Assembly: GCA_019058315.1 (NCBI GenBank)
Contig: JAHPZH010000006.1
Coordinates: 96,001-160,000, forward strand
DNA from: Candidatus Helarchaeota archaeon
Lineage (GTDB): Archaea > Asgardarchaeota > Lokiarchaeia > Helarchaeales > RDOG01
Length of the DNA: 64,000 nt
Direction of reading: 5' to 3'
Shown piece by piece: positions 1 to 64,000 of this stretch; within the stretch, counting starts at the first letter, position 1; each line of letters starts with the position of its first letter. A program made the position numbers and the translations under genes. The notes beneath the pieces are model-generated. The model was given only the letters and a program-made list of their open reading frames with translations. It was not told the origin of the DNA and did not search any database.

Positions 1-600
1 CAAATTGAAAAGATTGATTTAAATCTCATTGATAAAAATCCTGTTAAATGTCCGGATGAGTTGGTAGCCAAAAAAATGGAAAATCTAATTAGAGATATAA
101 AAAAGCAGGGAGATTCTATTGGTGGAATTATTGAAATTATTGCAAGTGGAGTTCCAGCAGGTTTAGGAGAACCTATTTTTGATAAACTTTCAGCTGATAT
201 AGCAAAAGCCCTAATGTCAATCGGCTCGGTTAAAGGGGTAGAAATAGGTTCTGGATTTCAAGCTGCTAAAATGAAAGGTTCAGAACATAATGATGAATTT
301 ATTCTTGAAAAAGGAAACATTCGGTTGAAAACAAATTTTTCAGGTGGAATATTAGGTGGAATTTCAACAGGCGAGGAAATTGTTGTTAGAATTGCAGTTA
401 AACCGATTTCATCAATTTCAAAAAAACAAAACACAATTAATATCAAGAGTATGAAGCCTGAAGAAATAAGTGTGGAAGGTAGACATGATGTAACAAGTGT
501 AATTAGATTGATTCCTGTTGCAGAGGCAATGATTGCTCTCGTCTTAATAGATCATTTCTTAAGAAATAAATTAGCAAAAATAGATAATATTCTAATATAA
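1..600 (+). CDS. aroC: Chorismate synthase, C-terminal part (5' truncated by window edge)
   Basis: Frame open from base 1; motifs GDSIGG, GLGEPIFDKL, SIGSVKGVEIG, GGILGGISTG, GRHD. Confidence 0.95.
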   Translation, partial: QIEKIDLNLIDKNPVKCPDELVAKKMENLIRDIKKQGDSIGGIIEIIASGVPAGLGEPIFDKLSADIAKALMSIGSVKGVEIGSGFQAAKMKGSEHNDEFILEKGNIRLKTNFSGGILGGISTGEEIVVRIAVKPISSISKKQNTINIKSMKPEEISVEGRHDVTSVIRLIPVAEAMIALVLIDHFLRNKLAKIDNILI

Positions 601-609
601 TGATATTTA

Positions 610-1890
610 TTAATTTTTGATATTGTTTTTAATGACATTTTTAATAATTTGGAAAAAACTGGGGAAGGACTTTGAAACACACTCTGTATCTTTAATTACA
701 ACCTTTCCAGTTTTAAGACTGGCGATGGTAAAGCTCATTGCAATTCTATGGTCATTATAAGTATTTATTTCTGCAGTTTTAAATTTACCTTTTTTAATAA
801 TTAATCCTGTTGGTAATTCCTCAACTTGTGCACCAATTTTCTTCAATTCAGTTGCAAGTGCTTTTAAACGATCAGTTTCCTTATATTTTAAATGTTCTAC
901 GTTCTGAATATGCGTTTTACCCTCTGCAAATGCTCCTATAACTGCCAAAGTTGGAACTAAGTCGGGATAATCCTTCATATCAATTGAAATACCATTAAGA
1001 TCGTCCCCCTCTACTTCAATCCAACTTTGTCCATATTTAATTCTACATCCCATTTTCTTTAATATGTCCAAAAATATTTTATCTCCTTGAGAGGAATTAT
1101 AATTTAAATTATTTATTTTAATTTTACCTCTCAATACTGCAGCAATGCCAAAAAAATAAGAAGCAGAGCTAAAATCTCCCTCTATGGTATATTCTTTTGA
1201 AATAAATTGCTGATTTGCTGGTATGAAAAATTTCTTATATTCTTCATTAATCACTTCTCCTCCAAAATGCTTTATTGTATCTAAAGTCAAATCTATGTAA
1301 GGTCTTGATTTAATTGCACTAAAAGAATGAATTTCCACATCTTTTTTAGCTTTAACGCAACTTATTAATAAAGAACTAAAAAATTGTGAACTCTTTTCCC
1401 CTCTTAAATTTGTTATTCCTCCTCTAATTCCTCCTCCTTCGACTATTATGGGAGGACAATCATTCTTATTAATAGAATAAATATTTACCCCCAAATCTTT
1501 TAAAGCATGTATCAAATCACCAATAGGGCGCTCATTCATTCTATTATCGCCAATTATTTCAACTTGATTATTTTTCATTAAAGCTGAATAACTAGCAATA
1601 AACCTCATAGTAGTTCCGGAATTTCCAACATAAATTTTGTGTAATGGAGGATTTAATGGGCATTCTTTCCCTATTATTTGTAAATTACTATTTAATTTTT
1701 TTATTTTTGGTCCAAATGCAGAACATGCCATTATTGAATAATTTGTATCGTCCGAAAATAGACAATTTTTTATTAGACTAGTTCCATTTGCAAGAGATGC
1801 TATGAAAATTGCTCTATGAGTTAAACTTTTTGATGGTGGAGCCGTCAATTCAGTATTTAAATTATTTAATTTATTAAATTTTACACTCAA
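610..1890 (-). CDS. aroA: EPSP synthase
   Basis: PPSKSLTHRA, GNSGTTMRF, SSQFFS, KETDR, DHRIAM motifs; TTG start. Confidence 0.96.
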   Translation of the reverse strand: MSVKFNKLNNLNTELTAPPSKSLTHRAIFIASLANGTSLIKNCLFSDDTNYSIMACSAFGPKIKKLNSNLQIIGKECPLNPPLHKIYVGNSGTTMRFIASYSALMKNNQVEIIGDNRMNERPIGDLIHALKDLGVNIYSINKNDCPPIIVEGGGIRGGITNLRGEKSSQFFSSLLISCVKAKKDVEIHSFSAIKSRPYIDLTLDTIKHFGGEVINEEYKKFFIPANQQFISKEYTIEGDFSSASYFFGIAAVLRGKIKINNLNYNSSQGDKIFLDILKKMGCRIKYGQSWIEVEGDDLNGISIDMKDYPDLVPTLAVIGAFAEGKTHIQNVEHLKYKETDRLKALATELKKIGAQVEELPTGLIIKKGKFKTAEINTYNDHRIAMSFTIASLKTGKVVIKDTECVSKSFPSFFQIIKNVIKNNIKN

Positions 1891-2064
1891 AAAATTCTCT
1901 CTTTAACTTAATTAATCAAAAATACATGTAAGGTTTTAAATTTTTAGGTAAATTTTTCAAATCTTAGTGAAAAAAGAATGATTAATAGAACCATATACTA
2001 TAACTAAATAATAATTTCAACACTTGTATTTTAATTTGATATATTTATCATAGAGGCATAACTT

Positions 2065-2598
2065 ATGGAAAAAAGTAATATTGCATTAATAGGATTTATG
2101 GGAACTGGAAAAACTACCATTGGGGAAAAATTAGCAGAAATTTTAAAATTGAATTTTATCGAACTTGATGAATTCATTGAAGATTTAGCTGGAAAGACAA
2201 TTCCTCAAATTTTTAAAGAAGATGGGGAAATTCGTTTCCGTGAATATGAAATCGAAGCATGTAAAAAAGTCTCTATAAGAGATAATGTAATAATTGCTTG
2301 TGGTGGAGGAGTAGTCTTAAACAAAATCAATATTGATTATTTAAAAGAAAAAGCTATAATAATTTATTTGGAAGCCTCACCAGCAGTAATATATGATAGG
2401 ACAATGAATGAAGGAAAAGAAAAGCGCCCATTATTAAATAATCCAAATCCAATGAAATCTATTAAGGATTTATTAGAATATAGAGCCCCTTTTTATAAAG
2501 CTGCAGCTCAATATACAATTAATACAGAAAAGGATATCCATTCAATAATTAATGAAATCATTGAAATTTTTAAAAAAGAAAAAAAAATAAATGATTAG
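2065..2598 (+). CDS. aroK: Shikimate kinase (bacterial/NMP-kinase type)
   Basis: IGFMGTGKTT P-loop, GE.RFRE.E, ACGGG, RPLL. Confidence 0.95.
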   Translation: MEKSNIALIGFMGTGKTTIGEKLAEILKLNFIELDEFIEDLAGKTIPQIFKEDGEIRFREYEIEACKKVSIRDNVIIACGGGVVLNKINIDYLKEKAIIIYLEASPAVIYDRTMNEGKEKRPLLNNPNPMKSIKDLLEYRAPFYKAAAQYTINTEKDIHSIINEIIEIFKKEKKIND

Positions 2599-2608
2599 AT
2601 GTGGTATT

Positions 2609-2743
2609 TTAAGGCCAAGGCCAAGGAGAAAAAGGATCTGCGCCAGTGCTCGTGAAAATAGTTTCACCCAGTGCAAATTTTAGAAATAATAGAAATATTG
2701 GCATTACGTTGCTTTCTTTTAATTCAGAATAGGTATTATTCAT
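2609..2743 (-). CDS. Possible 44-aa small protein ending GADPFSPWPWP
   Basis: Hand translation MNNTYSELKESNVMPIFLLFLKFALGETIFTSTGADPFSPWPWP*; below the ORF-track cutoff; no family recognised. Confidence 0.25.
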   Translation of the reverse strand: MNNTYSELKESNVMPIFLLFLKFALGETIFTSTGADPFSPWPWP

Positions 2744-3006
2744 TTTTTATCACAGTTTTTTTTGGATGCTTTTTTTTTCCATTTTTTCCTATTTAAACCG
2801 CAATATTTTCTATTCTTACTCAAATAACCATTTAAAACTCTCTTGATAATTCAGATGTGATTAATGCTAAAATGTGGGAGAGATGGAAAAAAAAGTAATA
2901 TTATATTTTTTCATTTCCCTTTTTGAAACAAATTTTAAATTTTAAAATCAAAATTATTAAGAAAAAATAGAAGAATAAATTTATTTTTCTGAAAATTTTA
3001 AAATAA

Positions 3007-3885
3007 ATGGTGAAATTTTTGATAGAAACGGAGTTAAGCGGCAAAACAAAGGTTGTTATACTAATAGGAAATCCTGTGGAGCATAGTATGTCTCCTAAAA
3101 TGCATACTACTGCTTTTAAAGAAGTCGGAGTTAATGCTATATATGTTGCGACCAAAGTGGAAAAAAATAACTTAAAAACTGCTGTTGAATCTATAAGAGC
3201 ATTAAATTTCTTAGGAGCAAATGTAACAATTCCCCATAAAGTTGCTGTTATGAAATTTGTAGACGAAATAGAACCTATTGCTAGAGATATTGGAGCGGTT
3301 AATACAATAGTAAACAAAGAAGGAAAATTAATAGCAACCAATACTGATGGATTAGGTTTCATGAGATCAATGAAAGAAGCAGGAGTTAAATTAAAGGGGA
3401 TTAATGCGGTTATGGTTGGAGCAGGAGGAGTTGCAAGAGCGATTTCATTCAATTTATTGCATGAAATTAATCAGTTGAAAATAACTGATATTAAGAAGAA
3501 GGTTATTGATAGCCTTGTTTCTAATTTAAAACAGAGATTTGGTAATAAAGTTACATCTTTTAATCTAAATGGAAAAAATTTAAAAACCGAATTAGAAAAA
3601 GCTGATTTATTATTAAATTGTACACCAATCGGCATGTTTCCAAAAAATAAAGAAACTCCTGTCCCTAAGGAATTTTTACGAAAAGATTTGACTGTATTTG
3701 ATGCTATTTATAATCCGATTGAAACTCTTCTAATAAAAAATGCAAAACAAATAGGAGCAAAGACTATAGGTGGTAGTAAAATGTTTTTATACCAAGGAGT
3801 AGAAGCTTTTGAACTATGGACAGAGAAAAAAGCACCAATAAAATTAATGGAAACTATAATAAATGAAAATTTAATAAAGAAATAA
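3007..3885 (+). CDS. aroE: Shikimate dehydrogenase
   Basis: GNPVEHSMSP, NVTIPHK, GAVNT, NTDG, GAGGVA, NCTPIGM. Confidence 0.96.
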   Translation: MVKFLIETELSGKTKVVILIGNPVEHSMSPKMHTTAFKEVGVNAIYVATKVEKNNLKTAVESIRALNFLGANVTIPHKVAVMKFVDEIEPIARDIGAVNTIVNKEGKLIATNTDGLGFMRSMKEAGVKLKGINAVMVGAGGVARAISFNLLHEINQLKITDIKKKVIDSLVSNLKQRFGNKVTSFNLNGKNLKTELEKADLLLNCTPIGMFPKNKETPVPKEFLRKDLTVFDAIYNPIETLLIKNAKQIGAKTIGGSKMFLYQGVEAFELWTEKKAPIKLMETIINENLIKK

Positions 3886-3895
3886 ATCATTTTTC

Positions 3896-4576
3896 CTATT
3901 TAATTTTAGAAAAAATTTCTAATATTTTATGCATATTATCTATATTAATCTGACCAGGTGCAGTTAATTCTTCTATGGAAGCAAAAGTAAAAAAAGCACC
4001 AAAATATGGTGAAAAAATTCGTGAAAATATACCTTTTTCACCCATAGCAAAAGCAACTATTTTGTCTCTCGCATGTTTAATCAGTGATAAAATTCTAAGA
4101 TTATCATCAATATTATTTGCAGTAGTTATAATCTTTGAAATATACCCACTGATTTCTTCAATTTTTAATAGAATTTTTTGGAGTTCATTTAATTTAGGGG
4201 TATATGAAAAATTATGATAAGAAATGATTGTTTTGACATTTAATTTTTCAGCTAATTTTATGAGTTTATTAATATTAAATGTAGAATATTCAACATCAAC
4301 AAATTCTGGCTTAAATTCAATACATTTCTTTAAAATTTGTATTCTTTCTTCTTCTGAAGACTTTAAATGTCCTCCTTCATCTTTTTTTCTTACAGTAAAT
4401 ATTTTAGGAGCTTCAATTCTTTCTAATAATTGATTTAATTCTATATCAGAAATATTTTCAAAATAATCTAATCGAATTTCAATTAAATCTGCACCTTTTT
4501 TAATTGCATCATTAGCTTTTTTTATAGCCATTTCAGAATTTTCTGCAGCAATTGCAACACAAATCGTTTTTAAAAT
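3896..4576 (-). CDS. aroD: Type I 3-dehydroquinate dehydratase (start uncertain, upstream of the ATG at 4531)
   Basis: DLIEIRLD, IFTVRK..EGG, ISYHNF, AMGEKG..SR, APGQ; in-frame LKTICVAI upstream of the ATG matches the usual N-terminal strand. Confidence 0.92.
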   Translation of the reverse strand: MLKTICVAIAAENSEMAIKKANDAIKKGADLIEIRLDYFENISDIELNQLLERIEAPKIFTVRKKDEGGHLKSSEEERIQILKKCIEFKPEFVDVEYSTFNINKLIKLAEKLNVKTIISYHNFSYTPKLNELQKILLKIEEISGYISKIITTANNIDDNLRILSLIKHARDKIVAFAMGEKGIFSRIFSPYFGAFFTFASIEELTAPGQINIDNMHKILEIFSKIK

Positions 4577-4600
4577 CTCCTTAGCTTCATAATATTTTAT

Positions 4601-5686
4601 TTATTTTTCTATGATAAATTCATTCTCTACTAATTTACCGAAATGTCGACCGCCATGTTTATAATACACTAAAATCTCATCACCGACCTTAAGCTTTGAG
4701 ACTGAAATTGCCTTTTTATCTTTATTAACGAGTCTTATTGTTTCTGCATTTTGAACAATTGTTTTAAGGATTTCACTATTAATTTGTGCCTCAATTAATA
4801 TTAAAGGACGTTTTTCAATTTTTGAACGACCGATAATAGCTTTGCGACATGAACCGTTTGAATCAACTATTAAAACGTCATCCCCTGCTTTAATCTCAGA
4901 TAAATATTGTGTTTTACCATTTGGTAATAATATATACGCATGAACAGCTCCAGCATTTACTCTAAAAGGACGAGATGCAACAAATTCCGTATCAAAAGTT
5001 TCACTATGAATAAGAAATAACCCCTTTGATTGGGATCCAATAAGCATACCTTCGCCTATATTTAAAATTGAACAAGTATCCAAACATACTCTATCTCCTG
5101 ACCCTACTTCTTTAATTTTTGTGACTTTTGCTATACCAAGTTCAATAGTTATAGATTCTTCTAATAAATTTTTTATTTCTTTGATTTCATTGATTGATTT
5201 TAATGGAATCAATACACCATCTGAGCCAATTTCTAGCGTTTCTAACATTAATTTTGCTTCGGTTAAATCTTCGACTTCAACTATTAATTGCGTATTAGTT
5301 TTATGTAAATCTGCTATTATATTTTCAAGTGGAATAATCTTCCAATCCGCACCCTTAACTATTACAATCTCAGCCCCTAATTTGGAAGCTCTAATTACCA
5401 ATTCTTCATCTTCTTTATTTTTTATTATTATATAGCTTCCAATACGCTGGTCTTTCTTTAAAGTCAATTCATAATCTTCTTTTTCCTTAATAAGAAGAAT
5501 ATCTGGGTTGAGATCTTTATTAAAGGAATATAAAGTAATGGACCCAAATTCTCGTACCTTGTTTGCAATTGTATTGTCATTTGTAAAAAAATTTGTTAAT
5601 CCATTGATAACAGCTTCTGAAGCAATCTTTTTTACAGAATTCCAGTTGTCTTCTAATTTAATTATAAATAATTTTATCCTCATCAC
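4601..5686 (-). CDS. aroB': 3-dehydroquinate synthase II (archaeal type)
   Basis: WKIIPLENIIA, GDRVCLDTCS, RPFRVNAGAVHAY, KIEKRPL, QNAETIRL, GRHFG. Confidence 0.94.
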   Translation of the reverse strand: MMRIKLFIIKLEDNWNSVKKIASEAVINGLTNFFTNDNTIANKVREFGSITLYSFNKDLNPDILLIKEKEDYELTLKKDQRIGSYIIIKNKEDEELVIRASKLGAEIVIVKGADWKIIPLENIIADLHKTNTQLIVEVEDLTEAKLMLETLEIGSDGVLIPLKSINEIKEIKNLLEESITIELGIAKVTKIKEVGSGDRVCLDTCSILNIGEGMLIGSQSKGLFLIHSETFDTEFVASRPFRVNAGAVHAYILLPNGKTQYLSEIKAGDDVLIVDSNGSCRKAIIGRSKIEKRPLILIEAQINSEILKTIVQNAETIRLVNKDKKAISVSKLKVGDEILVYYKHGGRHFGKLVENEFIIEK

Positions 5687-5746
5687 CTTTATTTATTAAA
5701 ATAATTAAAGTAATAAAAAATCTTTAAATTATAAAAATGAAAGACC

Positions 5747-6826
5747 TTATATATAATTCTTCATTATAGCCATTTCAGCTCCTAATAAAGATGCCCCCGC
5801 TGCACCTCGGATTGTATTATGGCTAATTAGACATAGGTTTATTGATGAATTATCTACACCTTTCCTAATTCTTCCAACGCTTATTGCCATACCTGGTACC
5901 GTCCCCGCTAATCTATCTAATCTAGGCTGTGGTCTATTTATTTCTTTACGAACAATTATTGGGTCTTTGGGAGCATATGTAAGGTTTTCCTTGTATTTTA
6001 AAAATTCTGGAATTCCTTTAAAATCTCCTAATATTTTTTCTACTTTTTGGATATCCTCAATTTTTTCTTTTGTATTAATATATAAAGTTTCAAAATGTCC
6101 ATCTGTGACTGGAACTCTAGTACACGTGCTAGCGATTGGAAAACCTGCATTTATTATAGAATCTTTTTCTAAATTACCTAATATTTTTAAGACTTCTGAT
6201 TCAACTTTTTCTTCTTCTCCAGCAATAAATGGTATAACATTATCATTAATCAACAAACCAGGAACTCCCGGAATTCCAGAACCAGAGATTGCCTGCCAAG
6301 TATTAGCAATTACACTCTTAATACCAAATTCATCATAAATTGGTTTAAGGACCATAGCTAAGCCTACTGTTGTACAATTAGGATCAGTAACAATTGCGCC
6401 TGACCATTTTGTATCTCTTTGTAATTTTACTAACTCTAAATGATCAGCATTTAATTCAGGAATAATTAGTGGGACATCCCGATCCTGTCTATGGGCACTT
6501 GCTTTACTTTGAATAAAATAACCGGCTTTTGCAAAATCTAGTTCTAATTGTTTAGCTTCCTTAGATGGTAGTGCAGAGAATGCAATATCCGCTTTTTCCA
6601 CTTCATTGGGCTCAGTTAATTTTATTTTCATTTCTGCTATTTCCTCAGGAATATCAACATCAAGATGCCAACTATCTTTTAATCTTTCTTTGTATTTCAA
6701 CCCTGCAGATCTCTTAGAGGCTGCAATATCGACTATATCGAACCAAGGATGCTGACTTAACATATATACTAACCTCTGTCCTACAGTTCCTGTAGATGCT
6801 AATATGACACAGCTTCTTTTTTTCAT
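5747..6826 (-). CDS. asd: Aspartate-semialdehyde dehydrogenase
   Basis: STGTVGQR, PNCTT, QAISGSG, CTRVPV.DGH, HNTIRGAAG. Confidence 0.95.
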   Translation of the reverse strand: MKKRSCVILASTGTVGQRLVYMLSQHPWFDIVDIAASKRSAGLKYKERLKDSWHLDVDIPEEIAEMKIKLTEPNEVEKADIAFSALPSKEAKQLELDFAKAGYFIQSKASAHRQDRDVPLIIPELNADHLELVKLQRDTKWSGAIVTDPNCTTVGLAMVLKPIYDEFGIKSVIANTWQAISGSGIPGVPGLLINDNVIPFIAGEEEKVESEVLKILGNLEKDSIINAGFPIASTCTRVPVTDGHFETLYINTKEKIEDIQKVEKILGDFKGIPEFLKYKENLTYAPKDPIIVRKEINRPQPRLDRLAGTVPGMAISVGRIRKGVDNSSINLCLISHNTIRGAAGASLLGAEMAIMKNYI

Positions 6827-6961
6827 CTTTAATTACCATACTTTTAATTTTCGTAAAAAATGGTTAATTATTATTAATTTTTCTTTTAAATTAATTTTAA
6901 ATCATTATATATTAATGTTAGCCTAGTAAATATTAAGATATAATTGGTAATTTTATTTAAA

Positions 6962-8305
6962 TCAGATTAATTTTTTTTGGAATAGTTTTTTAGAACAAAA
7001 GTTTACATTAAAGACATCAATTTTTTTACCAACAACCAATTTACCATATGTGCCATCAAAACCTATAGGTGAAAAAGAAAAATTACCATTTTTAATTTCT
7101 TTTATTAAATTAATAATTTCTGGTGAAATTTCCTGACTTAGTTTTTCTTCGAGTATGGAATTGTCTAAAAACCACATCTCACATTCATTTCCTAAAAGAT
7201 TGACAATTTTATTATAAATATTTATTATTTTTTTTGACTTTGGGGATTTAATTTGATAATAATAGGCCAAAATTTCTATCAGAGGAACCATATGAATAAA
7301 CTTTTGTTGCTTTGGAGGTAAAAAGCCATACTGTCTATTTGCCCCTTGAATCTTTGATAATTCTAAAGCACGTTCTAAGACTCCAATTGTAAGTTTTTTT
7401 CCACAAATAGGACATTTTTTATCCTTAGGAGTGAATTTCGGTGAATATACACAATAATCATTATTATGTCTTTCTTTTCCTGCTCTATGACCTGAAAGAA
7501 AAAACTTCCCCTCTGTAGGGTTAAATTCACAAGTTCTTATTATAGAATTGGACCTAAATGATTCAATTATTTCGAAGTATGTGAATTGATCTTTATTTAA
7601 CTCTAAACTTGTAAATTCTCTTCCGCAACGATTAAGCCATGTACTATGAGCATCACTATTTGAAATTAAACCAATTTTATCTAATTCAGGAATAAGTCCT
7701 AATATTATTGGATCTGCGCTTAATCCCGTTTCCACGACGTGTATTTCATCAGTTATACCGCCAAAAAAATCTTCTAGATAATTGATTGGATTTTTTGATC
7801 CAAATACTCCTTCAGGGGTCATGATATGAGCGGGAATAAATTCAATAGATTCATTAATATTTAAAATTTCGCTTATTTTATTTCCAACTTCTTCATTATC
7901 TTCACATACTACAAATGGTCTTCCAATAGTATTTTTCACATTCCATAACTCAAATAATCTTATTGTATTAGATATACTTTCAAAATTTGGAAATAAAAAA
8001 ACTATATGAGCCGATTTGCGTTTGTTTTTAAGTGAACAAGTAAATATCAATTCCGTTTGTAAAATAAATTTCACAGATTTTTGTTTTTCTAGTTGAAAAA
8101 TCCCACTATCTTTTTGAGTTTCAACAAGTTGATTTTTTAAATTTTCCAACCATAATTCATGTAAACAATCTCCGGTCCCAAAAACATTTATTCCTTTTTT
8201 AGGTCCGGTTTCAATGAAGTCTGTTAAATTTATTTGACCTACTCCACCAGAATAACCACTATGATAGTGTAAATCTATATTAATTAACATTTTTAATTTT
8301 TCCAA
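6962..8305 (-). CDS. Endonuclease Q / TIGR00375-like PHP-domain protein
   Basis: DLHYHS, GTGD, PAHIMTP, ETGLSAD, SNSDAHS, GREF, GK...GHR, CPICGK..TIGVLER. Confidence 0.85.
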   Translation of the reverse strand: MEKLKMLINIDLHYHSGYSGGVGQINLTDFIETGPKKGINVFGTGDCLHELWLENLKNQLVETQKDSGIFQLEKQKSVKFILQTELIFTCSLKNKRKSAHIVFLFPNFESISNTIRLFELWNVKNTIGRPFVVCEDNEEVGNKISEILNINESIEFIPAHIMTPEGVFGSKNPINYLEDFFGGITDEIHVVETGLSADPIILGLIPELDKIGLISNSDAHSTWLNRCGREFTSLELNKDQFTYFEIIESFRSNSIIRTCEFNPTEGKFFLSGHRAGKERHNNDYCVYSPKFTPKDKKCPICGKKLTIGVLERALELSKIQGANRQYGFLPPKQQKFIHMVPLIEILAYYYQIKSPKSKKIINIYNKIVNLLGNECEMWFLDNSILEEKLSQEISPEIINLIKEIKNGNFSFSPIGFDGTYGKLVVGKKIDVFNVNFCSKKLFQKKLI

Positions 8306-8481
8306 ATTTTAGTAGCTTTAAAATTAAATTAATGTAGAATTTAATATCCAATTTTATTATTAGATTTTCAAGATCTCTTATTTATCAAAAAATTCTTTCA
8401 TTAATACGAAATTGAAGCCTTACTATAAATTTAATAATATTTTATTATACTTATTTAAAAATAAAAGGTTATTTGAAACCA

Positions 8482-9165
8482 TTATAATTTCATAAGAGAA
8501 TTTAAATCTGAAATTTTTGAAATGATAAAATCAGCTCCGCTTGCCAATAATTCTTTTTTAGTATGTAATATACTCTTTTTTCCAATACAAAGAGCTCCAA
8601 TATTCTTACCACATTCCATATCAATTTTATGATCCCCTATAATAATTACTTGATCTGCCTTTACTTTTATTTTATTTAAAATATACATTAAATGCTCGGG
8701 ATTTGGTTTTAATTCTTTAACAATATCTCTTGAGGCAATTATATCAATCAAATGTTCAATTTTAGCTTTTTTTAAATAATATTCAATTATTTCTTTTGGT
8801 TCTAGGGTAAATATTGCTAATTTAAAACCTTTATGTTTTAAAATTTTTAATGTTTCTTTAACGTTTGAATCAATTTTATTTTTCTTCGCAGCTTCCCATT
8901 CCCATTTTCGCATTATTTTATCTACATCATTTGAAATTGAATTCAAATCAAAACTAGATTCTTTTTTCAAAATAAAAGCACGAGCCTTATTTAATGTAGT
9001 TAATACTCGATCTTGAATTGAAAAAAAATTTGAAGGAAATTCGAACGCACAATTTAAATATTCAATAACTTCTGAACGTAAAGAAACGTAATTTATTATA
9101 AAATCTACTAAAGTTCCATCAAAATCAAAAATTATCAGCTTTTTATTAAAAAATTTATTAGACAT
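8482..9165 (-). CDS. HAD-superfamily hydrolase
   Basis: FDFDGTL, KPNP, IGD...DM motifs. Confidence 0.9.
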   Translation of the reverse strand: MSNKFFNKKLIIFDFDGTLVDFIINYVSLRSEVIEYLNCAFEFPSNFFSIQDRVLTTLNKARAFILKKESSFDLNSISNDVDKIMRKWEWEAAKKNKIDSNVKETLKILKHKGFKLAIFTLEPKEIIEYYLKKAKIEHLIDIIASRDIVKELKPNPEHLMYILNKIKVKADQVIIIGDHKIDMECGKNIGALCIGKKSILHTKKELLASGADFIISKISDLNSLMKL

Positions 9166-9348
9166 GTATATTCAATATAATTTATAATGTAAATTATCAA
9201 TAATTGAATAATTAAGTGGAATCAAAAATATTCTGACATTAAGTTCTTTACTTGGTGTGTTTAAAATCTCACGTTATTGTATAAACATAACAAAATGAAA
9301 AAAGGTTTTAGTGGCAATTATGAAGATTTTATATTTTAATTCATTCAG

Positions 9349-10392
9349 TTATTTCATTTTTTTAATAAAATCATAAAGTAATCCACGCCAATGATCTCTT
9401 ATACTATATTCAGCACAATTTGTGGCTTCAGATAAAATTTTTTGTGTTAATATTGAATGAAGTTTTAACTTAGTTGAAATCCTTTGATCAGCAGCATAAA
9501 CAGTTGCTACTGTAAAAATATATGGATTTCTCCCTCCACGCTTTTTAATATCTATATTTTTCAGGATCATTCTTGTTTCACTTATAAGTTCTCTTTCATA
9601 AATAGTCGGATTAACATTATAATTTTTTAAACGTGAACTAACTTTTGGATATTTCATAACATTAGAAATAATACGTGAAATATACTCTTCACTTCGACGA
9701 ATTTTATTTCTAAATAAAGTTTTAAATTTTGGTCTCATTTTCAATCTTAATTGAATCATTGCTCGTTCACTAACTCTATGACCCAAAATTTGAAAGGTTT
9801 TTGCAATTTCTTGTATTGTTACAGGAGCAAGGTCCTTATATTCTCGAACCGCCAATAAAAGACACAAAGCAATCAATAAAATATGATTTGTAATTTTATT
9901 TTTTTCTTTAATTATTTTATGGTAGAAATATGCTGCCCTATCTCTAATTTTCGAATTTAAATTCAATTTTGGAATAACCTGATTCAAAGTCTTTAATGCT
10001 CTATAATCAGTTTCTCTCTTTGCAATTCTTGCCCTTAAATCATAATATTTTAATCTTTTAAATAACGCCTGTGATTTAGCAGATAGTGGAATGCCTTGGG
10101 AATCTGAAAAAAAAGAAGAATGTTCATAATCAATAAAACTACCCAATCCATCAATTATGTGCAATCGATCTCCTAATGAAATATAATGTCTAGATGTATT
10201 ACCTATTTTATCACCAACAATAGGATTCATCTTATATGTAGGGGAAACGTATTGTTGAGATATGACTAAACCACAATTTGAGCAAATATATTCTCCTCTT
10301 GAAAAATCTAAAATTACATCTTTATGATTGCATTTTTCAAATGGTTTTTGCTTATGGTCAAAGATTTGTATTTGGGATCTCTTAACACTCAT
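9349..10392 (-). CDS. tfb: Transcription factor B (TFIIB) family protein, divergent paralog
   Basis: N-terminal Zn ribbon (C.H...GEYICSNCGLV), GLGSFI, two cyclin-like repeats with GRNP and late EYSIR. Confidence 0.8.
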   Translation of the reverse strand: MSVKRSQIQIFDHKQKPFEKCNHKDVILDFSRGEYICSNCGLVISQQYVSPTYKMNPIVGDKIGNTSRHYISLGDRLHIIDGLGSFIDYEHSSFFSDSQGIPLSAKSQALFKRLKYYDLRARIAKRETDYRALKTLNQVIPKLNLNSKIRDRAAYFYHKIIKEKNKITNHILLIALCLLLAVREYKDLAPVTIQEIAKTFQILGHRVSERAMIQLRLKMRPKFKTLFRNKIRRSEEYISRIISNVMKYPKVSSRLKNYNVNPTIYERELISETRMILKNIDIKKRGGRNPYIFTVATVYAADQRISTKLKLHSILTQKILSEATNCAEYSIRDHWRGLLYDFIKKMK

Positions 10393-10630
10393 TTTTTTAA
10401 AACCTAATAAATTTTTAAATTACTTATTAGGTTTATTTCCTTTTTTTTGAGCATTTTTAAAAGAAAAAATGAGAAGTATAGGATTTTTAGGTATATATAA
10501 TATGATAATTGTGAATTCAATGGTAACATTCGTTCTATGTAAGATAGAGTATTATGAAACTAATTGATTAATGCAAATAATTTTAAATAAAAAGACAAAT
10601 TAATATATAAAATTCTATACGGTTTTAATT

Positions 10631-10873
10631 TTGTGCGGTAAAGTAAGAACTGAAACAATAAAAAGGTTAGCAACTCAAATTTATGAAAAATTTCCAAGTG
10701 AATTCACATCAGATTTTGAACATAATAAAAATGTTCTAAAAAGAGTAACTAATTACACTTCAAAACGTTTTAGAAATAAAATTGCTGGATATATTACGAG
10801 AATTTTTGTTAAAAAACTAGAACTTGAAAAATTAGAAGAGGAAGATATCGATTATATGCAAACTCCCTCATAA
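10631..10873 (+). CDS. rps17e: 30S ribosomal protein S17e
   Basis: GKVRT..IKR, FT.DFEHNK, SKRFRNKIAGYIT. Confidence 0.95.
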   Translation: MCGKVRTETIKRLATQIYEKFPSEFTSDFEHNKNVLKRVTNYTSKRFRNKIAGYITRIFVKKLELEKLEEEDIDYMQTPS

Positions 10874-11113
10874 ATCAAACTTGAAATTCTAATTTTATAG
10901 TAATAATTCTACTCAAATTAAATGAATTTAAACCATCTAATTAAAATATATGAAAAAGAAATTTTTAAATTAATCAAATTCAGATTATATTTGGATGATG
11001 AAACTGACCTGCAAGGAATTAAATTTTCATTGAAGCAATGAAAATATTAAATGACTTGAATTTGTAAGTATTTCTGACATTCCTATTTTTTTTCTTTTTA
11101 AAAGAAATTCATC

Positions 11114-11323
11114 TTATGAATTAGTTACAATAATCATATAAAATTGATAAATTATTAATATTCCAATAATTATGGCTAAAATGATAAAAACTGGAATAAA
11201 TAGAGGAAAATCCCTAGCTTTACTAAAGACTAATGGAATTGTTATAATAAACGGAATAGTAAATATAAAAAGTGTTATAAAATCATGACTTAAAGGAATT
11301 AGAATTATCTGTCGATTTACAAT
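11114..11323 (-). pseudogene. Hydrophobic 69-codon open frame without a canonical start (small membrane protein or remnant)
   Basis: Hand translation IVNRQIILIPLSHDFITLFIFTIPFIITIPLVFSKARDFPLFIPVFIILAIIIGILIIYQFYMIIVTNS*; two TM-like stretches. Confidence 0.25.
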
Positions 11324-11464
11324 TTAAATCATAAATTTTCGACTATCCAGATTATTAATAAAAAAATTAAAAAATACAATTTAAATCACCAAATTTTTTT
11401 TAAAAATATACGATTTAAACTCCTCGTATTCTTTTCTAATTCCTTTTCTTAAATAATTTGAATT

Positions 11465-13702
11465 ATGAGTTTAAATATATTTATTTCAATTAATTTAAGA
11501 ATAATAATGAAGGAAATATCAAATAATTGCAAAACAGAATTAGAATTAGTTTATGAAAATGATGAATCAACACCAAATAAGTTGTTGAGGAGGCTGAATT
11601 ATCTTTGTTTTAAAAATGAAAAGTGCAAAGATAGAAAAATCTTCTCGCATCCAATTTGTACTTATAATTGCTATAGAGATCTTTCAAATTTTGATAAAAT
11701 TGATGAGATTTTTTTTATTAATGAACAATTTAAGATATGTTTTTATAAAAATCAAACTGAAATGTTAAAAGAATTATCAAATTATCTACTAAAAATAAAA
11801 AAAATAAATTTAAGACTTAATCTGTTTAATAATTCATGTGTAAATCGTGAAACTTGTCAAAATAAGTATCAGATTTTTTTAAAAAGAATATTTGGAAGTA
11901 AAACTAGAATAGGATTACTTTTATCTAACCCTATAAGAGCATACGTTGAAATTATAAACGAAATTCATGTAATTATTTCATTAATTGAGAAGAATAAAAA
12001 CTGTAAAAAATGTTTGAATCACATTCTAGAGGATTTAAAAAAAATAGAAATTTCAATAAATCGGCTCGAATTTTTTAAAAAATATATGAATTTAACACCT
12101 GCAGAAAAAAAAGATCCATTAGAAAGAATTTATTTAAAACTTTTTCAATTAAAAATAATACAGAGCGAAGAAAAGTTAACCGAAAGCTTTGAAACGAACA
12201 AAATAATTGATGAATATTCAGTAGGTCCGTATTTCATTCAAATTTATAATAATAAGAGGAAAGAAGAGCTATTCTATAAATATTCGAAATCTATTACATC
12301 TAATGATTTAATAGGGAATTTTATTGATACAAATGCAGTTTTAAACGAAAAAATAAGATTTTTTACTTTAAATGAATTAATAAAATATAAATTGCATAAA
12401 ATAACAAATCTTTTAGAATCAAATTATAGTAGTTTAAAATTAAACAAGGAAAAATTTGTTGAATTACTTTGTTTTGAGTCCATTGGATTAAATAAAATTA
12501 TTCCTTTTCTATTAGATGATCTTGTTGAAGAAATATTTCTGGATAATCCTATGTCAACCATATATTTAGATCATAGTAAATATGGTAGGTGTTTTACGAA
12601 TATTAATTTTAATTCTAATGACATTGAAAATTTTAAAACTAAAATTAGATTGGAAAATAATTCATTACTCGATGAAAAACATCCATTTTTAAAAACAGAT
12701 TTAATAACTGATTTTTTTAATATAAGAGTGGCATGTAATATTAGTCCTTTGGCCGCTGATGAATTTAATTTCGCAATTAGAAAATTAAGGAAAAATGTAT
12801 TTTCTATTATTGAATTAATAAATCTTAATACAATTTCCTTTAAAGCTGCAGCGTATCTGTGTCTTTTATTATTTCATAGGAGAAATATTTTAGTAATTGG
12901 AGCACCAGGAGCAGGTAAAACAACATTGATTAATTCTTTAGATATTTTATCTCCAACAGAATGGCGAAAAGTTTATTTGGAAGATGTTATTGAGAGTATT
13001 ACTCAATATAAATATGGAAAACATCAAGTTAGATTTCATGTTTCAGCAAATTCTCAAGAAAATACTTTATTTTCAAAAAAAATTCAAGTTAGAGAGTCTC
13101 TTCATAGAACTCCTGACATGGTATTTATTGGAGAATTAATTCATAAAGAAACTGTAAAAGCTTTTTTTTTCTTATTAAAAACTGGACTAAGATGTGGACT
13201 TGGAACCTGCCATGGAGAATCGCCTGAATTAATTATTCAAAGATGGATAGAGGATGATGAAATACCTTATAATTCTATTAAAAATCTTGATGTAATCGTA
13301 CAAATCGCCAAAACAAAATTTGGAAGAAGAGTTATAAGAATTGCGGAGATTGGAAATAATAAACAAAAAAATAATATTGAAATCGTAAATTTATTTTTAA
13401 GAGACCCAGAAAATGATATTTTGAAATGTACTTTTAACTCATTAGAAGAATTATTTAATAAATCACCTGTGATAGGGAAAATAAAAGAACTTTTAATAGA
13501 AAATATTTTAGAAAATAATTTTGTTGAAGAGTTAATGACCTATTATAAATTCTTTGAATTATTAAAAAATCACGAAATTTATGAATTGGATGATATTGTA
13601 TCATATATTAAAAAATTCTGGGTCTTTAAAAAAAATTTTGAGATGCAACCTCAATTTTCATTTAAAAAATTAAATTCCCAGCTCCTAACTCTATTTGTAT
13701 AA
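11465..13702 (+). CDS. Type IV pilus/Tad (CpaF/VirB11/FlaI-like) assembly ATPase with Cys-rich N-terminal extension
   Basis: Walker A GAPGAGKT, Asp box LED..E, PDMVFIGE, TCHG His box. Confidence 0.85.
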   Translation: MSLNIFISINLRIIMKEISNNCKTELELVYENDESTPNKLLRRLNYLCFKNEKCKDRKIFSHPICTYNCYRDLSNFDKIDEIFFINEQFKICFYKNQTEMLKELSNYLLKIKKINLRLNLFNNSCVNRETCQNKYQIFLKRIFGSKTRIGLLLSNPIRAYVEIINEIHVIISLIEKNKNCKKCLNHILEDLKKIEISINRLEFFKKYMNLTPAEKKDPLERIYLKLFQLKIIQSEEKLTESFETNKIIDEYSVGPYFIQIYNNKRKEELFYKYSKSITSNDLIGNFIDTNAVLNEKIRFFTLNELIKYKLHKITNLLESNYSSLKLNKEKFVELLCFESIGLNKIIPFLLDDLVEEIFLDNPMSTIYLDHSKYGRCFTNINFNSNDIENFKTKIRLENNSLLDEKHPFLKTDLITDFFNIRVACNISPLAADEFNFAIRKLRKNVFSIIELINLNTISFKAAAYLCLLLFHRRNILVIGAPGAGKTTLINSLDILSPTEWRKVYLEDVIESITQYKYGKHQVRFHVSANSQENTLFSKKIQVRESLHRTPDMVFIGELIHKETVKAFFFLLKTGLRCGLGTCHGESPELIIQRWIEDDEIPYNSIKNLDVIVQIAKTKFGRRVIRIAEIGNNKQKNNIEIVNLFLRDPENDILKCTFNSLEELFNKSPVIGKIKELLIENILENNFVEELMTYYKFFELLKNHEIYELDDIVSYIKKFWVFKKNFEMQPQFSFKKLNSQLLTLFV

Positions 13703-13755
13703 TTTTATACCAGTTAAATTCTGCTGTTTATATATGAATTTCTAAATAAGTTAAC

Positions 13756-15324
13756 ATGAGTAATTATATTATAGAAAACGAAAAAAATCATTTATATAGT
13801 AGAATATGTAAAAGTATTTCAAAAATAAATTTATCTAAATTTATTTATTCACGAATTAACAGTGAAAAACTAGAAATTGCTGCTAAACACCTATTCAACA
13901 AATACTTTTTATCTCCTCAAGAAATAATTTCGACATCCATATTTTTCTTCTTTTTATCAATAATTTTTTCAATAATTTTAACGATATTTTTTAAAACCTT
14001 CCTTTTTTTAATTGTTGGAATAGTGATTGGTTACATATCACATAATATGATATTAAACAAATTGATAATAGAATATGAAAATGAAAAATTATTAATTTTG
14101 CAATATGTTGACCTAACCTTTCAAGAATTTCTAATAATTTTAGCAACAACAAAATCAATATTTGATTCGATTTATTTTATATCTCAAGGGAATTACCCTT
14201 TAATTTCAAAAAAATTTCAAGAAATGATATGGAAAATTAATCAAGGTTCTGAACCTGAAGAATTACTTTATAATTTTGCCCTTAATCAACCTAGTAATTC
14301 TTTAAGAGAACGTATTCTAAATATAATTGCATCAAATTATTCTCAAGATACAATTATAGAAGAATTAGAGAGTCATATTGTTGAAAAGGAAAATGAATAT
14401 CAAAAATTTACAAAACAATTAGATAGCAAATTAATTTTAGTAATCGGAATTTGTTCTTTTCTACCACTATTATTCACAATTACAATTTTATTAAATGGAT
14501 GGGAGAATAATATCTGGATTTTTATATTAATACCTTTTTTTTGGATTCTCCTCCGATATTTAAAAAGATCTTTGTTGAAATCAAAATTTATAATTTTCGG
14601 AAGCTTTGAAACCGTAAATTACAAAATTTCTAATAGAAATTTGGATAAAATGAAATTGGAATTTGAAGAACTGATTGAATTTCTATCATTTTTTGGAAAT
14701 TTTTTAAAAAGAAAATTTTCTATTGAAAGATCTTTTATCAATGCAGTTTTGAAATATAATGGGATTTTAAAATCCAAATTAATTAATTTTTTAAAATTAA
14801 ATCTTTTCAATAATATGTCGTTTATAACTGCATGGGAAAAGTTCACTCAAAGTCTTTTAAATGAACCTTCTATTCAAATTTTAAATTTAATCAAACGAAT
14901 GTTAATAAAAGATTCAATAAAAGCAGGAGATCAAATAATTTCTTTATTAACTCAATTGAAAAAAAATCAAAATTTAATAAAAAAAAGGGAACTTGTTTAC
15001 AAAACTCAACAATTTAAAATACAGTTAATATCTTTAATTTCGGGATTTATTTTAGGTTTATTAATTTCTTTAGCTCCAGTTTTTAGTCTCGCTTTTTCTT
15101 TTTCTAATATTGATTTAAAATTTCAAAATTTATTGTTAAAATCGGTAAATTATTTGAATTTTTTACCCCTAATTTTAACCTTAGTTGCTATTTTAATAAT
15201 CTCATCATATAATTTAGCCAAAATCATTAAAATAGCAAATCCGATAAAAAATATAATTTTAACATTAATGATCTTTGGATGTACATGGTACATTTGTTAC
15301 CTTTATTTATTTAATATGTTATGA
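13756..15324 (+). CDS. Type II secretion F-family (TadB/TadC/FlaJ-like) membrane platform protein
   Basis: Two repeats of a helical domain plus TM helices; directly downstream of the ATPase. Confidence 0.7.
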   Translation: MSNYIIENEKNHLYSRICKSISKINLSKFIYSRINSEKLEIAAKHLFNKYFLSPQEIISTSIFFFFLSIIFSIILTIFFKTFLFLIVGIVIGYISHNMILNKLIIEYENEKLLILQYVDLTFQEFLIILATTKSIFDSIYFISQGNYPLISKKFQEMIWKINQGSEPEELLYNFALNQPSNSLRERILNIIASNYSQDTIIEELESHIVEKENEYQKFTKQLDSKLILVIGICSFLPLLFTITILLNGWENNIWIFILIPFFWILLRYLKRSLLKSKFIIFGSFETVNYKISNRNLDKMKLEFEELIEFLSFFGNFLKRKFSIERSFINAVLKYNGILKSKLINFLKLNLFNNMSFITAWEKFTQSLLNEPSIQILNLIKRMLIKDSIKAGDQIISLLTQLKKNQNLIKKRELVYKTQQFKIQLISLISGFILGLLISLAPVFSLAFSFSNIDLKFQNLLLKSVNYLNFLPLILTLVAILIISSYNLAKIIKIANPIKNIILTLMIFGCTWYICYLYLFNML

Positions 15325-15364
15325 ATGAGATTTAATAAAGAATTATCTTGAATATATTTAGAGG

Positions 15365-16255
15365 CTAATCTTGAGATTCAACAGATCTAGACCATTCATC
15401 AATTGCATTGGATAAAATTGAAACCAAATTTTCACGAAAAGTTGGATTTATTGCTACCATAGAATAACAAGGAACACCTAATAATCGTTCAATTAATTTT
15501 GGTTTCATTGCCCTCGGCATATCTTGCTTATTAGCGATTCCAACCGTATGAAGTATTCTCTCTTGTTGTTTTTGTCTTATTATTTCTAAATATACCTTTT
15601 TTGTTTCCATCACATTTTCAACAGTACTATCTGTCACTAATAAGACAATGTTAGTTCCACGTAATAAAAAAGTCCATAAAGGAGTATATCTCTCCTGACC
15701 AGCAAAATCCCAAATTATTACTTCAAAACGGTCAGATAAACCAGTTAATCTTTTTACATCAACTGCAATTGTTGGATTATAATCTAATGGAACCTCAGTT
15801 CCTCTCATCAAATTAAGCATTGTTGTCTTTCCAACACCACCAAACCCTACAAGCGCAATTTTGATAATTCCCATTAATATTTTTTCTAGACTTGTATTAA
15901 AACCATCAAAAGCACTTGAATCCCTTCCATCCCAACCCAAAGCTTGTATACCAAAATCTTCTACAAAAGAATCTCTTGTTCGTTTTAATCTCTCTCTCAA
16001 TCCTAAGTCATCATCGCCTTCATCTGCACAAAAAACGAATAAATAATCCCTATATCTTCCAGGTCCTGCAGTATAAACAAATTTTAAACGTCCAGTAACC
16101 ACTGATTTAATTTCTCCTTCTGATAAAGACCCTGCAAATGAACTTACAGCACTAAGAAAAACTGAGACAAGACTATCATCAACTTTAACGCTGCCATAGG
16201 TTTTATGGAATAAAATTGTTCCATCACTTCTGATAATGTAAACATGGTTTATCAT
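15365..16255 (-). CDS. Longin-like domain fused to a Ras-superfamily small GTPase
   Basis: N-terminal MINHVYIIRSDGTILFHKTYG (longin/adaptin-like); G1 GFGGVGKT, G2 YNPTI, G3 WDFAGQ, G4 NKQD. Confidence 0.88.
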   Translation of the reverse strand: MINHVYIIRSDGTILFHKTYGSVKVDDSLVSVFLSAVSSFAGSLSEGEIKSVVTGRLKFVYTAGPGRYRDYLFVFCADEGDDDLGLRERLKRTRDSFVEDFGIQALGWDGRDSSAFDGFNTSLEKILMGIIKIALVGFGGVGKTTMLNLMRGTEVPLDYNPTIAVDVKRLTGLSDRFEVIIWDFAGQERYTPLWTFLLRGTNIVLLVTDSTVENVMETKKVYLEIIRQKQQERILHTVGIANKQDMPRAMKPKLIERLLGVPCYSMVAINPTFRENLVSILSNAIDEWSRSVESQD

Positions 16256-16633
16256 ATTTTATTTTCTCCCATGCAATTACCTTTATAACTTATTTTTCTT
16301 TAAATAGCAATTTCTATGATAAATTCAAAGGCGTTTTGATATTTATTTAATCCATAAATTTTCAATTCTCATTTAAAGGAAAACTTTAAACTTAATTTTA
16401 AATATTTTTATTTCGTTGATTTAAATTTATTGCATTATTTTCTTCTAAAAAAAAATAAATGTATCTTATGAATCTTAAGAAATTCTTCCTTTTTTTTGAT
16501 CAAATTCTTCCTTAATTTTTTAATATCAGTAATTTGAGTAATTCGGATAAAGGAAAGAAACTTTTTTTAATTATTTTAAAATATTTGGTAAAATAATGAT
16601 TTTTTATTTACATATCTAACTTGGGTATTTTAA

Positions 16634-17938
16634 ATGAGAGAAGTATTTTCTAATAATAAATTGCTTTACATGTATAATCACTTAAAAATAAATAATCCGA
16701 ATAAAATTCCTGAAAAAATATATATTTGGGATGAAACACTTCGTGATGGTGAACAAACACCTGGAGTTAACTTATCATTTGAGCAAAAACTTAACATCGC
16801 AAAATTATTGGATGAAATTGGGATTAGCGTTATAGCTGTAGGTTTTCCGGCCGTTTCTGAATCTGAGAAAAAAATTGTTAGTGCTATAGCTAAAGAAAAG
16901 TTTCAGGCAAAAATAGCAGGAGCAGCTAGGGCTAAAAAAAGTGATATCGATGATTCTCTTCAATGTGATATTGATGAAATTCCAATTTTCTTTCCAACAA
17001 GTAAATTGGCTTTAAAAAAAGTATTAAATAAAGATATTAATGATTCAATTAAAATTGTTTCAAACGCCATTGAATATGCAGTTGATCATGGTGTAATTAC
17101 TGATTTCGTTGCAATGGATGCTACTAGAACTGAGTTTGAGACTCTTTTAAAATTTCTTCATACAGCAATCAAATGTGGTGCGAATAAAATAATAATTGCT
17201 GATACTGTTGGAATAATGCGTCCATTATCCATGTCTAATTTAATTAAAAAATTACGTGAGGATGAACTTATAAAAAAATCAACTATATCAATTCATGCCC
17301 ATAATGACTTTGGGCTTGCAGTTTCAAATTCCTTGGCAGGAATAGAAATGGGAGCAAATTTTCCTCATGTCTGTGTAAACGGATATGGAGAAAGAAGTGG
17401 AAATGCTTCATTAGAAGAAATGGTTTTAGCTTTAGAAATATTATATAATAAAAAGACGCTAAAAAAAGAAAAAATATTCGAATTATCTAAATTAGTGGAG
17501 GAATATTTTGGCTTACCTATTTCTGTTCATCATCCAATAACTGGGTTTAACAGTTTCTGTCATGAAAGTGGTCTACATGTAGATGCGATCTTACGAGGGG
17601 GACCTGAAACTATTGAACCTTTTGATCCAAGAATAATTGGTAGACAAAGACACTTTTACATGGGAAAATTCTCAGGAAGGAAAAATATAGAATGGATTCT
17701 CGATAAATTAGGAATTAAAGCAAATCCTGAACAAGTATTACAAATACTTTATCAAGTTAAAAGCAAAGATATTAGCAATTCGATTAAAAAATCGAAAGCA
17801 TTAATGGAATTATTTGAAGAAAAAATTAATCAAATATATAAAGCGTTTTCAGCTTTGGAATTTCTTAAAATCGTTGAATCTGTGACCAAACAAAAAATCT
17901 CTATTTCTAAATTAACCGAATATAATGAAATCATCTAA
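16634..17938 (+). CDS. DRE-TIM metallolyase, homocitrate/isopropylmalate synthase family (no LeuA regulatory domain)
   Basis: DETLRDGEQTPG, HAHNDFGLA, NGYGERSGN, HESGLH. Confidence 0.88.
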   Translation: MREVFSNNKLLYMYNHLKINNPNKIPEKIYIWDETLRDGEQTPGVNLSFEQKLNIAKLLDEIGISVIAVGFPAVSESEKKIVSAIAKEKFQAKIAGAARAKKSDIDDSLQCDIDEIPIFFPTSKLALKKVLNKDINDSIKIVSNAIEYAVDHGVITDFVAMDATRTEFETLLKFLHTAIKCGANKIIIADTVGIMRPLSMSNLIKKLREDELIKKSTISIHAHNDFGLAVSNSLAGIEMGANFPHVCVNGYGERSGNASLEEMVLALEILYNKKTLKKEKIFELSKLVEEYFGLPISVHHPITGFNSFCHESGLHVDAILRGGPETIEPFDPRIIGRQRHFYMGKFSGRKNIEWILDKLGIKANPEQVLQILYQVKSKDISNSIKKSKALMELFEEKINQIYKAFSALEFLKIVESVTKQKISISKLTEYNEII

Positions 17939-17951
17939 ATTTTCCTAATTC

Positions 17952-18635
17952 TTAAATTATTTTAATAAATATAATCAATAAATTTCCTATTATTAAAGTA
18001 AATACGAAAAAGGTCATTATTTGTAAAATTTCTTTGCTTTTTTTTACTTTTAAACAAATATTATTGGATTTTTCTAGATGTATTTTATTTTTTAAGATTT
18101 TAGTATCCAAAGTCACCATAATTAATGAAAAAAAGAGTATACCTAATATTAGACATAAAATAAAATGTAAAAAAAGCTCGATTATTATGAATTGATTTGA
18201 AATTTGAACAAATAATTTAATATAATTGTCAAAAATGTAAATAATTGAAATGATATTAAAAAAAAACAATATTTTTTTCTGAAATCGACAAGATTTGTTA
18301 TGTCTAATAAATAAATCTTCTACGGATTTTTCATTTGAAATCCTTTTAATCGGACCTTTAATGGTATAATAAAGAATATTCAAATTAAATTCAAAAAAAA
18401 TAATTGAAATAGTAAATATCAAAAAGAATAAGTCTGATTTTAAAAAATTGATTCCTCCCATTCCTTCAAAACCTTTTTGCAAACCTAAAGAGTAATCAAA
18501 ATGAATTAGTTCTACTAAAAAAAAGAAAATCAAAGAAAGATAGAAAGCGGATGAGCTTAGAATTAAAAGTTTTTTTTCTTTTAGACTCCAAGTCTCTAAA
18601 TATTCAGTTAATAATTTTTTATTGAAATTCCTCAT
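17952..18635 (-). CDS. Hypothetical multi-pass membrane protein
   Basis: 227-aa ORF with about 5 hydrophobic segments. Confidence 0.6.
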   Translation of the reverse strand: MRNFNKKLLTEYLETWSLKEKKLLILSSSAFYLSLIFFFLVELIHFDYSLGLQKGFEGMGGINFLKSDLFFLIFTISIIFFEFNLNILYYTIKGPIKRISNEKSVEDLFIRHNKSCRFQKKILFFFNIISIIYIFDNYIKLFVQISNQFIIIELFLHFILCLILGILFFSLIMVTLDTKILKNKIHLEKSNNICLKVKKSKEILQIMTFFVFTLIIGNLLIIFIKII

Positions 18636-18846
18636 TTAATCTTTCCGGGATAAAATTTTTTAAATATTTATTAAAAATAATTCAATTAAATTAAATAATA
18701 TCGTGTTATTTACTATTTTGAATTAAAAATTAAATTTAAAATCGTAAATACTTTTAAATTAATAGTCAATAATTATTTAACTTCCTTTAAGTAAAAAACA
18801 TAAATACCAAGTTTTTAATTATTCTAGTCGAAACTGGTTGATATTA

Positions 18847-19110
18847 ATGAGCCTAATAAATGATATAATCATCCGACCTGTAATGACAGAAGCCGCATTT
18901 GATTTAATTGAAAAAGAAAATAAATTAACATTTATTGTTGATCGAAAATCTAATAAGACTACTATTAAATATGCTGTAGAAAAACTCTATAATGTTAAAG
19001 TAGACAAGGTGAATACTTTGATTCAAAGAGATGGAAATAAAAAAGCGTATGTGAAATTAGTTCCTGAAGATAATGCGTCTGATATTGCTACTAAACTTGG
19101 AATATTCTAA
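18847..19110 (+). CDS. rpl23: 50S ribosomal protein uL23
   Basis: [30 protein letters not shown]. Confidence 0.96.
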
Positions 19111-19126
19111 AGAAAGGTGAAATATA

Positions 19127-19840
19127 TTGGGAAAAAGAATACGTGTTCAAAGAAAAAATAGCCCAACTTTTAAAGCTAATACTCATAGAAGAAAAGGTAA
19201 AATTGCCCATCTTTCATTAAATGACCAAAATGTAACTGGTAAAATTATTGATCTTGTTCATGAAAGCGGAAGAGGTGCTCCTTTAGCTCTAATAAATTTT
19301 GATAATGGAAAAAAGGTGTATATGTTAATTCCTGAAGGAGTATTTATTGGTCAAAAAATAGAAATAGGGGAAAAAGCTGCAATAAAAGAAGGAAATACAT
19401 TACCACTAAAAAATATACCCGAAGGAACTCCTGTATTTAATATTGAATTAAAGCCAGGTGATGGAGGTAAATTAGTTAGAGCAGGTGGTACTTACGCTAC
19501 GATAATATCTCGATCCTCGACAAAAATAATGATTCGTTTACCTTCTGGAAAGCTGAAAAGTTTTATTCCGACATGCAGAGCAACGATTGGAATTGTTGCA
19601 GGTGGCGGCAAACCCGAAAAACCAATTGTAAAAGCAGGAAAGAAATTTCATATGACAAAGGCTAAGCGGAAAAAATGGCCAATTACACGTGGAGTGGCAA
19701 TGAATACTGTAGACCATCCTCATGGGGGCGGTGGTCATCAGCATATAGGTAAAAAAGGATCTACTGTATCTAGAAATGCACCACCAGGAAGAAAGGTAGG
19801 ACTTATTGCTGCTCGCCGAAGTGGAAGAAAGAAAAAATAA
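19127..19840 (+). CDS. rpl2: 50S ribosomal protein uL2
   Basis: MGKRIRVQR, GRGAPLA, RGVAMN..DHPHGGG, PPGRKVGLIAARR; TTG start after GGTGA. Confidence 0.97.
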   Translation: MGKRIRVQRKNSPTFKANTHRRKGKIAHLSLNDQNVTGKIIDLVHESGRGAPLALINFDNGKKVYMLIPEGVFIGQKIEIGEKAAIKEGNTLPLKNIPEGTPVFNIELKPGDGGKLVRAGGTYATIISRSSTKIMIRLPSGKLKSFIPTCRATIGIVAGGGKPEKPIVKAGKKFHMTKAKRKKWPITRGVAMNTVDHPHGGGGHQHIGKKGSTVSRNAPPGRKVGLIAARRSGRKKK

Positions 19841-19868
19841 AATAGTATGTTCTAATATATTTTGTCTA

Positions 19869-21419
19869 TTAAACACATGAAAAAATTATATTGCTTATAT
19901 TCCCACCATAATCTTCATAAGTTGTTATATCACTTTCAGTAGGATTTACATTATAATAAAGTGGGTTTGTATGCAAATAACTCAAGAATCTTTCGGGATT
20001 AATTTCTCTATAAGTCTCTGGATATTTTTTAAAGCGCCATTTCTTTTGCAATGTAATTATTGACATATAATAAGCCCAGATCTGCTCACTGCTTAAAATA
20101 AGTTCGTTATTTTCATTAATTAATGAATATGGAGGTGGAAATATAGCTCTATCAAAAAAATCCCAATTTTTAGTATTTAATTTAATTCCAAATTTTTCAG
20201 GATTAGAGAAAGGTTCTGTTCCAGGAGTAGGAATAAAAATAAAGCATATTGCGGTTTGAATTAAATCACTTTTATTTAAAAAATTTAGACATTTTAGATT
20301 ATGTGTCATGGTTTCAACGTTTTCGCCTGGAAATCCAATCATCCAACTTGGGATTGAATTAATATTATGCTTCTTTACTTTTTTTAAAGCTTCATATTGA
20401 ATATCCCACGAAGGTTTTCTCATATTTTTTAAAATTTTATCGGAAGCATTTTCTACTCCGATTGTAATAAAAGATTTTGGATGATCTGCTAGCATCTTGT
20501 TTATTAATTCTAAACGTTCATCATTTACTAAGTTTGCTCTCATCAGAACCATCCCTAATGAATTATTAAAATTTAGTTCAGAGATTTCTTTAACTAATTC
20601 TTTAAAATTTTTTATTAAAGGTAAATTTGTATCTCCAAAATCAAAAAAGACGTTATATTTTTCATTGAGCATTCTAATTTCATCAACGATAACATCAATA
20701 GATCTGAATCTTAATTTACGATTCCAAAAATGTGGATTTGCACAAAAAGTGCAATTATATGTACAACCCCTGCTACAATGAATTGAAAAATATAAGGGTT
20801 TTTTTAATTCGCTTTTTGGAATTAGATTAATGTTAATTCTTGGTAAATTTGCCAATTCCTCATCAGTTAATAAATTTCTATTAGGGTTTCTCTTCTTAGA
20901 ATTAGTTGTACCTAATATGTTGGTGTAATCTTTTCCTTTAACTATCTTATTAACTAGTTCTAATGTTGTAAATTCTCCTTCACCTCTGACTACGACATCT
21001 AGAGCTCCATTAAATTCCTTTATGGTTTGAGTATCTAAAAAAGTAACATGTGGTCCACCAGCTATGGTAATAATCTCGGAATTAATATGTTTAAAAATCT
21101 GAAATGCTTTTTTCAAACCATTAATATATGGTGTATAAGCATATCCCCCTACAATCTTTGGATCGTGTTTCTGAATTAAGAATTTAATTAAATCCGTTAG
21201 ACTTTTTTTAGATTCGAAGTGAATGAAATCATAATAAGAAATTGCGTAACCCTCATGTTCTAGTAAAGATCCAATACTCATTATGCCATTAGGAATAGGT
21301 AAAAGTTTCATTTTACTTTGACTTGAAATTTTTTCAAAATATGTATAAACTAGGTCTAAAGAACGAATCATTGGTTTCACAGGAGGTAAAATAAAGAGAA
21401 TATCTTTTTTTTCTGTCAT
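19869..21419 (-). CDS. B12-binding radical SAM protein
   Basis: GGPHVT, VRGEGE, SRGCTYNCTFC (CxxxCxxC), MIGFPGE. Confidence 0.9.
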   Translation of the reverse strand: MTEKKDILFILPPVKPMIRSLDLVYTYFEKISSQSKMKLLPIPNGIMSIGSLLEHEGYAISYYDFIHFESKKSLTDLIKFLIQKHDPKIVGGYAYTPYINGLKKAFQIFKHINSEIITIAGGPHVTFLDTQTIKEFNGALDVVVRGEGEFTTLELVNKIVKGKDYTNILGTTNSKKRNPNRNLLTDEELANLPRININLIPKSELKKPLYFSIHCSRGCTYNCTFCANPHFWNRKLRFRSIDVIVDEIRMLNEKYNVFFDFGDTNLPLIKNFKELVKEISELNFNNSLGMVLMRANLVNDERLELINKMLADHPKSFITIGVENASDKILKNMRKPSWDIQYEALKKVKKHNINSIPSWMIGFPGENVETMTHNLKCLNFLNKSDLIQTAICFIFIPTPGTEPFSNPEKFGIKLNTKNWDFFDRAIFPPPYSLINENNELILSSEQIWAYYMSIITLQKKWRFKKYPETYREINPERFLSYLHTNPLYYNVNPTESDITTYEDYGGNISNIIFSCV

Positions 21420-21601
21420 AAATCAAACCATTTGTATTTTTTTTTAAAATTCTTTAAATAATCTAAGAAATAATATAAAAACTACCAGTTTAACCCTACA
21501 AAATATAATGATAATGAAGTGACTTAAAAGAGAAAGAATTAATAATGATGTTAATAATAAATTATTAATTTTTACTTAATTGTGTAGAGTTGCTATATAA
21601 T

Positions 21602-21964
21602 ATGTCGTATGATGATTTAGTTAACAATATTATGGCGCAAAATCCGTCAATTACGGCTATTGCTATCGAAAGTAACGGGGCAATCATTTATCAAACATCT
21701 AATTGGGATCTTTCGGGAGATATTTCATCGGTAATTGGTCTATGGAGCTCAAGTCAAGGTGGTGGATCACTCAATATTCAAGGAATTAAATATATTTGTT
21801 TAGAAGTAATCCCTGAACGTCTAATTGCTACAAATGTTCAAGGACAAGGACATATCGTAGCTTTTAAAGGAAATAGTGGGAATCGAATAATAACTTACGT
21901 AAGTCCCGATGGCGATGCACGAGGTGCTCTTGCAGTCTTAAACTCAATGGCTGCTTATATTTAA
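21602..21964 (+). CDS. Asgard-type profilin
   Basis: AIAI...G.IIYQTSNWD, LNIQGIKY, ERLIATNVQGQGHIV, ITYVSP pattern as in Loki profilins; about 120 aa. Confidence 0.85.
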   Translation: MSYDDLVNNIMAQNPSITAIAIESNGAIIYQTSNWDLSGDISSVIGLWSSSQGGGSLNIQGIKYICLEVIPERLIATNVQGQGHIVAFKGNSGNRIITYVSPDGDARGALAVLNSMAAYI

Positions 21965-22119
21965 TTTCAATTTTGTTATATTTTTTTATTTTCAACAAAT
22001 TATTTAATAAAAAAATTTATTCTTACAATTTTTAATAATTTAGAATTATTTAATTTGAAAATAATTATTTATATTTTAAGAACACAAGATAACATTAGTA
22101 AGTTTTTAGGTTGGAAATT

Positions 22120-23064
22120 ATGAGCACTGATAGTAAATTCGTGATTATGTTAGAAATTACTAGTGGAGTTAGTGAAAGACTTCTATTTAATATGGAAAGT
22201 CTGAAAGATGATAATATTGTAGCAATAATGGATGAGATCCATGATGTAATATGGTTATGGATGGGAAAAAACACAGGATTGGTTCAAAGAAGGGGATCTA
22301 TGCGTGCAGCAAGAAGTTTAAAGGCTTATGGTCATGAAATAAGCCCTTATATTGTTGGTAGAAAATTAAAAGATGTGTTAGATGTAAGAGGAGATTCTAT
22401 TGAATCTGATGCGGAACAAAAACAAAGATTTGAACAAGTTTTAAATCTTTTTAATACCGAACATAATTTAAAATTCGAAGGCGTTCTTGCTGAATATACA
22501 GGTATTGGTGCAGGAGCATCTAATATTAAATATGGACTTACAACTGAACAAAGAAGCGAATTAGTAAAAGCGGCTCTTGCTGCACCAACTGCAGGAGATG
22601 ATACCCGAAAAATTGAACAAATTGTTGGAGATTTTCGTCCGCCACCTCCACCAGAATCAAGTACTGCAAAGGTTATCCCTAAATATCAAGAAAATGTATC
22701 TTCTGTTCCAATAAAAACAGCCCCCAAACCAGTTTCACCAACCCCTGCGACCCCAACTAAGACAGTAACAATCCAACAAAGGGCCCCTATAGATGAAAAC
22801 GTTTTAGGTGAAATTAAAGGGTCAATTTTAATAAATGCGATTTTAAGTAAATTTAATGAACTTTTTGTAGGAGTCTCAAAAAGTCCTGATGGTTCAAAAA
22901 CCTATAGCATAGAGGGTCCTAATGGTGAGACTTGTAAATTTAACATAAAAGGGTCTAATTTAAGTTTTTTGCCAGGATCTTGGGAGAAAATTGCTCCTAA
23001 TATAAAACAAGAGATTCAAAAACTGTTTTTAGATCGTGTACAATTACTAATTAAAAATAATTAA
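22120..23064 (+). CDS. Gelsolin-like domain protein with Pro-rich linker and small C-terminal domain
   Basis: VAIMDEIHDVIWLWMGKNTGLVQRR..MRAARSL resembles the gelsolin-repeat core; RPPPPPES linker. Confidence 0.7.
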   Translation: MSTDSKFVIMLEITSGVSERLLFNMESLKDDNIVAIMDEIHDVIWLWMGKNTGLVQRRGSMRAARSLKAYGHEISPYIVGRKLKDVLDVRGDSIESDAEQKQRFEQVLNLFNTEHNLKFEGVLAEYTGIGAGASNIKYGLTTEQRSELVKAALAAPTAGDDTRKIEQIVGDFRPPPPPESSTAKVIPKYQENVSSVPIKTAPKPVSPTPATPTKTVTIQQRAPIDENVLGEIKGSILINAILSKFNELFVGVSKSPDGSKTYSIEGPNGETCKFNIKGSNLSFLPGSWEKIAPNIKQEIQKLFLDRVQLLIKNN

Positions 23065-23065
23065 A

Positions 23066-24850
23066 TTATTTTTTATTTTGATTTTGATACATTTGAATTA
23101 ATTCATTTGTGGTTGTAGCATCTTCTGGATTTTTATCATATCTTATTTGTAAAAACCTTGGAAATCGAATAGATAAGCCTGAATTTTCTCTAAATTCTCC
23201 AAATGCTGCTGAATATGTAGGTGAAAGAGTTATTTCATCTCCCTTAATCTCAATTACGATATTAGGAGAAAAAAGCACATCAGGTTTTATTTCACTTGGT
23301 AATTCTACCCGAGGATCTTTTTCCTGAATTTTGAACGGATCTAGGAGTTCCATAAAAGTTTTTAAGACCTCTTCAGTAAAACCAGATGCAATTTTACAAG
23401 TTGTTTTAAATAAATCTGTATCTTTATCATAAATTGCTCCAAATAAGGCTCCATAGAGCCCAGCCCATTTCCCACGTCCCATATTCCCCCCAACGACAAC
23501 TAAATCAATTGAATCTCCTAGATTTTCTTGATATGAATGTTTAAATTTTATCCACAAAAAGCCTCTTGCGCCTGCTTTGTAAATCGAATCTTTTTGTATT
23601 GATTTTGCTATAACTCCCTCACAACCATCTTTAATTGATTTATCAAAAAACTCATGAAATGGGCTTGGAGAATCTACTATCAAGCTTTTAGCAGTAGATA
23701 TACCATTGTTTTTTATCAATTTTTCTAAATTCTTTCTTCTTTCCAAATATGATTCGTTTAAAAAGCTTTTTCCATTCAAAAATAATAAATCAAAAACGAA
23801 TAATTTGACTTGATATTGCTCTTTGGCTTTATCAACATCATATTTTCTACGTCGATGCATTAATTCTTGAAATGGTTTAAACTTATTATTTGCTATATCA
23901 TAAGCTACACATTCGCCCTCAATTATTAATTGATTAACATCGATGTCTTGGATATATTCTCGAACATCAGGAAATTGTTCAGTTAATTTTTCGAGGTTTC
24001 TAGAATATAATACAATTTTTTCACCATCTTTATGAGCTTGTATTCGTATTCCATCATATTTATATTCCAGAGCACATTTCCCCCCCAATTTCTCTAAAAT
24101 TTCTTCAGGTGTTGCCAATCTCTGTGCTAACATCATCCTAATAGGAGTTCCAATTTGGATTTTAATATTTTTAATAGCTAAAATACCCTTTTCCGCCAAT
24201 TCTTTTGCTATATACCCTAAATCACAACGAACATTGTAAGCATTTTCAATTATTTCTTTGTTTGCTTTTTCATCTGTGAAAGCAATAGCTAATGCTTCAA
24301 TCATAGTCATTTCGGCAATTCCAACCCTAAGTTTTCCTTCTATTGTTCTAATTATCCATTTAGCTTCCTTAGGAGAAGCATTACTAAGTAATGAAGCAAG
24401 AGACTTCATTTTACGTTCTTGAGACCCTGCTCCAGAATAGGTTCTCATGTTTTCAAATGTTGAATAAACTTGAGATATTGTTAATGGTTTTGGTTTAATA
24501 AGTGTCATTTGTTTTTTTCCTTTTAATGTCCCAACATAGGATCCTAAGTCAATTGCTTTTTTTTCAGATGATAATCCACTTATTTTTTTTATTTGCCTTT
24601 CAATTTTTTTTACAGGAACCCCAAAAGATGTCGATATAGTTTTTATTGCCAATTTTTCGGCCATGCCTATCTCTGGTTTTCCAATCCAACTCGGTTCTCC
24701 TAATGTTAAATAAATAATTATATCAATTAGTTCAGTTGGAGTTATTTTTATTAAATCAACTAAATGGTCTATCATTTCTAACCTTTTAGTCGTATTTTCT
24801 AATTTTTCATATGTAGACACTAAGTCAAGGTATTTCATAAAAACACGCAA
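23066..24850 (-). CDS. lig: ATP-dependent DNA ligase
   Basis: EYKYDGIR, EGECV, FDLL, EGVIAK, WIKFK, SIRFPRF. Confidence 0.97.
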   Translation of the reverse strand: MRVFMKYLDLVSTYEKLENTTKRLEMIDHLVDLIKITPTELIDIIIYLTLGEPSWIGKPEIGMAEKLAIKTISTSFGVPVKKIERQIKKISGLSSEKKAIDLGSYVGTLKGKKQMTLIKPKPLTISQVYSTFENMRTYSGAGSQERKMKSLASLLSNASPKEAKWIIRTIEGKLRVGIAEMTMIEALAIAFTDEKANKEIIENAYNVRCDLGYIAKELAEKGILAIKNIKIQIGTPIRMMLAQRLATPEEILEKLGGKCALEYKYDGIRIQAHKDGEKIVLYSRNLEKLTEQFPDVREYIQDIDVNQLIIEGECVAYDIANNKFKPFQELMHRRRKYDVDKAKEQYQVKLFVFDLLFLNGKSFLNESYLERRKNLEKLIKNNGISTAKSLIVDSPSPFHEFFDKSIKDGCEGVIAKSIQKDSIYKAGARGFLWIKFKHSYQENLGDSIDLVVVGGNMGRGKWAGLYGALFGAIYDKDTDLFKTTCKIASGFTEEVLKTFMELLDPFKIQEKDPRVELPSEIKPDVLFSPNIVIEIKGDEITLSPTYSAAFGEFRENSGLSIRFPRFLQIRYDKNPEDATTTNELIQMYQNQNKK

Positions 24851-24852
24851 AA

Positions 24853-26115
24853 TTATTTATCTTGAAAGAAAAGACTTTGAATTTCTTTTAATGCAATTTT
24901 TTCGATAATTCTAGCAGAATAATTAGTATTTTTTGCTACATTTATAAGGTCATCAAATTCGGGTTTTATTTGAATAATTTCTCCATTATTGTTTTTTACT
25001 ATTTTTATTTTTATTTTCCATTTTTTATTATCTATATCAATTTTGATCTCTTTAATTTCTCGATTAAGAATAAATCTTTTACAAGGATAAACACGAACTC
25101 CTAAAGTTCCTGTTTCATTCATCAATATTTTTATTAACTCTTCTTGATTTATTGAATTCGTAATAACTTTTATAATATGTCCTGGGCGATTTTTTTTAGT
25201 AATCATAGGAATTATACTTACATCCTTAGCATTACCTTCATCAATTAATTTTTTAATTGTATGACCAAGAATTTCACCTGAAACATCATCTATATTAGTT
25301 TCTAATACAATAATTTCATCAGTATCTGAAAATATTTCTTTTTGATAACCAGTTATAACCCTCATTATATTTGGAATATTGGAAAAGGTTTTTGAGCCAG
25401 CTCCATAACCTATAGATTTTATCTTCATATTAGGAAAGCTTGAAATTGATTTTATTTTTAAACTTGCTATAATTGCAGCTCCAGTAGGTGTAGTCAATTC
25501 TTCATTAATATCCCCACCAGTGATTTCAATATTATTTGAAGAAAGAATTTCTAATGTAGCAGGTGCGGGAGCTGATATTATACCATGAGAAAATTTAATC
25601 TTTCCACTACCAACTGCAACAGGTAATACAAACCAAGTTACATTATTAAATAAATTTAAGCTTTCCAATGCTGTCGCTGATCCAATAGAATCAATTAATG
25701 TATCAGCTGAACCTGTTTCATGCAAATGTACTTTCTCTATAGTAGTATTATGTACTTTAGCTTCAGTTTTTATCAAAGTCTTAACTATTGATAATGCATA
25801 TTGTTTGGCCATATCTGTTAATTTTAAATTGTTTAAACATTTTTCAGTAATTTTAATTAATTCAATTCCAGTTCGATGATATTTTTTTTCTGAAAATTTT
25901 ATTTGAATTCTTTTTGCATGAAATTGCTCTATTTTATTATTATTTAAAGATAGAGAAATATCTGAAACTCCTTCTAAATAGTCTGGTATAATTGATATAT
26001 TATTCTGGATGGATTTAATATTGACCCCAAGATCTATTAAAGCACTTAGAAATTTATCTCCTGATATTCCCGTAGTTTGACAGTCGATAATAGCGATATT
26101 TGGATTAGTCATCAA
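24853..26115 (-). CDS. larC: Nickel pincer cofactor nickel insertase LarC
   Basis: DC..GISGD, VHLHE.G..D, PAPATLE, ELTTPTGAA, LETNIDD, KKNRPG, ETGTLGVR, KPEFDD. Confidence 0.93.
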   Translation of the reverse strand: MMTNPNIAIIDCQTTGISGDKFLSALIDLGVNIKSIQNNISIIPDYLEGVSDISLSLNNNKIEQFHAKRIQIKFSEKKYHRTGIELIKITEKCLNNLKLTDMAKQYALSIVKTLIKTEAKVHNTTIEKVHLHETGSADTLIDSIGSATALESLNLFNNVTWFVLPVAVGSGKIKFSHGIISAPAPATLEILSSNNIEITGGDINEELTTPTGAAIIASLKIKSISSFPNMKIKSIGYGAGSKTFSNIPNIMRVITGYQKEIFSDTDEIIVLETNIDDVSGEILGHTIKKLIDEGNAKDVSIIPMITKKNRPGHIIKVITNSINQEELIKILMNETGTLGVRVYPCKRFILNREIKEIKIDIDNKKWKIKIKIVKNNNGEIIQIKPEFDDLINVAKNTNYSARIIEKIALKEIQSLFFQDK

Positions 26116-26125
26116 TATGAATCAC

Positions 26126-26938
26126 TTATTTATCTTTTAATTTATTTCTAAATGAAGCTACACGATTTGCAATTTTTGCTGCCATAACTCCTGCTCCAAA
26201 TCCATTATCTATATTAACTACTGCAATTGGAGAACAAGAACTTAGCATTGAATTTAATGCACTAAACCCTTTCTCACTAACACCATAACCTATAGAAGTA
26301 GGAACTCCTATTACTGGAACATCTATAAGGGAGGAAACAACACCTGCTAATAAACCTTCAAAACCCGCACAAACCACAACAACATCTACTTCTGCATCAA
26401 TTAATTTCCTTAAAGGTGGAAAAATTCTATGTAAACCAGCAATACCTACATCATATGAAGTAAATGTTGAACATCCCATAGACTTACAAATAATTTTAAT
26501 TTCTTCAGCAATGGGAATATCTGAAGTACCAGCGGTAATTATCCCAATTTTACCTCCTTTATCTTCAATTTGATATCCCTTTTTCTTTACTACTATTAAT
26601 TTCGCTAATTCATGTACTTCAATTTCTAAGTCTTTTGGTAAAATATTTTGGATTTCAATAGTATGTTCATTTGAAATTTTTGTCATTATAGAGAGATTTT
26701 TAGTTTGGGCAATTTTTATTGCAATTTGAGCTGCTTGTTTTGGATTTTTGCTTGCACTATAAACTATTTCTGGTATTCCAGTTCTAAGTTCCCTTTCCAT
26801 ATCTATATTAACAAAATCTTCTATACTAATTATTCTATTTGCTTTTAATAATCTTTCAGCCTCATCAATTGAGATTTTCCCATTTTTAAAATCTTCTAAA
26901 ATTTCTCTCGAAGTCTTCATTGTTCTTATTTTCTCCAT
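26126..26938 (-). CDS. larB: Nickel pincer cofactor biosynthesis protein LarB
   Basis: RTGIPEIVY, TAGTSDIPIAEE, DVGIAGLHR, VPTSIGYG, VVNIDNGFGA. Confidence 0.93.
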   Translation of the reverse strand: MEKIRTMKTSREILEDFKNGKISIDEAERLLKANRIISIEDFVNIDMERELRTGIPEIVYSASKNPKQAAQIAIKIAQTKNLSIMTKISNEHTIEIQNILPKDLEIEVHELAKLIVVKKKGYQIEDKGGKIGIITAGTSDIPIAEEIKIICKSMGCSTFTSYDVGIAGLHRIFPPLRKLIDAEVDVVVVCAGFEGLLAGVVSSLIDVPVIGVPTSIGYGVSEKGFSALNSMLSSCSPIAVVNIDNGFGAGVMAAKIANRVASFRNKLKDK

Positions 26939-27077
26939 TTTTAAGTTTTAATTGTTATAAAATCTCAAATAAATTTCTTATTTAATACTTTAGAAGTAAA
27001 TTAAAATAATAAATTTCTAATTTTGTTTATATTAATTGAGCGTAGATTTTCGCATTATGTTATTAAATATTTAAATT

Positions 27078-27536
27078 CTAGTGATTATGTTTATGTTTAA
27101 AAACTCTTTTTTTCTCTTCTGATAATAATGGCATAAAAATCTTTTTAATGGATTTTATTTCTGGTCGTTTTTCTAATTCTTCACTCAAAGTGTCTATTGA
27201 TTGTCCTTGCCCTCGAACAGCCATAACCAACATACAGTTTTCTCCGTCTAAATGGATATGTAAAGTTGCATCTATTACATCATAATATTGATGTTGAATT
27301 TCGGTTAATTCATCCATAACTCCAGGTCTTTCTTCATGATTTAATATACAAGTGATTGAACCAGCTTTTAAATTTCCTCCTTCTGCCAATTCTACACTTT
27401 TTTCCTCTATATAATCCCTCATAATCTTTCTAATTGTGTCTGATCTCGACATGTCCTTTTTTTTAATTATTTCATCAAACTCATTTAACAAAGTTTCTGG
27501 TAAAGAAACCGTAAATCGTTGATATTTTTTTTTCAA
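27078..27536 (-). CDS. nikR: Nickel-responsive regulator NikR
   Basis: RHH domain RFTVSLP...SRS..IR; HIHL...C metal site; C-terminal HKHNH. Confidence 0.9.
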   Translation of the reverse strand: MKKKYQRFTVSLPETLLNEFDEIIKKKDMSRSDTIRKIMRDYIEEKSVELAEGGNLKAGSITCILNHEERPGVMDELTEIQHQYYDVIDATLHIHLDGENCMLVMAVRGQGQSIDTLSEELEKRPEIKSIKKIFMPLLSEEKKRVFKHKHNH

Positions 27537-27579
27537 ATCATTTTCCTCCCAAATTGTTCAAATTTTTTAATAAAATAAA

Positions 27580-28302
27580 TTATTTCAAGCATAATACCGC
27601 AACAGGTGTGGATGCTTTTCTCCATTGTGCCATCTTTGAATCTGGGTCATAAGACATGGATATTTCTTTTCTTCCATGATTTCCTACTATCATTATAAGA
27701 GAATTTGGTGCTGCTTGTTTATACATACTCAACATCCACTTATCTGTCCTATGGATTAATCTTTTAATTAAGTTCTCAGGAGGACCACGTTTATAAATTG
27801 GATTTTGATATAAATTTTCGAAATCTAGGAAATGTATCCATTGAAAATCAAATCTATTCAAATATTTGGAAGCAGATACCCACGTATTTGTATCCATCTT
27901 AGTGGGAATAACTTTTGATGTTCCTGCATAAGTTATAAGATCTTCTTGTCTACCAATCATTAGAGTTGTTTTGGAATTTTGATTTAAATATGACATAAGA
28001 TTAAAATCTTTATTTTGAAGATCTCCATGAAAAATTTGGTGTAAAACCTCATTAGCAAGAGGTTGCTCAGTTTCTAATAATATTAAAGCTTTAGATTGAC
28101 TTATGACAAATTCGGGTTTGTGAACCACAATCTCAAATAATCCAAAGTTATCTAACATTATCAAAATAATACGTTCTATTGGGGGAGTCTTCATTTGAAT
28201 GGGTTCAGGTAAATTATTTGGAATTGTGATGCCAAATAAGTGTAAAATAGTTGAAGTTAGTGCTGGCATTGGTGCATTAATTGATGGTAAATCATCACTC
28301 AA
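27580..28302 (-). CDS. Small, divergent alkaline-phosphatase-superfamily-like protein
   Basis: RIILIMLDNFGL and IMIVGNHG resemble the AP core motifs (LDG, DHG); only 240 aa. Confidence 0.5.
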   Translation of the reverse strand: MSDDLPSINAPMPALTSTILHLFGITIPNNLPEPIQMKTPPIERIILIMLDNFGLFEIVVHKPEFVISQSKALILLETEQPLANEVLHQIFHGDLQNKDFNLMSYLNQNSKTTLMIGRQEDLITYAGTSKVIPTKMDTNTWVSASKYLNRFDFQWIHFLDFENLYQNPIYKRGPPENLIKRLIHRTDKWMLSMYKQAAPNSLIMIVGNHGRKEISMSYDPDSKMAQWRKASTPVAVLCLK

Positions 28303-28465
28303 GATTAAATCAAACCCTTTTAATCTTTCTTTATTAACTATATTTTGAGATTATTTGTTCCTTATTTATTTTTTTAAAAATATATTTTTTGTGTAATAAG
28401 AAAAAAAAGATATTTTAAAGTATTAAGCAAAATAATACAGAATAATCATATTTTAATGAGTAAAA

Positions 28466-28591
28466 TGGAGCCTCAGCCGGGGAACGATCCCGGGACCTTT
28501 GCCTTTCTGGCAGATATTATTACCAGGGCAACGCTTTACCGTTGAAATTTTCAGATCGGCATGATTTTTCTACCAACTGAGCTACTGAGGC
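28466..28591 (-). tRNA. tRNA-Thr(GGT); introns at 22/23 (28536-28569, probably two tandem introns) and 37/38 (28505-28520); CCA encoded
   Basis: Spliced: GCCTCAG TA GCTC AGTTGGTA GAGC G TTGCC CTGGTAA GGCAA AGGTC CCGGG ATCGTTC CCCGG CTGAGGC TCCA; anticodon BHB helix CTGG/CCAG. Confidence 0.9.
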
Positions 28592-28601
28592 GTAAATTTA
28601 A

Positions 28602-28758
28602 TGGTGCGGGGGATGGGAGTTTCACCAAAATATATAATATTTCGGATTCGAACCCATGAACTCCTACGAGACAGGATCTTAAGTCCTGCGCCGTTCGGCA
28701 CGTTTGTATGACCCCATACAAGTTGTCTCTTTTGTTTTACCAGCTTGGCTACCCCCGC
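28602..28758 (-). tRNA. tRNA-Leu(TAA); introns at ~21/22 (28694-28736, 43 nt) and 59/60 (28619-28646, 28 nt); CCA encoded
   Basis: Acceptor GCGGGGG/CCCCCGC, anticodon arm CAGGA CTTAAGA TCCTG, long variable arm; BHB helices TGGT/GCCG and TTCG/TGAA. Confidence 0.92.
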
Positions 28759-28868
28759 AAGGGTATTTTATAATATTTATTTTTAGTTTACAAACTATAT
28801 TCTTTTCTAAATTGATTACTCAATATAATTTTTAATGAGATTTTCATATTTAAGATTTAGAATTAAAG

Positions 28869-29067
28869 TGCCGAAGGAGGGCTTTCCGTCCAAATTCTAG
28901 TAGCTATTTGGTTTCGGACCCTCGATCTCCGGAATACGCGTTTATGGAGCTAAATCCGATAACTTTATGAGTCCGGCGCGTATTCTTCTTGATCATAATA
29001 GATCAAGATTTCTAACCAGGTTTCTCTCCAAGAAAGCTGAGCTTTCCGGGACCTAAGCTACTTCGGC
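28869..29067 (-). tRNA. tRNA-Met(CAT), elongator type; four introns at 15/16 (29021-29052), 23/24 (28980-29010), 38/39 or 37/38 (~28934-28964) and 59/60 (28883-28912)
   Basis: Removing 32+31+31+30 nt gives a 75-nt cloverleaf GCCGAAG TA GCTT AGCCTGGTTA GAGC G CCGGA CTCATAA TCCGG AGATC GAGGG TCCGAAG CCCTC CTTCGGC A. Confidence 0.85.
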
Positions 29068-29174
29068 TATGTTAATTCTTACAAGCTTTATTAAAATAAC
29101 CTTAGTTTATAGAGTTTACTATTATTTATATTAAACCTTTTTCTTAAAGAAATGAGTAAAACTAATTAAATGAA

Positions 29175-29250
29175 TGGAGCCTCTGGGGGGATTCGAACCC
29201 CCGACCATTGGCTTACAAGGCCAGCGCTCTACCAACTGAGCCACAGAGGC
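29175..29250 (-). tRNA. tRNA-Thr(TGT), intronless, CCA encoded
   Basis: GCCTCTG...TGGC CTTGTAA GCCA...GGGGG TTCGAAT CCCCC CAGAGGC TCCA. Confidence 0.96.
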
Positions 29251-29265
29251 ATTATTTAGATGATA

Positions 29266-29374
29266 TGGTGGGAAAGGTGAGATTTGAACTCACGATCCCG
29301 TGGTTTCTTTTTGATCCTTTACAATTTTCGGATATCCCAAGCCACGAATCATAGCCAAGCTAGACCACTTTCCC
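29266..29374 (-). tRNA. tRNA-Pro(TGG); canonical 37/38 intron (29305-29335, 31 nt); CCA encoded
   Basis: GGGAAAG/CTTTCCC acceptor, CGTGG CTTGGG|A CCACG anticodon arm, GTGAG TTCAAAT CTCAC T arm. Confidence 0.92.
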
Positions 29375-29379
29375 ATATT

Positions 29380-29603
29380 TGGTGGGGTTGAAGGGATTTT
29401 CACCGAAATTTCGATTATTTCGGATTTGAACCCTTGATAAGTCCTCTGGATAAAACTCGTTCATCCAAACGAGTTACTCCTAGTGGTACGCTCCAAAATT
29501 ACATCATCTGGAATCAGTATTTTTATTCTATTTTTCTGGAGCCCGTTGTCATACCGTGTTTTCTTAAGCTCACAATATGTGAACACATCTAGACCACAAC
29601 CCC
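29380..29603 (-). tRNA. tRNA-Trp(CCA); four introns at 15/16 (29559-29588), 37/38 (29475-29535), 43/44 (29441-29468) and 59/60 (29397-29424); CCA encoded
   Basis: Removing 30+61+28+28 nt gives 77-nt GGGGTTG TG GTCT AGCACGGTA TGAC A ACGGG CTCCAGA CTCGT TTATC AAGGG TTCAAAT CCCTT CAACCCC ACCA; BHB helices GTCT/AGAA, CTCC/GGAG, ACTC/GAGG, TTCA/TGAA. Confidence 0.88.
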
Positions 29604-29636
29604 TTTTTATTCAGCTTTTTTAGGAGGTTTTTATGT

Positions 29637-29793
29637 GAGAAAATAATATTTTACCGTGTTCGGAACGAGAACGGATGGTTCCATTGGCCTATGGCCGACC
29701 ACGAATGATCAGCTAACTGGATTTCTCGTTGGCTCTCGCACAACAGAAGTTCCAATAACGCACCAAATGTTTAATTCGGCATATTATTTCCTC
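29637..29793 (-). other. BHB processing stem flanking the permuted 5S rRNA
   Basis: 13-bp outer stem GAGGAAATAATAT (29793-29781) / ATATTATTTTCTC (29649-29637), central helix GCCG/CGGT, 3-nt bulges AA|T and AA|A. Confidence 0.85.
29651..29774 (-). rRNA. rrf: Circularly permuted 5S rRNA gene (canonical 3' half 29774-29706, TTCG linker 29705-29702, canonical 5' half 29701-29651)
   Basis: 5' half TGGTCGGCCATAGGCCAATGG...CCGTTCTCGTTCCGAACACGGTAA has loop C (CCGAAC); 3' half TTAAACATTTGG...GCGAGAGC...AGCTGATCA supplies the helix II partner, helices IV/V with a GAGA loop and the helix I partner. Confidence 0.9.
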
Positions 29794-30194
29794 TTTTTCT
29801 AAGGCGCCATAAATGTTTTCCGTTTTATTAATCATTTTCCATAATTTAAATTTAAACTTCAATTTTTAAAAATTCTAAAGAATTAATTTAAAATTTTTCT
29901 CCATTACTTTTAACTTATTCTAATTTGAAATTTTATGTAAGCTATTAAACCAATAATTTATTATTTTCATCATATAACTTAATGCTTGACGATTTTAAAT
30001 ATTTGGAATAAAATCCAACTGTGTATTATTAACTTAAAATTATTAGTTTCTTAAAATAAAATAGAAAAATATTCATAAATTGATTTTGTATTCAAAAAAT
30101 ATATCTAAAATTTTTCTAAATTTGTTAAAATTAATAAAATTAGGTGAATTTTACATCCCTATATAATTCAATCAAATAATAATTGTGATTAAAG

Positions 30195-31343
30195 ATGGCT
30201 AATGGCACTCCCTCAATTCCTGGATTAACCCCACAAACAGATTATTTTACTATGATTCTTCAAGTTGTTTTTTATGTTTTCTTCTTTATCTTTATGTTTT
30301 ATGGTCAACGTATCCAAATGTGGACTTGGTTAAAAACTATAGAAAATGCAGTTGCAAAGTTGCAATATATGGCTCATGAGGGTAGAGAAATAACTATAAA
30401 TATGATTAAGAATATTGCGAAACCGGAGACCGATCCTAGAAGTCTTGTGGGACAATTTCTGGAATTCTTCATTGTCCAACCTGTAGAAAAAGATCCCGCA
30501 GGAGTCATAAGAAGATTAGAACATGTTCTTGATGTTCGTGAATCTAGATTTAAAGAGCATGTTAAAATCTTAGCACCTAATGTCAATAAGGATGAAGCTG
30601 CAAATATTGAAAATACATTAGAAGCTGCATTATCTGTCAATTTAATTTATCGAATTGTAAAACATTTTTACTTATTGGGTAAAAAGACCAAATCAATGAT
30701 GGTTATTATGCAGATTCAAATGCAATTAAGTCTTATATTGAGAATCGCAAAAGCAATAATGGAGGCTTTAAAAGCTTTTTCACAAGGGAAACCAATTGGA
30801 GATGGTTTGGGACCTTTAGTTATTGCAAATCTTTATCATCGATATAAAAATTCTCAAAATGAACCAAAGACAATACTTGATTACACAGAAGATATCACAG
30901 TCCATGAATTAGAAATTGAAGATAGACATGCATTTTTAGTTCGAGCCACAGGTCCTGGAGCTAGAGTAGGAAAACCAGGTAAAGCTGTTCAAAAGCTAAT
31001 GGATGAATATCAAGATAAAATCAAACGTTTATTCATGATAGATGCTGGTTTAAAACTTGAAGGTGAAAAAACTGGGGATGTGATTGAAGGCGTTGGTGCA
31101 GTTATAGGAGGACCCGGTGTTGAAAAATATAAGATTGAAGAAAGTGGTGTAAAATATAATCTACCAATGGATGGTTATGTAGTAAAAGAATCCGAAATTG
31201 ATGCATACGGTCCAATGAAACAAGATATTTCAAAATCTGTAAATAAAGTAATTGAAATGTTAAAAAATGGAATTCAAGAGCGAACAGAAAAAGGTGACAC
31301 TATTATCATCTGTGGTGTAGGAAATACTATCGGAATCGGATAA
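30195..31343 (+). CDS. DUF1512 family protein
   Basis: DP.GVIRRLEH.L, PIGDGLGP, GPGARVGKPG, IDAGLKLEGEKTG, GVGNTIGIG. Confidence 0.85.
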   Translation: MANGTPSIPGLTPQTDYFTMILQVVFYVFFFIFMFYGQRIQMWTWLKTIENAVAKLQYMAHEGREITINMIKNIAKPETDPRSLVGQFLEFFIVQPVEKDPAGVIRRLEHVLDVRESRFKEHVKILAPNVNKDEAANIENTLEAALSVNLIYRIVKHFYLLGKKTKSMMVIMQIQMQLSLILRIAKAIMEALKAFSQGKPIGDGLGPLVIANLYHRYKNSQNEPKTILDYTEDITVHELEIEDRHAFLVRATGPGARVGKPGKAVQKLMDEYQDKIKRLFMIDAGLKLEGEKTGDVIEGVGAVIGGPGVEKYKIEESGVKYNLPMDGYVVKESEIDAYGPMKQDISKSVNKVIEMLKNGIQERTEKGDTIIICGVGNTIGIG

Positions 31344-31355
31344 GGGGCAATATTA

Positions 31356-31988
31356 ATGTCTTTAAATGGCGAAAAAAAATCTAAAAGTAGTAGTATATTT
31401 CAAGCACTTAGTACTATATTATTTATTATAAGTTTTTTTCTTATTTTATCTGCTTTTGGATTAATACCAAATTTTCCAATGGATCAAAATTTTTTGACTT
31501 ATGGTATGATCTTATTAGTACCTGCGTTTCTATTTTTAATTTTAAGTGTTTTAACAGGAGTGAGCAAAGAAGTTAAAAAATTAGAAGAATTTACAACAAT
31601 AAAATGCCAAAATTCTTCATGTCAATATGTTTTAATCAGGGATTTTAATAAAAAAGACTTTGTGTTTAAAGAATTGGAAGCATCTTGTCCAAAATGTAAT
31701 TCAACAATGTATATAACAGATATTTCTTCTATTCCTACAAAGAAGATTAAAGAAGATACTAAGAAAGAAATTCGCTCAAAAAAACCAAAACTTGATAAAA
31801 AAGAAAAGAATTATAAAACGATAACCACTTTTAAATGTGAAAATTCAGACTGTGATTTTATTAAAACAAGAAATTTTGAAATAAATGATTATATTTTTAA
31901 AAAAATTGACGATAGTACTTGTTCAAAGTGTGGTTCGACTTTATATATTTCTGAAATAAGCCATTTAATTCCAAAAAAAGTTTCTTAA
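31356..31988 (+). CDS. Membrane-anchored protein with two tandem Zn-ribbon repeats
   Basis: Two N-terminal TM helices; the repeat KC....C......R.F...D..FK....C.KC.ST.YI..I occurs twice. Confidence 0.75.
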   Translation: MSLNGEKKSKSSSIFQALSTILFIISFFLILSAFGLIPNFPMDQNFLTYGMILLVPAFLFLILSVLTGVSKEVKKLEEFTTIKCQNSSCQYVLIRDFNKKDFVFKELEASCPKCNSTMYITDISSIPTKKIKEDTKKEIRSKKPKLDKKEKNYKTITTFKCENSDCDFIKTRNFEINDYIFKKIDDSTCSKCGSTLYISEISHLIPKKVS

Positions 31989-32078
31989 TCTTTGATTAGA
32001 AATAAATTATTTGAATTAAAATAGTTCTTTTTAGTTTGCATATAAAGCATTTAAGTCTTTGAAACTCCTATTTTTTTT

Positions 32079-32552
32079 ATGAAAAAAAAATTCTCTTTAG
32101 TAGGTTTCTCTGGAACATTTGGACCTCTTCATATTGGACACAAACAACTGTTTAGAAAAGCATTTGAGGTTAGCGAGAAAGTGATGGTAGGAATTACAGA
32201 TGATTCCATGACAATAAAAAAAGAGTGTGCCGAATTAATAGCACCATATTCGGAGAGAAAAGCAGCAATTATAAATTTTTTAAAAGAAGAAGGATATTCA
32301 GAAAATGTAATTTTTATAAAATTAACTGATAATTATGGTCCAGCTATTGAGGACAAAGGGTTAGAAGCATTAATTCTAAGTAAAGAGACTGCCTATATGG
32401 GAGATAAAATAAATGAAATTCGAAAAGAACGAAATTTGAAACCTTTAGATTATGTCACTGTAGATTTAATTCTTGCAAAAGATGGAAAACGCATTTCTTC
32501 AACCCGAATTAGAAAAAAAGAGATAGATCCTGATGGAAATGTTTTAGAGTGA
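32079..32552 (+). CDS. coaD: Phosphopantetheine adenylyltransferase (archaeal type)
   Basis: GTF..LHIGH, VGITDD, D.YGP, S.ET, IN..R, RISSTRIR..EID..G. Confidence 0.9.
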   Translation: MKKKFSLVGFSGTFGPLHIGHKQLFRKAFEVSEKVMVGITDDSMTIKKECAELIAPYSERKAAIINFLKEEGYSENVIFIKLTDNYGPAIEDKGLEALILSKETAYMGDKINEIRKERNLKPLDYVTVDLILAKDGKRISSTRIRKKEIDPDGNVLE

Positions 32553-32611
32553 AGTTTTAATGTTATTTTTTATTATTCAATGTATTGAATTTTTAATATA
32601 GTTGAAATTAA

Positions 32612-34159
32612 ATGTCTAAAAATCTTATAGCAGTATCAGAAGCTGAAATAACAATCCTTAAAAGTTTGAAAAAACTCGGAGGAAAAGCTAGTCCCGAACA
32701 GATTGCTGACCATGCTAATTTACCTTTAATTAAAGTTAAATCAAGTAAATCCTTTCTTTGGGATAAAGGATTAATAGATTTTAAAGATTCGGAGATAATC
32801 AATTATTACGCAACTAATGAGGGAGTTAATTATGCAATTAGTGATTTACCTGAAATTCAAATAATTAATTTTCTAAAAAATAATCCCAAATCTAATATAC
32901 AAAGTATGAATAAAAAAATAGAAAGGCAAATTCTCAATATTGGGATAAAATGGGCAAAGAAAAAAAAATGGATCTCAACAATTAAGGAAGATAATGAAAC
33001 TAAATTTGTTCTTACAAAATCAGGGAAAAAAATTAACCTACCTCTCGAATCAAAAATATTAAAAATCTTTTCATCAGCTGAGATTAGTCACACTGAAGAA
33101 TCTTTAATGGATGCATTTCCAAGTTTGAAAACAAATATATCGCCTCTTACAGAATTGAAAAAAAGAAATCTAATTAAATCTAAAAAGAAAGTTAAATCTA
33201 TTTTCATAATTAAAGATTTCAATTTCAATGATTTAACTACTAAACAAATAACAAAATTAACTAGAGATGATATATTAAGCGGTTCTTGGAAATCTGCAAA
33301 AATAAAACCATATAATATTTCTAGTTCACCTCCCGTAATTTATCCTGGAAAGAAACAACCCTATTTAGAATTACTCGATGAAGTTCGTGAAATACTTGTT
33401 GGAATGGGCTTTCAAGAAGAAATTGGCCCTATTGTAGAGGCAGAATTCTTCAATTTTGATGCATTATTTCAAGCTCAAGATCATCCTGCACGTGAAATTC
33501 ATGACTCTTATATTCTAAAATTTCCCCAATTTGCAAATCTTAAAAGGAATTCTTATATAACAAATGTAGAACAAACGCATGTTGATGGTTGGGAAACTGG
33601 ATCAATTGGTTGGGGGTCATTTGATTTTGAATTGTCTATGAGATTAATTCTTCGTACACAAACTACTGCTGTTTCAATTAGAAAGCTTATTGAAGTTAAT
33701 GAACCTCCTATCCGCATGTTTTGTCTTGATAAAGTATTTAGACCTGATGTCTTGGATGCAAAGCATGCTGTTGAATTTCACCAACTTGAAGGAATAGTTC
33801 TTGGTGAAAATTTAAATTTAAGACAATTATTAGGTGTTCTTTCACAATTTGGAAAAGAATTAGGGTTTGAAGATATTAAATTTAAACCTGGGTATTTCCC
33901 ATTTACTTGCCCTAGTGTAGAAGCTTTTGTTAAGCACCCAAAGCTTGGATGGATTGAAATTCTCGGCAGTGGTCTATTTCGTCCCGAGGTTTTGATCCCA
34001 CTGGGTGTTGATTATCCCAAAGTTCAATGCATCGCATTTGGAATCGGAATTGGTCGTTTAGCAATGATTAGACTAGGTTTAGATGATATCAGAGAGCTTC
34101 ATTCTCAGAATTTGAATTATTTACGAAATACATCAGTAGTAATTTCGAAAAAAATGTGA
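32612..34159 (+). CDS. pheS: Phenylalanine--tRNA ligase alpha subunit
   Basis: NFDALF..QDHPARE, LRTQTT, H..EFHQLEG, FPFT.PS.E, GIGRLAM. Confidence 0.97.
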   Translation: MSKNLIAVSEAEITILKSLKKLGGKASPEQIADHANLPLIKVKSSKSFLWDKGLIDFKDSEIINYYATNEGVNYAISDLPEIQIINFLKNNPKSNIQSMNKKIERQILNIGIKWAKKKKWISTIKEDNETKFVLTKSGKKINLPLESKILKIFSSAEISHTEESLMDAFPSLKTNISPLTELKKRNLIKSKKKVKSIFIIKDFNFNDLTTKQITKLTRDDILSGSWKSAKIKPYNISSSPPVIYPGKKQPYLELLDEVREILVGMGFQEEIGPIVEAEFFNFDALFQAQDHPAREIHDSYILKFPQFANLKRNSYITNVEQTHVDGWETGSIGWGSFDFELSMRLILRTQTTAVSIRKLIEVNEPPIRMFCLDKVFRPDVLDAKHAVEFHQLEGIVLGENLNLRQLLGVLSQFGKELGFEDIKFKPGYFPFTCPSVEAFVKHPKLGWIEILGSGLFRPEVLIPLGVDYPKVQCIAFGIGIGRLAMIRLGLDDIRELHSQNLNYLRNTSVVISKKM

Positions 34160-34269
34160 ATTTTTAAGTCCAGCTTAAGAATAATATTTGTCTACATCTA
34201 CACTTTAAAAAACATATTTTTTATTTTTCATAACATTAATTATGAGAATTTTAAACAAAAACTTAATTT

Positions 34270-36474
34270 TTGGTGAAAATTATTAAAATTGAATCATTAA
34301 AGATCCCAGAATCAGTAAAAAATATTTTAAAACAGGAAAAATATATTGAGCTTTACCCTCCTCAAGCAGAAGCGATAAAAAAGGGAGTGCTAAATGGAAG
34401 AAATTTAGTTCTTGCAATACCAACTGCATCTGGTAAAACTCTAATTTCTGAGTTAGCTATGTTAAAATCCATAATAGAAAAAAATGGAAAGGCAGTTTAT
34501 CTAGTTCCATTACGTGCTCTAGCAAATGAAAAATATGAAAGTTTTAAAAAATGGGAAAAAATAGGTGTGACGGTGAATATTTCCACTAGTGATTATGATA
34601 ATAAAGACCCATGGCTAAAAAAATATCAATTAATCATAAGCACAAACGAAAAATTTGATTCTTTGATAAGACATCAAGTAAAATGGATTAATGATATAAC
34701 TGTATTTGTCTTTGATGAAGTTCATTTAATGAATGACCCTCAACGAGGACCTACTTTAGAAATTTTAATTACGACGATAATGCAATTTGTTAAAAATGCA
34801 CAAATTATTGCTCTTAGTGCTACAGTACAAAATGCAGAACAAATTGCTGAATGGCTGAATGCATCAGTTGTCATTAGTGATTGGCGCCCAGTTAAATTAA
34901 ATGAGGGAGTATATTTCGATGATTCTATTTATTTTTCGGATAAACAAGTAAAATTATCAAAGATTTATTCAGATCCTATTGTTGATATAGTAGTTGATAC
35001 GATTAAAAATAAAAAACAAGCTTTAATATTCACAGATACGAGACGTTCTGCTGCTGGAATAGCAAACAGAATTTCAAAATATATTCTTAAATATTTGAAA
35101 ATATCAGATCGAAGGGCGCTAGAATCAATCGCAAATCAAATTTTATCTATAGGAGAGAAGACCAAGATTCGCCAAAAATTAGCTGATCTAATCATTAAAG
35201 GCGTAGCATTTCACCATGCTGGTCTTATTTCAGGACAGCGAAAACTAATTGAAACATCTTTCAAAGATAATAAAATAAAAATTATATGTGCCACTCCGAC
35301 TTTGGCAGCAGGGGTTAATTTACCTGCCCGAAGAGTCGTTATTTCTAAATATACTAGGTTTGATGTTAATTTTGGCCCACAACCTATTCCAGTTTTAGAA
35401 TATAAACAATTTGCGGGAAGAGCTGGAAGACCAAAATATGACACAGAAGGCGAGTCAATATTGATTTCTAATACCGAAAATGAAAAAGAGTTTCTAATGA
35501 ATAATTACATATTAGGTGAACCAGAACCAATTAATTCCAGATTAATACAAGAATCTGTTTTGAGAACTCATATATTAGCATTAATAGCACGAGGTACAGG
35601 ACTAGCAAAAAAAGATATTGAAAATTTTATAGAAACTACTTTTTTGGCACATCAAAGTATTTTTGATGATTTTTATTCAATAATAGATAATGTGATTGAT
35701 TTTTTAATGGATGAAGAATTAATTGAACAAAAAAATAATCTTCTTATTCCTACAAAATTAGGAAAAAGAATTGCTCAGTTATATATTGACCCCAAAAGTG
35801 GAATAATTTTAAAAAATGCGATTTTAAATCTTAATGATGCCAATATTAATACAGTAGGAATTTTACACTTAATAACGCGAACCGAGGATATTCCTAAGTT
35901 ATATTTGAGAAAAAAGGATTATGAAGAATTAAAACCATTCATTATTAAACACTTGGACGACTTTTTCTTTGATATTGAAGAAAATGAATGGATTTTTTCT
36001 GAAATGAAAGTTGCTTCTTTAATATATCTATGGATAAACGAAGTAGATGAAAATACAATAATATCTAAGTTTGGTATTGGTTCAGGAGACATCCATAGAT
36101 ACGTTGAATTATATGATTGGTTAATTTATGCTTTTCATGAAATTGCTAAATTATATAAAAGAACGAAATTGAAAGAATTTGTGAAAAATTTACAAATGAG
36201 AATAAAATATGGTATTAAAGAAGAATTATTAGAATTAGTTAGTTTAAAAGGGATAGGTAGGGTTAGAGCCAGAATTCTTAATAATCATGGATATACTTCA
36301 ATTGACTTATTGAAAAAAGCTAAAGAGAAAGATCTAATGAGATTAGAATATTTTGGTCCTGAATTAATAAAATCCATTTATGAACAAATAGGAGTGACTA
36401 TTGGGAAATTAACATCAAGTTCTACACAAGATAAACTTAAATTAAACCAAAAAAGCATTGATGACTATATTTAA
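34270..36474 (+). CDS. hel308: Ski2-like DNA helicase Hel308
   Basis: PTASGKT, DEVH, LSAT, FHHAGL, TPTLAAGVNLPA, GRAGRP, C-terminal GIGRVRAR HhH. Confidence 0.93.
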   Translation: MVKIIKIESLKIPESVKNILKQEKYIELYPPQAEAIKKGVLNGRNLVLAIPTASGKTLISELAMLKSIIEKNGKAVYLVPLRALANEKYESFKKWEKIGVTVNISTSDYDNKDPWLKKYQLIISTNEKFDSLIRHQVKWINDITVFVFDEVHLMNDPQRGPTLEILITTIMQFVKNAQIIALSATVQNAEQIAEWLNASVVISDWRPVKLNEGVYFDDSIYFSDKQVKLSKIYSDPIVDIVVDTIKNKKQALIFTDTRRSAAGIANRISKYILKYLKISDRRALESIANQILSIGEKTKIRQKLADLIIKGVAFHHAGLISGQRKLIETSFKDNKIKIICATPTLAAGVNLPARRVVISKYTRFDVNFGPQPIPVLEYKQFAGRAGRPKYDTEGESILISNTENEKEFLMNNYILGEPEPINSRLIQESVLRTHILALIARGTGLAKKDIENFIETTFLAHQSIFDDFYSIIDNVIDFLMDEELIEQKNNLLIPTKLGKRIAQLYIDPKSGIILKNAILNLNDANINTVGILHLITRTEDIPKLYLRKKDYEELKPFIIKHLDDFFFDIEENEWIFSEMKVASLIYLWINEVDENTIISKFGIGSGDIHRYVELYDWLIYAFHEIAKLYKRTKLKEFVKNLQMRIKYGIKEELLELVSLKGIGRVRARILNNHGYTSIDLLKKAKEKDLMRLEYFGPELIKSIYEQIGVTIGKLTSSSTQDKLKLNQKSIDDYI

Positions 36475-36565
36475 AAAAAATAAATTCCAATTTAATAGAG
36501 ATTTTAACAATGTTCTTAGCCAATTCAGTTTTTTACTAATAATGAATAAATTTGGAGTATAAGGT

Positions 36566-38227
36566 ATGCCAACTTTAAATTTCAGTTATAATGATTTATG
36601 TAAATTAATAGGAAAGAAAATTGAAAAAAAACAGCTTGAAGAGCTAATATTATTAAATAAAGGTGAGGTAGAGGACTGGATAGATGATGAAATGACTGTA
36701 GAGGTAACGAGTGATAGAGTAGATTTATTATCTGTTGAAGGTATTGCAAGAGCTATAAAAGGTTTTTTAGAAATCGAATTGGGCATACCCAAATATCCAG
36801 TTCAAAAATCAAATGTAAAACTTTCAGTTGATGAAGCGGTAAATCAAGTAAGACCATTTGTCGTAAGTGGAATAATAGAAGATGTAGAATTAACAGATAC
36901 AAGTGTTGCTCAACTCATGCAAATGCAGGAAAAATTACATACAACTCATTGCCGTAATCGTCGGAAAGCATCGATAGGAGTACATGATTTGGATAAAATT
37001 AAACCTCCAATTACATACACAGCTAAAAAACCAGAAGATATATATTTTATTCCGTTACAAGAATCTAAAGCTATGGATGGAAATGAAATCCTTCGCAAAG
37101 TTAAAAAAGGGATTGAATATGCACCCCTCATCCAAAATTCTCCAGTATATCCACTAATTATAGATTCTGAAGAAACTATTCTTTCACTTCCTCCTATTAT
37201 AAATTCTGTAGATACAGCGGTAGATCCAGATACAAGAAATTTATTTTTTGAAATTACTTGTTTGGATGAGCAAGTAGCACTTATTGCATTGAATGTTCTT
37301 CTATGTAATATAAGTGAAAGAAGAGGAACTATAAAAACAGTTGAAGTAGAATATCATGATGGTCGAATTATAAATCTTCCAGATTTAACCCCTCAAACAA
37401 AGACTCTCCACTTAGATTATACAAATCAAGTCCTTGGTTTAAAATTGAATTTAAAAGAACTTAATAAATTGATTAAAAAGTCTAGAATGGAAGCAAATCC
37501 AAAGGATAAAAATACTGTCGAAGTTTTAGTACCATCTTTTAGGTCAAATATTCTTCATGAAATTGATTTAATCGAGGATATTTCAATTGCATATGGCTAT
37601 AATAAGTTTATAACCGATTTACCCCAAGTCATTACAATAGGTAAAGAAAGTAAAAAAGCGATATTTACTCGAAAAATCAGGGAATTAATGGTCGGTTTTG
37701 GATTTCAAGAAGTATCTAATTATATAATGACCAACAAGGAATATTTATTTTCAAATATGAATTTAAAAGAAGATGAAATAGTAGAAATCGCAAATCCAGT
37801 CAGTACAACCTATTCTGTACTTAGAAATAGTCTCATCCCTAGTATGCTAAATTTCCTGAAAAATAATTTACATGCTGTATATCCTCAAAAAACCTTCGAA
37901 ACTGGTGATGTAGTTATTGTTGATAAAAAATCTCAAACAAAAACTAATACTTTAAGCAGATTATGTGCAGCTATTACGAGTTTTTCAATTTCCTTTGAAA
38001 ATATTCAAGCAATATTATTTTCACTTTTTCAAAATCTAGACTTAAAAAACATAAAATTAGAATCCGTCGAACATAATAGTTTCATTCAAGGGCGCGTTGC
38101 CGAAATTCATGTAAATAATAAAAAAATTGGAATAATTGGTGAAATTTCCATACCCGTACTTAAAAATTTCGCCTTAGAAAATCCTGTTGCATTATTTGAA
38201 ATTAATTTAGATAATTTATTGAGTTAA
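36566..38227 (+). CDS. pheT: Phenylalanine--tRNA ligase beta subunit
   Basis: DRVDLLSVEGIAR, QEKLH, RRKASIGVHD, LSLPPIINS, DLIED..IAYGYN. Confidence 0.96.
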   Translation: MPTLNFSYNDLCKLIGKKIEKKQLEELILLNKGEVEDWIDDEMTVEVTSDRVDLLSVEGIARAIKGFLEIELGIPKYPVQKSNVKLSVDEAVNQVRPFVVSGIIEDVELTDTSVAQLMQMQEKLHTTHCRNRRKASIGVHDLDKIKPPITYTAKKPEDIYFIPLQESKAMDGNEILRKVKKGIEYAPLIQNSPVYPLIIDSEETILSLPPIINSVDTAVDPDTRNLFFEITCLDEQVALIALNVLLCNISERRGTIKTVEVEYHDGRIINLPDLTPQTKTLHLDYTNQVLGLKLNLKELNKLIKKSRMEANPKDKNTVEVLVPSFRSNILHEIDLIEDISIAYGYNKFITDLPQVITIGKESKKAIFTRKIRELMVGFGFQEVSNYIMTNKEYLFSNMNLKEDEIVEIANPVSTTYSVLRNSLIPSMLNFLKNNLHAVYPQKTFETGDVVIVDKKSQTKTNTLSRLCAAITSFSISFENIQAILFSLFQNLDLKNIKLESVEHNSFIQGRVAEIHVNNKKIGIIGEISIPVLKNFALENPVALFEINLDNLLS

Positions 38228-38240
38228 TATTTTTTATAAA

Positions 38241-38948
38241 ATGGTGTTTTTTATTTCTGTGCAAGGTTTAAATTTTATAAAATTATGCCAAAAAATTGTC
38301 CAGAATTCAAAGAAGAATTTTTGGAGACTAAGAAAATACAAGTTATCCCCAAAGACCAATATTATTTCAGTCTCTAAAAAATTGAAAGTTGCCCCTGTGC
38401 TTATTATTCGTGAAATTCTTAAAAGAAGAGAGTATTCTAGAAACGATATTAATAAAATTTTAAGAAAAGAAATTCCTGCACCATCAGAATTAGAAGAATT
38501 AATCGATTTAGCTTGCAGAAATGATCCAGTATATTCTCCTTTAGGGCTGGAACTTTCTCGAGAGCGTGGAGAAGAAGGAGAAAATCTGATCAAATTGTGG
38601 TTAGAATCAAAAGAGTTGAAATTTGAGCGAGATTTAGGTAGTGGTATTTCCTTTCCCGATTTCTATTTAGAAAAACCGATAAATATCTTTGGAAATCATA
38701 TTGATTGGATTGAAAGCAAATGTTATTTTGGCGAAAAAGACGAATTAATTGAAGATGAAGAACAGTTTAAAAGATTCGATTCAATGGGAAAAGGAGTAAT
38801 TATTTATTGGTTTGGATTTGAGAAAAAAACTAAACGATTTATGATATCTGGAATGGATTTCAGAAAACTTCTCCCAGATCAATTAAAATCAAAAGTCGAT
38901 TCATTACTTAACTTTGTACCTAAAGAATTTAATCATTTAATAAATTAG
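38241..38948 (+). CDS. CDIN1/C15orf41-like (TPD domain) PD-(D/E)XK nuclease-fold protein
   Basis: G.EGE..I..WL, FPDFYL..P, IDWIESKCYFG, QF, G.GVIIYWFGF. Confidence 0.78.
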   Translation: MVFFISVQGLNFIKLCQKIVQNSKKNFWRLRKYKLSPKTNIISVSKKLKVAPVLIIREILKRREYSRNDINKILRKEIPAPSELEELIDLACRNDPVYSPLGLELSRERGEEGENLIKLWLESKELKFERDLGSGISFPDFYLEKPINIFGNHIDWIESKCYFGEKDELIEDEEQFKRFDSMGKGVIIYWFGFEKKTKRFMISGMDFRKLLPDQLKSKVDSLLNFVPKEFNHLIN

Positions 38949-39108
38949 ATATCAAAAATCTAAATTATTTACTTGTTCTTTTTATAAAAATTCGGTTTTC
39001 TTTATTTTTTATTATTAAAGTCGAAAATTAAATTCATTTGCGTTATTCTAGGAGTTTTTAACTGTTTCTCAAATAAAATTTGTGAAAATTATTAAATAGT
39101 GAAAATTA

Positions 39109-39696
39109 TTGGAAGATAAATACATTTTTGAAATACAAGAAAAACAGCAGAAGATTGAAGCTGTAAAACAAGATTTTGAACGAGAAGTATTAAAAAAGAT
39201 TGGAGATGTACTAATACACGAAATAGGTAATATAATTGAGAAACATAATCTTGAACATGGTATTCAGCATTATAAAATTTTCAATATTGCATTTCCAAAT
39301 TATTTAAAATTAATGTTTAATCTATTTAATAAGAACAATTTGTTAAGTGAAACTGCATTATTTTACGTTTTTTTGAATCTTAAAAATTTACCAACAGAAT
39401 ATGAAAAAAAATATGAACAAAACATTCAAATAATTTTAAAAATTCTCAAGGATTCCTCAGATATTAAAAATTTAATTTTAGTAAGTTCAGAAAATACTAA
39501 TGATACACAATTTTGGGTAAAAGTTCAAGTTCCAAAAAAATTAGCGCCTCAATTGGAACAACTGGGAGATAATGCCTCATACTTTTTAATTTATGGAGTT
39601 TTAGCAATAATTAAATGGCTAGATCTATTAAGCCCAAAATTTCTACCAGAATTTAATAATTACGAAAAATATTTTCAAAATTATTTAATAAGTTGA
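39109..39696 (+). CDS. Hypothetical protein
   Basis: 195-aa ORF, TTG start, no motif recognised. Confidence 0.55.
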   Translation: MEDKYIFEIQEKQQKIEAVKQDFEREVLKKIGDVLIHEIGNIIEKHNLEHGIQHYKIFNIAFPNYLKLMFNLFNKNNLLSETALFYVFLNLKNLPTEYEKKYEQNIQIILKILKDSSDIKNLILVSSENTNDTQFWVKVQVPKKLAPQLEQLGDNASYFLIYGVLAIIKWLDLLSPKFLPEFNNYEKYFQNYLIS

Positions 39697-39700
39697 AAAA

Positions 39701-40408
39701 TTAAGTCAATTTAACGACAGCTGTTCCAGCTATTGATTGCCGTTCTCTCTTCATTTCAAATTCTATAATTTTATTTGAATTTTCTTTTTTTAATTCAACA
39801 ACTATTTTTTCATTTGGATTTGCCCAAATCTTGACGGCTCCTTCTTCAATACTTAAAAAATTTACTTTCTCAACACCTTCAGCTTCGAAATCAATTATTT
39901 TTTTGATATCTTTAATTTTTTCGTCTTCAAACTTGTAATTTAATTTAAAATTCAATTTTGCATTTAATAAATTCTTTTTTAATGAATCCTCATCAATTTT
40001 TTCATCTTTTAATAATAATTGTCCAAAGATAAGTGGTGTATAGGTGTATTGTTTTAATTCTAAATTCACAGTTTTATCGGTCTCATTTTTTTCTATAATT
40101 TTTGCTCGACTAACAATTGTATCTTTGGGACGACAACTTCCAATAAATTTTATTTCGATTTTTTCAATAGCTTCTGATGAATTCGCCCAATCTGTTAAAG
40201 CTTGTTGCATATAAGCTGCAAAAAATAATCCATGAGCGATAACACCATTTAAACCAGTCCGCCATGCTGCCCAATCGTCCATATGAATGGGATTTCTATC
40301 ACCAGATGCATAACCATATTCTCTTATCATCTTACGATTCAAAGATTCTTTAACAAGTGGTGTGATTTCATCCCCTACTTTAATTTCATTAAACTTTGGT
40401 AGAACCAA
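39701..40408 (-). CDS. MaoC-family (R)-hydratase/dehydratase with an inserted domain
   Basis: Y..ASGDRNPIHMD, VIAHGL hydratase-2 motif. Confidence 0.85.
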   Translation of the reverse strand: MVLPKFNEIKVGDEITPLVKESLNRKMIREYGYASGDRNPIHMDDWAAWRTGLNGVIAHGLFFAAYMQQALTDWANSSEAIEKIEIKFIGSCRPKDTIVSRAKIIEKNETDKTVNLELKQYTYTPLIFGQLLLKDEKIDEDSLKKNLLNAKLNFKLNYKFEDEKIKDIKKIIDFEAEGVEKVNFLSIEEGAVKIWANPNEKIVVELKKENSNKIIEFEMKRERQSIAGTAVVKLT

Positions 40409-40515
40409 AAAATCATCTCTGTAAATTTAATTAAATTCATTTAAAATAAAATAGAGTAATTTAAATTATAAAATATTTTTGATTTTTTTATAAAATTAAA
40501 AAAAAGAAAATATAA

Positions 40516-41199
40516 TTATTTTATAGCTACAGTTCCAGTTCCTACTATTGAGTCTCTATTCCTAACTATTCCGAATTTGAATTTTTCACCCTTCTTTTTA
40601 CCGATAAATTCTGCAGTTACTTTATCCTTGCCTGCTCTAAGCCAATCGCGTACAAGAGGCTCATCAGCCATTAAATCTTTCCGACGAGTGTCAATACCTT
40701 TTGGCTCAAATATTAATTCGTGTTTCTTTTCACCTGTCGCCGTAAAATCAATATTGATTTTAATTGGAGTCTCTGCCAATACCTTTAGGATTTCTTCATC
40801 GCTCAAATTAGATTTTGCTTTACCTCTTAAATAATAGGTTTTTGTTGTGGTAATTATATCTAAATCAGCCAGTTTTTCGCCGTCTTTTTCATATTTCTTT
40901 GTAACAATGGCCTTAAATTCTACAATATCTCCAGGTCTGGTCATACCAGTCATTCGTCCACCGTATTTCCTAACATTTTCGGCGCCAACCCAATCAACTA
41001 ACATTTTACCAATCATCGCATGAGTATATAATCCATGTGCTATTACTCCTTTATTGAATAAACCGGCAAATTCGTCCTGATGAATAGGGTTCTGATCTCC
41101 TCCAGCGTCAGCATAAACTTTAAATTCTGCTCTCATTAAAGGTCCGTATGTCATTGAAGTTCCCATTTCTCCTTCTTTAAGTTCATCCCAATTTACCAT
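40516..41199 (-). CDS. MaoC-family (R)-hydratase/dehydratase with an inserted domain
   Basis: YADAGGDQNPIHQD, VIAHGL; ATG at 41199 after GGAGATGAT avoids overlap with the upstream gene. Confidence 0.85.
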   Translation of the reverse strand: MVNWDELKEGEMGTSMTYGPLMRAEFKVYADAGGDQNPIHQDEFAGLFNKGVIAHGLYTHAMIGKMLVDWVGAENVRKYGGRMTGMTRPGDIVEFKAIVTKKYEKDGEKLADLDIITTTKTYYLRGKAKSNLSDEEILKVLAETPIKINIDFTATGEKKHELIFEPKGIDTRRKDLMADEPLVRDWLRAGKDKVTAEFIGKKKGEKFKFGIVRNRDSIVGTGTVAIK

Positions 41200-41210
41200 A
41201 ATATCATCTC

Positions 41211-41681
41211 CTAATCTTGAAGGTTGAAACCTCCTTTTTGACAAACTACTCCGATTTCAGAAATACAGACTGTCTTACCAACTTTTGATTCATCGCTACT
41301 CGCCACAACTTTTGATACAGCTTCTAAAGCCATAACAAGCATTCCATTTGATTTTACTTCGATACTTTTTATACTCGGAACAGTTTCTACCTTATCTCCA
41401 TCCTTAAGAGGTGGGGCACCTTTTGGAAAAGTATATACTTGTCCTCCATGCAGAATTGCTAAAGGATTGGTAATAATACCCGATCCATCCGCATTTTTTG
41501 CACTCCCAGCACCTCCAAGAGCTGGAAAAACGTACGCATTCGCATAAGCTGGATGTGCAATGGGATCATCTCCAAAAAATTCAGGTTGTGTAGCTCCAAT
41601 GCTTTCAGCAAACGCAACTAATTTTTTCTTCTTAATTTTAAATTTAGTTCCTTTCAAAGTTTGACCAATTAATCCCGACAT
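41211..41681 (-). CDS. Non-catalytic hot-dog partner subunit (MaoC N-terminal / HadA-like)
   Basis: FAESIGAT.P, IAHP, ILHGGQ.Y.F...PL..GD. Confidence 0.75.
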   Translation of the reverse strand: MSGLIGQTLKGTKFKIKKKKLVAFAESIGATQPEFFGDDPIAHPAYANAYVFPALGGAGSAKNADGSGIITNPLAILHGGQVYTFPKGAPPLKDGDKVETVPSIKSIEVKSNGMLVMALEAVSKVVASSDESKVGKTVCISEIGVVCQKGGFNLQD

Positions 41682-42158
41682 TGTTAATCAACTCAAAATT
41701 ATTTTTTATTTGCTAATGTTTTTCAATACTATTTTGAGATTTTAATTTTTTTTGTCATATTTCGAATATATGAAGTCAAGGAAATGGGAAGATTTCTCTA
41801 AAAAAAATATTAAAAAGTAAATACTTTTGAAAAAATTTTTATCCAACTAATCAAATATTATATTTGGATGAAGGAATAATCTTCTTCATCGAGGACCAAT
41901 TGAAAAAATGATGATATTTGGTGCAAAAAAAGAAGTACATCCGGACAGAAACTACTACTAATCCATAGATGGGCTCTTCTTGATGATAATGGTGAGTGCC
42001 TAGAGATGAAAGGAAGTCAGCTTACCCAGGTGGAATACAAGTAGTTTCCTTTAAGCTGGTGGTAATCCCTACATGAGAGAACTTGCCAGAGGATTGGACT
42101 AATGTCTAACAGTGAAGGTAGGAGTTAGTGTTTAGGGGTACAGCCAGCTCCCCTTTTT

Positions 42159-43016
42159 TTAATTGACAAGGATATCAAGACAAACATGATTTACATGGGG
42201 ACGATAAGATTTTATAAATTCTATATGGTCTAATTTAGCCTTTTTATTCATTTCTTTGTTAATAGAAGAAACATCTTCTAATAAAATTTCGGGAGGATCT
42301 GAATCTCTTAAAAGTCCTTCATAATGAATTATGCATTTTTCTGGATTTAATACCTGAAATGCAGTGGGTAATGCATCTTTAGGGGATGGCAATAATCCCA
42401 TAATTATTCTATCTGCTTTTTCTTTGATTTTCAAAGCCTCAGTCTTACAATCTCCTAAAATTGGAATAATTTTATCCGAAACTTTATTAATTTGAATATT
42501 TTCAACTAAGTAATTATAAGCAATTGGATTCATTTCAAAAGCAAATATCTTTTTTGGATTAGCTAATCTTGCAATATTAAGGCAAAAATAACCTATTCCA
42601 GCAAAAAAATCAAAAATAATTTCATTTTCTTTAACTAATTTGGGATATCTTTTTCGCTCATTTATGTTTCCTTTAGCAAACATTATTTTACTTACATCCA
42701 GTTTATACAAGGTCCCATGTTCTTTATGAATTGTTTCAGTTGACTTTCCGACGACTAATTCAATTTGTGGAGTTCGAAATTGACTATAAATTGCACCTTT
42801 ATTGAGACAAATAGCATCGCAATTCGAAACAATATTTTGAACAGCTTCAGCAATAACTTTCTTATTTTTCCATAATTGGTTCTTAAGGTTTAATATAACA
42901 ATTGTACCAATTTGTTGGAAACCCGAAGGAAGGAATTTCATCTCATTTTCATTTAAAATTCCTTTTAACGCTTCTCGCAACTTTTTTTTAAAAGAACTCT
43001 TCACTTCAATAACCAA
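42159..43016 (-). CDS. taw2: Trm5/Taw2-family tRNA modification enzyme (Taw2-like)
   Basis: TIHKEHG..YKLDVSKIMF.KGNINERKR, DFFAGIGYF, EMNP, ADRIIMG. Confidence 0.75.
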   Translation of the reverse strand: MVIEVKSSFKKKLREALKGILNENEMKFLPSGFQQIGTIVILNLKNQLWKNKKVIAEAVQNIVSNCDAICLNKGAIYSQFRTPQIELVVGKSTETIHKEHGTLYKLDVSKIMFAKGNINERKRYPKLVKENEIIFDFFAGIGYFCLNIARLANPKKIFAFEMNPIAYNYLVENIQINKVSDKIIPILGDCKTEALKIKEKADRIIMGLLPSPKDALPTAFQVLNPEKCIIHYEGLLRDSDPPEILLEDVSSINKEMNKKAKLDHIEFIKSYRPHVNHVCLDILVN

Positions 43017-43070
43017 TTTCCATCTAATGAAGGAAAATAGATGAATCTAAATTATAAATTATTTTTCTCG

Positions 43071-43715
43071 TTAATTTATTTTAGAAATAAGTCTGTTAAT
43101 TTCTTCTAATGCTTCATCTAATTTATTTTTAGAGATAAATTTTTTGAGATTTTTGTTTTGTTCTAAACTTTTAAGAAAGTCTTCTCTTTCTTTTTGGTTT
43201 TTTAATAGAGCAAAAATCCTATTTCGTGCATAATTTTGGACCTTTAACCATAATATGTCTTCATCAGATATTAAATCATGTATTTTATCTTTTATTTGTC
43301 TTGCTAACCTAGGACTTTGTCCTTTGGTAGAAACCGCAATTAAAATATCATCTTTTTCGAAATGAGCAGGAATAATAATATCCGATAGTTGATATCTTTG
43401 TGCAATATTTACTAGGATCCCTCTAGATTTAGCTATATCTGCTATTTTTTTATTCAATTCTAAATCATTAGTAGCGATGGAGATTAAATATGTGTTTTTA
43501 AGCCATTTTTCGATATTTTTTTCATTAACTTTCTCATTAATCAACTCAATTTTGTCTTGTTTATGTAAATCTTTAATAATTTGAGTAAATGATTCACTTA
43601 TTATAGTAACTTTACCCCCTCCATCAATAAATTTTTTAATACGACGTTCACCTACCTTTCCTCCCCCAATAACTAAGATCTTTTTATTTTTTATATTCAA
43701 AATAACAGGTAACAG
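43071..43715 (-). CDS. sirC: Precorrin-2 dehydrogenase / siroheme synthase N-terminal domain
   Basis: VIGGGKVGERR, IATND..LN, VN, IAVST.G.SP.LAR; probable CTG start giving MLPVILNI. Confidence 0.88.
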   Translation of the reverse strand: MLPVILNIKNKKILVIGGGKVGERRIKKFIDGGGKVTIISESFTQIIKDLHKQDKIELINEKVNEKNIEKWLKNTYLISIATNDLELNKKIADIAKSRGILVNIAQRYQLSDIIIPAHFEKDDILIAVSTKGQSPRLARQIKDKIHDLISDEDILWLKVQNYARNRIFALLKNQKEREDFLKSLEQNKNLKKFISKNKLDEALEEINRLISKIN

Positions 43716-43725
43716 TTAAATCACT

Positions 43726-44124
43726 TCATAAATCAATTACAGCTTGAATACGGTCCTTTACAATTTCTACTATCCTCGAATCTATTCCTAAAGTCTCTGC
43801 ATAAATTAATTTAATTGTTCTCCCCGCGAAATTTATGTTTTTTATATTTTCGGATTCTAAACCCAGCATTTTCGGAATATCTTCTTTAGTATGAACACCA
43901 TGTGATAAAAATACGGGAATTATAATTATTTTTTCAATATCCTTACTTAAATTGGAATAAATTTTTTTATTAAGTGCTTCTTTTCCATCAGTCATAAAAG
44001 CAAAATCTATTTGATAAGTTAAGTAGTCTGAAGCAACCAAATCCCTCAATTTTTTAAAATTTTCTTCTGCATAAGGTAATGAACTGCCATGTCCAAGAAG
44101 TATTACTTTAACATTTTTTTTCAT
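43726..44124 (-). CDS. cbiX: Small sirohydrochlorin chelatase (CbiXS/CfbA family)
   Basis: LLGHGS, PVFLSHGVHTKEDIP, LG.D..I. Confidence 0.88.
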   Translation of the reverse strand: MKKNVKVILLGHGSSLPYAEENFKKLRDLVASDYLTYQIDFAFMTDGKEALNKKIYSNLSKDIEKIIIIPVFLSHGVHTKEDIPKMLGLESENIKNINFAGRTIKLIYAETLGIDSRIVEIVKDRIQAVIDL

Positions 44125-44181
44125 AAAAAAAGTTGTAAAACTGGCATTTATTAATTTTATATTTAGGAGTTATGAGAAAAA

Positions 44182-45315
44182 TTGGAATTTATATACAAGT
44201 ATTGCAACCCTAATATCCGGGATTTAGAACGTCCGTTGCATGGTGGAAATATATTTGAAAAATATTCCAAAAATTTGAATGAATGGAAAGATTTAATTGA
44301 TTTTAGTACTAATATTAATCCTTTAGGTCCTTCTAAAGAAGCCCTCAATGCAATTCAAAACAATTTATGGCAAATTTCATATTATCCAGAAACTACTTCA
44401 CGATTATTACGTGAAGAAATTTCAAACTTCTTTAATAAGCAAATTTCTCCAGAATCAGTTATTGTTTGTTCTGGTCTTACTGAATTAATCAATTTAACAG
44501 CAGAAGTTCTTATACAACCGAATAATGAGGTTTTAATACCAGTTCCGACTTATGGAGAATATAGTTGGGCTGTCAAAAAATATGGAGGTAACCCAAGGTT
44601 TCATTTTCTAAAAGCAGAAGAAAATTTTCATATGGATAAGTTAATTGATTCTATTCATCCAAATATTAGAGCTATTTATTTATGTAACCCCAACAATCCA
44701 ACTGCGTATCTTGAAAATCCTAAATTATTAAGTGAAATTATTGAATTTGCATATAAAAATAGGACTTTTGTTTTTGTAGATGAGGCATTTATCGATTTTT
44801 GCGATTCTAATTCATCTCTTGTTAATAAGATAAATAATCATCCAAATTTGATTGTTTTTAGGAGTTTTACAAAATTTTTTGCTTTGACAGGACTTAGAAT
44901 TGGTTATGGATTAGCTAATAAAGAAATTATTAAATTATTGATGAAAGGAAAATTATCGTGGAACGTAAACTGCTTAGCTCAGATTGGGGCTATAAATTCT
45001 TTAAAAGATCAAAATTATATCCAAAATACATTAAAAATAATTAATAAGGAACGAGAATTTTTATTGAATTCTTTAAAAAATATTAAAAATATTAAGGTAT
45101 TTCCATCAGCCACCAGCTATATTTTATTTCAATTAAATTCAGAAATAGATTCTGGGATTTTTGAAGAAAAATTAATGCAAAAAAGAATTATGATAAGAAA
45201 TTGTAGTAGTTTTGAAGGTCTAGATAATTCATTTTTTAGGATTGGTATTAAAATGCGAACAGATAATACAAAATTAATTAAAAATATCAGAACCATTTTA
45301 GATGAGGAATATTAA
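44182..45315 (+). CDS. cobD: Threonine-phosphate decarboxylase (PLP class I/II)
   Basis: HGG, DFSTNINPLG, CNPNNPT, DEAF, RSFTKFF...GLRIGY; lies in the cobalamin cluster. Confidence 0.85.
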   Translation: MEFIYKYCNPNIRDLERPLHGGNIFEKYSKNLNEWKDLIDFSTNINPLGPSKEALNAIQNNLWQISYYPETTSRLLREEISNFFNKQISPESVIVCSGLTELINLTAEVLIQPNNEVLIPVPTYGEYSWAVKKYGGNPRFHFLKAEENFHMDKLIDSIHPNIRAIYLCNPNNPTAYLENPKLLSEIIEFAYKNRTFVFVDEAFIDFCDSNSSLVNKINNHPNLIVFRSFTKFFALTGLRIGYGLANKEIIKLLMKGKLSWNVNCLAQIGAINSLKDQNYIQNTLKIINKEREFLLNSLKNIKNIKVFPSATSYILFQLNSEIDSGIFEEKLMQKRIMIRNCSSFEGLDNSFFRIGIKMRTDNTKLIKNIRTILDEEY

Positions 45316-45369
45316 ACAAAAAATAAATAATTAAATTTATCAAATAATAAGAATTTTTAAGGGATTATA

Positions 45370-46443
45370 TTGGATTTTTTCAAATTTCTGTTTGATTTCT
45401 TTATTTTTCATTTAATAGTTCTATTAAGTGCTCTTATTTTTGATTTAATACTGGGAGATCCTCCTAGTCGATTGCATCCAGTTATATGGATTGGGAAACT
45501 TATTAATTCTCTAAAATCAAAATTAAAAAGTAATTCACCCAATACTCCTAAAAGGGATAAATTAAAAGGGTTTTTAATAACTTTTCTTTCTCTCATTATT
45601 TTTTTGGCTCCTCTTGGAATCGGATTTTGGCTGATAAAGAAATTTCTTATTGAATATTTAGAAATTTATGGGATATTGGTTTATATTTTAGTTATTGCAG
45701 TATTTTTTAAATCTTCATTTGCTATACGTTGTTTGAGAGATTCTACAATTCCAATTGCAAGAGAAATTGAAAATGGGGACTTATTAAAAGCAAAAAGTTA
45801 TCTAAATATGATAGTAAGGCGTGATCCTAAAGAATTAACTGAAGAACTAGTGATTTCTGCAACAGTCGAGTCTATTGCAGAAAGTTCAGTGGATGGTATA
45901 ACTTCTCCGATATTCTTCTTTTTCCTTTTTAATTTAATCGGTTGTTTTTTTGGGATTGAATGGACATTCTTAGGGGTTCTAGGAGCAATTGGATTCCGAA
46001 TTATTAATACATTAGATAGTATGGTTGGTTACAAAACTCCAGAATACATAAATATTGGTTGGTTTTCTGCAAGATCAGATGATGTTCTCAATTTTTTACC
46101 CGAACGATTAACAACAATCTTAATGATTTCTGCCACATCCATATCCCGTCAAAATTCAAGTGATGCCTTTAGAATTCTACGTAGGGATAGAAATAAAATA
46201 GAATCTGTAAATGCAGGGTGGTCAATGTCATGTATGGCTGGAGCTCTTGAAGTTCAACTTGAAAAACCCGGATACTATCAATTAGGAGATCCTATAAAAG
46301 GTTTAAAAGCTAATCATATCAAAATAAGTCTAAAAATAATTTTTATAACTGTAATCCTATTCCTAATTTCCATGATATTTATTATTTTTGTAATTCAATA
46401 TTTCTGGTTTGACATTATGTTAAAGGATGTAATTATTTGGTAG
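45370..46443 (+). CDS. cbiB: Adenosylcobinamide-phosphate synthase
   Basis: GDPP..HPV.WIG, VESIAES.VDG..SP, INTLDSMVGY, DD.LN..P.R. Confidence 0.93.
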   Translation: MDFFKFLFDFFIFHLIVLLSALIFDLILGDPPSRLHPVIWIGKLINSLKSKLKSNSPNTPKRDKLKGFLITFLSLIIFLAPLGIGFWLIKKFLIEYLEIYGILVYILVIAVFFKSSFAIRCLRDSTIPIAREIENGDLLKAKSYLNMIVRRDPKELTEELVISATVESIAESSVDGITSPIFFFFLFNLIGCFFGIEWTFLGVLGAIGFRIINTLDSMVGYKTPEYINIGWFSARSDDVLNFLPERLTTILMISATSISRQNSSDAFRILRRDRNKIESVNAGWSMSCMAGALEVQLEKPGYYQLGDPIKGLKANHIKISLKIIFITVILFLISMIFIIFVIQYFWFDIMLKDVIIW

Positions 46444-47567
46444 TTAAAAAGTTGGAATCATGTATCAAGGGAATTGAAATTTCTCTTTCCGAAGAAGATA
46501 TTATCGTAAGATCCTCTGATCCACTAAATATATTAAGTTCTGCAGTTTTAAATGGCGGTCTCGCAAAATCAAAATATATAATCAATCATTATGTTCCAAA
46601 GGATTATGATCACCAGATGCCAGAAGAATTATTATTACAAACAGCCAAAAAAAATGGACTAGATGAGACATGCATTGGTTTAATGACTGCTGTTAAAATG
46701 GAAAATGTTATTGTAGAAAATTTTGATTCAGAGGATTTTAAAATATGCGTTATTGTTACTGCGGGTACCACTAATAGTATTCAGGCAGGACAATATATTA
46801 CAGATGAAAAGAATAAACATGGGACAATTAATATTATACTAATTACAAACGTTCATTTAAATTTACCAGCTATAGTCAACATTTCTCAAGTTATTACGGA
46901 AGCAAAAACATTGGCATTATTAAATCTTGATATAAGAAGTCAATACGGAGGATATGCAACAGGTACAACTACAGATTCGATCATAATTGCATGCCAAGAA
47001 AGGGGTCCTAAAATAAAATATGCAGGCACCGCAACCATGATTGGCTCGAAAATTAGCAATTTAATTGAGATAGCTGTTAAAAAAGCTATAATTAAAAGAG
47101 AAAGTAAAAAACCAGATAGAGATATAATATTTCGGTTAGAAGAAAGAGGAATTGAAATTTCTGATCTAATTGAAACAGCTATGGAATTATATATCCCCCA
47201 TCCTGGAGTAGAAACTAAAGAAAAAGCACGAATAGCACTGGAAAAAAGCCTAAATAAATTCTTAAAAGACCCAAATGTGGCAATTCTATTAATGGCAGCA
47301 TATAGAATGCAAGAAGACGGCGAACGAGGATTAATTCCTATGATATCCAAAGAAAATTTTGCAAAAGATCCGGTTTATATTGTTGCAGATGAAATATTAG
47401 GAATGGCAATTTCAAATTATATTGCTGGAACAAGGGGTATTTTTGAGTTTTATAGATTCGATTCTCAAAAACCAGGAATTTTGAAAAAAAAAGGGGTTTT
47501 TATTGATGATATAATAGGTGGTTTGCTTGCTGGTGTTTCTTCTTTAATGTATTCTGATGGAGTTTAA
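46437..47567 (+). CDS. cbiZ: Fusion of adenosylcobinamide amidohydrolase (CbiZ) and alpha-ribazole phosphatase (CobZ-like)
   Basis: LSSAVLNGG, GLMTAV, VTAG, GTINII, TEAK, ATGTTTD; C-terminal DPNV, DP..IVADE.LG..I..YI.G.RG.FEF.RFD..KPG. Confidence 0.85.
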   Translation: MVVKKLESCIKGIEISLSEEDIIVRSSDPLNILSSAVLNGGLAKSKYIINHYVPKDYDHQMPEELLLQTAKKNGLDETCIGLMTAVKMENVIVENFDSEDFKICVIVTAGTTNSIQAGQYITDEKNKHGTINIILITNVHLNLPAIVNISQVITEAKTLALLNLDIRSQYGGYATGTTTDSIIIACQERGPKIKYAGTATMIGSKISNLIEIAVKKAIIKRESKKPDRDIIFRLEERGIEISDLIETAMELYIPHPGVETKEKARIALEKSLNKFLKDPNVAILLMAAYRMQEDGERGLIPMISKENFAKDPVYIVADEILGMAISNYIAGTRGIFEFYRFDSQKPGILKKKGVFIDDIIGGLLAGVSSLMYSDGV

Positions 47568-47569
47568 AT

Positions 47570-48394
47570 ATGAAGATATTCAAAGGCTTTCGTAATACTC
47601 TTGCTTTTTTATCCAAGATTCCAGTGGGAATGGATATTGAAAGTATGGATGATATAGCAAAACACATGTGGTTATTCCCTATTGTAGGAATCTTGATTGG
47701 TATAATTCCTGGGATTATTGGATTTATTTTACAATTTTTTTTACCAAAATTATTAATTGGTCCTTTAATCTTGGGCCTAATTCTCCTGTTGACTGGTTTA
47801 CATCATACTGATGGTTTATTAGATTTTGGAGATGGGATTATGGCACATGGTACACCTGAGAAAAAATTAGAAATTATGCATGATGTGAATACCGGAACTG
47901 GTGGGATAGTATTAGGATTAGTTATATTATTGATAACAGCAGTTTCTTATTCATATTTAGATATATTTATAATATTTGGTGTAATTATTGCAGAAATATC
48001 TGCAAAATTAGCTATGTTAGAAGTAGCATCATTTTCTAAAACTACTGCAGAAGGTTCTAAAATGGCAGAACCTTTTGTTAAATTGACAAAACCCTATCAT
48101 TTCTTTTTATCCTTGATTATAACTATAATTTTACTTTTCTTATTGAACTACGGTATTAGATTAATGATTTATTTTCTTTGGGGGATTTGGTACTTTTCAT
48201 ATTTTGAGTTTTTAATTCAGTCATTTATAATATTAGTTGGTAGTTGTATTCCTTCATTATTTATATATGGAATTGCAAAAAGGAATTTTAAAGGGATGAG
48301 TGGAGACACTTTTGGAGCAATAAATGAAATCTGTAGGATGTCTACATTAATTCTATTAGTTATTTTGATACAAGTACGCATTTTGGTGTATTAA
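47570..48394 (+). CDS. cobS: Cobalamin synthase
   Basis: FPIVG, TGLHH.DGL.D.GDG, IMHD...G.GG, GMSGD.FGA..E. Confidence 0.93.
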   Translation: MKIFKGFRNTLAFLSKIPVGMDIESMDDIAKHMWLFPIVGILIGIIPGIIGFILQFFLPKLLIGPLILGLILLLTGLHHTDGLLDFGDGIMAHGTPEKKLEIMHDVNTGTGGIVLGLVILLITAVSYSYLDIFIIFGVIIAEISAKLAMLEVASFSKTTAEGSKMAEPFVKLTKPYHFFLSLIITIILLFLLNYGIRLMIYFLWGIWYFSYFEFLIQSFIILVGSCIPSLFIYGIAKRNFKGMSGDTFGAINEICRMSTLILLVILIQVRILVY

Positions 48395-49009
48395 ATGAAA
48401 GTAACTTGTATTATAATGGCCGGAGGAAAGAGTACAAGAATGGAATCTCACAATGAGAAAAACATTATTCCAATTTTAGGAAAACCAATGATTGAATATG
48501 TCATTGAGGCAGCCAATGAATCAAATGTGAAAAAGATCATTATTGCAACTAGCCCTAATGCTCCAAAAACTTCAAATTTAATAAAAAAATTCGATCTAGA
48601 AATATTTGAAACAACTGGCAAAGGATATCACGAGGATTTGAGACAAATTCTTGAGAACTTTGACCTTGGAATAGTATTAATCATTTCAGGAGATTTTCCT
48701 TTAATCTCAAGTAGTGATATCAATCGAATATTAACATTTCATGAAGAATCAAAGAAACCATCCCTATCTGTAATGGCTAGAGTTGAAGATTTCGAAAAAT
48801 TTAATTTAAAACCAACTTACATAATGAATTATCAAGAACAAAATTTAGTTCCTGTTGGAATTAATGTCATTGATGGAAGAAAAAATACTAAAGAATGGCA
48901 AGAAGAAGCCATTATGATAGTAAACGAGCCTCAATTTTTGATAAATGTGAATACAAAAAAGGATTTAGAGATTGTTGAAAAATATTTAATTGAATCTAAA
49001 AAAAAATAG
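48395..49009 (+). CDS. cobY: Adenosylcobinamide-phosphate guanylyltransferase
   Basis: IMAGGKSTRM...EK, GKPMI, SPN.P.T, T.GKGY.EDL, VPVGINV, NVNT..DL. Confidence 0.85.
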   Translation: MKVTCIIMAGGKSTRMESHNEKNIIPILGKPMIEYVIEAANESNVKKIIIATSPNAPKTSNLIKKFDLEIFETTGKGYHEDLRQILENFDLGIVLIISGDFPLISSSDINRILTFHEESKKPSLSVMARVEDFEKFNLKPTYIMNYQEQNLVPVGINVIDGRKNTKEWQEEAIMIVNEPQFLINVNTKKDLEIVEKYLIESKKK

Positions 49010-49022
49010 GAGATGATATTGA

Positions 49023-49331
49023 ATGCCTATTACAATTACTGGCGTAGAGACTAAGAGAAAACCAGCTACTGGAGTTTCAGTTGTTTGGGACGAAGGTCAG
49101 TTTGTTTTCATAGTAGCCCCAAAGGGATTAGTGGCTTGTGGTGCTATTGATGTCGAGGTTTTAGATAAATTTAATTTTGCAGTTACTGTTTCAGAAGGAA
49201 CTGTAGAACAACCCCTAGTTACCCCTGATGACCTTTTAAAAGCAAATGTGATGAAATTAACAAAAAAGGCAGAGGAATTAGGAATTAAAATTGGTATGTC
49301 AGGGAAAGAAGCGCTTGATAAATTAGTTTAA
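49023..49331 (+). CDS. YunC/DUF1805 family protein
   Basis: KG.VACGA.DV, DDLL.A.V...T.KA.ELGI..GM.G.EAL. Confidence 0.8.
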   Translation: MPITITGVETKRKPATGVSVVWDEGQFVFIVAPKGLVACGAIDVEVLDKFNFAVTVSEGTVEQPLVTPDDLLKANVMKLTKKAEELGIKIGMSGKEALDKLV

Positions 49332-49342
49332 ATTAAAATGAG

Positions 49343-50548
49343 TTGATGAAAATTTCAAAATTAAAAATTGGCATAGTAGGATTGGGAAGGATTTTTTCCT
49401 TAAATGTCTTAGGATACGTCAATAATCCTGATTGTGAATTATATGCTTTTTGTGATCGGGATAAAAACGCTTTAAAACAAGCGTCAGAGGAATTTGGAGC
49501 TAAAAAAACTTATACGGATTTCAATGAATTTATTAAGGATGATAATATCGATTTGGTTGATATATTAACTCCGCATAGTCAACATGAGTGGATGTCTGTT
49601 GCAGCGGCAGAAGCTGGTAAGCACATTTCCTTGCAAAAGGTTCCTACTTTGACTTTGAGTTCATTTGATAGAATCGTTAATGCAGTGAATAAAGCAGGAG
49701 TAAAATTTCGAGTTTTCGAAAATTTTCGTTTTCATCCTCCATATCAACGACTTATGAAACTCGTAAAAGATAAAACGATTGGAAAACCCTATGCCGTTAA
49801 TATGAGAATGTGGTCTGGTGTCAAACAATTATCATCTTGGAAGGTCTCAATATTGAAAACTTGGCGATGGCGATATACTGAACGAGAAAATTATTTAATG
49901 CCAACACTTTTCGATGATGGATATCATAAACACTCTGTTATTCAATGGTTTCTTAAGGATATCAAGAGTGTGCAAGCTTGGAAAGGAAATTTTAAAATTT
50001 ATGGAATTCTACCAGTGGATAGTCCATCCGTGGTCATTTATAAGGGGAAAAAAGGAGAAAGATTTGGAACTTGGAATGTTAGCATGTCTCCATTCATCCC
50101 AGTTCAATCTGATTATTATGGATGTGATGAAGCATTAGAGGTCCATGGGAAAAATGGTCTTGCATGGGTGCAAGGTTGCACGGGTAATATGTTCGTTGGG
50201 TGTGATGAAGGTGGACCCGGAAAACCTGGGGTATATTGGATTAATAAAAAGGGAGAATGGAATTCAGATACATCTATGGAATCCAATTGGAAGCACAGTT
50301 TTATTCTTTGTTCGAAGCATTTCATAGATGCCATAAAAAATGACACTGAAGTCATTTTAGATGCGAAAACTGCAAGATATATCCTTCAGATTTCTCTGGC
50401 AATGATTAAATCGTTACGATCTGGCTTTATTGATGTTCCAGTTGCCTCAATCAAAGATGGAATTGGGGATGATCTAATTCAAGAAGAATTTGACGATTCT
50501 GCCATCTTTGATAATATTCCTGAAGGTGTAGACATCGACGATTTATAA
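49343..50548 (+). CDS. Gfo/Idh/MocA family oxidoreductase
   Basis: KIGIVGLG, DLVDILTPH..H, AGKH...QK. Confidence 0.88.
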   Translation: MMKISKLKIGIVGLGRIFSLNVLGYVNNPDCELYAFCDRDKNALKQASEEFGAKKTYTDFNEFIKDDNIDLVDILTPHSQHEWMSVAAAEAGKHISLQKVPTLTLSSFDRIVNAVNKAGVKFRVFENFRFHPPYQRLMKLVKDKTIGKPYAVNMRMWSGVKQLSSWKVSILKTWRWRYTERENYLMPTLFDDGYHKHSVIQWFLKDIKSVQAWKGNFKIYGILPVDSPSVVIYKGKKGERFGTWNVSMSPFIPVQSDYYGCDEALEVHGKNGLAWVQGCTGNMFVGCDEGGPGKPGVYWINKKGEWNSDTSMESNWKHSFILCSKHFIDAIKNDTEVILDAKTARYILQISLAMIKSLRSGFIDVPVASIKDGIGDDLIQEEFDDSAIFDNIPEGVDIDDL

Positions 50549-50590
50549 TATATTAGCACCAATTAAAAAATTAAAAAATAAAAAGAGAGT

Positions 50591-51085
50591 TTAACCTAAA
50601 ATATATCCAATATTTTTAACAAGATCTCTTCTTTGTTTTCTTTGTTCGTCGTTTTCTATTGAATTTACGGCTTGACCATCAACCACTCCAAGTATAGATT
50701 TTCCTAAATTTGTCTTTCCTACAATTATTTGAGTTGGGTTAGCAGTAGCAACATAAATATTGCAGACTCCGGGTACATTCTTTATTGCAGTTAATACATT
50801 AATAGGATAGGCATTTTGCATAATGATAACAAATATATGACTGGCACCTATGTTTAAAGCATTTTTTGCCGCTAGCTTGCCAATATTTTCATCAGTTCCA
50901 TTATAACGAACTAATTTTGGATCTGCCTCATTCATGGCTACTCCACATTTAATTCCAGGAGTTGTTGTTAGTAAAGTTCGAAATATATTATCAACGGTAT
51001 AAATCGAAAAGTTAGCTTGGCCCACAATACACTGCATTTCTTTACCTTTTTCAATATCAACAATAATAGTTTCCATTTTAATCAC
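50591..51085 (-). CDS. Adenosine-specific kinase / DUF355 family
   Basis: GQANF, G.H.FVI...AYPINVL..IK.VP.VC.IY.ATANP, LGVVDG. Confidence 0.85.
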   Translation of the reverse strand: MIKMETIIVDIEKGKEMQCIVGQANFSIYTVDNIFRTLLTTTPGIKCGVAMNEADPKLVRYNGTDENIGKLAAKNALNIGASHIFVIIMQNAYPINVLTAIKNVPGVCNIYVATANPTQIIVGKTNLGKSILGVVDGQAVNSIENDEQRKQRRDLVKNIGYILG

Positions 51086-51443
51086 AATTTTTATTAATTT
51101 AATATACTCCTATTTAAAATTTCTAAAAAAATTACATAAATCGAAAATTTGAGTTTTATTAGAAATGAACTGTGAAAATAAAGTAATATAATATGAAAGT
51201 AAAATTTTCTTATTATCTTTTATTTTTTAAAATTACTGGGACAAAAACTAAAATTACCAGACAATTAGTGTTTTCATTTGTCTTTAGATTTTTAAAAGGA
51301 TTGCAAATTTTCCTTAATTCATTTTTATCCAGTTCGTCTAATATTTTGTCATCCCAAATCATATTTATTACATTGCTGTATGAAACAGAAAAAACTAAGT
51401 AATATATACATATAGTTCTATATGATTTACAGAACTACTTGAA

Positions 51444-52067
51444 TTATTGAGTTGCTTGAATTTGGGATATGAATTCAGAAAGGGGAACCTCAAATTCTTC
51501 TAAAGATTGAATTTCGCCTTTTTCAAAAAGTATTTGTCTTGTTAATAACCAAAAAATTAATGCTAAAGCTTTCTTTCCTCTATTATTTGTGGGAACAATT
51601 AGGTCTAAATTTATTGAGTTGTTATCTGTATCGCATAAACCAACTGTTGGAATTTTTGCTATAACGGTCTCTTTCAAAGCTTGCCTATCTGCTCTTGGAT
51701 CTGTGATAATTACTAGATCAGCTTCAACATATTGGTAGGATGTATGATTAGTTAGAGTTCCCGGAACAAATCTACCAGCAACAAAATGGGAACCTAATAA
51801 TTCTGAAAATTTCCTTATTGGTTGATGACCATATCTACGCGCTGAAACAATTAAAACTTTCATTGGATCATATCTAGAAATGTAACGAGCAGCTACGCGT
51901 AATCTTTCGTCAGTTTTTCTTATATCTATTACATATAGACCGGATCTAGTAATTCTATAAATGAAAGGAATCATATCTTGGGTTTTAATTTGGGTTCCAA
52001 TATGTATTCCAGCAGCTAAATATTGATCACGTGGTACCAATAAATTATCTTCTTTTTTTTCTGCCAT
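51444..52067 (-). CDS. rps2: 30S ribosomal protein uS2
   Basis: YLAAGIHIGT, GRFVPGTLTN, DP..D.QA, IVPTNNRG. Confidence 0.96.
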   Translation of the reverse strand: MAEKKEDNLLVPRDQYLAAGIHIGTQIKTQDMIPFIYRITRSGLYVIDIRKTDERLRVAARYISRYDPMKVLIVSARRYGHQPIRKFSELLGSHFVAGRFVPGTLTNHTSYQYVEADLVIITDPRADRQALKETVIAKIPTVGLCDTDNNSINLDLIVPTNNRGKKALALIFWLLTRQILFEKGEIQSLEEFEVPLSEFISQIQATQ

Positions 52068-52179
52068 GACAAGCTTCACGTATATTAAATTATAATTACT
52101 ATTTTATTAAAATATGGGATTTTATTAAATTCTTCGCATAAAAATGCTACTCCATTAAATAGGAAAATGAATTTATTAT

Positions 52180-53436
52180 TTAAAAATCGCCACTATTTTC
52201 CGTATTTTCATTTTTTAATAATTGATTAATTTCTATGACATTTAAATTAGCTGGTTTTTTTGTTAAATCAGCTATTCTTACCCCAATTAAATAATTTACT
52301 CCTTTATCAATTGATATATCAACTAATCGTTGTGTAATAAGACCATCAAAGACAATAGCTTTTATTTTTTCACTGTAAGTGGGTAATTTATCCGCTATTT
52401 CAGAAACACTGACTTCATCAATGGGTTTGAATTCTTCATCGAATAATTTTGCACGTAATGTTTGTTGTATCGCCTTAGATTCATTTTTTAAAATTTCAGG
52501 TAAATCTGGAATTATAACCTGTTTTTGTTTCTCTTTTTCTCCTTTTTTATGATGTTTTGACCTTTTTACCTTTTTTCCTTTTTCTTTTTGTTTTTCTAAT
52601 TGGTGATCAAAGGCTTCCACGGGAATTTTATTTCTAAGAGCTTTAATTATTTCTTTCCTAGTTAATTCTTCAACTTCTTTTCCCATTGGGGCTCGAGCAA
52701 TAAAATCAATATCACCTCGTTGTTTAAGCTCTTTTACAATCAATTCTCCACCCCTATCACCATCAACAAACGCAATAATTGTCTTTTTTTGAGTTAAATC
52801 CACAATAGTTTGCGGGATGTTTGTACCTTCTACAGCAATTATATTTTTATATCCATATTTTAATAGATTTAAAACATCTGCACGTCCTTCTACCACAATT
52901 AAAGTTTCAGCTTGATCTATTTCTGGACCAGCTGGTAGATCTTCAGAACCATATTTTTGAATTTCTTCTATTCTAACAGACTTTATAACTTCATCTGAAA
53001 TTTCCTGACTTTCAGGAACTACTTTTTCTTCCCAAGTTTTTAATAATTCTGCTGCTCTAGCAATAACCATCTCTCTTTTCGACTTTCTTATATCTTCAAG
53101 CTTGTTAATACTTATCGTAGCTGAACAAGGACCAACTCTATCGACTGCTTCTAAACCTGCAGCTAGAATAGAAGTCTCTACTTTATTTAAACTGGATGGA
53201 ATAATAATTGTTCCAGTTGACTTGCCTCCTTCTGATGTAACTTCGACTTGAATTCTACCAATCCTACCAGTTTTTTGGAGTTCTCTTAAATCTAAATCAT
53301 CACCCAATAAACCTTCAGTTTGTCCAAAAATTGCACCTACTATATCGGGTTTCTCTACAATTCCTTCAATTTCCACATCTGCTTTAATGATATATTTTGT
53401 AGTACTTATTTCATCACGAGTTTGAATTTTAACCAC
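52180..53436 (-). CDS. dnaG: Archaeal DnaG (Toprim, exosome-associated)
   Basis: VEKPDIVGAIFGQTEGLLG, VEGRADV, DGDRGG, GKEVEEL. Confidence 0.95.
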   Translation of the reverse strand: MVKIQTRDEISTTKYIIKADVEIEGIVEKPDIVGAIFGQTEGLLGDDLDLRELQKTGRIGRIQVEVTSEGGKSTGTIIIPSSLNKVETSILAAGLEAVDRVGPCSATISINKLEDIRKSKREMVIARAAELLKTWEEKVVPESQEISDEVIKSVRIEEIQKYGSEDLPAGPEIDQAETLIVVEGRADVLNLLKYGYKNIIAVEGTNIPQTIVDLTQKKTIIAFVDGDRGGELIVKELKQRGDIDFIARAPMGKEVEELTRKEIIKALRNKIPVEAFDHQLEKQKEKGKKVKRSKHHKKGEKEKQKQVIIPDLPEILKNESKAIQQTLRAKLFDEEFKPIDEVSVSEIADKLPTYSEKIKAIVFDGLITQRLVDISIDKGVNYLIGVRIADLTKKPANLNVIEINQLLKNENTENSGDF

Positions 53437-53778
53437 CTACTATGTTATTTAATTTGTAAATTAATTTTAAACGTAAAGTTAATACGCTAAATAAAATAAT
53501 CAAAAATAGAAATGTTCCTATAAATTATACTAATTAAAGTAAAACTCACTTTAATTAGTTCCCTCAAACATAAACTTCTTTTTTTTTGGATTTTATTTGA
53601 TAAATTCCTTACTTGATTATGAATTTTAATTATATTTTCAAGCTTTATTTTCAAGTTTAAGTGAAGAGTGATAATAATTAAGGTGACAAATCTATTATTG
53701 AATTATTTTGAATATTAAATGATTATTATTCAAATATTAAATTAACAACTTATGCTTTTATATATTACTTATTTTTAC

Positions 53779-55179
53779 CTAAAAAATTGCAGAATAACCC
53801 CGTCTTCAGACGGGGGACGAATGCAATAACAATATAGTATTTTTTTTCAATTATCAAGAAGTCTCTAGAGGTTTAAATAGAATACTTAAAATAGCATAGC
53901 TGATGAAGTTATATAGGGCAGTTAAGGTTAGGTTGTATCCCAATAGAGAAGAGAGAGCATTGTTAGATCAAAACTTTGGATGCTGTCGGTTCATCTATAA
54001 TAAGATGTTAGAGGAGAGGATTAAAGTGTATAAGGAGTTAAAGGATGACAAAGAGGCTCTTTATGGCTATAAGTATAAAACAGAGAGGGAGTATAAAGGG
54101 CAGTTTCCGTTTTTAAAGGAGGTTGATGCAAAGGCACTACAATCAGAGTGGAGACATCTAAAATCTGCTTATAATGGGTTTTTTAGGAATATTAAGAAGG
54201 GGATAAGGAAAGGATTTCCGAGATTTAAGTCTAAGAGGTCTAAGCAGTCCTACACCACGTTTAATATTAATAACAACTGTAAGCTAGATTTTAGAAACAT
54301 GAGATTAAAACTGCCCAAGATAAAGACATGGATACGATATCGCGATAATCGTATGTTTCATGAGTAAATACATCACATAACGGTCTCGAAAAATAGGTCT
54401 GGAAATTATTTCGCCTCCATTTTGATAGAGACCGAACATACCATTCTCCCAAAACAGGTTATAAGAGAGAAGAATATTATCGGCTTTGACATGAGTGCTT
54501 CTAATTTTCTGATAGCCAAAGAGGTAGAACTCTCAAGTCCCCGATGGTATAGAACTGAAGAGGGTAAGTTGAAAAAACTACACCGAGCGTTGAGTAGAAA
54601 GAAAAAGGGAAGTAGTAATCGTAACAAAGTAAGGGTGAAACTAGCCCGCCTATATGAGAAGATAGGAAACCGTAAACTGGATTGGGTACATAAGCTAACG
54701 TTTTGTATGAGTCAGCATTTTGAGGGAATAATATTAGAAAACTTGAACATTAAAGGAATACAACAGTTCAATTCGGGTGTATCTAAATCGGTCACACTTG
54801 ATTTTTCTTGGAATCAATTCATACACATTCTAAAATATAAGATGGAAGATAGAGGAGGGCATCTTGTATTAGTAGATCGTTATTTTCCAAGTTCCAAACT
54901 TTGTTCTAAATGCGGTTTCAAAAGCAAAGATGTAAAACTGACCGATAGAGTTTGGACATGTCCTAAGTGTTCTGCTCACCACGATAGAGATATTAATGCC
55001 TCTATCAACATTAAAAAAGAAGGATTAAACTGCCTCAAAAATAATCATATCAAAATCATTAATGATGATGATGCCGCAGGAACTGCGGTCGATGCGTTTG
55101 GAGAGGACATTAGACTGATGCTGTATCAGCAGTCTTCGGTGAATTACGAATCCCCTCCCTTTAGGGCGGGGTAGTTCAA
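53779..55179 (+). mobile_element. IS200/IS605-family element (IS1341-like, tnpB only)
   Basis: Left hairpin CCCCGTCT-TC-AGACGGGG (53798-53815), 19 nt after TTAC; right end GAAT-CCCCTCCCT-TT-AGGGCGGGG-TAGT-TCAA; left boundary inferred. Confidence 0.85.
53903..55174 (+). pseudogene. tnpB: TnpB with an in-frame TAA at 54365-54367
   Basis: The two ORFs share a frame and the gap reads IHHITVSKNRSGNYFASIL; RLYPN, GCCRFIYN, FPRFKSK, IIGFD, ILENL, PSSKLCSKCG, CPKC..HDRDINAS. Confidence 0.9.
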
Positions 55180-55218
55180 TAAAAGAGTTTTGAATAAAAA
55201 AAGGGATTTTCTTTTTTA

Positions 55219-55761
55219 TTACTTTTTAGATGGCTCAAGAAATCGAGTTGAAATTTTAATTTCCTTTTCCAAGTCTCTCAACGGAAGCCAATTAACAACC
55301 TTAAAAACTTCAGTAAATATAGATGAAGCTCGTCGAGGCTCATTTATTACACCATCTATTGGTTTTATCTTATTTCTAATAAAATTATTTAATTCGTTTG
55401 GTGTTTTACATGTAATTTGAACCAAAATATCAAAATTGCCATATGCAGAACCTACGACTTGTATTTCTTCATATTCTGCTAATTTATTTGCTACTTCACG
55501 TAATTTTTCAGGTCTTGTGTTAATGCCTACCCAAGCAACTATATTTAATCCCAGTTTTTCAGGATCCAACAAAGCAGAAAAAGCTTTGATAATTTTATTC
55601 TTTATAAGCCGTTTAACTCTATTATGGACAGTACTAGGGGCAATTTTTAATCGTTTTCCAATCTCATGATAAGGAATTTTGCAGTTACTTTGTAAAAAAA
55701 ATAATATTTTTCTATCAATATCGTCTAATTTAACAGCTTTTTCTGACAACTTCTTTCCCAT
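55219..55761 (-). CDS. Lrp/AsnC family transcriptional regulator
   Basis: LDDIDRKIL..LQ, STVHNRVKRL...II, G.FDI. Confidence 0.92.
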   Translation of the reverse strand: MGKKLSEKAVKLDDIDRKILFFLQSNCKIPYHEIGKRLKIAPSTVHNRVKRLIKNKIIKAFSALLDPEKLGLNIVAWVGINTRPEKLREVANKLAEYEEIQVVGSAYGNFDILVQITCKTPNELNNFIRNKIKPIDGVINEPRRASSIFTEVFKVVNWLPLRDLEKEIKISTRFLEPSKK

Positions 55762-55765
55762 TTAG

Positions 55766-55797
55766 AATTGAATATTATTCAATTGAATATTACTCAA
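55766..55797. promoter_or_regulatory. Tandem palindromic motif just upstream of the Lrp gene (candidate operator)
   Basis: AATTGAATA-T-TATTCAATT perfect inverted repeat overlapping a second copy TTGAATA-T-TACTCAA at 15-bp period. Confidence 0.35.
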
Positions 55798-55944
55798 ATT
55801 TTATAAATTTAAATTTAATTTGTATTAAGAGGAAACTATGGAAAAATAGAAGAAAATAGGAATTTATACTAATTGAGTCTGAAAAAATGGAAGAAACTTT
55901 AATAAATTTGTGATTATTGAAATTAATTTTTTATTAAAAATTTA

Positions 55945-56613
55945 TCATTTAAGAACTTGAATTAATTGTGCGTATAAATTCTGGATATTCTGATTGATTG
56001 TGCCTTGAATCATTTGGATATTTTGATCAACTTTGAATTTGAAATTCTCTCCTGTGGATGTCTCGATTTGGACAATGCCAGCACTTGTTCTTGAAATAAA
56101 TGCATCTGGAAATTCGTGAAGAATACTTATTAAAAATATTCCTGCTAATGCTTCATCTTTAATGTTTAATGTCGTGGTTGTTGATACTTGTCCTTGAGGT
56201 TGTGCTTGAGCTTGTCCAGCTTCTTGAAATTCAACTATATGTGTAGATGTGCTGTGTGGTATAACATTTATAGAATCCATCATTGCAAGGAAATTTTGAT
56301 GATTCTGCATCATTTCAGCATCTGTTCCGGCATCTATTGTGCGTTCATCCATTATGATTATATTACCTATATTTTGACCTAAAACTTCTCCATCAACCTT
56401 ATATCCTTTTGTCGTAAATTTTTCAGTTACCTTGTCTGGTTGTTTTCTAGTCTTCATGGTAACGGAGTTACCCATCCATACCCACATAGTCTGATGATAT
56501 TCAGATATCAAAACTACTGCTCTTCTATGGTCTTTTATATATTTTTGTTCAAATCGTAAATCTCTGATCATCCCCATTCCTCCAAACTCACACATTACCA
56601 TTAAATTACTCAT
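55945..56613 (-). CDS. Gelsolin-like domain protein, paralog of 22120..23064
   Basis: AVVLISEYHQTMWVWMGNSV..KTRK, GY.V....LG; C-terminal GIFLISIL.EF...FIS matches the paralog's GSILINAILSKF..LFVG. Confidence 0.6.
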   Translation of the reverse strand: MSNLMVMCEFGGMGMIRDLRFEQKYIKDHRRAVVLISEYHQTMWVWMGNSVTMKTRKQPDKVTEKFTTKGYKVDGEVLGQNIGNIIIMDERTIDAGTDAEMMQNHQNFLAMMDSINVIPHSTSTHIVEFQEAGQAQAQPQGQVSTTTTLNIKDEALAGIFLISILHEFPDAFISRTSAGIVQIETSTGENFKFKVDQNIQMIQGTINQNIQNLYAQLIQVLK

Positions 56614-56777
56614 TTAATATCCTTCCGATAATGAAAATTATCAAATTTATTATTATTATTTTTTTATAATCTAATTTTTAAACCAAATATACTTAAAAAC
56701 ATTTGATTTAAATACTTTTAAAAATAAATCGATAAAATTTTTGTTGTAGAAAACCCAATAAATTGGAGTGAAAAAAA

Positions 56778-59408
56778 ATGGAACAAGGAAAGGATAAATC
56801 ACAAAAATTCATCTTATGGTTTGACGAAACTGGAATTGAAGATGTGCCGCTAGTCGGAGGAAAAAATGCAAGTCTAGGTGAAATGATACAAAAAACTGGA
56901 GTTCCCGTGCCCTATGGTTTTTCACTTACTGCTTATGCATATAGACATTTTATTAAAGCTAATAATTTAGAGAGTTTTTTAAAAGAGACTTTAGAAGGGT
57001 TAAAACCTGGGGATACGAAGAGCTTGGCTGAAAGAGGGGCAAAAATTCGGAGAAAGATTAGGGAAAGCGAACTTCCTAAGGATTTGGAGGATGCATTAAG
57101 AAAAGCTTATAAAGAATTAGGTGAAAAAATTAACGATCCGCAGCCCGATTGTGCCGTTAGGAGTTCTGCAACTGCTGAAGATCTCCCGGATGCAAGTTTT
57201 GCTGGTCAGCAAGAGACTTTTTTACATGTAAAAGGAATTGATAACATTCTAAAGTCAACTTTAAACTGCATAGCCTCCTTGTTTACTGATCGTGCCATTC
57301 ATTATAGAATGGATAAAGGATTTGACCATTTTTCCATAGCCCTTAGTGTTGGAGTTCAAATTATGGCTAGAAGTGATATTGGTGCAGCAGGAGTTATTTT
57401 TTCTATCGATACAGAAAGTGGCTTTGAAAACGTTGTATATATAACCGGCAGCTGGGGTCTTGGCGAATATGTTGTTCAAGGTAAGGTAAACCCTGATCAA
57501 TACTACGTATTTAAACCGACATTAGGAATTATAAGTAAAAAAGCAGGTTATAAAGATATTAAACTGGTATATGACGAATTTGAAGGTGTAGCGGAAAAAG
57601 ATGTCCCTCGAGATAAACAATATCAAATCATTCTTAATGATGATCAAATTAAAGAATTGGCGAAATATTCAATAGAGATTGAAAAACATTATGGTCGCGC
57701 TATGGACATTGAATGGGCTCTCGATGGAGTGACAAATAAATTGTTTATTTTACAAGCTCGACCTGAAACAGTACATTCGATCACATCAAAAAATATTCTA
57801 GAATTCTATAAATCAAATCTTACCGATGAAGAAAAGCAAGCTAGATTGATTATAACAGGAGAACCTGTAGGAAGAAAGATTGGTGCAGGAATTGCTAATG
57901 TAGTTGGAGATATAAGGGAAATTCACACATTTAAAGAAGGAGAAATTTTAGTAACTGAAATGACAGATCCCGATTGGGAACCTATCATGAAAAAATCTGC
58001 TGCGATCATTACAGATCGAGGTGGAAGAACTTGTCATGCTGCTATTGTTTCTAGAGAACTAGGTATTCCATGTATTATAGGAACAGGTAATGCCTCCCAC
58101 ATTTTAAAAGATGGTGATGAAATTACTGTAGATTGTAGTGAGGGTATTGGTAATATATTTCGAGGAATCATTTCTTATGAAATTGAAAAGATTGATATCG
58201 AAAAAGTACCAAAAACTAAAACTCAAATTCTTATGAATGTAGGTATCCCAGAACAAGCATTCGAACAAGGTAAATTACCAGCAGATGGTGTCGGATTAGC
58301 TCGTCTAGAATTTATAATTAATAGCCATATCACAATTCATCCGTTAGCGTTAATTCACTATAATAGCTTAAAAAAATATGTAGAAAAGAAAGAATATGAA
58401 CCAGAACTAGATGAAACTATAGACAAACTTGCCTCTATTGAAGTTGAAGCGGTTAAGGAAGAACTTGATAAAAAGATAAATAGAGTTACTAAAATCAAAA
58501 AAGTTCTTAAGACAATTGATGAATTTACACCAGGTTATGAGAATAAAGCAGATTTCTTTGTGGATAAACTTGCTGAGGGAGTTGCTCGAATTGCAGCCGC
58601 ATTTTTCCCCAGAGAAATCATTGTTCGCCTCTCTGACTTCAAAACAAATGAATATGCTAATCTTATTGGTGGTTTTATATATGAACCCCCTGAAGATAAC
58701 CCGATGATTGGCTGGCGGGGAGCAAGTCGTTATTATGCTGAAGATTTTCTTCCTGCTTTTCGCTTAGAATGTAAGGCTTTAAAGAGAGTTAGAGATGATA
58801 TGGGCTTAACGAATGTAAAAATAATGTTGCCGTTTACCAGAACACCGCAAGAAGGTAAAAAAGTCATTAAAATCATGAATGATGAAGGTCTTGTACAAGG
58901 GCAAAATCAGTTACAAATTTATGTTATGGCTGAAATACCTTCAAATATCATACTTGCAGACGAATTTTCGCAAATATTTGATGGTTTCAGCATTGGAAGT
59001 AACGATTTAACACAATTAACACTAGGTTTAGACCGTGATAGCGAGTTAGTCATGCATATTTTTGATGAACGTGATCCTGCAGTAAAAAAGAGCTTGAAAA
59101 GTTTAATTGAAACTGCACATAGTTTTAATAGGAAAGTTGGAATTTGCGGACAAGCCCCTTCTGATTGGCCATCAATTGCAGCGTTTTTAGTCGAATCCGG
59201 TATAGATAGTCTAAGTTTAAACCCCGATACTGTTGTTAAAACAAGAGCATTAGTTAGAGTTGTAGAATGGGCAAAAGAAAATAACAAAATTTATACAAAT
59301 TTGAGTCTCGATGAAATAAAATCCATCGAAGGAATGACAGAAGGATTAGCAAAAACTGTTAAACAATTAATTGAAATCGAAAAGAAAGTAGATGAATCTA
59401 AAAAATAA
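56778..59408 (+). CDS. ppsA: Phosphoenolpyruvate synthase
   Basis: GGKNASLGEM, AVRSSATAED, SFAGQQET, GGRTCHAAIVSRELG, SDFKTNEY, FSIGSNDLTQ, GICGQAPS. Confidence 0.97.
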   Translation: MEQGKDKSQKFILWFDETGIEDVPLVGGKNASLGEMIQKTGVPVPYGFSLTAYAYRHFIKANNLESFLKETLEGLKPGDTKSLAERGAKIRRKIRESELPKDLEDALRKAYKELGEKINDPQPDCAVRSSATAEDLPDASFAGQQETFLHVKGIDNILKSTLNCIASLFTDRAIHYRMDKGFDHFSIALSVGVQIMARSDIGAAGVIFSIDTESGFENVVYITGSWGLGEYVVQGKVNPDQYYVFKPTLGIISKKAGYKDIKLVYDEFEGVAEKDVPRDKQYQIILNDDQIKELAKYSIEIEKHYGRAMDIEWALDGVTNKLFILQARPETVHSITSKNILEFYKSNLTDEEKQARLIITGEPVGRKIGAGIANVVGDIREIHTFKEGEILVTEMTDPDWEPIMKKSAAIITDRGGRTCHAAIVSRELGIPCIIGTGNASHILKDGDEITVDCSEGIGNIFRGIISYEIEKIDIEKVPKTKTQILMNVGIPEQAFEQGKLPADGVGLARLEFIINSHITIHPLALIHYNSLKKYVEKKEYEPELDETIDKLASIEVEAVKEELDKKINRVTKIKKVLKTIDEFTPGYENKADFFVDKLAEGVARIAAAFFPREIIVRLSDFKTNEYANLIGGFIYEPPEDNPMIGWRGASRYYAEDFLPAFRLECKALKRVRDDMGLTNVKIMLPFTRTPQEGKKVIKIMNDEGLVQGQNQLQIYVMAEIPSNIILADEFSQIFDGFSIGSNDLTQLTLGLDRDSELVMHIFDERDPAVKKSLKSLIETAHSFNRKVGICGQAPSDWPSIAAFLVESGIDSLSLNPDTVVKTRALVRVVEWAKENNKIYTNLSLDEIKSIEGMTEGLAKTVKQLIEIEKKVDESKK

Positions 59409-59485
59409 AAATATTTCTTTTTTTTAATTTCAATATATTAAATAAATTTATTTTTTAACAAATAAACGATTAAAATTTATTTTTT

Positions 59486-59884
59486 TTATTCTGAACCACC
59501 AGATAATTCTAAAATAACATCATGTGTAAGACTACGCCATTTTATTATATGCTCTACAATTTGAAATTCTTTTCTCTCATCAAATGGATCATCTTGTTTA
59601 AGCCGTGTAATCGTGTTAAGCAACCGATTCATCTGTATCAAAATTGGCATGAGATTTTTTGTTATTTCATGGTTTGGAAGACTTGTAAATTGAATAAGTC
59701 TTTCCCTAGAATCAGCTAATGCGAAATATACCTTTCTAACTGGTTCATGTAAATGAATAATATTAAGAGCTTTATCTAATGGAGTAAGAATTTTCATTGC
59801 AAGCCGTAAATATTCGTTTCTTGAACCTTCTGGGTTATGCGAATTTGAATTAACATTGTTGTTTTTTAATTCTTCATTGTCCAT
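59486..59884 (-). CDS. Hypothetical helical protein
   Basis: 132-aa ORF with ATG after GAGG. Confidence 0.6.
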   Translation of the reverse strand: MDNEELKNNNVNSNSHNPEGSRNEYLRLAMKILTPLDKALNIIHLHEPVRKVYFALADSRERLIQFTSLPNHEITKNLMPILIQMNRLLNTITRLKQDDPFDERKEFQIVEHIIKWRSLTHDVILELSGGSE

Positions 59885-60052
59885 TTGATAAATTCCTCTT
59901 TAGAATGATATTATCCCTCTCATATAAATATTAATTAATAGGAATTTGAATCGGAAAACTAAAAAACATTGGATTTTTTTATCTTTATAACTTAATTAAG
60001 AATTCAATAAAATAAATTCTAATTAAAATATTCTTTTATTGAGGCTTGTATA

Positions 60053-60610
60053 ATGCCAAAACGTCCATGGAAAAGTTACAGACCAGTATCTGGAAAACCT
60101 TATATTCCAAAATGGAAAAAAACTGGAAAAGGAAGAAGATATACCATAAAACATATCCCTGAATCTAAAATCAGAATGTTTACTATTGGTAAAGAAGGTG
60201 ATTATGATTATATTCTGACAATGTTCTCCCTTGAAACTGCACAAGTAAATCATCTATCATTAGAAGCTGCCAGAATAGCTTCCAATAGGTATTTAAGAGA
60301 GAAAATCGGTCGGGACAACTATCTAATGAGAATTCTACCCTACCCTCATCATGTTGTCAGGGAACATAAAATGATGGCATTTGCTGGAGCTGATCGCCTT
60401 CAAGACGGAATGCGGCGTGCTTTTGGAAAGCCGTTCGGAAGAGCCGCTAGAATTAAAAAAAATCAGAAATTAATGATAATAAAAGTTCATAAAAATGACC
60501 TAGAAAATGCCAAGCATGCCATGAAAAGAGCTAAAATGAAATTTCCTATGCCTTGTAGAATTAGTATTGAAAAAATTAAACAAAAAAATGAAAAATCTGA
60601 AACCCAATAA
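60053..60610 (+). CDS. rpl10e: 50S ribosomal protein uL16 (L10e)
   Basis: LEAARI..NRYL, YPHHVVREHKM..FAGADRLQDGMRRAFGKP.G. Confidence 0.96.
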   Translation: MPKRPWKSYRPVSGKPYIPKWKKTGKGRRYTIKHIPESKIRMFTIGKEGDYDYILTMFSLETAQVNHLSLEAARIASNRYLREKIGRDNYLMRILPYPHHVVREHKMMAFAGADRLQDGMRRAFGKPFGRAARIKKNQKLMIIKVHKNDLENAKHAMKRAKMKFPMPCRISIEKIKQKNEKSETQ

Positions 60611-60646
60611 AAATTTATAACTATTTTTTATCGATTTAGGTAATAC

Positions 60647-61117
60647 CTAAGGTTTTAATTTCTCGATTTCAATAAGATTTTTTTTAATAGCCTCATTTAA
60701 CAAGCTATCTCTTAATTTGTCTTCGTATTCTTCTTTATATATTATTTTTTTAATACCCGCATTCAAAATTAATTTTAAACAATGTGCACAAGGCGATAAA
60801 TTACAATAAATTACAGCTCCTTCTATACGAGTACCATTCTTCGCTGCTTGGACTATCGCATTAGCTTCTGCATGAGCACCTCGACAAAAACCCGTATTTG
60901 ACTGGAGATTATTCAATGATTCTTTGTGTTTTTCAACATTACATCCGACTTCTTTATCGCAACAATGTGCTAAGCCTCGAGGAGGACCATTATATCCAGT
61001 AGATAATATAGTTTTATCTCTAATAATCACAGCCCCAACTTTATAACGGACACATTTAGACCGTTCAGAAATAACATCGATTATTTTAAAAACCCATTTA
61101 TCAAATTCGGAAGACAA
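60647..61117 (-). CDS. dCMP deaminase family protein
   Basis: RS.C....VGAVI, TGYNG.P, HAEANA, SPC..C. Confidence 0.92.
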   Translation of the reverse strand: MSSEFDKWVFKIIDVISERSKCVRYKVGAVIIRDKTILSTGYNGPPRGLAHCCDKEVGCNVEKHKESLNNLQSNTGFCRGAHAEANAIVQAAKNGTRIEGAVIYCNLSPCAHCLKLILNAGIKKIIYKEEYEDKLRDSLLNEAIKKNLIEIEKLKP

Positions 61118-61307
61118 TTAAGCCGCCTCTAGTTATGGAGTCTTATTTTATTACGTAATTAAAAAATTAATAATTGAAATTAATATCCAATTCTCATTTC
61201 GAATAAAAATTTTATTTCAATGATATGTAATAATTAATTTATTAGAAATTTTTTAAAATAATTTATTTTTATTTATTTAAAATCAACAATTCACTTTAAG
61301 AGTTACA

Positions 61308-61934
61308 ATGTCAAAGAAACAGAAAAAAATAAAATATGACTTTGAATGTCAACGTTGCGGAAAATGTTGTTCACTTTATTGTATTCCATGTACTAATAAC
61401 GATATTCATCGAATTCTGAATTTCTTAAAACTTCCTCCTGAAAGAGCCTCAGATTTTTTTGAATTGGTCGAACCAGATGAGGAAATTCTTGAATCATACG
61501 AAGATGTTCCCAAAATTCTTGTAGAAGATATCGGTTCTGAAAATTTGGTACTTGTAATTAAATCTGATATTGTTGAAGAATATTGTTATTTTTATGATGA
61601 TGAAAAAAAATGCACAATTTACCCTGTTCGACCATTAGTTTGTCGTTTTTTTCCATTTGTTTACGAATATGAGGAAGATTCAGAAGCTGATCTCATTGAT
61701 AATCAACAAGATATCTCATTTTCAGTTTATGAAGATAGTAATTATTGTAAAGGTATAGGTCAAGGAAAAGAGTTTGATATTAATAAATTAAAAGAAGTCA
61801 CAGTTCAGACCATAAAAGAGGATATGGAATTTGAAAAAAAAGTAAAGATCTGGAATGTTAAAGTCATTTTTAATCAAATTAAAAATTGTGAAGAAAGGGA
61901 TTTTCTAAATTATATTTTAAATAAAGGAGATTAA
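61308..61934 (+). CDS. YkgJ-family cysteine cluster protein
   Basis: CQRCGKCC, C.F....KCTIY..RP..CR.FPF, C.GIG. Confidence 0.88.
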   Translation: MSKKQKKIKYDFECQRCGKCCSLYCIPCTNNDIHRILNFLKLPPERASDFFELVEPDEEILESYEDVPKILVEDIGSENLVLVIKSDIVEEYCYFYDDEKKCTIYPVRPLVCRFFPFVYEYEEDSEADLIDNQQDISFSVYEDSNYCKGIGQGKEFDINKLKEVTVQTIKEDMEFEKKVKIWNVKVIFNQIKNCEERDFLNYILNKGD

Positions 61935-62659
61935 CTCCTTTTTCTCTTCATACTCAAATGAATGTATCTTAAAACACCATTTAAAGTGTATGCTTCGCGC
62001 CCCGAAATAAAACTCCTTCCAATTATATTCTTGAATATTCGCTCTGCATTTATTTTTCTTTTTTCATTAAAATGTGCCCAGTTCGAATTTAAATATTCTA
62101 AAATTAAATCAAAAAAAGTAAAAAGGGTTTGTTTCTCTATTAAATTTGCCTTTCTATTCTGAATATTTTGATCTATTTCTTTTAATTTGAATAGTTCATA
62201 AAGTAAAACACAACAAGCATGAGATATATTAAGAGTTGGATAATTTTTTGAAGCTGGAACATGGACACAACAATCACAAATTTCCATTTCTTTATTAGTT
62301 AATCCTGTTCCCTCCCTCCCAAATAGAATTCCAATATTACCATCAAAATTTTTTAAATTATCTCTTAATTGTTCTGGTCCAATACATATTCTTAACACAT
62401 TATAATCACCAGATGGCCTTGCAGTTGTTCCTATTAAATAATCAAATTTAGGAAGTTCGGTTAAATTTGAAATTTGTATTAAATTTTCAAGCAAATCCCT
62501 TCCATGCATAGCACGGGCGTATACAGTATTACTATGTACATCTATTTGAGGATTTATTGCTATTAATTTTTTAAAATCAAAATTCTTCATTAATCGAACT
62601 ATTGCCCCTAAATTTCCCTCATTCTCGGGTTCTACTAAAATAACAGTTACATTTAACAT
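61931..62659 (-). CDS. trmJ: TrmJ/LasT-family SPOUT RNA methyltransferase
   Basis: VILVEP...GNLGA..R.MKNF, FGREG.GL.N.E...CD, YPTLNISHA. Confidence 0.88.
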   Translation of the reverse strand: MLNVTVILVEPENEGNLGAIVRLMKNFDFKKLIAINPQIDVHSNTVYARAMHGRDLLENLIQISNLTELPKFDYLIGTTARPSGDYNVLRICIGPEQLRDNLKNFDGNIGILFGREGTGLTNKEMEICDCCVHVPASKNYPTLNISHACCVLLYELFKLKEIDQNIQNRKANLIEKQTLFTFFDLILEYLNSNWAHFNEKRKINAERIFKNIIGRSFISGREAYTLNGVLRYIHLSMKRKRS

Positions 62660-62964
62660 AAAATCACTTTTTTGATAAATTCACTAGATATGTTTTTTGT
62701 TTAATAATCGGATTAAGATTCAGATAGATATTGTAAAAGTTTTTTTTTAAACAACTGATATAATTAAATAAAGATTAATTTTTATTGGAATTTATATTTT
62801 CTTTTATTTCAATAAAGAATAGTAATGGCATGTTACCTAATTAGTATAAGTATTCTGTCACTATTTAGTCAATTTACGAATATTTTAAAAAAATTAATTA
62901 AGTATCTCACGTTAGAAAAGTACAAAGAATGAACTTATATTTCATCACTTAAAAGGTGTAGATT

Positions 62965-64000
62965 TTGTTTAAAGAAGAAACCTTGAAAAAAGTTGAAGAA
63001 ATGAAAAAAGAATGGTCTGAAAGTTTCAAAAAGTCAAAAGAACGTAATATTAACTTTGTAACTGATTCTGGAATTCCTGTTAAACCAATTTATACTCCCC
63101 TTGATATCAAGGATAATAATTATGCAAAAATCGGATTCCCTGGTCAACCCCCTTTTACGAGAGGTGTATATCCTTCGATGTATCGTGGAAGATTTTGGAC
63201 GATGAGGTTATTTTCTGGTCATGGCACTCCTGAGGAGACAAATGAGCGTTGGAAATATCTTTATAAAGAAGGAGAAACAGGTTTTAGTGCAGCTGTTGAT
63301 GGACTTACTTTTAATGGTCTTGATCCTGACGATCCACGTGCTGATCCTGAAGTGGGAACTACTGGAGTTCCTCTTTATTGTATCGATTCCATGTTTGCTT
63401 TGACGAAAGATCTCCCAATTGATAAAATTAGCGTAGCATTAGTAGTGGAACCTTTCTCTGCAGCACCCGTATGTGCTATGTATTTCAATATGGCGAAAAT
63501 GAAGGGTCTTGATATTACAGCTTTAATGGGAACAACTCAGAACGATATATTAACCATGACTATAGGGTATGTCCCTTATAAGAACGTGTCACCACCTAAT
63601 TTACTTAGGCTTGCTTGTGACTTTATAGAATGGTGTACACCTCAAAAAAATGTTCCTAGATGGCATCCTATAAATTTCACTACATATAATTATCGTGAAG
63701 GAGGAATTGATGCAGTTCAAGAACTTGGTTTTGGTTTCGCAAATGCCATAGCTCATATTGATGAGTTGATTGCTAGAGGTTGGAAAATAGATGACTTTGT
63801 GAACCGTCTTGCTTTCCATTTAGCTGCTCATAAAGATTTTTTCGAAGAAATTGCTAAATATAGAGCAGCCAGAAGAATTTGGTATAAATTAATGGAAAGA
63901 TATGAAGCAAAAAATCCAAAATCTTATCAATTTAGATTTCATATTCAAACTGCGGGAAGTTCTTTAACTGCTCAGCAACCAATGGTCAATATTATAAGAA
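62965..64000 (+). CDS. B12-dependent acyl-CoA mutase, large subunit (3' truncated by window edge)
   Basis: Hand translation from TTG 62965: SGIPVKPIY.P, PG.PPFTRGVY..MYRGRFWTMR, GT.QNDIL, FFEEIAKYRAARRIW, FHIQTAG.SLTAQQP..NIIR. Confidence 0.93.
   Translation, partial: MFKEETLKKVEEMKKEWSESFKKSKERNINFVTDSGIPVKPIYTPLDIKDNNYAKIGFPGQPPFTRGVYPSMYRGRFWTMRLFSGHGTPEETNERWKYLYKEGETGFSAAVDGLTFNGLDPDDPRADPEVGTTGVPLYCIDSMFALTKDLPIDKISVALVVEPFSAAPVCAMYFNMAKMKGLDITALMGTTQNDILTMTIGYVPYKNVSPPNLLRLACDFIEWCTPQKNVPRWHPINFTTYNYREGGIDAVQELGFGFANAIAHIDELIARGWKIDDFVNRLAFHLAAHKDFFEEIAKYRAARRIWYKLMERYEAKNPKSYQFRFHIQTAGSSLTAQQPMVNIIR

Follow-up and report, generated by a model that had tools for sequence, protein, structure and literature searches.

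A candidate pair of abutting, order-dependent introns in the D-arm of a Helarchaeales tRNA-Thr(GGT) gene

Nested multi-intron pre-tRNAs that are spliced sequentially are known from Crenarchaeota (Thermoproteales) (Sugahara et al. 2007 RNA 13:671 and Tocchini-Valentini et al. 2009 PNAS 106:20246, as relayed in passages of PMC3978253), and the same passages describe nested introns whose last BHB motif is productive only after the other intron has been removed (PMC3978253). For Asgard archaea, passages of two later reports (PMC11291895, 2024; Goswami et al. 2026, bioRxiv 10.64898/2026.10.13.758758) describe heavily interrupted tRNA genes, D-arm inserts missed by tools of the tRNAscan-SE type, and introns gained repeatedly at the same positions; abutting pairs and splicing order are not described in those passages. 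How introns enter tRNA genes is called unresolved in the relevant passage of the 2026 census of Asgard tRNA introns.

Here we describe a tRNA-Thr(GGT) gene whose D-arm insert we read, with a probability of roughly 85%, as two abutting BHB introns that would be removed in two ordered steps. Since archaeal tRNAs with several introns are already known to be spliced in order, the mechanism itself is not new. As in the Crenarchaeal nested pre-tRNAs, one pre-tRNA would carry several EndA-type introns, and each step would involve two cuts and one ligation. Unlike those introns, the two units lie end to end at one exon position (22/23) and not one inside the other, and one 4-nt strand would be used twice, first as the 5' and then as the 3' strand. 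The host also differs, being an Asgard (Helarchaeales-type) archaeon, as does the apparent preservation of the single-intron precursor state in a sister clade. The end-to-end D-arm layout, its conservation with one compensatory change, and that preserved single-intron state are what appears distinctive here. The locus further resembles published Asgard tRNA introns, many of which are non-canonical, D-arm inserts especially. It resembles most specifically the single 22/23 Thr(GGU) intron of Lokiarchaeia/Helarchaeales relatives, which shares its position, its exon motif (T/C)GGT AG^ and its end, RCCG + 2 nt ^AGC (carets mark cleavage sites). Unlike that intron, the insert in the window's clade has an extra 11-21-nt unit ending in YGGT AA before the exon; this unit separates the RCCG end from the exon, and the one-step motif is therefore lost.

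By the window we mean the whole stretch of 64,000 nucleotides that was analysed (positions 96,001 to 160,000 of contig JAHPZH010000006.1, assembly GCA_019058315.1). Within it, Thr(GGT) is the last member of a minus-strand tRNA array comprising an intron-split gene (~29500-29380), Pro, Thr(TGT), Met, Leu(TAA) and Thr(GGT). It is the sole Thr(GGT) candidate of the 5.8-Mb assembly, a genome-wide scan having turned up no further GGT anticodon arm in tRNA context. Neither ARAGORN nor Rfam detects the unspliced gene. Its parts, and the competing motif discussed below, are as follows.

28466..28591, minus strand: tRNA-Thr(GGT) gene, 126 nt including the encoded CCA.
28570..28591, minus strand: exon 1, tRNA positions 1-22, ending ..AGTTGGTAG, consistent with orthologues.
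28572..28575, minus strand: TGGT, exon strand (H5) of the step-2 central helix, from the motif parse.
28555..28569, minus strand: upstream candidate intron, 15 nt, AAAAATCATGCCGAT, in the context TGGT AG^A aaaatcat GCCG AT^A, predicted to be removed second.
28557..28560, minus strand: GCCG, the shared strand, H5 of the step-1 helix and H3 of the step-2 helix.
28536..28554, minus strand: downstream candidate intron, 19 nt, CTGAAAATTTCAACGGTAA, in the context GCCG AT^C tgaaaatttcaa CGGT AA^A, predicted to be removed first.
28538..28541, minus strand: CGGT, intron strand (H3) of the step-1 helix, from the motif parse.
28521..28535, minus strand: exon 2, tRNA positions 23-37 (AGCGTTGCCCTGGTA).
28505..28520, minus strand: canonical 16-nt anticodon-loop intron at 37/38, CTGG TA^A..CCAG AA^A, with 4 Watson-Crick pairs and h = 5.
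28466..28504, minus strand: exon 3, tRNA positions 38-76 including CCA, T-loop ATCGTTC.
28539..28571, minus strand: rival or decoy one-step BHB intron, 33 nt, GTTG GT^A gaa..ttt CAAC GG^T.

Read out along the minus strand, the D-arm region runs GCCTCAGTAGCTCAGTTGGTAG, AAAAATCATGCCGAT (28569-28555), CTGAAAATTTCAACGGTAA (28554-28536), AGCGTTGCC..., and the gene as a whole consists of GCCTCAGTAGCTCAGTTGGTAG, the 34-nt insert (28569-28536), AGCGTTGCCCTGGTA, the 16-nt anticodon intron and AGGCAAAGGTCCCGGGATCGTTCCCCGGCTGAGGCTCCA. The insert sits between G22 and A23. The D-arm of exon 1 is identical to that of the paralogue Thr(TGT), GCTCAGTTGGTAGAGCG, and its (T/C)GGT AG^ motif is also used by the single 22/23 introns of relatives. 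When three introns of 15, 19 and 16 nt are removed, the number assigned to this gene by the first-pass annotation, ARAGORN calls a 76-nt tRNA-Thr(ggt) with every stem perfectly paired; it calls no tRNA in the primary transcript or in the splicing intermediate. The T-loop (28482-28488) has A54 and U58 in place of T54/A58, and GATC replacing GTTC is also found in Thr(GGT) of relatives and of unrelated metagenome archaea.

Other tRNA genes of the assembly have irregularities of their own. In the window, the 37/38 intron of Pro(TGG) (29269-29374) forms 3/4 central-helix pairs in the expected register (CTTG vs AAAG), and no strict BHB route yields the expected product. Outside the window, Thr(CGT) (G000:C1:253400-253530) carries 31 extra nucleotides in the anticodon stem (29/30); this insert folds into a long hairpin including the last three exon bases, and neither one nor two strict BHB steps would remove it. 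Also outside the window, G000:C3:627507-631783 holds a dense array of ~25 tRNA genes, many of low G+C or with odd arms, which duplicates isoacceptors encoded elsewhere, for instance His(GTG) there and at C6:72340; this may be a mobile-element or viral array.

To enumerate splicing routes exhaustively in the pre-tRNA, we defined a strict BHB as a 4-bp helix with 3-nt bulges, cut after the second bulge base, and searched all intron removal orders of up to three steps. No one-step strict BHB restores GGTAG^AGC, because TGGT faces CGGT. The two-intron route at 22/23 proposed in the first-pass annotation emerged exactly as claimed: GCCG AT^C..CGGT AA^A takes out 19 nt, after which TGGT AG^A..GCCG AT^A takes out 15 nt. 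The accompanying claim that the 34-nt insert forms no BHB as a single intron also held, but a 33-nt one-step BHB that yields a slightly different D-arm had been missed. A second two-step route, one base out of register, removes 21 nt and then 13 nt, since the shared helix is really 5 bp long (TGCCG:CGGTA / TGGTA:TGCCG). The only canonical routes to the ancestral D-arm are thus the two-step ones through the shared strand, either 19+15 nt or the one-base shift. The step-1 motif conforms to the BHB definition with 3 Watson-Crick pairs and 1 G.U; the step-2 motif conforms with 2 Watson-Crick pairs, 2 G.U and h = 2, its inner helix nearly absent; the whole 34-nt insert taken as one intron does not conform.

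The order of the two steps follows from the layout. If the upstream unit is excised first, TGGT is left facing CGGT and the helix is lost; because this excision removes the strand that the downstream unit needs, the order would be obligatory. The motif parse bears out the proposal that GCCG acts first as a 5' and then as a 3' strand, but this reuse is automatic when two introns abut and adds no extra coincidence. Moreover, 13.8% of shuffled inserts can also be taken apart in two steps by one route or another, and in quality the route observed here is at the median. From the window alone, the tandem decomposition is not beyond chance. Its significance comes from its conservation in relatives.

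We reached the orthologues through a 240-aa gene lying just downstream of Thr(GGT) (window 27580-28302, minus strand), by fetching the contigs of its close homologues. On five contigs we found a Thr(GGT) orthologue in the gene order of the window, with Leu(TAA) followed by Thr(GGT) and the 240-aa gene. Together with the window's gene they form a set of six (the window, L126, L127, L129, L131 and the partial L130), all parsed with the same motif-parsing program. The orthologues read as follows, with unit lengths in brackets given as upstream+downstream.

L126: GCCG AA^T tttt CGGT AA^A (11 nt), then TGGT AG^A..GCCG AA^A (22 nt) [22+11].
L127: 21 nt first, then CGGT AG^G aataaa GCCG AA^A (13 nt) [13+21].
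L129: GCCA AA^T ttttt TGGT AA^A (12 nt), then 22 nt [22+12].
L131: GCCG..AGGT (20 nt, with 3/4 pairs in the step-1 helix), then 12 nt [12+20].
L130: partial, at a contig end, with a 21-nt downstream unit.

In all six genes the insert has RCCR + 2 nt in its interior and terminates in YGGT AA^, with variable loops and lengths; the window's 19-nt downstream intron is plainly homologous to the 21-nt unit of L130. The shared strand is GCCG in five genes (the window's and four orthologues) and GCCA in one. That one, L129, carries a compensatory change, GCCG:CGGT to GCCA:TGGT, which converts one helix pair from G:C to A:U. The H3 strand of the orthologues is CGGT, TGGT or AGGT, always followed by AA^AGCG, and exon U17 against the shared strand appears across genes as U.G, C-G or U-A. 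These pair counts come from the motif parse; when the step-1 region was aligned with MAFFT, the fourth helix base was out of place. No one-step route exists in the window's gene or in the complete orthologues L126, L127, L129 and L131, and upstream-first excision in those four leaves a remnant without a central helix. The five orthologues thus share the abutting 22/23 layout predicted from the window's gene, and the predicted downstream-first order would be forced in 5/5 complete genes, each of which loses its central helix when the upstream unit goes first. We conclude that the tandem architecture is probably conserved under selection. The shared layout, the compensatory change and the lack of the rival helix in relatives are the reasons to prefer the tandem reading over the doubt left by the window alone.

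Some features of this neighbourhood vary. Thr(TGT), intron-free in the window (29175-29250), has a T-loop intron in L126:1960-2050 and L127:2018-2125, which suggests that this intron was gained or lost recently inside the clade. Two contigs whose flanking protein is 83% identical (L124:1-268, L125:1-140) begin just upstream of the 240-aa gene, and no tRNA was found in the short stretch before it; the tRNA array there is either rearranged or lost at the assembly break. On contig P0015, no tRNA adjoins the 240-aa gene. L138:1505-1580 and L141:1316-1395 share a conserved G+C-rich element of ~70 nt (..GCCTCSGACGGGGATAACGCGATCA..CGCGTGGAGTT..) upstream of the 240-aa gene, which in that context precedes NikR-like, AIRC and Ni-insertion genes; the element, which may be a leader or small RNA, is absent from the window.

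Other relatives carry a single intron at the same site (L114, L116-L122, L136, L138 and L139). In L136/L138 it is a strict 22/23 intron, CGGT AG^G gtcagaacgac GCCG AA^A (18 nt), and in L139 another, CGGT AG^A..ACCG AA^A (20 nt); their common pattern, CGGT AG^N..RCCG AA^AGCG, is that of the upstream unit alone, directly abutting the 3' exon. By position and by its 3' end (RCCG + 2 nt), the 15-nt upstream intron of the window is homologous to them. A phylum-wide pattern search found eight species in two genera of the same class with one strict intron of ~30 nt at exactly 22/23, with the exon motif (T/C)GGT AG^ and the end ACCG or GCTA + 2 nt ^AGC; the site and the exon side of the step-2 motif are therefore established in the group. 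A one-step strict BHB joining G22 to A23 was found in L136, L138, L139, L114 and L122. In L119 (G271:C133), the internal repeats TAGCAAC / TAGCTAC of the 22/23 intron are swapped relative to five sister species, and this swap disrupts the strict central helix. When the flanking protein is placed in a maximum-likelihood tree, all tandem carriers group in one clade (99/99), and the single-intron carriers belong to a neighbouring group (93/87).

G001, of the same family, has an intron-free Thr(GGT), and G002 and G004, of the same order, have a Thr(GGT) without a D-arm intron. Among 60 GTDB relatives of the same family, order or class, together with a pattern search of five near genomes, only orthologues free of D-arm inserts were found. 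A pattern scan of contigs gave matches only in unrelated archaea (one of them labelled Aenigmatarchaeota) with other D-arm inserts, and a metagenome scan gave only intron-free genes of other archaea.

Predicted folding adds a ranking within the transcript. The predicted ground state of the primary transcript is a 12-bp helix with two 1-nt bulges (28551..28580, minus strand) that pairs exon U12-A23 with insert U28-A41 and is not a BHB (RNAfold pair probability 0.99; -9.5 kcal/mol, z = -3.2). It sequesters GCCG and competes with both BHB motifs, leaving the step-1 helix a probability of 0.002 (RNAfold), and might delay splicing or guard the splice sites. Folded in isolation, the 19-nt module adopts precisely the AUC 3-nt bulge (-6.0 kcal/mol, z = -2.7). 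Forcing a strict BHB on the primary transcript costs 5.2 kcal/mol for step 1, 8.1 for step 2 and 9.5 for the 33-nt alternative, and the step-2 BHB costs 7.2 kcal/mol in the intermediate; the step-1 motif is thus the cheapest among the BHB-competent conformers of the primary transcript. The 11 clear introns of the genome cost 0.25-4.7 kcal/mol, below 5.2 and 7.2, and the relatives' conserved 22/23 introns cost 5.4-11.8 kcal/mol. These ranges make only the within-transcript ranking informative, and it favours step 1 first. Absolute thermodynamics was dropped as an arbiter, the RNAfold helix probabilities of the clear introns spanning 0.02 to 0.84. The step-2 helix is already able to form in the primary transcript, and a cut there would lead to a dead end; hints as to how this might be avoided come solely from the energy ranking and the 12-bp helix.

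We weighed three other explanations of the insert. The best of them, which we still regard as improbable, is that all 34 nt leave as one intron through non-canonical recognition, by a relaxed motif or by three cuts without a ligated intermediate, the GCCR/YGGU hairpin being merely internal structure. The same genome does contain inserts without a strict BHB route, in the anticodon stem of Thr(CGT), and an intron with 3/4 helix pairs, in Pro(TGG); moreover, only about one third of the Asgard D-arm inserts missed by tRNAscan-SE lie at canonical motifs according to a passage of bioRxiv 10.64898/2026.10.13.758758. Sequence inspection nevertheless shows TGGT and CGGT to be unpairable in any register, even with 1-3 nt bulges, so that any one-step motif would be missing the central helix, which is retained even in the relaxed hBH/HBh' motifs. 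The elements conserved across the clade, including the one compensatory change, are also exactly the strands needed for two strict motifs.

Less credible again, and in our judgement very improbable, is a single excision of 33 nt through GUUG GU^A..CAAC GG^U, with the tandem motifs coincidental. Its helix, formed by strands at 28577-28574 and 28544-28541, is a strict BHB comprising 4 Watson-Crick pairs plus a 3-bp inner helix (h' = 3), as good an alternative arises in just 0.5% of shuffled inserts, and ARAGORN accepts the product as a tRNA-Thr with a 3-bp D-stem. The D-arm would then read GGUUAAAGC, vs GGUAGAGC under the two-step model: the D-loop becomes AGUUGGUUA, and the D-arm, GCTC-AGTTGGTTA-AAGC, has a C13.A22 mismatch, although a 13.22 mismatch is also present in the paralogue Thr(CGT). 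Against this reading, the helix occurs solely in the window's gene and is absent from L126, L127, L129 and L131; to yield this product, exons that otherwise match the ancestral sequence need one additional U and the replacement of G22 by A, whereas G22 is present in all orthologues seen. The cut would fall at 20/21, without precedent in the group of relatives with 22/23 introns, and the folding cost is the highest of the three motifs. Conditional simulations prefer the tandem reading ~6- to 17-fold, which is not decisive. We rejected the 33-nt intron because its helix is found in no orthologue and its exons are non-ancestral. Least credible of all is a decaying or non-functional Thr(GGT) whose insert is never spliced: standard tRNA finders do miss the gene, yet it is the only such candidate in the assembly, its spliced product has perfectly paired stems throughout, and gene, synteny and motif strands are conserved across a clade in which the flanking protein has diverged to 74-80% identity.

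We therefore return to the two abutting introns, which we propose are removed successively by the archaeal splicing endonuclease EndA and a ligase; the cleavage order and the intermediates below are inferred from motif logic. In step 1, GCCG would pair with CGGU near the 3' end of the insert, placing AU^C and AA^A in the bulges. EndA would then cut at U37^C38 and A56^A57, excising 19 nt, and ligation would give ..GCCGAU-AGCG.., with GCCG AU next to A23. In step 2, that GCCG would become the partner of exon UGGU, the bulges now holding AG^A and AU^A; EndA would cleave G22^A23 and U37^A23 to release 15 nt, and the final ligation would restore the G22-A23 junction of the D-stem. Removal of the anticodon intron would be independent of the D-arm steps. 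The genome encodes two divergent EndA paralogues (27% identity), at G000:C12:5149-5703 on the plus strand and G000:C1:331411-332016 on the minus strand, and both ORFs match PF01974 and PF02778 (101.5 and 76.5 bits). In the aligned region one has GIDHAPF and the other GVNPSKF; by our reading of the alignment, the GVNPSKF paralogue appears to lack the catalytic His. The pair would fit a heteromeric (alpha-beta)2 enzyme, a type that handles non-canonical sites (enzyme classes reviewed in PMC4090602).

As for origins, the upstream unit is most likely the older 22/23 intron, with the downstream unit added exactly at its 3' cleavage site; the first-pass annotation had suggested this insertion point, and the single upstream unit of the sister clade supports it. 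The simplest history would date the addition to the ancestor of one Helarchaeales subclade, the window's clade. Gain of the second unit appears more parsimonious than its precise loss in the sister clade, a direction we infer from the distribution of the two states. Loss could possibly have occurred by recombination with a copy of the splicing intermediate, a route that would itself still imply the two-step pathway. A search of the rest of the genome with 2 mismatches allowed revealed no paralogue of the 15-mer or the 19-mer in the context of a tRNA or an intron, and nothing therefore indicates that either unit is a copy of another intron. It is conceivable that foreign or excised RNA was ligated into the cleaved 3' splice site and then copied back into DNA, or that the helix strand of the exon itself was duplicated. 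The insert end CGGTAA^AGCG resembles a mature CGGTAG^AGCG, which the CGGTAG exon end of the sister clade implies for the ancestor. That an existing EndA cleavage and ligation site is a preferred entry point for a new intron, and the coincidence of positions not chance, is an idea we hold to be unlikely on balance; if it were true, abutting pairs would be footprints of BHB intron multiplication in Asgard tRNA genes.

Motif-based annotators that expect one BHB per insert will misreport such genes. Taken together, the intron-free gene, the single 22/23 intron and the abutting pair form a natural series, in which one 4-nt strand would serve each side of the recognition helix in turn and a second intron lies exactly where the first would be cleaved. 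Given the existence of a dead-end route, this series offers a testable case for how splicing order is enforced, and also for how introns enter tRNA genes.

Follow-up and report, generated by a model that had tools for sequence, protein, structure and literature searches.

Within the window, i.e., the whole stretch of 64,000 nt analysed here, a tRNA gene of 199 nt lies on the minus strand and runs from 29067 to 28869. This orientation is given by the acceptor halves, GCCGAAG and CUUCGGC-A, which make sense on the minus strand only. The gene consists of five exons (15/10/15/21/14 nt) and four introns (32/31/31/30 nt), such that 124 of its 199 nt are intron. Exon 3 occurs once in this genome; of the 161 genomes of the class, 93 also have it as a single copy. 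The features, from the 5′ end of the gene, are as follows.

28869..29067, minus: whole tRNA-Met(CAU) gene, 199 nt, supported by ARAGORN on the spliced product and by an ortholog in genome G001
29053..29067, minus: exon 1, positions 1-15, with the acceptor 5′ strand, U8, A9, the D-stem 5′ strand, A14 and G15
29021..29052, minus: intron 1, 32 nt, in the D-loop at 15/16, with an inner helix of 3 bp and a hairpin
29011..29020, minus: exon 2, D-loop with G18 G19, A21, G22 and A23
28980..29010, minus: intron 2, 31 nt, in the D-stem 3′ strand at 23/24
28965..28979, minus: exon 3, G24-A38, with the anticodon CAU at 28969-28967
28934..28964, minus: intron 3, 31 nt, in the anticodon loop, most likely at 38/39 (leaving A38)
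28913..28933, minus: exon 4, anticodon stem 3′ strand, variable loop AGAUC, T-stem 5′ strand and T-loop positions 54-59 (UCCGAA)
28883..28912, minus: intron 4, 30 nt, in the T-loop at 59/60, of the form hBHBh′
28869..28882, minus: exon 5, G60, T-stem 3′ strand, acceptor 3′ strand and discriminator A73

ARAGORN calls the spliced 75-mer as tRNA-Met(cat) with a complete cloverleaf and all four stems formed, which confirms the coordinates, the four introns, their share of the gene and the 75-nt product put forward in the original prediction. The stems are of 7/4/5/5 bp, the 7-nt anticodon loop holds CAU, the discriminator is A73, and the D-stem (GCUU/GAGC) includes one G.U pair. The tertiary nucleotides U8, A14, G18 G19, A21, U33, G53:C61, U54, C56 and A58 are present, with C55 in place of U55, a departure from a near-universal base. 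Presented with the unspliced 199 nt, neither ARAGORN nor the Rfam tRNA model makes a tRNA call. The G+C content is 60% in the exons, 26-50% in the introns and about 29% in the genome.

The gene sits within a cluster of co-oriented tRNA genes (28601-29500, minus strand). Among its neighbours, tRNA-Pro(UGG) (29374-29269) has an anticodon-loop intron, tRNA-Thr(UGU) (29250-29175) is uninterrupted, tRNA-Leu(UAA) (roughly 28770-28601) has introns in the D-loop and the T-loop, and a tRNA ending near 29381, with its 5′ end beyond 29500, has a 28-nt T-loop intron. These neighbours encode CCA, whereas in the Met gene CUU comes after A73. At 29087-29096 (minus) the gene strand reads UUUUAAUAAA, an A/T-rich box 20-29 nt upstream of the mature 5′ end. 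An archaeal TATA box would lie at this distance; at a genomic G+C content of 29%, the box is weak evidence for one. A further, dense array occupies C3:627500-631800: its tRNA genes, about 20, all point the same way and many contain introns.

The host is an Asgard archaeon of the order Helarchaeales, and its assembly (5.79 Mb, 12 contigs) is 94% complete. The Rfam model recovers only 37 tRNAs from the whole genome. An archaeon should have more, so many interrupted genes seem to go undetected.

Splicing motifs and folding of the precursor

In the BHB geometry applied here, intron bases n-5..n-2 pair with the four exon bases that precede a 3-nt bulge, and the cut on each strand falls after the second bulge base. 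Introns 1 and 2 have relaxed motifs, each with the single purine mismatch foreseen for the D-arm helices. The central helix of intron 1 (GCUU/GAGA) scores 3/4, with a G.A mismatch and an inner helix (h′) of 3, and that of intron 2 (GUUA/GAAU) scores 3/4, with an A.G mismatch, an outer helix (h) of 2 bp and an 8-bp inner hairpin displaced by an A.A mismatch. Intron 4 has the perfect T-loop helix that had been claimed for it (UCCG/CGGA, 4/4); its outer helix is the 5-bp T-stem and its 6-bp inner helix is offset, with one extra A (28889). On folding of the naked precursor, this is the sole motif predicted to form spontaneously (P about 0.86). T-loop introns at 59/60 with a perfect central helix are found in at least eight tRNA genes of the genome, both neighbours in the window included.

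Intron 3 is the exception. As had been suspected, its central helix is poor in either register, scoring 2/4 at 37/38 and at 38/39. In the 38/39 register the only pairs are C34-G and U36.G, with an h′ of 3; in the 37/38 register h is 5, i.e., the full anticodon stem, and U38 would be left in the loop. Under published rules the motif is not BHB-like and, like that of the ortholog L021, which comes from a 4-Mb contig, it falls outside the published BHB classes. In each of the four introns, one or both flanking helices (h, h′) reach 2 bp or more. Base-pair probabilities of the central helix, which are about 0 for introns 1-3, were rejected as a diagnostic, since they are also about 0 for the well-formed introns 2 and 3 of the G001 ortholog.

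Two EndA paralogues are encoded in the genome, one of 184 aa (C12) and one of 201 aa (C1), each with PF01974+PF02778. One of them resembles the catalytic alpha subunits of Crenarchaeota (E 4e-45), and its paralogue has diverged; judged by their sequences, the two fit a broad-specificity (alpha-beta)2 endonuclease. In Asgard archaea, an (alpha-beta)2 EndA with an L1 loop has been tied to a broad substrate range (PMC5829648).

Folding of the naked precursor also predicts a long-range helix of 9 bp, with the following arms.

28977..28985, minus: 5′ arm of the 9-bp helix, the end of intron 2 and G24-G26
28932..28940, minus: 3′ arm of the 9-bp helix, the end of intron 3 and U39, C40

The arms are perfectly complementary, and the helix competes against both the anticodon stem and H2 of intron 2, its predicted P being 0.97 in the naked precursor versus 0.00 for the anticodon stem. 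In the predicted folds, the anticodon stem is regained when intron 3 is removed, and partly when intron 2 is removed. G001 has a shorter counterpart of 6 bp, in which one pair covaries, and its predicted folds behave alike. Helices of such length were reached in 22 of 300 shuffles, so the evidence for the 9-bp helix is weak, and it may set the order of splicing or may have no meaning. It was rejected as a BHB in itself, as no pairing of the four neighbouring splice sites puts cuts in bulges 4 bp apart.

Orthologs, strain variation and intron history

A spliced alignment and stem table were compiled for about 24 orthologs of the class. The closest relative, G001 (same family, sister genus), has a syntenic tRNA cluster with a 173-nt ortholog whose exons are almost identical, the one acceptor-stem difference being compensatory (A5:U68 here, G5:C68 in G001). 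Introns 1-3 are at the same positions in G001, and their sequences can still be aligned despite divergence; the hairpin of intron 2 shows compensatory changes. Central helices in G001 score 4/4, 3/4 and 4/4 at the nominal junctions, which are also the best registers; the homologue of intron 1 is a canonical BHB (H 4/4, h 2, h′ 9), and that of intron 2 has H 3/4, h 2 and h′ 9. Intron 4 is an exact 30-nt gap in G001 and is missing also from G003, G005 and G006. The positions predicted for the four introns, at 15/16, 23/24, about 38/39 and 59/60, are thus supported by comparison with orthologs. For the two D-arm introns the junctions are confirmed by distant orthologs of families f4 and f5, whose uninterrupted D-arms match the spliced D-arm GCUU-AGCCUGGUUA-GAGC.

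The introns had also been described as nearly uniform in length. The lengths themselves stand; the significance does not, because the G001 introns are of 29, 29 and 41 nt, and the near uniformity reflects the usual insert size class of the genome (about 30 nt) and not a shared origin. BLAST gave neither copies of the four introns in the genome nor similarity among them, and so no evidence for transposition as their origin.

An anticodon-loop insert of 30-61 nt is present in every ortholog found, with no intron-less ortholog among the about 24 of the class, while D-arm inserts number 0, 1 or 2 by lineage and T-loop inserts at 59/60 have a separate origin in three lineages. The anticodon-loop intron, shared to this extent, is probably ancient; the two D-arm introns would be older than the split from the sister genus G001, and the T-loop intron would be a recent lineage-specific gain. 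Another member of the order, Hel_GB_A (G005), has an ortholog in L015 (about 487-687) that is likewise interrupted four times, twice in the D-arm, once in the anticodon loop and, by 30 nt, within the 3′ acceptor strand. These inserts are placed differently from the ones here, a sign of independent gains, the D-arm and acceptor-stem junctions in the f3 orthologs (G003, G005, G006) being approximate only. In the two genomes of family f2, a pattern search found no ortholog, and matches in a 15-mer scan of genome contigs were mostly bacterial tRNA-Met anticodon arms.

The mature T-loop reads UCCGAAG here, AUCGAAG in G001 and G005, and ACCGAAG in G003 and G006. It is intron-free in these relatives, which marks the unusual bases at 54/55, on this comparison, as a lineage trait. 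More widely, the elongator tRNA-Met T-loops of the class (L003, L013-L042; here 28913-28918) lack the usual U54-U55 and occur as AUCGAAG, ACCGAAG, UCCGAAG, AUCAUGC, CUCGAAU and CUCAAAU. A54 or C54 together with C55 is unusual in an elongator tRNA.

Strain contigs over the locus were drawn from three other sediment data sets. The listed differences within the gene, about 16-17 substitutions and 4 indels, all fall within introns 3 and 4: intron 4 has 12 substitutions and the 4 indels, and the centre of intron 3 (i11-i23) has 5 substitutions. Among those listed, exons 3-5 have none; a further 36 differences of lower support stand outside the listing and each divergent contig has 2-4 unplaced differences, so the invariance of the exons is not fully proven. 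The 5′ half of the gene is covered only by near-identical contigs and by one divergent contig whose differences stand outside the listing. In strain X4, the inner-helix pair i7-i18 of intron 4 is changed in a compensatory manner from U-A to A-U, and the extra A at 28889, which keeps the motif from being canonical, has been lost. All strains share the same 4-nt H2 segment. No strain contig has a joint at any of the four introns, hence there is no intron-less allele among them. One contig of run X2 omits 32 nt at 29303-29336, the anticodon-loop intron of tRNA-Pro, with one replacement base; it is about 87% identical on its 28-nt side and is probably an intron-less tRNA-Pro of another organism, not an allele.

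Identity of the tRNA and junction of intron 3

The gene is not of the initiator type, as it has G1:C72 and the anticodon stem CCGGA/UCCGG (no A1:U72, no G29-G31:C39-C41). Tighter genome-wide scans, two looser ones being too noisy, gave three credible CAU genes: this one and two of the initiator type (G29-31:C39-41), one with A1:U72 in the dense tRNA array (C3:~630603) and one that is interrupted (C5:~113903). The original prediction held that a separate intact elongator Met gene, together with the lack of a mature product, would make the present one a pseudogene; these scans found no second elongator CAU tRNA in the genome, although at 94% completeness a further Met gene may be missing from the assembly.

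Genomic CAU and A73 are likewise found in archaeal tRNA-Ile2, in which the anticodon is modified to agmatidine and reads AUA, and no tRNA-Ile2 gene was identified elsewhere in this genome. That the gene is tRNA-Ile2 is hardly credible even so. The TiaS domain PF08489 was not found in the genome, by a search that was positive in 4/4 archaeal control genomes, and a tRNA-Ile(UAU) gene is present at C5:~412423 (minus; loop CUUAUAA, a 57-nt anticodon-loop insert, T-loop AUCGAAG); therefore, the CAU gene is taken to be elongator tRNA-Met, and the identity first proposed for it is supported. The acceptor stem also counts against tRNA-Ile2, since in archaea a GCCG-type acceptor usually marks elongator Met, and GGGCC marks Ile2. 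AUA is probably read without a CAU-type tRNA-Ile2 and, if so, would be decoded with UAU, much as in eukaryotes, instead of with agmatidine, as is usual in archaea. The tRNA-Ile(UAU) gene carries a further insert of 30 nt. A decaying pseudogene, i.e., one whose degenerate intron 3 motif and C55 reflect the loss of a working tRNA, is very improbable. It would account for a central helix in intron 3 that is, tied with L021, the weakest among 21 orthologs, for the non-canonical C55 and for the failure of the standard tools, ARAGORN and Rfam, to detect the gene. However, no other elongator tRNA-Met was found in the 94%-complete assembly, the exons are near-identical to those of G001 with a compensatory change, the listed strain variation lies within introns only, C55 is common to the intron-free T-loops of relatives, and the equally weak helix of L021 comes from a 4-Mb contig. 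The four-intron tRNA-Met gene is, on its sequence, real and very probably functional.

The original prediction left the boundary of the anticodon-loop intron uncertain by 1 nt and, since both registers score 2/4, neither wins on helix score here; it is the orthologs that favour 38/39. When both registers were scored across 21 orthologs, many had a classical 37/38 intron with a perfect CUCA/UGAG helix, the canonical intron of archaeal elongator tRNA-Met, of which intron 3 is the ortholog. In G001, G003, G005 and several f4 genomes 38/39 scores higher, the junction having slid by one base to give UCAU/GUGA, AUGU or AUGA. In their better-scoring register, 20 of 20 other orthologs have the loop CUCAUAA (A38). 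Cutting at 37/38 in an otherwise identical functional gene, giving the loop CUCAUAU (U38), has in its favour that the complete 5-bp anticodon stem would serve as the outer helix, that C32 would pair with an intron base lying three positions ahead of the 3′ cut and that this cut would fall in a 3-nt bulge, the same layout as in the many orthologs with CUCA/UGAG. This junction is nonetheless unlikely. The gene would be the sole ortholog of 21 without A38; G001 scores 4/4 at 38/39 and 2/4 at 37/38; and in the four f4 orthologs whose insert ends in a base other than A (U in three, C in one), the helix has 1/4 pairs at 37/38 against 3-4/4 at 38/39. Intron 3 ends in GUAU, as do the inserts of those f4 genes, and is one disruptive base from their 3/4 helix. 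Because of this shared end and of A38 in all 20 other orthologs, 38/39 is favoured, and we consider it the likely junction, the slid helix having presumably decayed to 2/4 in this gene.

Taken together, it is highly likely that this is a single functional elongator tRNA-Met(CAU) gene with four BHB introns spliced by EndA, intron 3 most likely being cut at 38/39. A precursor of about 199 nt would be transcribed, the four BHB inserts would be cut by an endonuclease of the two-paralogue (alpha-beta)2 type and the exons ligated, and the 75-nt product would then receive CCA. Intron 3 would be removed at 38/39, leaving A38, despite a central helix decayed to two pairs. Against this explanation counts the folding of the naked precursor, in which the 9-bp helix competes and no anticodon stem forms. 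It is conceivable, though rather improbable, that intron 3 is cut efficiently despite its two non-adjacent central pairs because the endonuclease reads the body of the mature tRNA, which would resemble the 'ruler' of the eukaryotic TSEN enzyme. In that case, cuts in the anticodon loop would be set by the anticodon stem and one pair from position 32 to the intron, and not by the BHB, and the 9-bp helix would force intron 2 or 3 to be handled before the anticodon stem forms.

Comparison with known interrupted tRNA genes

Up to three introns per tRNA gene have been reported in the Thermoproteales, and here there are four. The gene otherwise resembles the multi-intron tRNA genes of that order, which, according to Sugahara 2008 and Fujishima 2010, have non-canonical BHB introns in the D-, anticodon- and T-arm and a broad-specificity (alpha-beta)2 EndA. 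Heavily interrupted tRNA genes have already been published for Asgard archaea: in three genomes, 92-95% of tRNA genes have introns, often several and at non-canonical positions (Valentin-Alvarado et al. 2024, PMC11291895), and an average of 2.2 inserts per gene, with up to five in one gene, is given in a preprint that concedes the blindness of annotators to such genes as a limit of its own census (Goswami et al. 2026 preprint, 10.64898/2026.10.13.758758). Both studies centre on Atabeyarchaeia, Freyarchaeia and Jordiarchaeia, and their main texts name neither Helarchaeales nor Lokiarchaeia. The present gene is a further case, in a lineage unnamed there. Like the published genes, it has several short inserts (about 20-30 nt), some at T-arm and canonical positions and others in the D-arm, where annotators overlook them, against an (alpha-beta)2 EndA background; it differs in that its host belongs to Helarchaeales and in being missed by both ARAGORN and the Rfam tRNA model.

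Helarchaeales can therefore be added to the Asgard lineages with extremely fragmented tRNA genes. Introns can make up 62% of the gene for an essential single-copy tRNA and hide it from standard tRNA finders, and annotations of this group will consequently list tRNA-Met as missing when it is not. The orthologs form a compact natural experiment, with an ancient intron that has slid, a shared pair in the D-arm, a recent gain in the T-loop and a decayed motif, and the T-loop gain shows compensatory changes at the population level. As such, the gene is a good substrate for gauging the real specificity of the Asgard splicing endonuclease; its most useful feature is the decayed motif of intron 3, a test case for that specificity.

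Several short ectopic introns that form BHB-like motifs are also known from nuclear tRNA genes of Cyanidioschyzon merolae (PMC3728597). There, unlike here, the host is a eukaryote, the enzyme is TSEN and some of the genes are permuted, whereas none is permuted at this locus.

Follow-up and report, generated by a model that had tools for sequence, protein, structure and literature searches.

A conserved tRNA-Trp(CCA) gene with four inserts, very probably endonuclease-type introns, in a Helarchaeales-like Asgard archaeon

Up to three introns per tRNA gene is the figure given in the tRNAscan-SE 2.0 paper (PMC8450103) and in a 2015 review (PMC4390854), so that the classical literature bears out the usual maximum quoted in a preliminary description of the locus reported here, which was made from the sequence alone. 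In 2024, introns were reported in 92-95% of the tRNA genes of Atabeyarchaeia and Freyarchaeia (PMC11291895), and an October 2026 preprint counts 2.2 intervening sequences per Asgard tRNA gene, with up to five in one (10.64898/2026.10.13.758758). The census in that preprint starts from genes that tRNAscan-SE had called (10.64898/2026.10.13.758758), and tRNAscan-SE seeks non-canonical introns only in candidates already found by its archaeal model (PMC8450103). The (alpha-beta)2 type of splicing endonuclease has a broad specificity and accepts relaxed motifs and non-canonical positions (PMC5829648). Additionally, two euryarchaea, Pyrococcus abyssi and Haloferax volcanii, use the intron of their pre-tRNA-Trp as a box C/D RNA that guides the Cm34 and Um39 modifications (PMC4033218).

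Here, we describe a tRNA gene in a 64,000-nt window (the whole stretch of DNA that was analysed, to which all plain positions refer) of a Helarchaeales-like (Lokiarchaeia) Asgard archaeon. The minus-strand stretch 29603-29380 (224 nt) yields a 77-nt tRNA-Trp(CCA) after the removal of four introns, as the preliminary description had proposed and as both the sequence and an alignment to an ortholog bear out. The insert sites and lengths (30 nt at 15/16, 61 nt at 37/38, 28 nt at 43/44 and 28 nt at 59/60) stand as claimed, and so does an internal exon of only 6 nt, ACTCGT at 29474-29469, the same letters being found uninterrupted in the aligned ortholog of G001, a member of the same family but of another genus. 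In our view, the locus is very probably a conserved chromosomal tRNA-Trp(CCA) gene with four endonuclease-type introns, which would be spliced by the endonuclease and the ligase RtcB.

The joined sequence is called tRNA-Trp(CCA) by ARAGORN and is among the full-length calls of that program; the first Trp splice that ARAGORN called used cuts at 36/37 and 42/43, one base off from those adopted. The spliced tRNA forms a full cloverleaf with U8, A14, G18G19, A21, U33, a TTCAAAT T-loop, G53-C61, A73 and the anticodon CCA, and its CCA 3' end is encoded in exon 5. The features of the gene, of its neighbours and of the candidate endonuclease subunits are collected in Table 1.

Table 1. Exons and introns of the tRNA-Trp(CCA) gene, neighbouring tRNA genes and endonuclease paralogs; tRNA positions follow standard numbering
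Feature	Position	Strand	Description
Exon 1	29589..29603	-	15 nt, tRNA positions 1-15: acceptor 5' strand, U8, D-stem 5' strand, A14 G15; alignment block 1-15
Intron 1	29559..29588	-	30 nt at 15/16 (D-loop); relaxed BHB
Exon 2	29536..29558	-	23 nt, positions 16-37: remaining D-arm, anticodon stem 5' strand, anticodon CCA, G37
Intron 2	29475..29535	-	61 nt at canonical 37/38; hBH motif
Exon 3	29469..29474	-	6 nt ACTCGT, positions 38-43: anticodon stem 3' strand; alignment block 130-135
Intron 3	29441..29468	-	28 nt at 43/44; HBh'-type motif
Exon 4	29425..29440	-	16 nt, positions 44-59: variable loop, T-stem 5' strand, T-loop to A59
Intron 4	29397..29424	-	28 nt at 59/60; strict hBHBh'
Exon 5	29380..29396	-	17 nt, positions 60-76: T-stem 3' strand, acceptor 3' strand, A73, CCA
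tRNA-Pro(UGG)	29269..29374	-	One anticodon-loop intron; Rfam 45.6 bits; G001 ortholog intronless
tRNA-Thr(UGU)	29175..29250	-	No intron; completes conserved Trp-Pro-Thr order
tRNA-Met(CAU)	28869-29067	-	199 nt, 75 nt after removal of four inserts of ~30-32 nt
tRNA-Leu(UAA)	28602-28758	-	157 nt; D-arm insert and strict 59/60 intron; gene missed by scanners
tRNA-Thr(GGU)	28466-28591	-	126 nt; D-arm insert and strict anticodon-loop intron; gene missed by scanners
184-aa endonuclease paralog	G000:C12:5149-5703		Closest crenarchaeal EndA chains: 3P1Z_B (3.9e-45), then 3AJV_B, 2CV8_A, 2ZYZ_B
201-aa endonuclease paralog	G000:C1:331411-332016		27% identical to the 184-aa paralog; N at the catalytic H position

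The preliminary description had expected the unspliced gene to be invisible to standard scanners. Indeed, ARAGORN fails to report it whether intron mode is on or off, and the Rfam tRNA covariance model returns nothing on it even at E<=10, finding only the Thr and Pro genes in the window. ARAGORN without intron mode finds only tRNA-Thr in the window; intron mode adds tRNA-Pro(UGG) but labels it Ser(UGA). The same model (RF00005) scores the tRNA-Trp orthologs of G001 (one intron) and G003 (two introns) at 46.5 and 40.8 bits, respectively, and misses those of G005 (two introns) and G006 (three introns) as well as the present gene (four introns), so that detection declines with rising intron number. 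What escapes ARAGORN and the Rfam model is the whole gene, not merely an intron. Genes that go undetected in this way make the tRNA sets of such genomes look incomplete and lead censuses of called genes to undercount.

Comparison with relatives rested on G001 and on three genomes of the same order but of a sister family (G003, G005 and G006). G001 has the Trp-Pro-Thr gene order found here, and its tRNA-Trp gene contains a single intron of 63 nt at 37/38. An affine-gap alignment of the 224-nt gene to the mature tRNA of G001, made without use of the BHB motif, returned the blocks 1-15, 46-68, 130-135, 164-181 and 208-224, that is, the exons of the preliminary description, with an identity of 68/75 (G001 as reference). 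Exon 2 differs from the G001 ortholog by a single base change (A26 here, G26 there). The orthologs of G003 and G005 have two introns each (37/38 and 43/44), and that of G006 has a third, at 59/60. Pairing is conserved as well: of the 21 cloverleaf pairs, the four genomes compared (this genome, G001, G005 and G006) all retain 20, nine of which covary on both sides, and position 13:22 is unpaired in all four tRNAs. Acceptor pairs 4-6, formed between exon 1 and exon 5, covary, and the anticodon-stem pairs 27-31/39-43, formed with the 6-nt exon, covary between families. This ortholog comparison is the decisive evidence against a chance fit. When 60 relatives were searched with the pattern GGCTCCAN..TTGGAGC, true orthologs were confined to the order; matches in other families were rejected as Trp orthologs, since they are not tRNA-Trp genes.

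The same DNA recurs in independent metagenomes. A 739-nt contig from run X2, which belongs to a different study, matches 28955-29693 without gaps and with two differences; those listed for this run within the span, at 29194 and 29324, affect the Thr and Pro genes and not the Trp gene. Shorter pieces of the Trp gene come from runs X3 and X4, and all six variants listed in it (X4 contigs: 29405, 29409, 29462, 29508, 29512 and 29530) fall in introns, a placement expected by chance in ~8% of cases and thus a hint of constraint on the exons.

The preliminary description had also raised the question of whether this is the only Trp tRNA of the genome, and it is not: a second tRNA-Trp(CCA) gene (G000:C3:628659-628744) lies in a tRNA array on contig C3 and shares with the first its type of acceptor stem, A73 and the encoded CCA. 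In the D-arm, the anticodon stem and the T-stem, by contrast, the spliced four-intron copy and the array copy are unlike. That array (G000:C3:627504-631783; L046) holds ~20 co-oriented tRNA genes in 4.3 kb. The only insert in the second copy is the 10-nt ATGTGGAGAA at 37/38, whose central helix, CUCC/GGAG, is perfect and whose inner helix is lacking; we know of no BHB tRNA intron as short as 10 nt. Because a second copy exists, the four-intron copy need not be essential, and one might suppose that the compact C3 gene supplies the Trp tRNA and that the four-insert copy is a decaying duplicate, a pseudogene with accumulated insertions. The close agreement of the two copies in acceptor type, A73 and CCA, with the 10-nt insert as the only interruption of the C3 gene, speaks for this explanation, as does the imperfection of two of the four motifs considered below. 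We nevertheless judge it quite unlikely, since all exons of the four-insert copy are intact, every conserved tRNA nucleotide is present, and none of the 20 Watson-Crick or wobble pairs has been lost, some of them showing compensatory substitutions when set against the orthologs; moreover, the listed strain variants occur in introns only, and each insert is bounded where the BHB register is best, the register of the preliminary description being, for all four introns, the best among those that yield the identical mature sequence. Finally, the four-insert copy is syntenic and conserved, whereas a BLAST search of 20 relatives returned no ortholog of the array copy. We therefore regard the four-intron gene, on account of its syntenic orthologs, as the core copy.

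By the published definition, a BHB motif consists of a 4-bp central helix with 3-nt bulges on opposite strands, each strand being cut after the second bulge nucleotide; as a background rate, we took the frequency of each motif class at 200,000 random boundaries in the window. The preliminary description had credited every intron with a 4-bp helix, which is true of introns 2 and 4 (4/4 central pairs) but not of introns 1 and 3, where a purine-purine mismatch at the outer pair leaves 3/4. Intron 4 combines UUCA/UGAA with an outer helix (h) of 5 bp, the T-stem, and an inner helix (h') of 7 bp, a class met at 0 of the 200,000 random boundaries. Intron 2 has CUCC/GGAG, 6 bp of h (the anticodon stem) and 0 bp of h' (2e-4 of random boundaries), and intron 3, with the mismatch A38.G, has 3 bp of h and 8 bp of h' (1.5e-4). 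Intron 1, with the mismatch G10.A, has no h and 2 bp of h', a class found at 2.9% of random boundaries. A flanking helix (h or h') of at least 2 bp is thus present for all four introns. An upstream GGAG of intron 2, considered by hand as an alternative 3' splice site, was rejected for want of an outer helix.

The motifs of introns 2, 3 and 4 are individually convincing. That of intron 1, given the frequency of its class, is weak evidence by itself, and this insert is read as an intron because of the comparison with orthologs and because the adjacent tRNA-Met gene has an insert at 15/16 that, read by hand, appears to offer the same geometry and the same G10.A mismatch. Fewer than four of the inserts might accordingly be endonuclease introns, those at 15/16 and/or 43/44 being removed otherwise or disabling the gene; both have the 3/4 central helix, and intron 1 lacks almost any flanking helix. 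This seems very improbable to us. Three other genomes also have an intron at 43/44, the inner helix of intron 3 spans 8 bp, and the neighbouring tRNA-Met insert shares the very geometry that looks deficient in intron 1. We know of no other mechanism of excision for inserts of 28-30 nt in archaeal tRNAs. The endonuclease predicted from this genome would moreover be of the broad-specificity type (PMC5829648).

The remaining alternative, a chance fit or an assembly artefact, starts from the premise that four free deletions turn almost any AT-rich stretch into a cloverleaf, and ARAGORN indeed calls a tRNA of some kind in 1,643 of the 1.23 million distinct products obtained by enumerating all combinations of up to four BHB-compatible deletions that bring the stretch to 74-80 nt (for which reason ARAGORN acceptance was rejected as a discriminating test), but its probability is close to nil, given that alignment to an ortholog without three of the inserts reproduces the solution of the preliminary description, that covariation supports every stem, and that contigs from three other samples contain the same DNA.

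For a tRNA-Trp gene with four endonuclease introns, the genome encodes the expected enzymes. Two of its proteins match PF01974/PF02778 (the N- and C-terminal domains of the endonuclease), and RtcB is present (582 bits). The chains closest to the 184-aa paralog (3P1Z_B, 3AJV_B, 2CV8_A and 2ZYZ_B) we take to be (alpha-beta)2 or crenarchaeal enzymes. The 201-aa paralog, with its catalytic histidine replaced, fits what would be expected of a structural beta subunit, and the pair suggests a putative crenarchaeal-type (alpha-beta)2 heterotetramer in an Asgard genome, with the qualification that the alpha-like gene of 184 aa lies on a small contig of 31 kb in a bin with a contamination estimate of 6.6%.

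We propose that the Trp precursor, once transcribed and processed at its ends, would be cut by this endonuclease at eight sites through recognition of the BHB motifs and that RtcB would then join the five exons (15, 23, 6, 16 and 17 nt). Stems tether the exons to one another: exons 1 and 5 through the acceptor stem, 1 and 2 through the D-stem, 2 and 3 through the anticodon stem, and 4 and 5 through the T-stem. The 6-nt exon serves two motifs, nucleotides 39-43 being the outer helix of the 37/38 motif and nucleotides 38-41 the central helix of the 43/44 motif. Sharing this exon makes the two motifs mutually exclusive, which argues for refolding between the cuts: the precursor would refold between the 37/38 and 43/44 cuts, and splicing would be stepwise rather than simultaneous. 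The minimum free energy (MFE) fold predicted for the precursor contains the acceptor stem, the T-stem and the hairpin of intron 4 but none of the bulged motifs. The absence of bulged motifs is expected from nearest-neighbour energies and says little in either direction. The 43/44 motif is likewise not formed in this fold, where the 6-nt exon is taken up in a 9-bp hairpin with the interior of intron 3; this predicted hairpin may be a third competitor for the exon.

The 37/38 intron recalls the euryarchaeal Trp guide intron in several respects. It contains the elements CUGA (29517-29514), GAUGAUG (29508-29502) and UUUUGGAGC (29498-29490). The last of these is the complement of G31-G37 and of two further bases in the intron, with which it forms a 9-bp helix in the MFE fold. 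The blocks CUGA, GAUGAYG and UUUGGAGCG, together with GG.G of the central helix, are kept across five genomes (in G003 as judged by eye). Immediately 5' of CUGA, the introns of G005 and G006 have a stretch that pairs with positions 35-41, the fifth pair being position 39; this position-39 guide is absent from the aligned intron 2 sequences of the present genome and G001. The likeness to the euryarchaeal guide thus consists in the same tRNA, the same 37/38 site, the CUGA and GAUGAYG boxes, and a 9-nt anticodon-loop complement. The difference is that the intron here has no terminal box C or D (by eye in four aligned genomes, neither RUGAUGA near the 5' end nor CUGA near the 3' end) and that no CUGA follows the anticodon-loop complement. 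No Rfam C/D family matched intron 2, and UUUUGGAGC as a guide for Cm34 was rejected for now, since the spacing rule puts UACC, not CUGA, in the place of box D. The 37/38 intron may possibly represent a half guide or a relic of one, and we do not count it in the box C/D guide family.

The introns differ in their distribution among relatives. Each of the five genomes of the order has a homologous 37/38 intron, with conserved blocks in common, and to judge from this comparison the intron is ancestral in the order. The 43/44 and 59/60 introns are present in some relatives: G003, G005 and G006 have an intron of different sequence at 43/44, where G001 has none, and the Trp gene of G006 has a similar intron of 28 nt at 59/60. 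The 15/16 insert, seen in this species only, is a clean insertion relative to G001, G003, G005 and G006. A series of 1, 2, 2, 3 and 4 introns within one order gives studies of intron gain and loss a dated series. When each of the four introns was compared with its own genome (blastn-short), no further copies appeared beyond 14-18-mers at chance level, which lends no support to recent intron transposition. The 59/60 intron of the neighbouring tRNA-Leu gene is similar to intron 4 of tRNA-Trp (79% when intron and exon are taken together), a likeness partly forced by the motif.

The Trp gene is the first of a co-oriented array in the order Trp, Pro, Thr, Met, Leu and Thr. The genes from Trp to Thr(UGU) are separated by 5-18 nt, tRNA-Met is preceded by a spacer of ~107 nt, and Leu and Thr(GGU) lie 10 nt apart; with the common orientation, these distances make transcription as one precursor plausible. 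Of the four inserts of tRNA-Met, a gene found by neither ARAGORN nor Rfam, the D-arm holds two and the anticodon loop a third; the fourth, at 59/60, has a perfect motif. The tRNA-Pro gene of this genome has the anticodon-loop intron (29304-29335, minus strand) as its only insert, that of G001 has none, and an X2 contig joins 29303 to 29336 with a single A between them, from which it appears that a close relative or strain has a tRNA-Pro gene without the intron, like G001. In the sister family, the tRNA-Pro genes beside Trp (G006, G005 and G003; L021, L023 and L050) have D-arm inserts, that of G006 also having a T-loop insert; such differing intron sets point to rapid intron turnover between genera.

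Immediately beyond the other end of the Trp gene, 3 nt upstream of it, 29606-29702 (minus strand) gives a weak match to the Rfam 5S rRNA model (21.6 bits, below the cut-off). The first ~66 model positions, corresponding to the 5' half of 5S, align well. The genome gives no other 5S-like match, and weak 5S matches occur near the Trp loci of G003, G005 and G006 as well.

The novelty of the Trp gene is modest, as heavily interrupted Asgard tRNA genes have already been published. The preliminary description had held that the gene exceeds the limit of three introns; with four, it does exceed the classical maximum, but it sets no record, since up to five per Asgard gene have been reported (10.64898/2026.10.13.758758). 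The understanding of the archaeal tRNA splicing mechanism is unchanged by it. The 6-nt exon, common to two exclusive motifs, does offer a concrete substrate for tests of splicing order. Tentatively, and with a good deal more doubt than confidence, we also put forward three propositions jointly: that the gene is a test case of obligatory refolding-dependent splicing, that its 37/38 intron is a degenerate relative of the euryarchaeal box C/D guide, and that whole core tRNA genes are hidden from annotation in Helarchaeales-like genomes. If the second holds, the Trp intron-guide would be older than the Asgard/Euryarchaeota split; if the third holds, published censuses would be too low, having been drawn from called genes.

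Among described systems, the three-intron genes of Thermoproteales, namely Pyrobaculum calidifontis tRNA-Glu(UUC) and P. islandicum tRNA-Pro(UGG) (PMC4390854; PMC8450103), likewise have multiple BHB introns per gene. Common to both are motifs of which some form only after refolding or after removal of a neighbouring intron and an (alpha-beta)2 endonuclease, both of which are predictions for the present gene and genome. The present gene departs from them in having four introns rather than three, in belonging to an Asgard archaeon of mesophilic sediment rather than a Crenarchaeote, and in showing no sign of recent intron copying. The nuclear tRNA genes of Cyanidioschyzon merolae (PMC3728597) also have ectopic, multiple BHB-type introns and are missed by ordinary scanners; these are, however, genes of a eukaryote, some of them permuted, whereas the Trp gene described here is unpermuted. 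The other Asgard cases (PMC11291895; 10.64898/2026.10.13.758758) share several short BHB-type inserts, many of them non-canonical, and D-arm inserts missed by annotators. The present gene differs from these in coming from a Helarchaeales-like archaeon, that is, from another class and one absent from the main text of the preprint, and from the census of called genes in that its entire sequence passes undetected by ARAGORN and the Rfam model. It therefore adds, from a lineage outside the recent Asgard censuses, a comparatively validated case of four introns in one archaeal tRNA gene.

Follow-up and report, generated by a model that had tools for sequence, protein, structure and literature searches.

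The gene for 5S rRNA, a molecule that is universal and whose gene is regarded as trivially recognisable, is in this Helarchaeota archaeon very probably circularly permuted in the DNA and made functional by the tRNA-splicing machinery, which would cut its transcript and join the excised piece end to end. In the window (the whole stretch of 64,000 nucleotides that was analysed), the locus runs along the minus strand from 29793 to 29637 and reads, in that order, a 13-nt leader, GCCG, AAU, 69 nt, UUCG, 51 nt ending in CGGU, AAA and a 13-nt trailer. The 3' part of the 5S rRNA lies upstream of its 5' part, and the native ends are linked. The elements are these:

29781 to 29793, minus strand: leader strand of the outer helix (h) of a BHB motif, 13 bp with 29637-29649, one of them G-U.
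29777 to 29780, minus strand: GCCG, leader strand of the central BHB helix (H), 4 bp with the CGGU at 29653-29656, one of them G-U.
29774 to 29776, minus strand: AAU, the 3-nt 5' bulge, with the predicted cut between 29775 and 29774.
29706 to 29774, minus strand: 3' part of the 5S rRNA, 69 nt, encoded first; matched by the nhmmer profile and by the permuted-core model R1.
29702 to 29705, minus strand: UUCG tetraloop that links the conventional 3' and 5' ends and caps helix I.
29651 to 29701, minus strand: 5' part of the 5S rRNA, 51 nt, encoded second; matched by RF00001 (3'-truncated) and by nhmmer.
29653 to 29656, minus strand: CGGU, which in the precursor pairs with GCCG as the 3' strand of the central BHB helix.
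29650 to 29652, minus strand: AAA, the 3-nt 3' bulge, with the predicted cut between 29651 and 29650.
29637 to 29649, minus strand: trailer strand of the outer helix, 13 nt, complementary to the leader.

In conventional numbering, the 3' part corresponds to about positions 53-120 (the loop B side, helices II', V and IV, the loop E region and the 3' strand of helix I), and the 5' part to positions 1 to about 52 (the 5' strand of helix I, loop A, helix II, helix III and loop C). Helix I has 8 bp (29713-29706 with 29701-29694) and is closed by the UUCG. The initial annotation of this DNA had described swapped halves, a TTCG link, an 8-bp helix I, a 13-bp stem, a GCCG/CGGT helix and 3-nt bulges; we find that anatomy base for base, and each coordinate that it gave for these elements is correct when the minus strand is read again.

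A 4-bp helix, two 3-nt bulges on opposite strands and an outer helix make the flanks of this gene a BHB motif. In archaeal tRNA introns at position 37/38, each strand has a helix, the 4-bp helix and a bulge, and the cut falls after the second bulge nucleotide; the layout of each strand here is that canonical geometry. A strict hBHBh' motif it is not. The inner helix h' amounts to a single U-A pair after the 5' bulge, so the 5' cut site is of the relaxed (bulge-helix-loop-like) type, and cleavage there would depend on a tolerant endonuclease. The genome holds two genes of the splicing-endonuclease family PF01974 (103 and 78 bits, in frames of 184 and 204 aa) and one gene for RtcB (582 bits), and two endonuclease paralogues are typical of heteromeric enzymes that tolerate relaxed motifs. 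From the presence of these genes, it seems likely that the 5S precursor would be cleaved by the EndA family and ligated by RtcB.

We propose the following pathway. The precursor would be transcribed off the minus strand, and its leader and trailer would form the 13-bp stem while the leader GCCG paired with the CGGU at the end of the 5' part, exposing two 3-nt bulges and so completing the BHB. The splicing endonuclease would cut both bulges, releasing 124 nt of RNA that begin with a 5'-OH and end in a 2',3'-cyclic phosphate, and RtcB would seal its ends to each other. The joint would restore the normal sequence between helix III and loop B. The CGGU would then change partners and enter helix III, giving the three-armed 5S fold with its conventional ends capped by the UUCG tetraloop; in the Rfam alignment of the product, 29653-29656 is indeed part of the 3' strand of helix III, so that the same four nucleotides have alternative pairings.

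How much of this could be chance? The BHB shape by itself is no evidence at all, because a blind scan of the window (outer stem of at least 10 bp, 4-bp helix, 3-nt bulges and 100-170 nt enclosed) returned 31 such shapes, compared with 16-29 in shuffled windows; in the AT-rich DNA here the shape is not rare. What does stand above chance is that the 17-bp motif sits at the sole position at which joining the cut sites restores the 5S register, as had been claimed for it, together with the co-varying flanks and the RNA contigs that carry the exact joint. Folding adds little. Whether we folded the precursor, the rearranged RNA as a linear molecule or the circle, the minimum-energy structure showed neither the BHB nor the Y-shape of 5S rRNA, and we read these folds as uninformative rather than contrary because the rearranged sequence, when constrained to the consensus structure, fits it at -30.7 kcal/mol.

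That the two parts together make a 5S rRNA can be seen by putting them back in order. We built a comparison HMM from 22 canonical 5S genes of the same phylum (Asgard) and searched with it by nhmmer: the rearranged sequence (5' part, then 3' part) scored 54.5 bits (E 6e-17) end to end over profile positions 4-113, and the best of 200 shuffles scored 2.5 bits. In native order, the match splits into swapped pieces of 26.2 and 14.5 bits, the 5' part aligning at profile positions 4-50 and the 3' part at 61-113. Of the 26 RNAalifold consensus pairs of the canonical genes, 25 form when the rearranged sequence is threaded on that structure; canonical members average 24.2. The product sequence is thus colinear with a full-length 5S rRNA and has its helices I-V, which bears out the initial annotation; at the base of helix III, this genome and its family lack two pairs (model positions 25-26 with 52-53).

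Standard models see far less. At gathering thresholds, two tRNAs are the only Rfam matches in the window. At relaxed thresholds, RF00001 aligns the 5' part in native order and then runs off into the trailer with 21.6 bits, below its gathering score of 38 bits, as expected for a permuted gene; standard rRNA finders do, as had been foreseen, miss the gene or would call it partial. Trimmed to its predicted end, the 5' part matches RF00001 as a 3'-truncated hit (model positions 6-52, 22.6 bits), and the 3' part alone has no hit at E<=10. The genome (5.79 Mb in 12 contigs, 94% complete) was also searched for a colinear 5S gene elsewhere, a check that the initial annotation had called for, and RF00001 at E<=10 found none. 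RF00001 and R1 each find a single place in the 5.79 Mb, and for both it is this locus. It is the organism's 5S gene, the only candidate found in a genome that is 94% complete.

Relatives have kept the arrangement. In a DNA search of 40 of them, the sister genus and another family of the same order gave matches that run across the UUCG link. Among the 41 genomes of the class, RF00001 scores above its cut-off in two, both of family f5; the remaining genomes give RF00001 matches of 18-31 bits, often two of them adjacent, which on inspection are permuted genes, and the permuted 5S is present in at least 33 of the 41. It is because the gene is permuted that RF00001 reports no above-cut-off 5S in these genomes. 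From 27 permuted cores, we made an alignment (A1) and from it the model R1; RNAalifold on A1 recovers helices IV/V and the closed helix I, with compensatory changes in 13 of 18 pairs.

A wider sample of 151 genomes of the phylum was scanned with both models. Canonical 5S genes (RF00001 above cut-off) occur in 49 of them, in families f10, f15, f19, f13, f28, f29 and f5, and the permuted core (R1) occurs in 58, with one full-length locus each: 24 of 25 genomes in f4, 4 of 4 in f6, and others in f9, f11, f12, f16, f17, f18, f20, f21, f22, f24, f25 and f30. Not one of the 151 has both the canonical and the permuted 5S. Families f8 and f23 are missed by R1, and in the five of their genomes that were fetched, the gene is permuted by eye. 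In all, more than 50 independently assembled genomes show the same permuted gene order, each with unique flanks.

The flanks also co-vary. In an alignment (A2) of seven genomes from families f1-f3, the structure consisting of the BHB, helix I and helix II is 89.3% paired, compared with 66.4% when shuffled and 30-43% when slid. All 14 aligned pairs of the outer helix have compensatory changes; the closure of helix I is 100% paired, with compensatory changes in four of seven pairs; and in relatives, pairing of the central helix reaches 96%, its variants being GCCG/CGGU, GUCG/CGGC and UCCG/CGGA. Across 22 loci from 14 families, with sites picked by a finder that maximises stem length, a leader pairs with its own trailer at 9.2 of 10 positions and with those of other families at 4.6 of 10. 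The same 22 loci have ten distinct central-helix sequence pairs, all of them paired 4 out of 4. The blind finder chose the expected site where the adjacent stem was long and was misled in f4 (stem GCG/CGC), where the BHB sites were read by eye. Conservation of the permutation with co-varying flank stems had been proposed as a check on the locus, and the locus passes it.

There is also evidence from RNA. Six metatranscriptome runs share words with the locus, and four were examined as assembled contigs. Three of the four (X1 and X3 from wetland, in two studies, and X5 from mangrove, in a third) contain contigs of 154 nt, and 154 is 124 plus 30, the number of letters needed to write out a cycle of 124 successive 31-mers (k=31). 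Accordingly, the first 30 letters of each ring record are its last 30 letters, and the X5 record is rotated relative to those of X1 and X3. These contigs cover 29651-29774 and nothing else, have no loose ends and pass directly from 29774 to 29651, a step that goes back 124 and coincides with the predicted cut sites. Read in the sense of the RNA, the joint is CACGGUAA/UUAAACAU, exactly as predicted, and its position carries a two-letter ambiguity because AA is present at both cut sites. Mean word depth of the cyclic contigs is 4.5-8.5.

Thus, an RNA in which 29774 is joined to 29651 is present in three metatranscriptome studies, and the 124-nt junction-spanning RNA that was predicted from the DNA has been found. 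Both the ligation joint and the UUCG link are present in RNA, as seen in assembled contigs rather than as closure of single molecules. The leader (29778-29798) and the trailer (29631-29650) have no cover in the contigs of X1, X3 and X5; precursor flanks were too rare to assemble there. The joined leader-trailer product is in no contig of the runs examined, which counts neither for nor against the pathway. One or two letters of the ring contigs depart from the window, among them a C-to-U variant at 29694 that turns a G-C pair of helix I into G-U and so keeps the pair, as expected in a related strain under structural constraint. The fourth run, X2, has cover at 29400-29545 only and none on the 5S.

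The surroundings of the locus deserve a word of their own. Just downstream of the 5S, on the same strand, are a tRNA at 29374-29269 (minus strand; anticodon region CUUGGGA, probably Pro-UGG), which has a 34-nt insertion, scores 45.6 bits with Rfam and is not found by ARAGORN, and a tRNA-Thr (29250-29175); with these tRNAs so placed, an RNA gene cluster may begin with the 5S. Between them and the 5S, at 29601-29383 of the minus strand, is a candidate multi-intron tRNA that both ARAGORN and Rfam miss. Its GGGGTTG at 29601 and a CAACCCC-A-CCA ending near 29383 would pair as an acceptor stem, about 220 nt apart, and about 26 nt split its T-arm, GGTTCAAATCC; within the candidate, 29400-29545 is covered by RNA contigs from X1 and X2.

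Is the sealed ring, then, the mature molecule, or is it only a stage on the way to a conventional one? The evidence leans towards the ring rather than a ring re-opened at the UUCG, and we hold it probable that the closed ring is the mature 5S rRNA built into the ribosome. Cyclic contigs require all of the 31-mers over the loop and the joint, here at a depth of 4.5-8.5, and 48 of 54 permuted loci connect the native ends by a loop of 4 nt (UUCG in 28 of the 54, the others mostly YNCG), beneath which helix I is sometimes lengthened and fully paired. The precedent of the Thermoproteus SRP RNA, whose circle is the functional form (PMC4731332), also favours a stable ring. It is possible, and in our judgement unlikely, that the ring is only an intermediate that is opened in or beside the UUCG, leaving the ribosome with a linear 5S rRNA of about 120 nt. 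Permuted tRNAs reportedly go that way (Soma et al. 2007, cited in PMC4267664), circular pre-rRNAs are mostly re-linearised (PMC12918454), and the contigs give no proportions of ring and linear forms. However, a loop of four nucleotides, overwhelmingly of the stable YNCG kind in the 54 loci, has the look of a retained cap and not of a spacer with a nuclease site; the depth of the cyclic contigs in three runs means that 31-mers spanning the loop were not rare compared with those elsewhere in the molecule; and the nearest analogue, that same SRP RNA, remains circular and functional (PMC4731332).

There are two further readings. One might suppose that the locus is a decayed or rearranged relic and that a working colinear 5S gene lies in unassembled DNA, given a genome in 12 contigs that is 94% complete and the fact that metagenome bins often come without rRNA genes. 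We consider this very improbable, because dozens of relatives, the single-contig genomes G041, G075, G061 and G051 among them, have no 5S-like locus besides the permuted one, because the canonical and permuted forms never co-occur among the 151 genomes, and because the flank stems co-vary and the predicted product is expressed as RNA contigs. One might also suspect an artefact, either a misassembly of the window or cyclic contigs that derive from head-to-tail 124-bp DNA repeats in related strains, since the runs consist of contigs and DNA can be present in RNA libraries. To this we give next to no credence. Misassembly, which had been named at the outset as a way in which the permutation could be spurious, is ruled out because related genomes keep the permutation with co-varying flank stems, and the more than 50 independent assemblies agree on the gene order with unique flanks; the flanks of the locus are uncovered in the runs in which the ring has 4.5-8.5x cover, and a tandem 124-bp array is unsupported in any genome examined. 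The reading that we prefer is a permuted gene with a ring-shaped product.

The place at which the gene is broken has not stayed put. Reading the flanks, we find at least four breakpoints: three in adjacent registers beside helix III and one in loop C. With a slash for the joint, they are:

GGA/AGUUAAG: families f6, f9, f11, f12, f16, f18, f22 and f24.
AGAA/GUUAAAC: most of f4, and f20.
GGUAA/UUAA: the order of this genome (f1-f3).
ACCCGGUC/CCAUCC, in loop C: genus g7 and two species of g10, within f4.

One breakpoint difference separates species inside a single GTDB genus. Where the break is in loop C, homology between the leader and that of its neighbours is plain to see, and a 16-nt stretch, CCAUCCGAACCCRGAA, has its place at the gene's 5' end rather than its 3' end. 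The central BHB helix always takes one of its two strands from 5S helix III, and the opposite, leader strand either nearly repeats that strand or is its palindromic partner; CCGG is self-complementary, and CACG and CGUG are two transitions apart. On the strength of that resemblance, we infer that the arrangement may have originated by tandem duplication, such that two copies of the helix III strand with its AAG bulge came to pair with each other. Why a breakpoint should shift by one nucleotide, or by 17, has no obvious explanation. Taken together, we find it somewhat probable that the ring is the mature 5S rRNA in this archaeon and in most Asgard lineages, that its breakpoint is for that reason free to move and that a universal rRNA gene has been permuted anew again and again.

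Several relatives show departures of their own. In L146 (G054, f17), about 60 nt downstream of the permuted 5S, its first ~25 nt (…CCAGAGAGTTAAGCCCGGCATC) recur, which suggests a tandem second copy, possibly of an intermediate type that could allow the breakpoint to move. Three loci of genus g8 (L105, L108 and L110, from G008, G009 and G023) and L060 (G025) have an extra block of about 29-30 nt in loop C, between CCGAA and the 3' strand of helix III, and their rings are predicted at 150 nt; the 5S gene may have been expanded here, or the block may be one more BHB-type intron within it. Hairpin-like insertions of about 30 nt are found in helix IV/V of L035, L046 and L052 (G035, G033 and G011) and of L054 (G019), and an insertion of about 30 nt lengthens the closed helix I of L055 (G029). 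The insertions in these five loci may be lineage-specific 5S expansion segments. In L134 and L139 (G061 and G051, f16), the best BHB encloses 152-153 nt, and about 30 nt separate a first CGUG-AAA motif from a second, similar one, CCGUGAGA-GUUAAGCC. This may reflect a duplication of the 5' BHB half or an additional hairpin in the leader.

The canonical genes, too, have something to say. Family f5 is the sole family of the class with canonical 5S genes, and its loci L032 and L033 (G038 and G017) score 58-65 bits, are present in two copies in G017 and have a TATA-like box upstream and no BHB. The idea that the ring is ancestral, by way of canonical Asgard 5S genes flanked by a BHB, was rejected: those genes have TATA-like boxes about 25-35 nt upstream and T-rich ends, and they have no BHB. 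In f10, a family otherwise canonical, L154 (G153) is a colinear 5S with an insertion of about 32 nt after GGCAGTTAAA and an RF00001 score of 32 bits.

What would all of this mean? With a permuted gene whose function requires cutting and joining, the topology of a core ribosomal RNA would be changed in most of the sampled families of the archaeal phylum closest to eukaryotes, and the missing 5S annotations in genomes without an above-cut-off RF00001 match are accounted for. If the reading is true, the known essential substrates of the tRNA-splicing machinery would include ribosomal RNA. A 5S rRNA with a sealed helix I and no free ends would be a natural experiment on ribosome assembly and RNA stability, and the moving breakpoints are an evolutionary puzzle in themselves.

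Other RNAs have come by similar arrangements. Circularly permuted tRNA genes exist in Thermofilum pendens. They are also reported from Cyanidioschyzon merolae (Soma et al. 2007, cited in PMC4267664). Like those genes, the 5S gene has its 3' half upstream of its 5' half, a BHB at the new termini and a circular RNA stage. End-processing enzymes open the tRNA ring, which is an intermediate, and remove its intervening sequence; the conserved 4-nt tetraloop that links the native ends of the 5S has no processing signal in evidence.

The SRP RNA of Thermoproteus tenax has a permuted gene on which canonical gene finders fail, and its circular RNA is functional (Plagens et al. 2015, eLife, PMC4731332). 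It resembles the present case in being an essential, universal and structured RNA with a permuted gene. Here, however, the RNA is 5S, a component of the ribosome. The SRP RNA arrangement concerns a few species and one breakpoint, and ours concerns most of a phylum and at least four; the SRP RNA circle is the functional form, and for the 5S a ring within its ribonucleoprotein is a probable state.

Ribosomal RNA itself is no stranger to circles. Archaea make circular pre-16S and pre-23S rRNAs, and Pyrococcus furiosus has a circular or permuted mature 23S rRNA (PMC7758197; PMC12918454). Cleavage at a BHB and ligation of an rRNA are common to those cases and to ours, and some archaea keep the circularised 23S in the ribosome. 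Unlike the 5S gene, the genes of those rRNAs are colinear, and the BHB is in the processing stem that extends the terminal helix; the 5S gene is itself permuted and does not have that layout, and its joint is internal, between helix III and loop B. A paper of January 2026 states that archaeal 16S and 23S “but not 5S rRNAs” are circularised (PMC12918454), and our searches of the full-text literature found no archaeal 5S rRNA that is permuted or circular.

The initial annotation knew of no described permuted 5S gene, which holds for Archaea in the literature searched and fails for brown-algal mitochondria, whose permuted 5S is the sole published one in that literature: the final RNA is linear and permuted, with an open three-way junction (Valach et al. 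2014, PMC4267664). There, as here, helix I is closed as a hairpin, the ends lie elsewhere and standard models miss the gene. The algae have no BHB and no ligation; in the archaeal gene, the break is sealed again. Cutting at a BHB and ligation are already known, as a class of mechanism, to rescue permuted genes of tRNA and SRP RNA; that a ribosomal RNA is made in this way, that the arrangement spans a phylum and that it has multiple breakpoints is new.

Follow-up and report, generated by a model that had tools for sequence, protein, structure and literature searches.

According to our analysis, the minus strand between positions 29793 and 29637 of the window (the whole stretch of DNA analysed, 64,000 nucleotides from a Candidatus Helarchaeota archaeon) carries a circularly permuted 5S rRNA gene, in which the 3' part of the RNA comes first and is followed by a UUCG-capped helix I and then by the 5' part. 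Its leader and trailer pair with each other and enclose a motif of the bulge-helix-bulge (BHB) type at which the two parts would be cut free and rejoined. Permuted RNA genes rejoined at a BHB are known for tRNA and SRP RNA, and the anatomy of this locus points to a 5S rRNA gene of the same kind. Our reading as a whole is that the only detectable 5S rRNA of the genome is permuted and rejoined through this motif, that the permutation is old, and that the likeness of its splice core to that of a nearby tRNA-Leu intron comes from constraint and coincidence; we hold it with fairly good confidence. The features of the locus are the following.

29781 to 29793, minus strand: leader strand of the 13-bp leader/trailer helix (h' of the BHB), GAGGAAATAATAT, pairing in full with 29649 to 29637
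29774 to 29780, minus strand: GCCG (29780 to 29777), the leader half of the 4-bp central helix, with the 3-nt bulge AA/U (29776 to 29774), assigned from BHB geometry
Between 29775 and 29774, minus strand: leader-side cut predicted by the BHB cutting rule
29706 to 29774, minus strand: 3' part of 5S rRNA, with UUAAAC (loop B side), the 3' strand of helix II, helices V and IV, and the 3' strand of helix I (nhmmer, 3'-half profile, E = 0.0012)
29702 to 29705, minus strand: UUCG tetraloop capping helix I, where a normal 5S rRNA has both of its ends (sequence reading and covariation)
29651 to 29701, minus strand: 5' part of 5S rRNA, with the 5' strand of helix I, loop A, helix II, helix III, loop C, and the end CGGUAA (partial RF00001 match; nhmmer, 5'-half profile, E = 6e-9)
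29650 to 29656, minus strand: CGGU (29656 to 29653), the exon half of the central helix, with the 3-nt bulge AA/A (29652 to 29650), assigned from BHB geometry
Between 29651 and 29650, minus strand: trailer-side cut predicted by the BHB cutting rule
29637 to 29649, minus strand: trailer strand of the leader/trailer helix, ATATTATTTTCTC, pairing in full with the leader, also in the minimum free energy (MFE) fold

The identity of the gene as 5S rRNA was established with profiles and by comparative folding. The Rfam model RF00001 gives a partial match of 21.6 bits at the locus, covering model positions 1 to about 51, that is, the 5' half only, and the gathering cut-off of 38 bits, which refers to the full model, is not reached; a low score confined to the 5' half is what is expected of a permuted gene, and a colinear relative (L004) scores 65.5 bits with the same model. 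When separate profiles for the 5' half and the 3' half were built from 17 colinear Asgard 5S genes and used with nhmmer, the 3'-half profile matched the locus ahead of the 5'-half profile (E = 1.2e-3 and 6e-9, respectively). Across the 5.8-Mb genome (12 contigs, 94% complete), RF00001 has no match with an E value of 0.001 or less, and the one weaker match (E 0.13) is the permuted locus itself, which is the only detectable 5S gene of the genome; a missed copy is possible at 94% completeness. An alignment of 41 permuted genes (A1) folded by RNAalifold yields helices I (capped), II, III, IV, and V, with compensatory changes at all 30 of the 30 predicted pairs, and the capped helix I itself covaries (A1 columns 83 to 87 with 99 to 103). 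Profiles and fold together display the five helices, the three-way junction of loop A, the conserved loop C (CCGAAC), and the loop E region, and UNCG-type caps recur among the permuted 5S genes of relatives. Comparative folding was used since MFE folding of the 124-nt exon in circular form did not arrive at the 5S structure (z = -1). A candidate relic of the lost 3' half past the trailer (AGCTGA at about 29612, taken from the Rfam alignment) was dismissed as a chance match of six letters.

Only about 33 nt separate the 5S trailer from base 1 of a tRNA-Trp gene that is heavily interrupted (window positions 29603 to 29637, minus strand), and the 5S gene and the six-gene tRNA array may form one transcript. 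A TTTAT-type box is found about 25 nt upstream of the 5S leader. In the related genome G003, a tRNA-Leu gene lies about 1.2 kb from the 5S gene on the same strand.

The flanks of the gene were described in an earlier, sequence-only reading of this DNA as a BHB intron opened in its loop, and this description holds, with a helix of 4 bp, bulges of 3 nt, and pairing flanks of 13 bp. The central helix CGGU/GCCG carries the bulges AAA and AAU on opposite strands, which is the core geometry of an hBHBh' motif, and the same geometry (strict 4-bp helix, 3-nt bulges, flanking helix) is seen at most of the permuted loci surveyed. The flanking helix h', 13 bp long here, covaries in relatives: among 38 of them, 7.6 of 8 positions are paired between cognate leader and trailer, versus 3.4 of 8 for non-cognate combinations of flanks from different families, the permuted loci compared include 35 distinct leader 8-mers, and the leader bulge is AA/N in 36 of the 38 distinct relatives. 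The MFE fold of the precursor contains the 13-bp leader/trailer helix (z = -4.5) but not the central 4-bp helix, GCCGAAU being paired elsewhere, which counts against the BHB reading. The outer exon-exon helix h is also absent, as GAACA next to the bulges does not pair with UAAAC, so that the motif is of the relaxed HBh' kind, which requires an enzyme of broad specificity. The genome encodes two open reading frames with an EndA domain (C12:5422-5676, 184 aa, and C1:331438-331698, 204 aa), together with RtcB, and two separate EndA-domain open reading frames fit a heteromeric, broad-specificity endonuclease.

By analogy with the SRP RNA of Thermoproteus and from the anatomy of the locus, we propose that a short precursor would be transcribed, that its leader and trailer would pair to form the BHB motif, that the splicing endonuclease would cut each bulge behind its second base, and that RtcB would join the exon ends. 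The exon predicted in this way spans 29774 to 29651 (124 nt), its 5' part closing with loop C and CACGGUAA, and joining 29651 to 29774 gives CGGUAAUUAAAC, equal in length to the colinear consensus CggAAguUAAGc. Splicing would thereby restore CGG-UAA-UUAAAC and release an RNA of 124 nt in which the UUCG loop closes the natural ends. When the standard rule is applied, cuts in all three of the junction registers described below recreate the canonical 12-nt segment of colinear genes (CNGAAGUYAAGC), and the BHB reading thereby passes a strong internal check. The RNA so produced would most likely be a covalent circle, as the recurrence of stable UNCG-type caps argues that the loop is kept and not trimmed.

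The layout is not peculiar to this genome. A 5S match above the Rfam cut-off was obtained in only 49 of 151 Asgard genomes (G041 in our genome set is presumably Odinarchaeum LCB_4), and one of the 49, G136, which is the only one above the cut-off in a 41-genome sample of the class holding the closed Heimdallarchaeum genomes, turned out on inspection to be permuted. We retrieved 72 sub-threshold loci and examined them with the half profiles and a BHB finder. The permuted layout, with the 3' part, the capped helix I, the 5' part, and pairing flanks, was found in families f1 to f4, f6, f8, f9, f11, f12, f16, f18, f20 to f26, and f28, permutation being confirmed at loci from about 20 of the 30 Asgard families. 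The strict BHB finder failed at some f8 loci (leader hairpin), at G051 and G061 of f16 (nested intron), at several f4 loci, and at G001 (mismatch in h'); these were read by eye, and most of them were excluded from the statistics. At f8 loci, including L067 to L069 of Heimdallarchaeum type, an extra leader hairpin of about 30 nt is located between the flank helix and the central helix, and the f8 spliced junction has one extra A (CUGAAAGUUAAGC). Judged by this distribution, the permutation appears to long predate the studied lineage. Permuted encoding would also account for the lack of a 5S gene in the closed Heimdallarchaeum genomes as published, their authors having written that 5S genes "could not be predicted" (PMC8813620). 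Our literature search found no paper describing a permuted or circular 5S rRNA in archaea.

Colinear 5S genes are present in f5, f10, f13, f15, f19, and f29. Apart from the gene of G153, treated below, the 5S hits above the Rfam cut-off are 118 to 122 nt long and intron-free. Family f5 belongs to the same class as the studied genome, and its gene is colinear and intron-free; a single ancient origin of the permutation therefore needs reversions, or else registers A and B arose separately, and if register A arose on its own the ancestral-state argument weakens.

The junction occupies three adjacent registers, assigned by placing the cut after the second base of each 3-nt bulge. Register A (CGGN AR/A with NYCG AA/U) is found only in the order of the studied genome (f1 to f3), register B (YCRG AA/A with CYGR AA/G) in f4, f20, f21, f23, f25, f26, and f28, and register C (CACG GA/N with CGUG AA/A) in f6, f9, f11, f12, f16, f18, f22, and f24, while f8 has a C-like variant (CCUG AA/A with CAGG AA/A). 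Within f11 (L080 to L084), genus g46 (L082) uses register B and genus g21 register C, and the leaders are otherwise alignable, so that the junction slides by small changes over short evolutionary distances. The comparison of flanks thus indicates that the junction has slid over three adjacent phosphodiesters. Most of the central helices (CACG/CGUG and YCRG/CYGR) are unlike a D-loop.

Archaeal BHB introns occur in the 16S and 23S rRNA genes of Thermoproteales and Desulfurococcales, and to our knowledge none has been described in 5S rRNA; those of G153, G129, and the Atabeyarchaeia would be the first. The colinear 5S gene of G153 (f10; L114:301-452) is 152 nt long, and its Rfam alignment breaks directly after CGGCAGUUAA. 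It contains a 32-nt BHB intron (AGUU AA/A ... GACU UC/G) at UUAA/G, the removal of which restores ...CAGUUAA^GGCUAGG and makes the gene match its relatives; the insertion site is 4 nt 3' of the junction of the studied genome. The permuted 5S of G129 (f25; L107) has a 30-nt BHB intron in loop C (UCCG AA/A ... CGGG AA/C), splitting CCGAA/CCCGG, and its sister genomes are without it. In both closed Atabeyarchaeia genomes (G051 and G061; L086 and L087), an extra BHB element of 29 to 30 nt is nested exactly at the junction with duplication of CGUGAGA, and because the motif CGUG AG/A is duplicated, two rounds of cutting and joining would be needed; their family mate G071 (L088) has the simple form without the nested element.

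Among the closest known counterparts is the SRP RNA of Thermoproteus tenax and T. uzoniensis, which is permuted and circularised (Plagens et al. 2015, PMC4731332). As in the Asgard 5S genes, a universal structured RNA is encoded there with swapped halves and a leader/trailer BHB, the gene was 'missing' from annotations, and the host is rich in tRNA introns. In that system the tRNA splicing endonuclease cuts the precursor and the ends are joined into a circle, as demonstrated by RNA-seq and an enzyme assay, whereas the Asgard 5S case is read from sequence; the SRP RNA case is limited to two species of one crenarchaeal genus, whereas the 5S case extends to most of the families sampled and has a sliding junction. 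Circularly permuted tRNA genes, known from Cyanidioschyzon merolae and Thermofilum pendens (PMC3978253, PMC3218864), likewise have the 3' half upstream of the 5' half and a BHB at the new ends, with a circular intermediate made by the splicing machinery. In permuted tRNAs, however, the linker is removed by RNase P and tRNase Z to leave a linear product, whereas in the Asgard 5S a stable UNCG-type tetraloop, for which no processing signal is known, closes the natural ends. Permuted organellar 5S rRNAs share the permuted gene order with the Asgard genes (Valach et al. 2014, PMC4267664) but have no BHB, have no rejoining proposed for them, and reportedly remain linear as RNA.

The sequence-only reading had proposed that a tRNA D-loop intron moved into a look-alike site of the 5S gene, which was permuted afterwards. 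All of the strings that it quoted at the 5S, tRNA-Leu, and tRNA-Thr genes are present where it placed them, and the elements on which the comparison rests are as follows.

28602 to 28758, minus strand: tRNA-Leu(UAA) gene, recovered by intron removal and aragorn
28694 to 28742, minus strand: D-loop intron of tRNA-Leu(UAA), UGGU AA/A ... GCCG AA/C, 43 nt (28736 to 28694), validated by aragorn after removal
28536 to 28569, minus strand: 34-nt D-arm insert of tRNA-Thr(GGU), with AUGCCGA (28562 to 28556) and ACGGUAA (28542 to 28536); both strings and the CGGU/GCCG pairing are present

The tRNA-Leu intron is about 1 kb from the 5S gene. Its 5' side reads TGGT AA/A at 28742 to 28736, and its end, TGCCGAA at 28700 to 28694, is followed by C (GUGCCGAA); among combinations of up to four introns, removal of this 43-nt D-loop intron and of a 28-nt T-loop intron gives the only tRNA-Leu(taa) that aragorn accepts. 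The 5S leader ends with the same TGCCGAA, as claimed, and the tRNA-Thr insert does hold ATGCCGA and ACGGTAA. Applied to the whole tRNA array of the window, the combinations gave two near-identical solutions for tRNA-Thr(GGU), an ambiguous result for tRNA-Trp, and none for tRNA-Met. The T arm of tRNA-Thr(GGU) (28466 to 28520, minus strand) reads CCGGG-AUCGUUC-CCCGG in place of the usual UUCGAAU loop and may contain a hidden small intron or a variant T loop.

Outside the core the resemblance ends. With the last 7 nt excluded, local alignment of the tRNA-Leu intron to the 5S 'intron', made up of trailer and leader, scores 3, versus a shuffle mean of 5.5, so that identity along the intron, the mark of a transposition family, is lacking and the likeness is confined to the BHB core. 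The warning already attached to the shared motif, that it is short and partly forced by pairing, is borne out: its CC is imposed by pairing to GG in both exons, and TGCCGAA occurs six times in the window versus 3.7 expected (at least six in 15 of 100 shuffles). A blastn-short search of the genome with the 5S leader and trailer gave only A/T-rich, low-complexity matches, and a genome scan for YGGY/GCCG BHB motifs in a D-loop-like context disclosed no intron family, returning only tRNA-Leu (the tRNA-Thr insert was identified by eye). In our reading, held as part of the whole and with the same fairly good confidence, the likeness between 5S and tRNA-Leu is constraint plus coincidence and not descent: each of the two exons has GG and then U and A, to which the intron is obliged to be complementary, and the bulges are A-rich. 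Two observations make pure coincidence uncomfortable. The tRNA-Leu BHB pairs UGGU with GCCG through two U.G wobbles, and in the other tRNA introns of the genome, a small sample, exon U has A as its partner 14 times and G a single time, which makes the identity of the hexamer somewhat unlikely under a crude null; and the tRNA-Thr insert repeats the CGGU/GCCG helix where no exon constraint applies. The idea that flank similarity is no greater than pairing predicts agrees largely with the data, the similarity being absent in relatives, with the two wobbles left as an oddity.

The background for these comparisons came from a census in which 1.43 million strict BHB candidates were spliced genome-wide and each product was scanned with aragorn, giving about 15 credible single-intron tRNAs; most tRNA genes contain several introns and escape the method, and the sample is therefore small and biased to single-intron genes. 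Without any splicing, aragorn detects only 26 uninterrupted tRNA genes in the 5.8-Mb genome. Twelve of the 26, including three for tRNA-Cys, are gathered in one 4-kb minus-strand cluster (C3:627504-631635); the cluster is unlike the intron-rich arrays and may belong to a mobile element or virus.

The transfer proposed by the sequence-only reading would have a tRNA D-loop intron copied, in the ancestor of the order, into 5S at CGGUAA as a look-alike of UGGUAA, followed by permutation through tandem duplication and loss or reintegration of a circle. We deem it highly improbable, although it starts from real similarities: the ends GCCGAA and the 5' bulges AA/A are identical in 5S and tRNA-Leu, both exons are YGGU, the tRNA-Thr insert reuses CGGUAA/A and GCCGA, and a span of 1.3 kb on one strand contains the three loci. 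The tRNA-Leu D-loop intron is also old enough, being at the same position in five of six genomes of the order (G000, the studied genome, G001, G002, G004, and G005, but not G003), and in Thermoproteales there are documented cases of BHB introns copied to new BHB-forming sites among tRNA genes (Fujishima et al. 2010, as cited in PMC4731332 and 10.64898/2026.10.13.758758). Those families, however, as described in the citing sources, have high identity along the whole intron, whereas 5S and tRNA-Leu share 7 nt of the BHB core only, and the preprint reports hardly any intron families common to different tRNA types in Asgard archaea (10.64898/2026.10.13.758758). The relatives speak against a tRNA donor as well. 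The 3' end of the tRNA-Leu intron is GCCGAA in G000, GACCAG in G001, ACCUAU in G002, AGCCAU in G004, and ACCAAA in G005, whereas the 5S leader ends with GCCGAA in G000, G001, G002, G003, and G006, GUCGAA in G005, and UCCGAA in G004; among the five relatives of the order with both loci none has matching ends, the match being limited to the studied genome. GCCGAA is thus widespread in the order for the 5S leader and, for tRNA-Leu, seen only in G000, a polarity opposite to a tRNA-to-5S transfer. The look-alike site fails in the same way, as the D-loop-like exon CGGUAA is confined to f1, the sister families f3 and f2 having CGGCAG and CGGAAG, and the permuted layout is found in about 20 families, mostly with helices unlike a D-loop. 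Whether relatives have their permutation points elsewhere had been put forward as a test of the idea; they do only insofar as the point is shifted by 1 to 2 nt among lineages and most helices do not resemble a D-loop. A jump of a tRNA intron into 5S would have provided a rare concrete donor for an archaeal intron gain, and it is not upheld. The same polarity, together with the atypical U.G wobbles, the closeness of the three loci on one strand, and the lack of any D-loop-like YGGY/GCCG BHB in the genome besides tRNA-Leu, would suit a recent local exchange in the studied lineage only, by short-tract conversion or parallel mutation among the 5S leader, tRNA-Leu, and tRNA-Thr cores, running from 5S to tRNA if it had a direction. 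However, a tract of 6 to 7 nt is too short to show conversion, the flanking intron sequence is unrelated, and the closest genome available for dating is G001; we consider such an exchange improbable.

As regards the origin of the permutation itself, the comparison of gene forms suggests that it probably arose, by a modest balance of the evidence, from a 5S gene with a BHB intron located past helix III and before the 3' strand of helix II. If a colinear gene with an intron is duplicated in tandem, a permuted gene with a ready-made BHB results, and such duplication is the usual model for the origin of permuted tRNA genes, some of those in C. merolae being both permuted and intron-bearing (PMC3728597); Plagens et al. 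similarly suggest that the SRP RNA gene descends from a variant with a simple BHB intron (PMC4731332). Of the earlier proposal, the general route of an intron followed by permutation is accordingly plausible, with comparative support from the BHB introns in the 5S genes of relatives, while the tRNA derivation of that intron is not sustained. The survey that it recommended, for colinear 5S genes with an intron at this position or for tandem copies, was answered in part: the G153 intron lies 4 nt away, while a colinear 5S gene interrupted by an intron at precisely register A, B, or C was not found in the about 200 genomes surveyed, and no tandem 5S copies were found among the surveyed genomes. 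This gap favors the opposite sequence of events, in which permutation came first, by DNA rearrangement or by integration of a copy of a circular 5S RNA, the linear RNA worked, and the BHB evolved later with no 5S intron ever involved. Circular RNAs are common in archaea (PMC3326292), and linear permuted 5S rRNAs are reported from organelles (PMC4267664). An unrejoined break after helix III would, on the other hand, first have to be tolerated, 5S genes do have BHB introns at the junction itself, at a distance of 4 nt, and in loop C, the BHB comes for free when an intron-bearing gene is duplicated in tandem, and an intron-first history was favored by the authors of the SRP RNA case (PMC4731332). 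We therefore regard permutation before any BHB as unlikely. To return to the intron-first history, tandem duplication of a permuted gene would conversely give a colinear gene with an intron, and repeated interconversion of the two forms could explain their patchy distribution. A broader and more tentative possibility, which we rate as doubtful at present, is that BHB elements repeatedly land and slide in the short stretch separating helix III from the 3' strand of helix II, that the gene forms interconverted more than once, and that most Asgard 5S rRNAs are circular; this would explain the three registers, the nested intron, the colinear intron 4 nt away, and the colinear families among permuted ones.

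If that broader possibility is true, a covalently circular 5S rRNA would be part of the ribosomes of most Asgard archaea, the Heimdall and Hod groups closest to eukaryotes among them. The permuted gene predicts such a circular 5S rRNA, which can be checked for in existing Asgard cultures and metatranscriptomes, and the mobile junction, together with the ordinary BHB introns in the 5S genes of relatives, makes the origin of the arrangement testable by comparative genomics. In most of the Asgard lineages sampled, a universal ribosomal RNA is encoded back to front, and its production would depend on the tRNA-splicing machinery.
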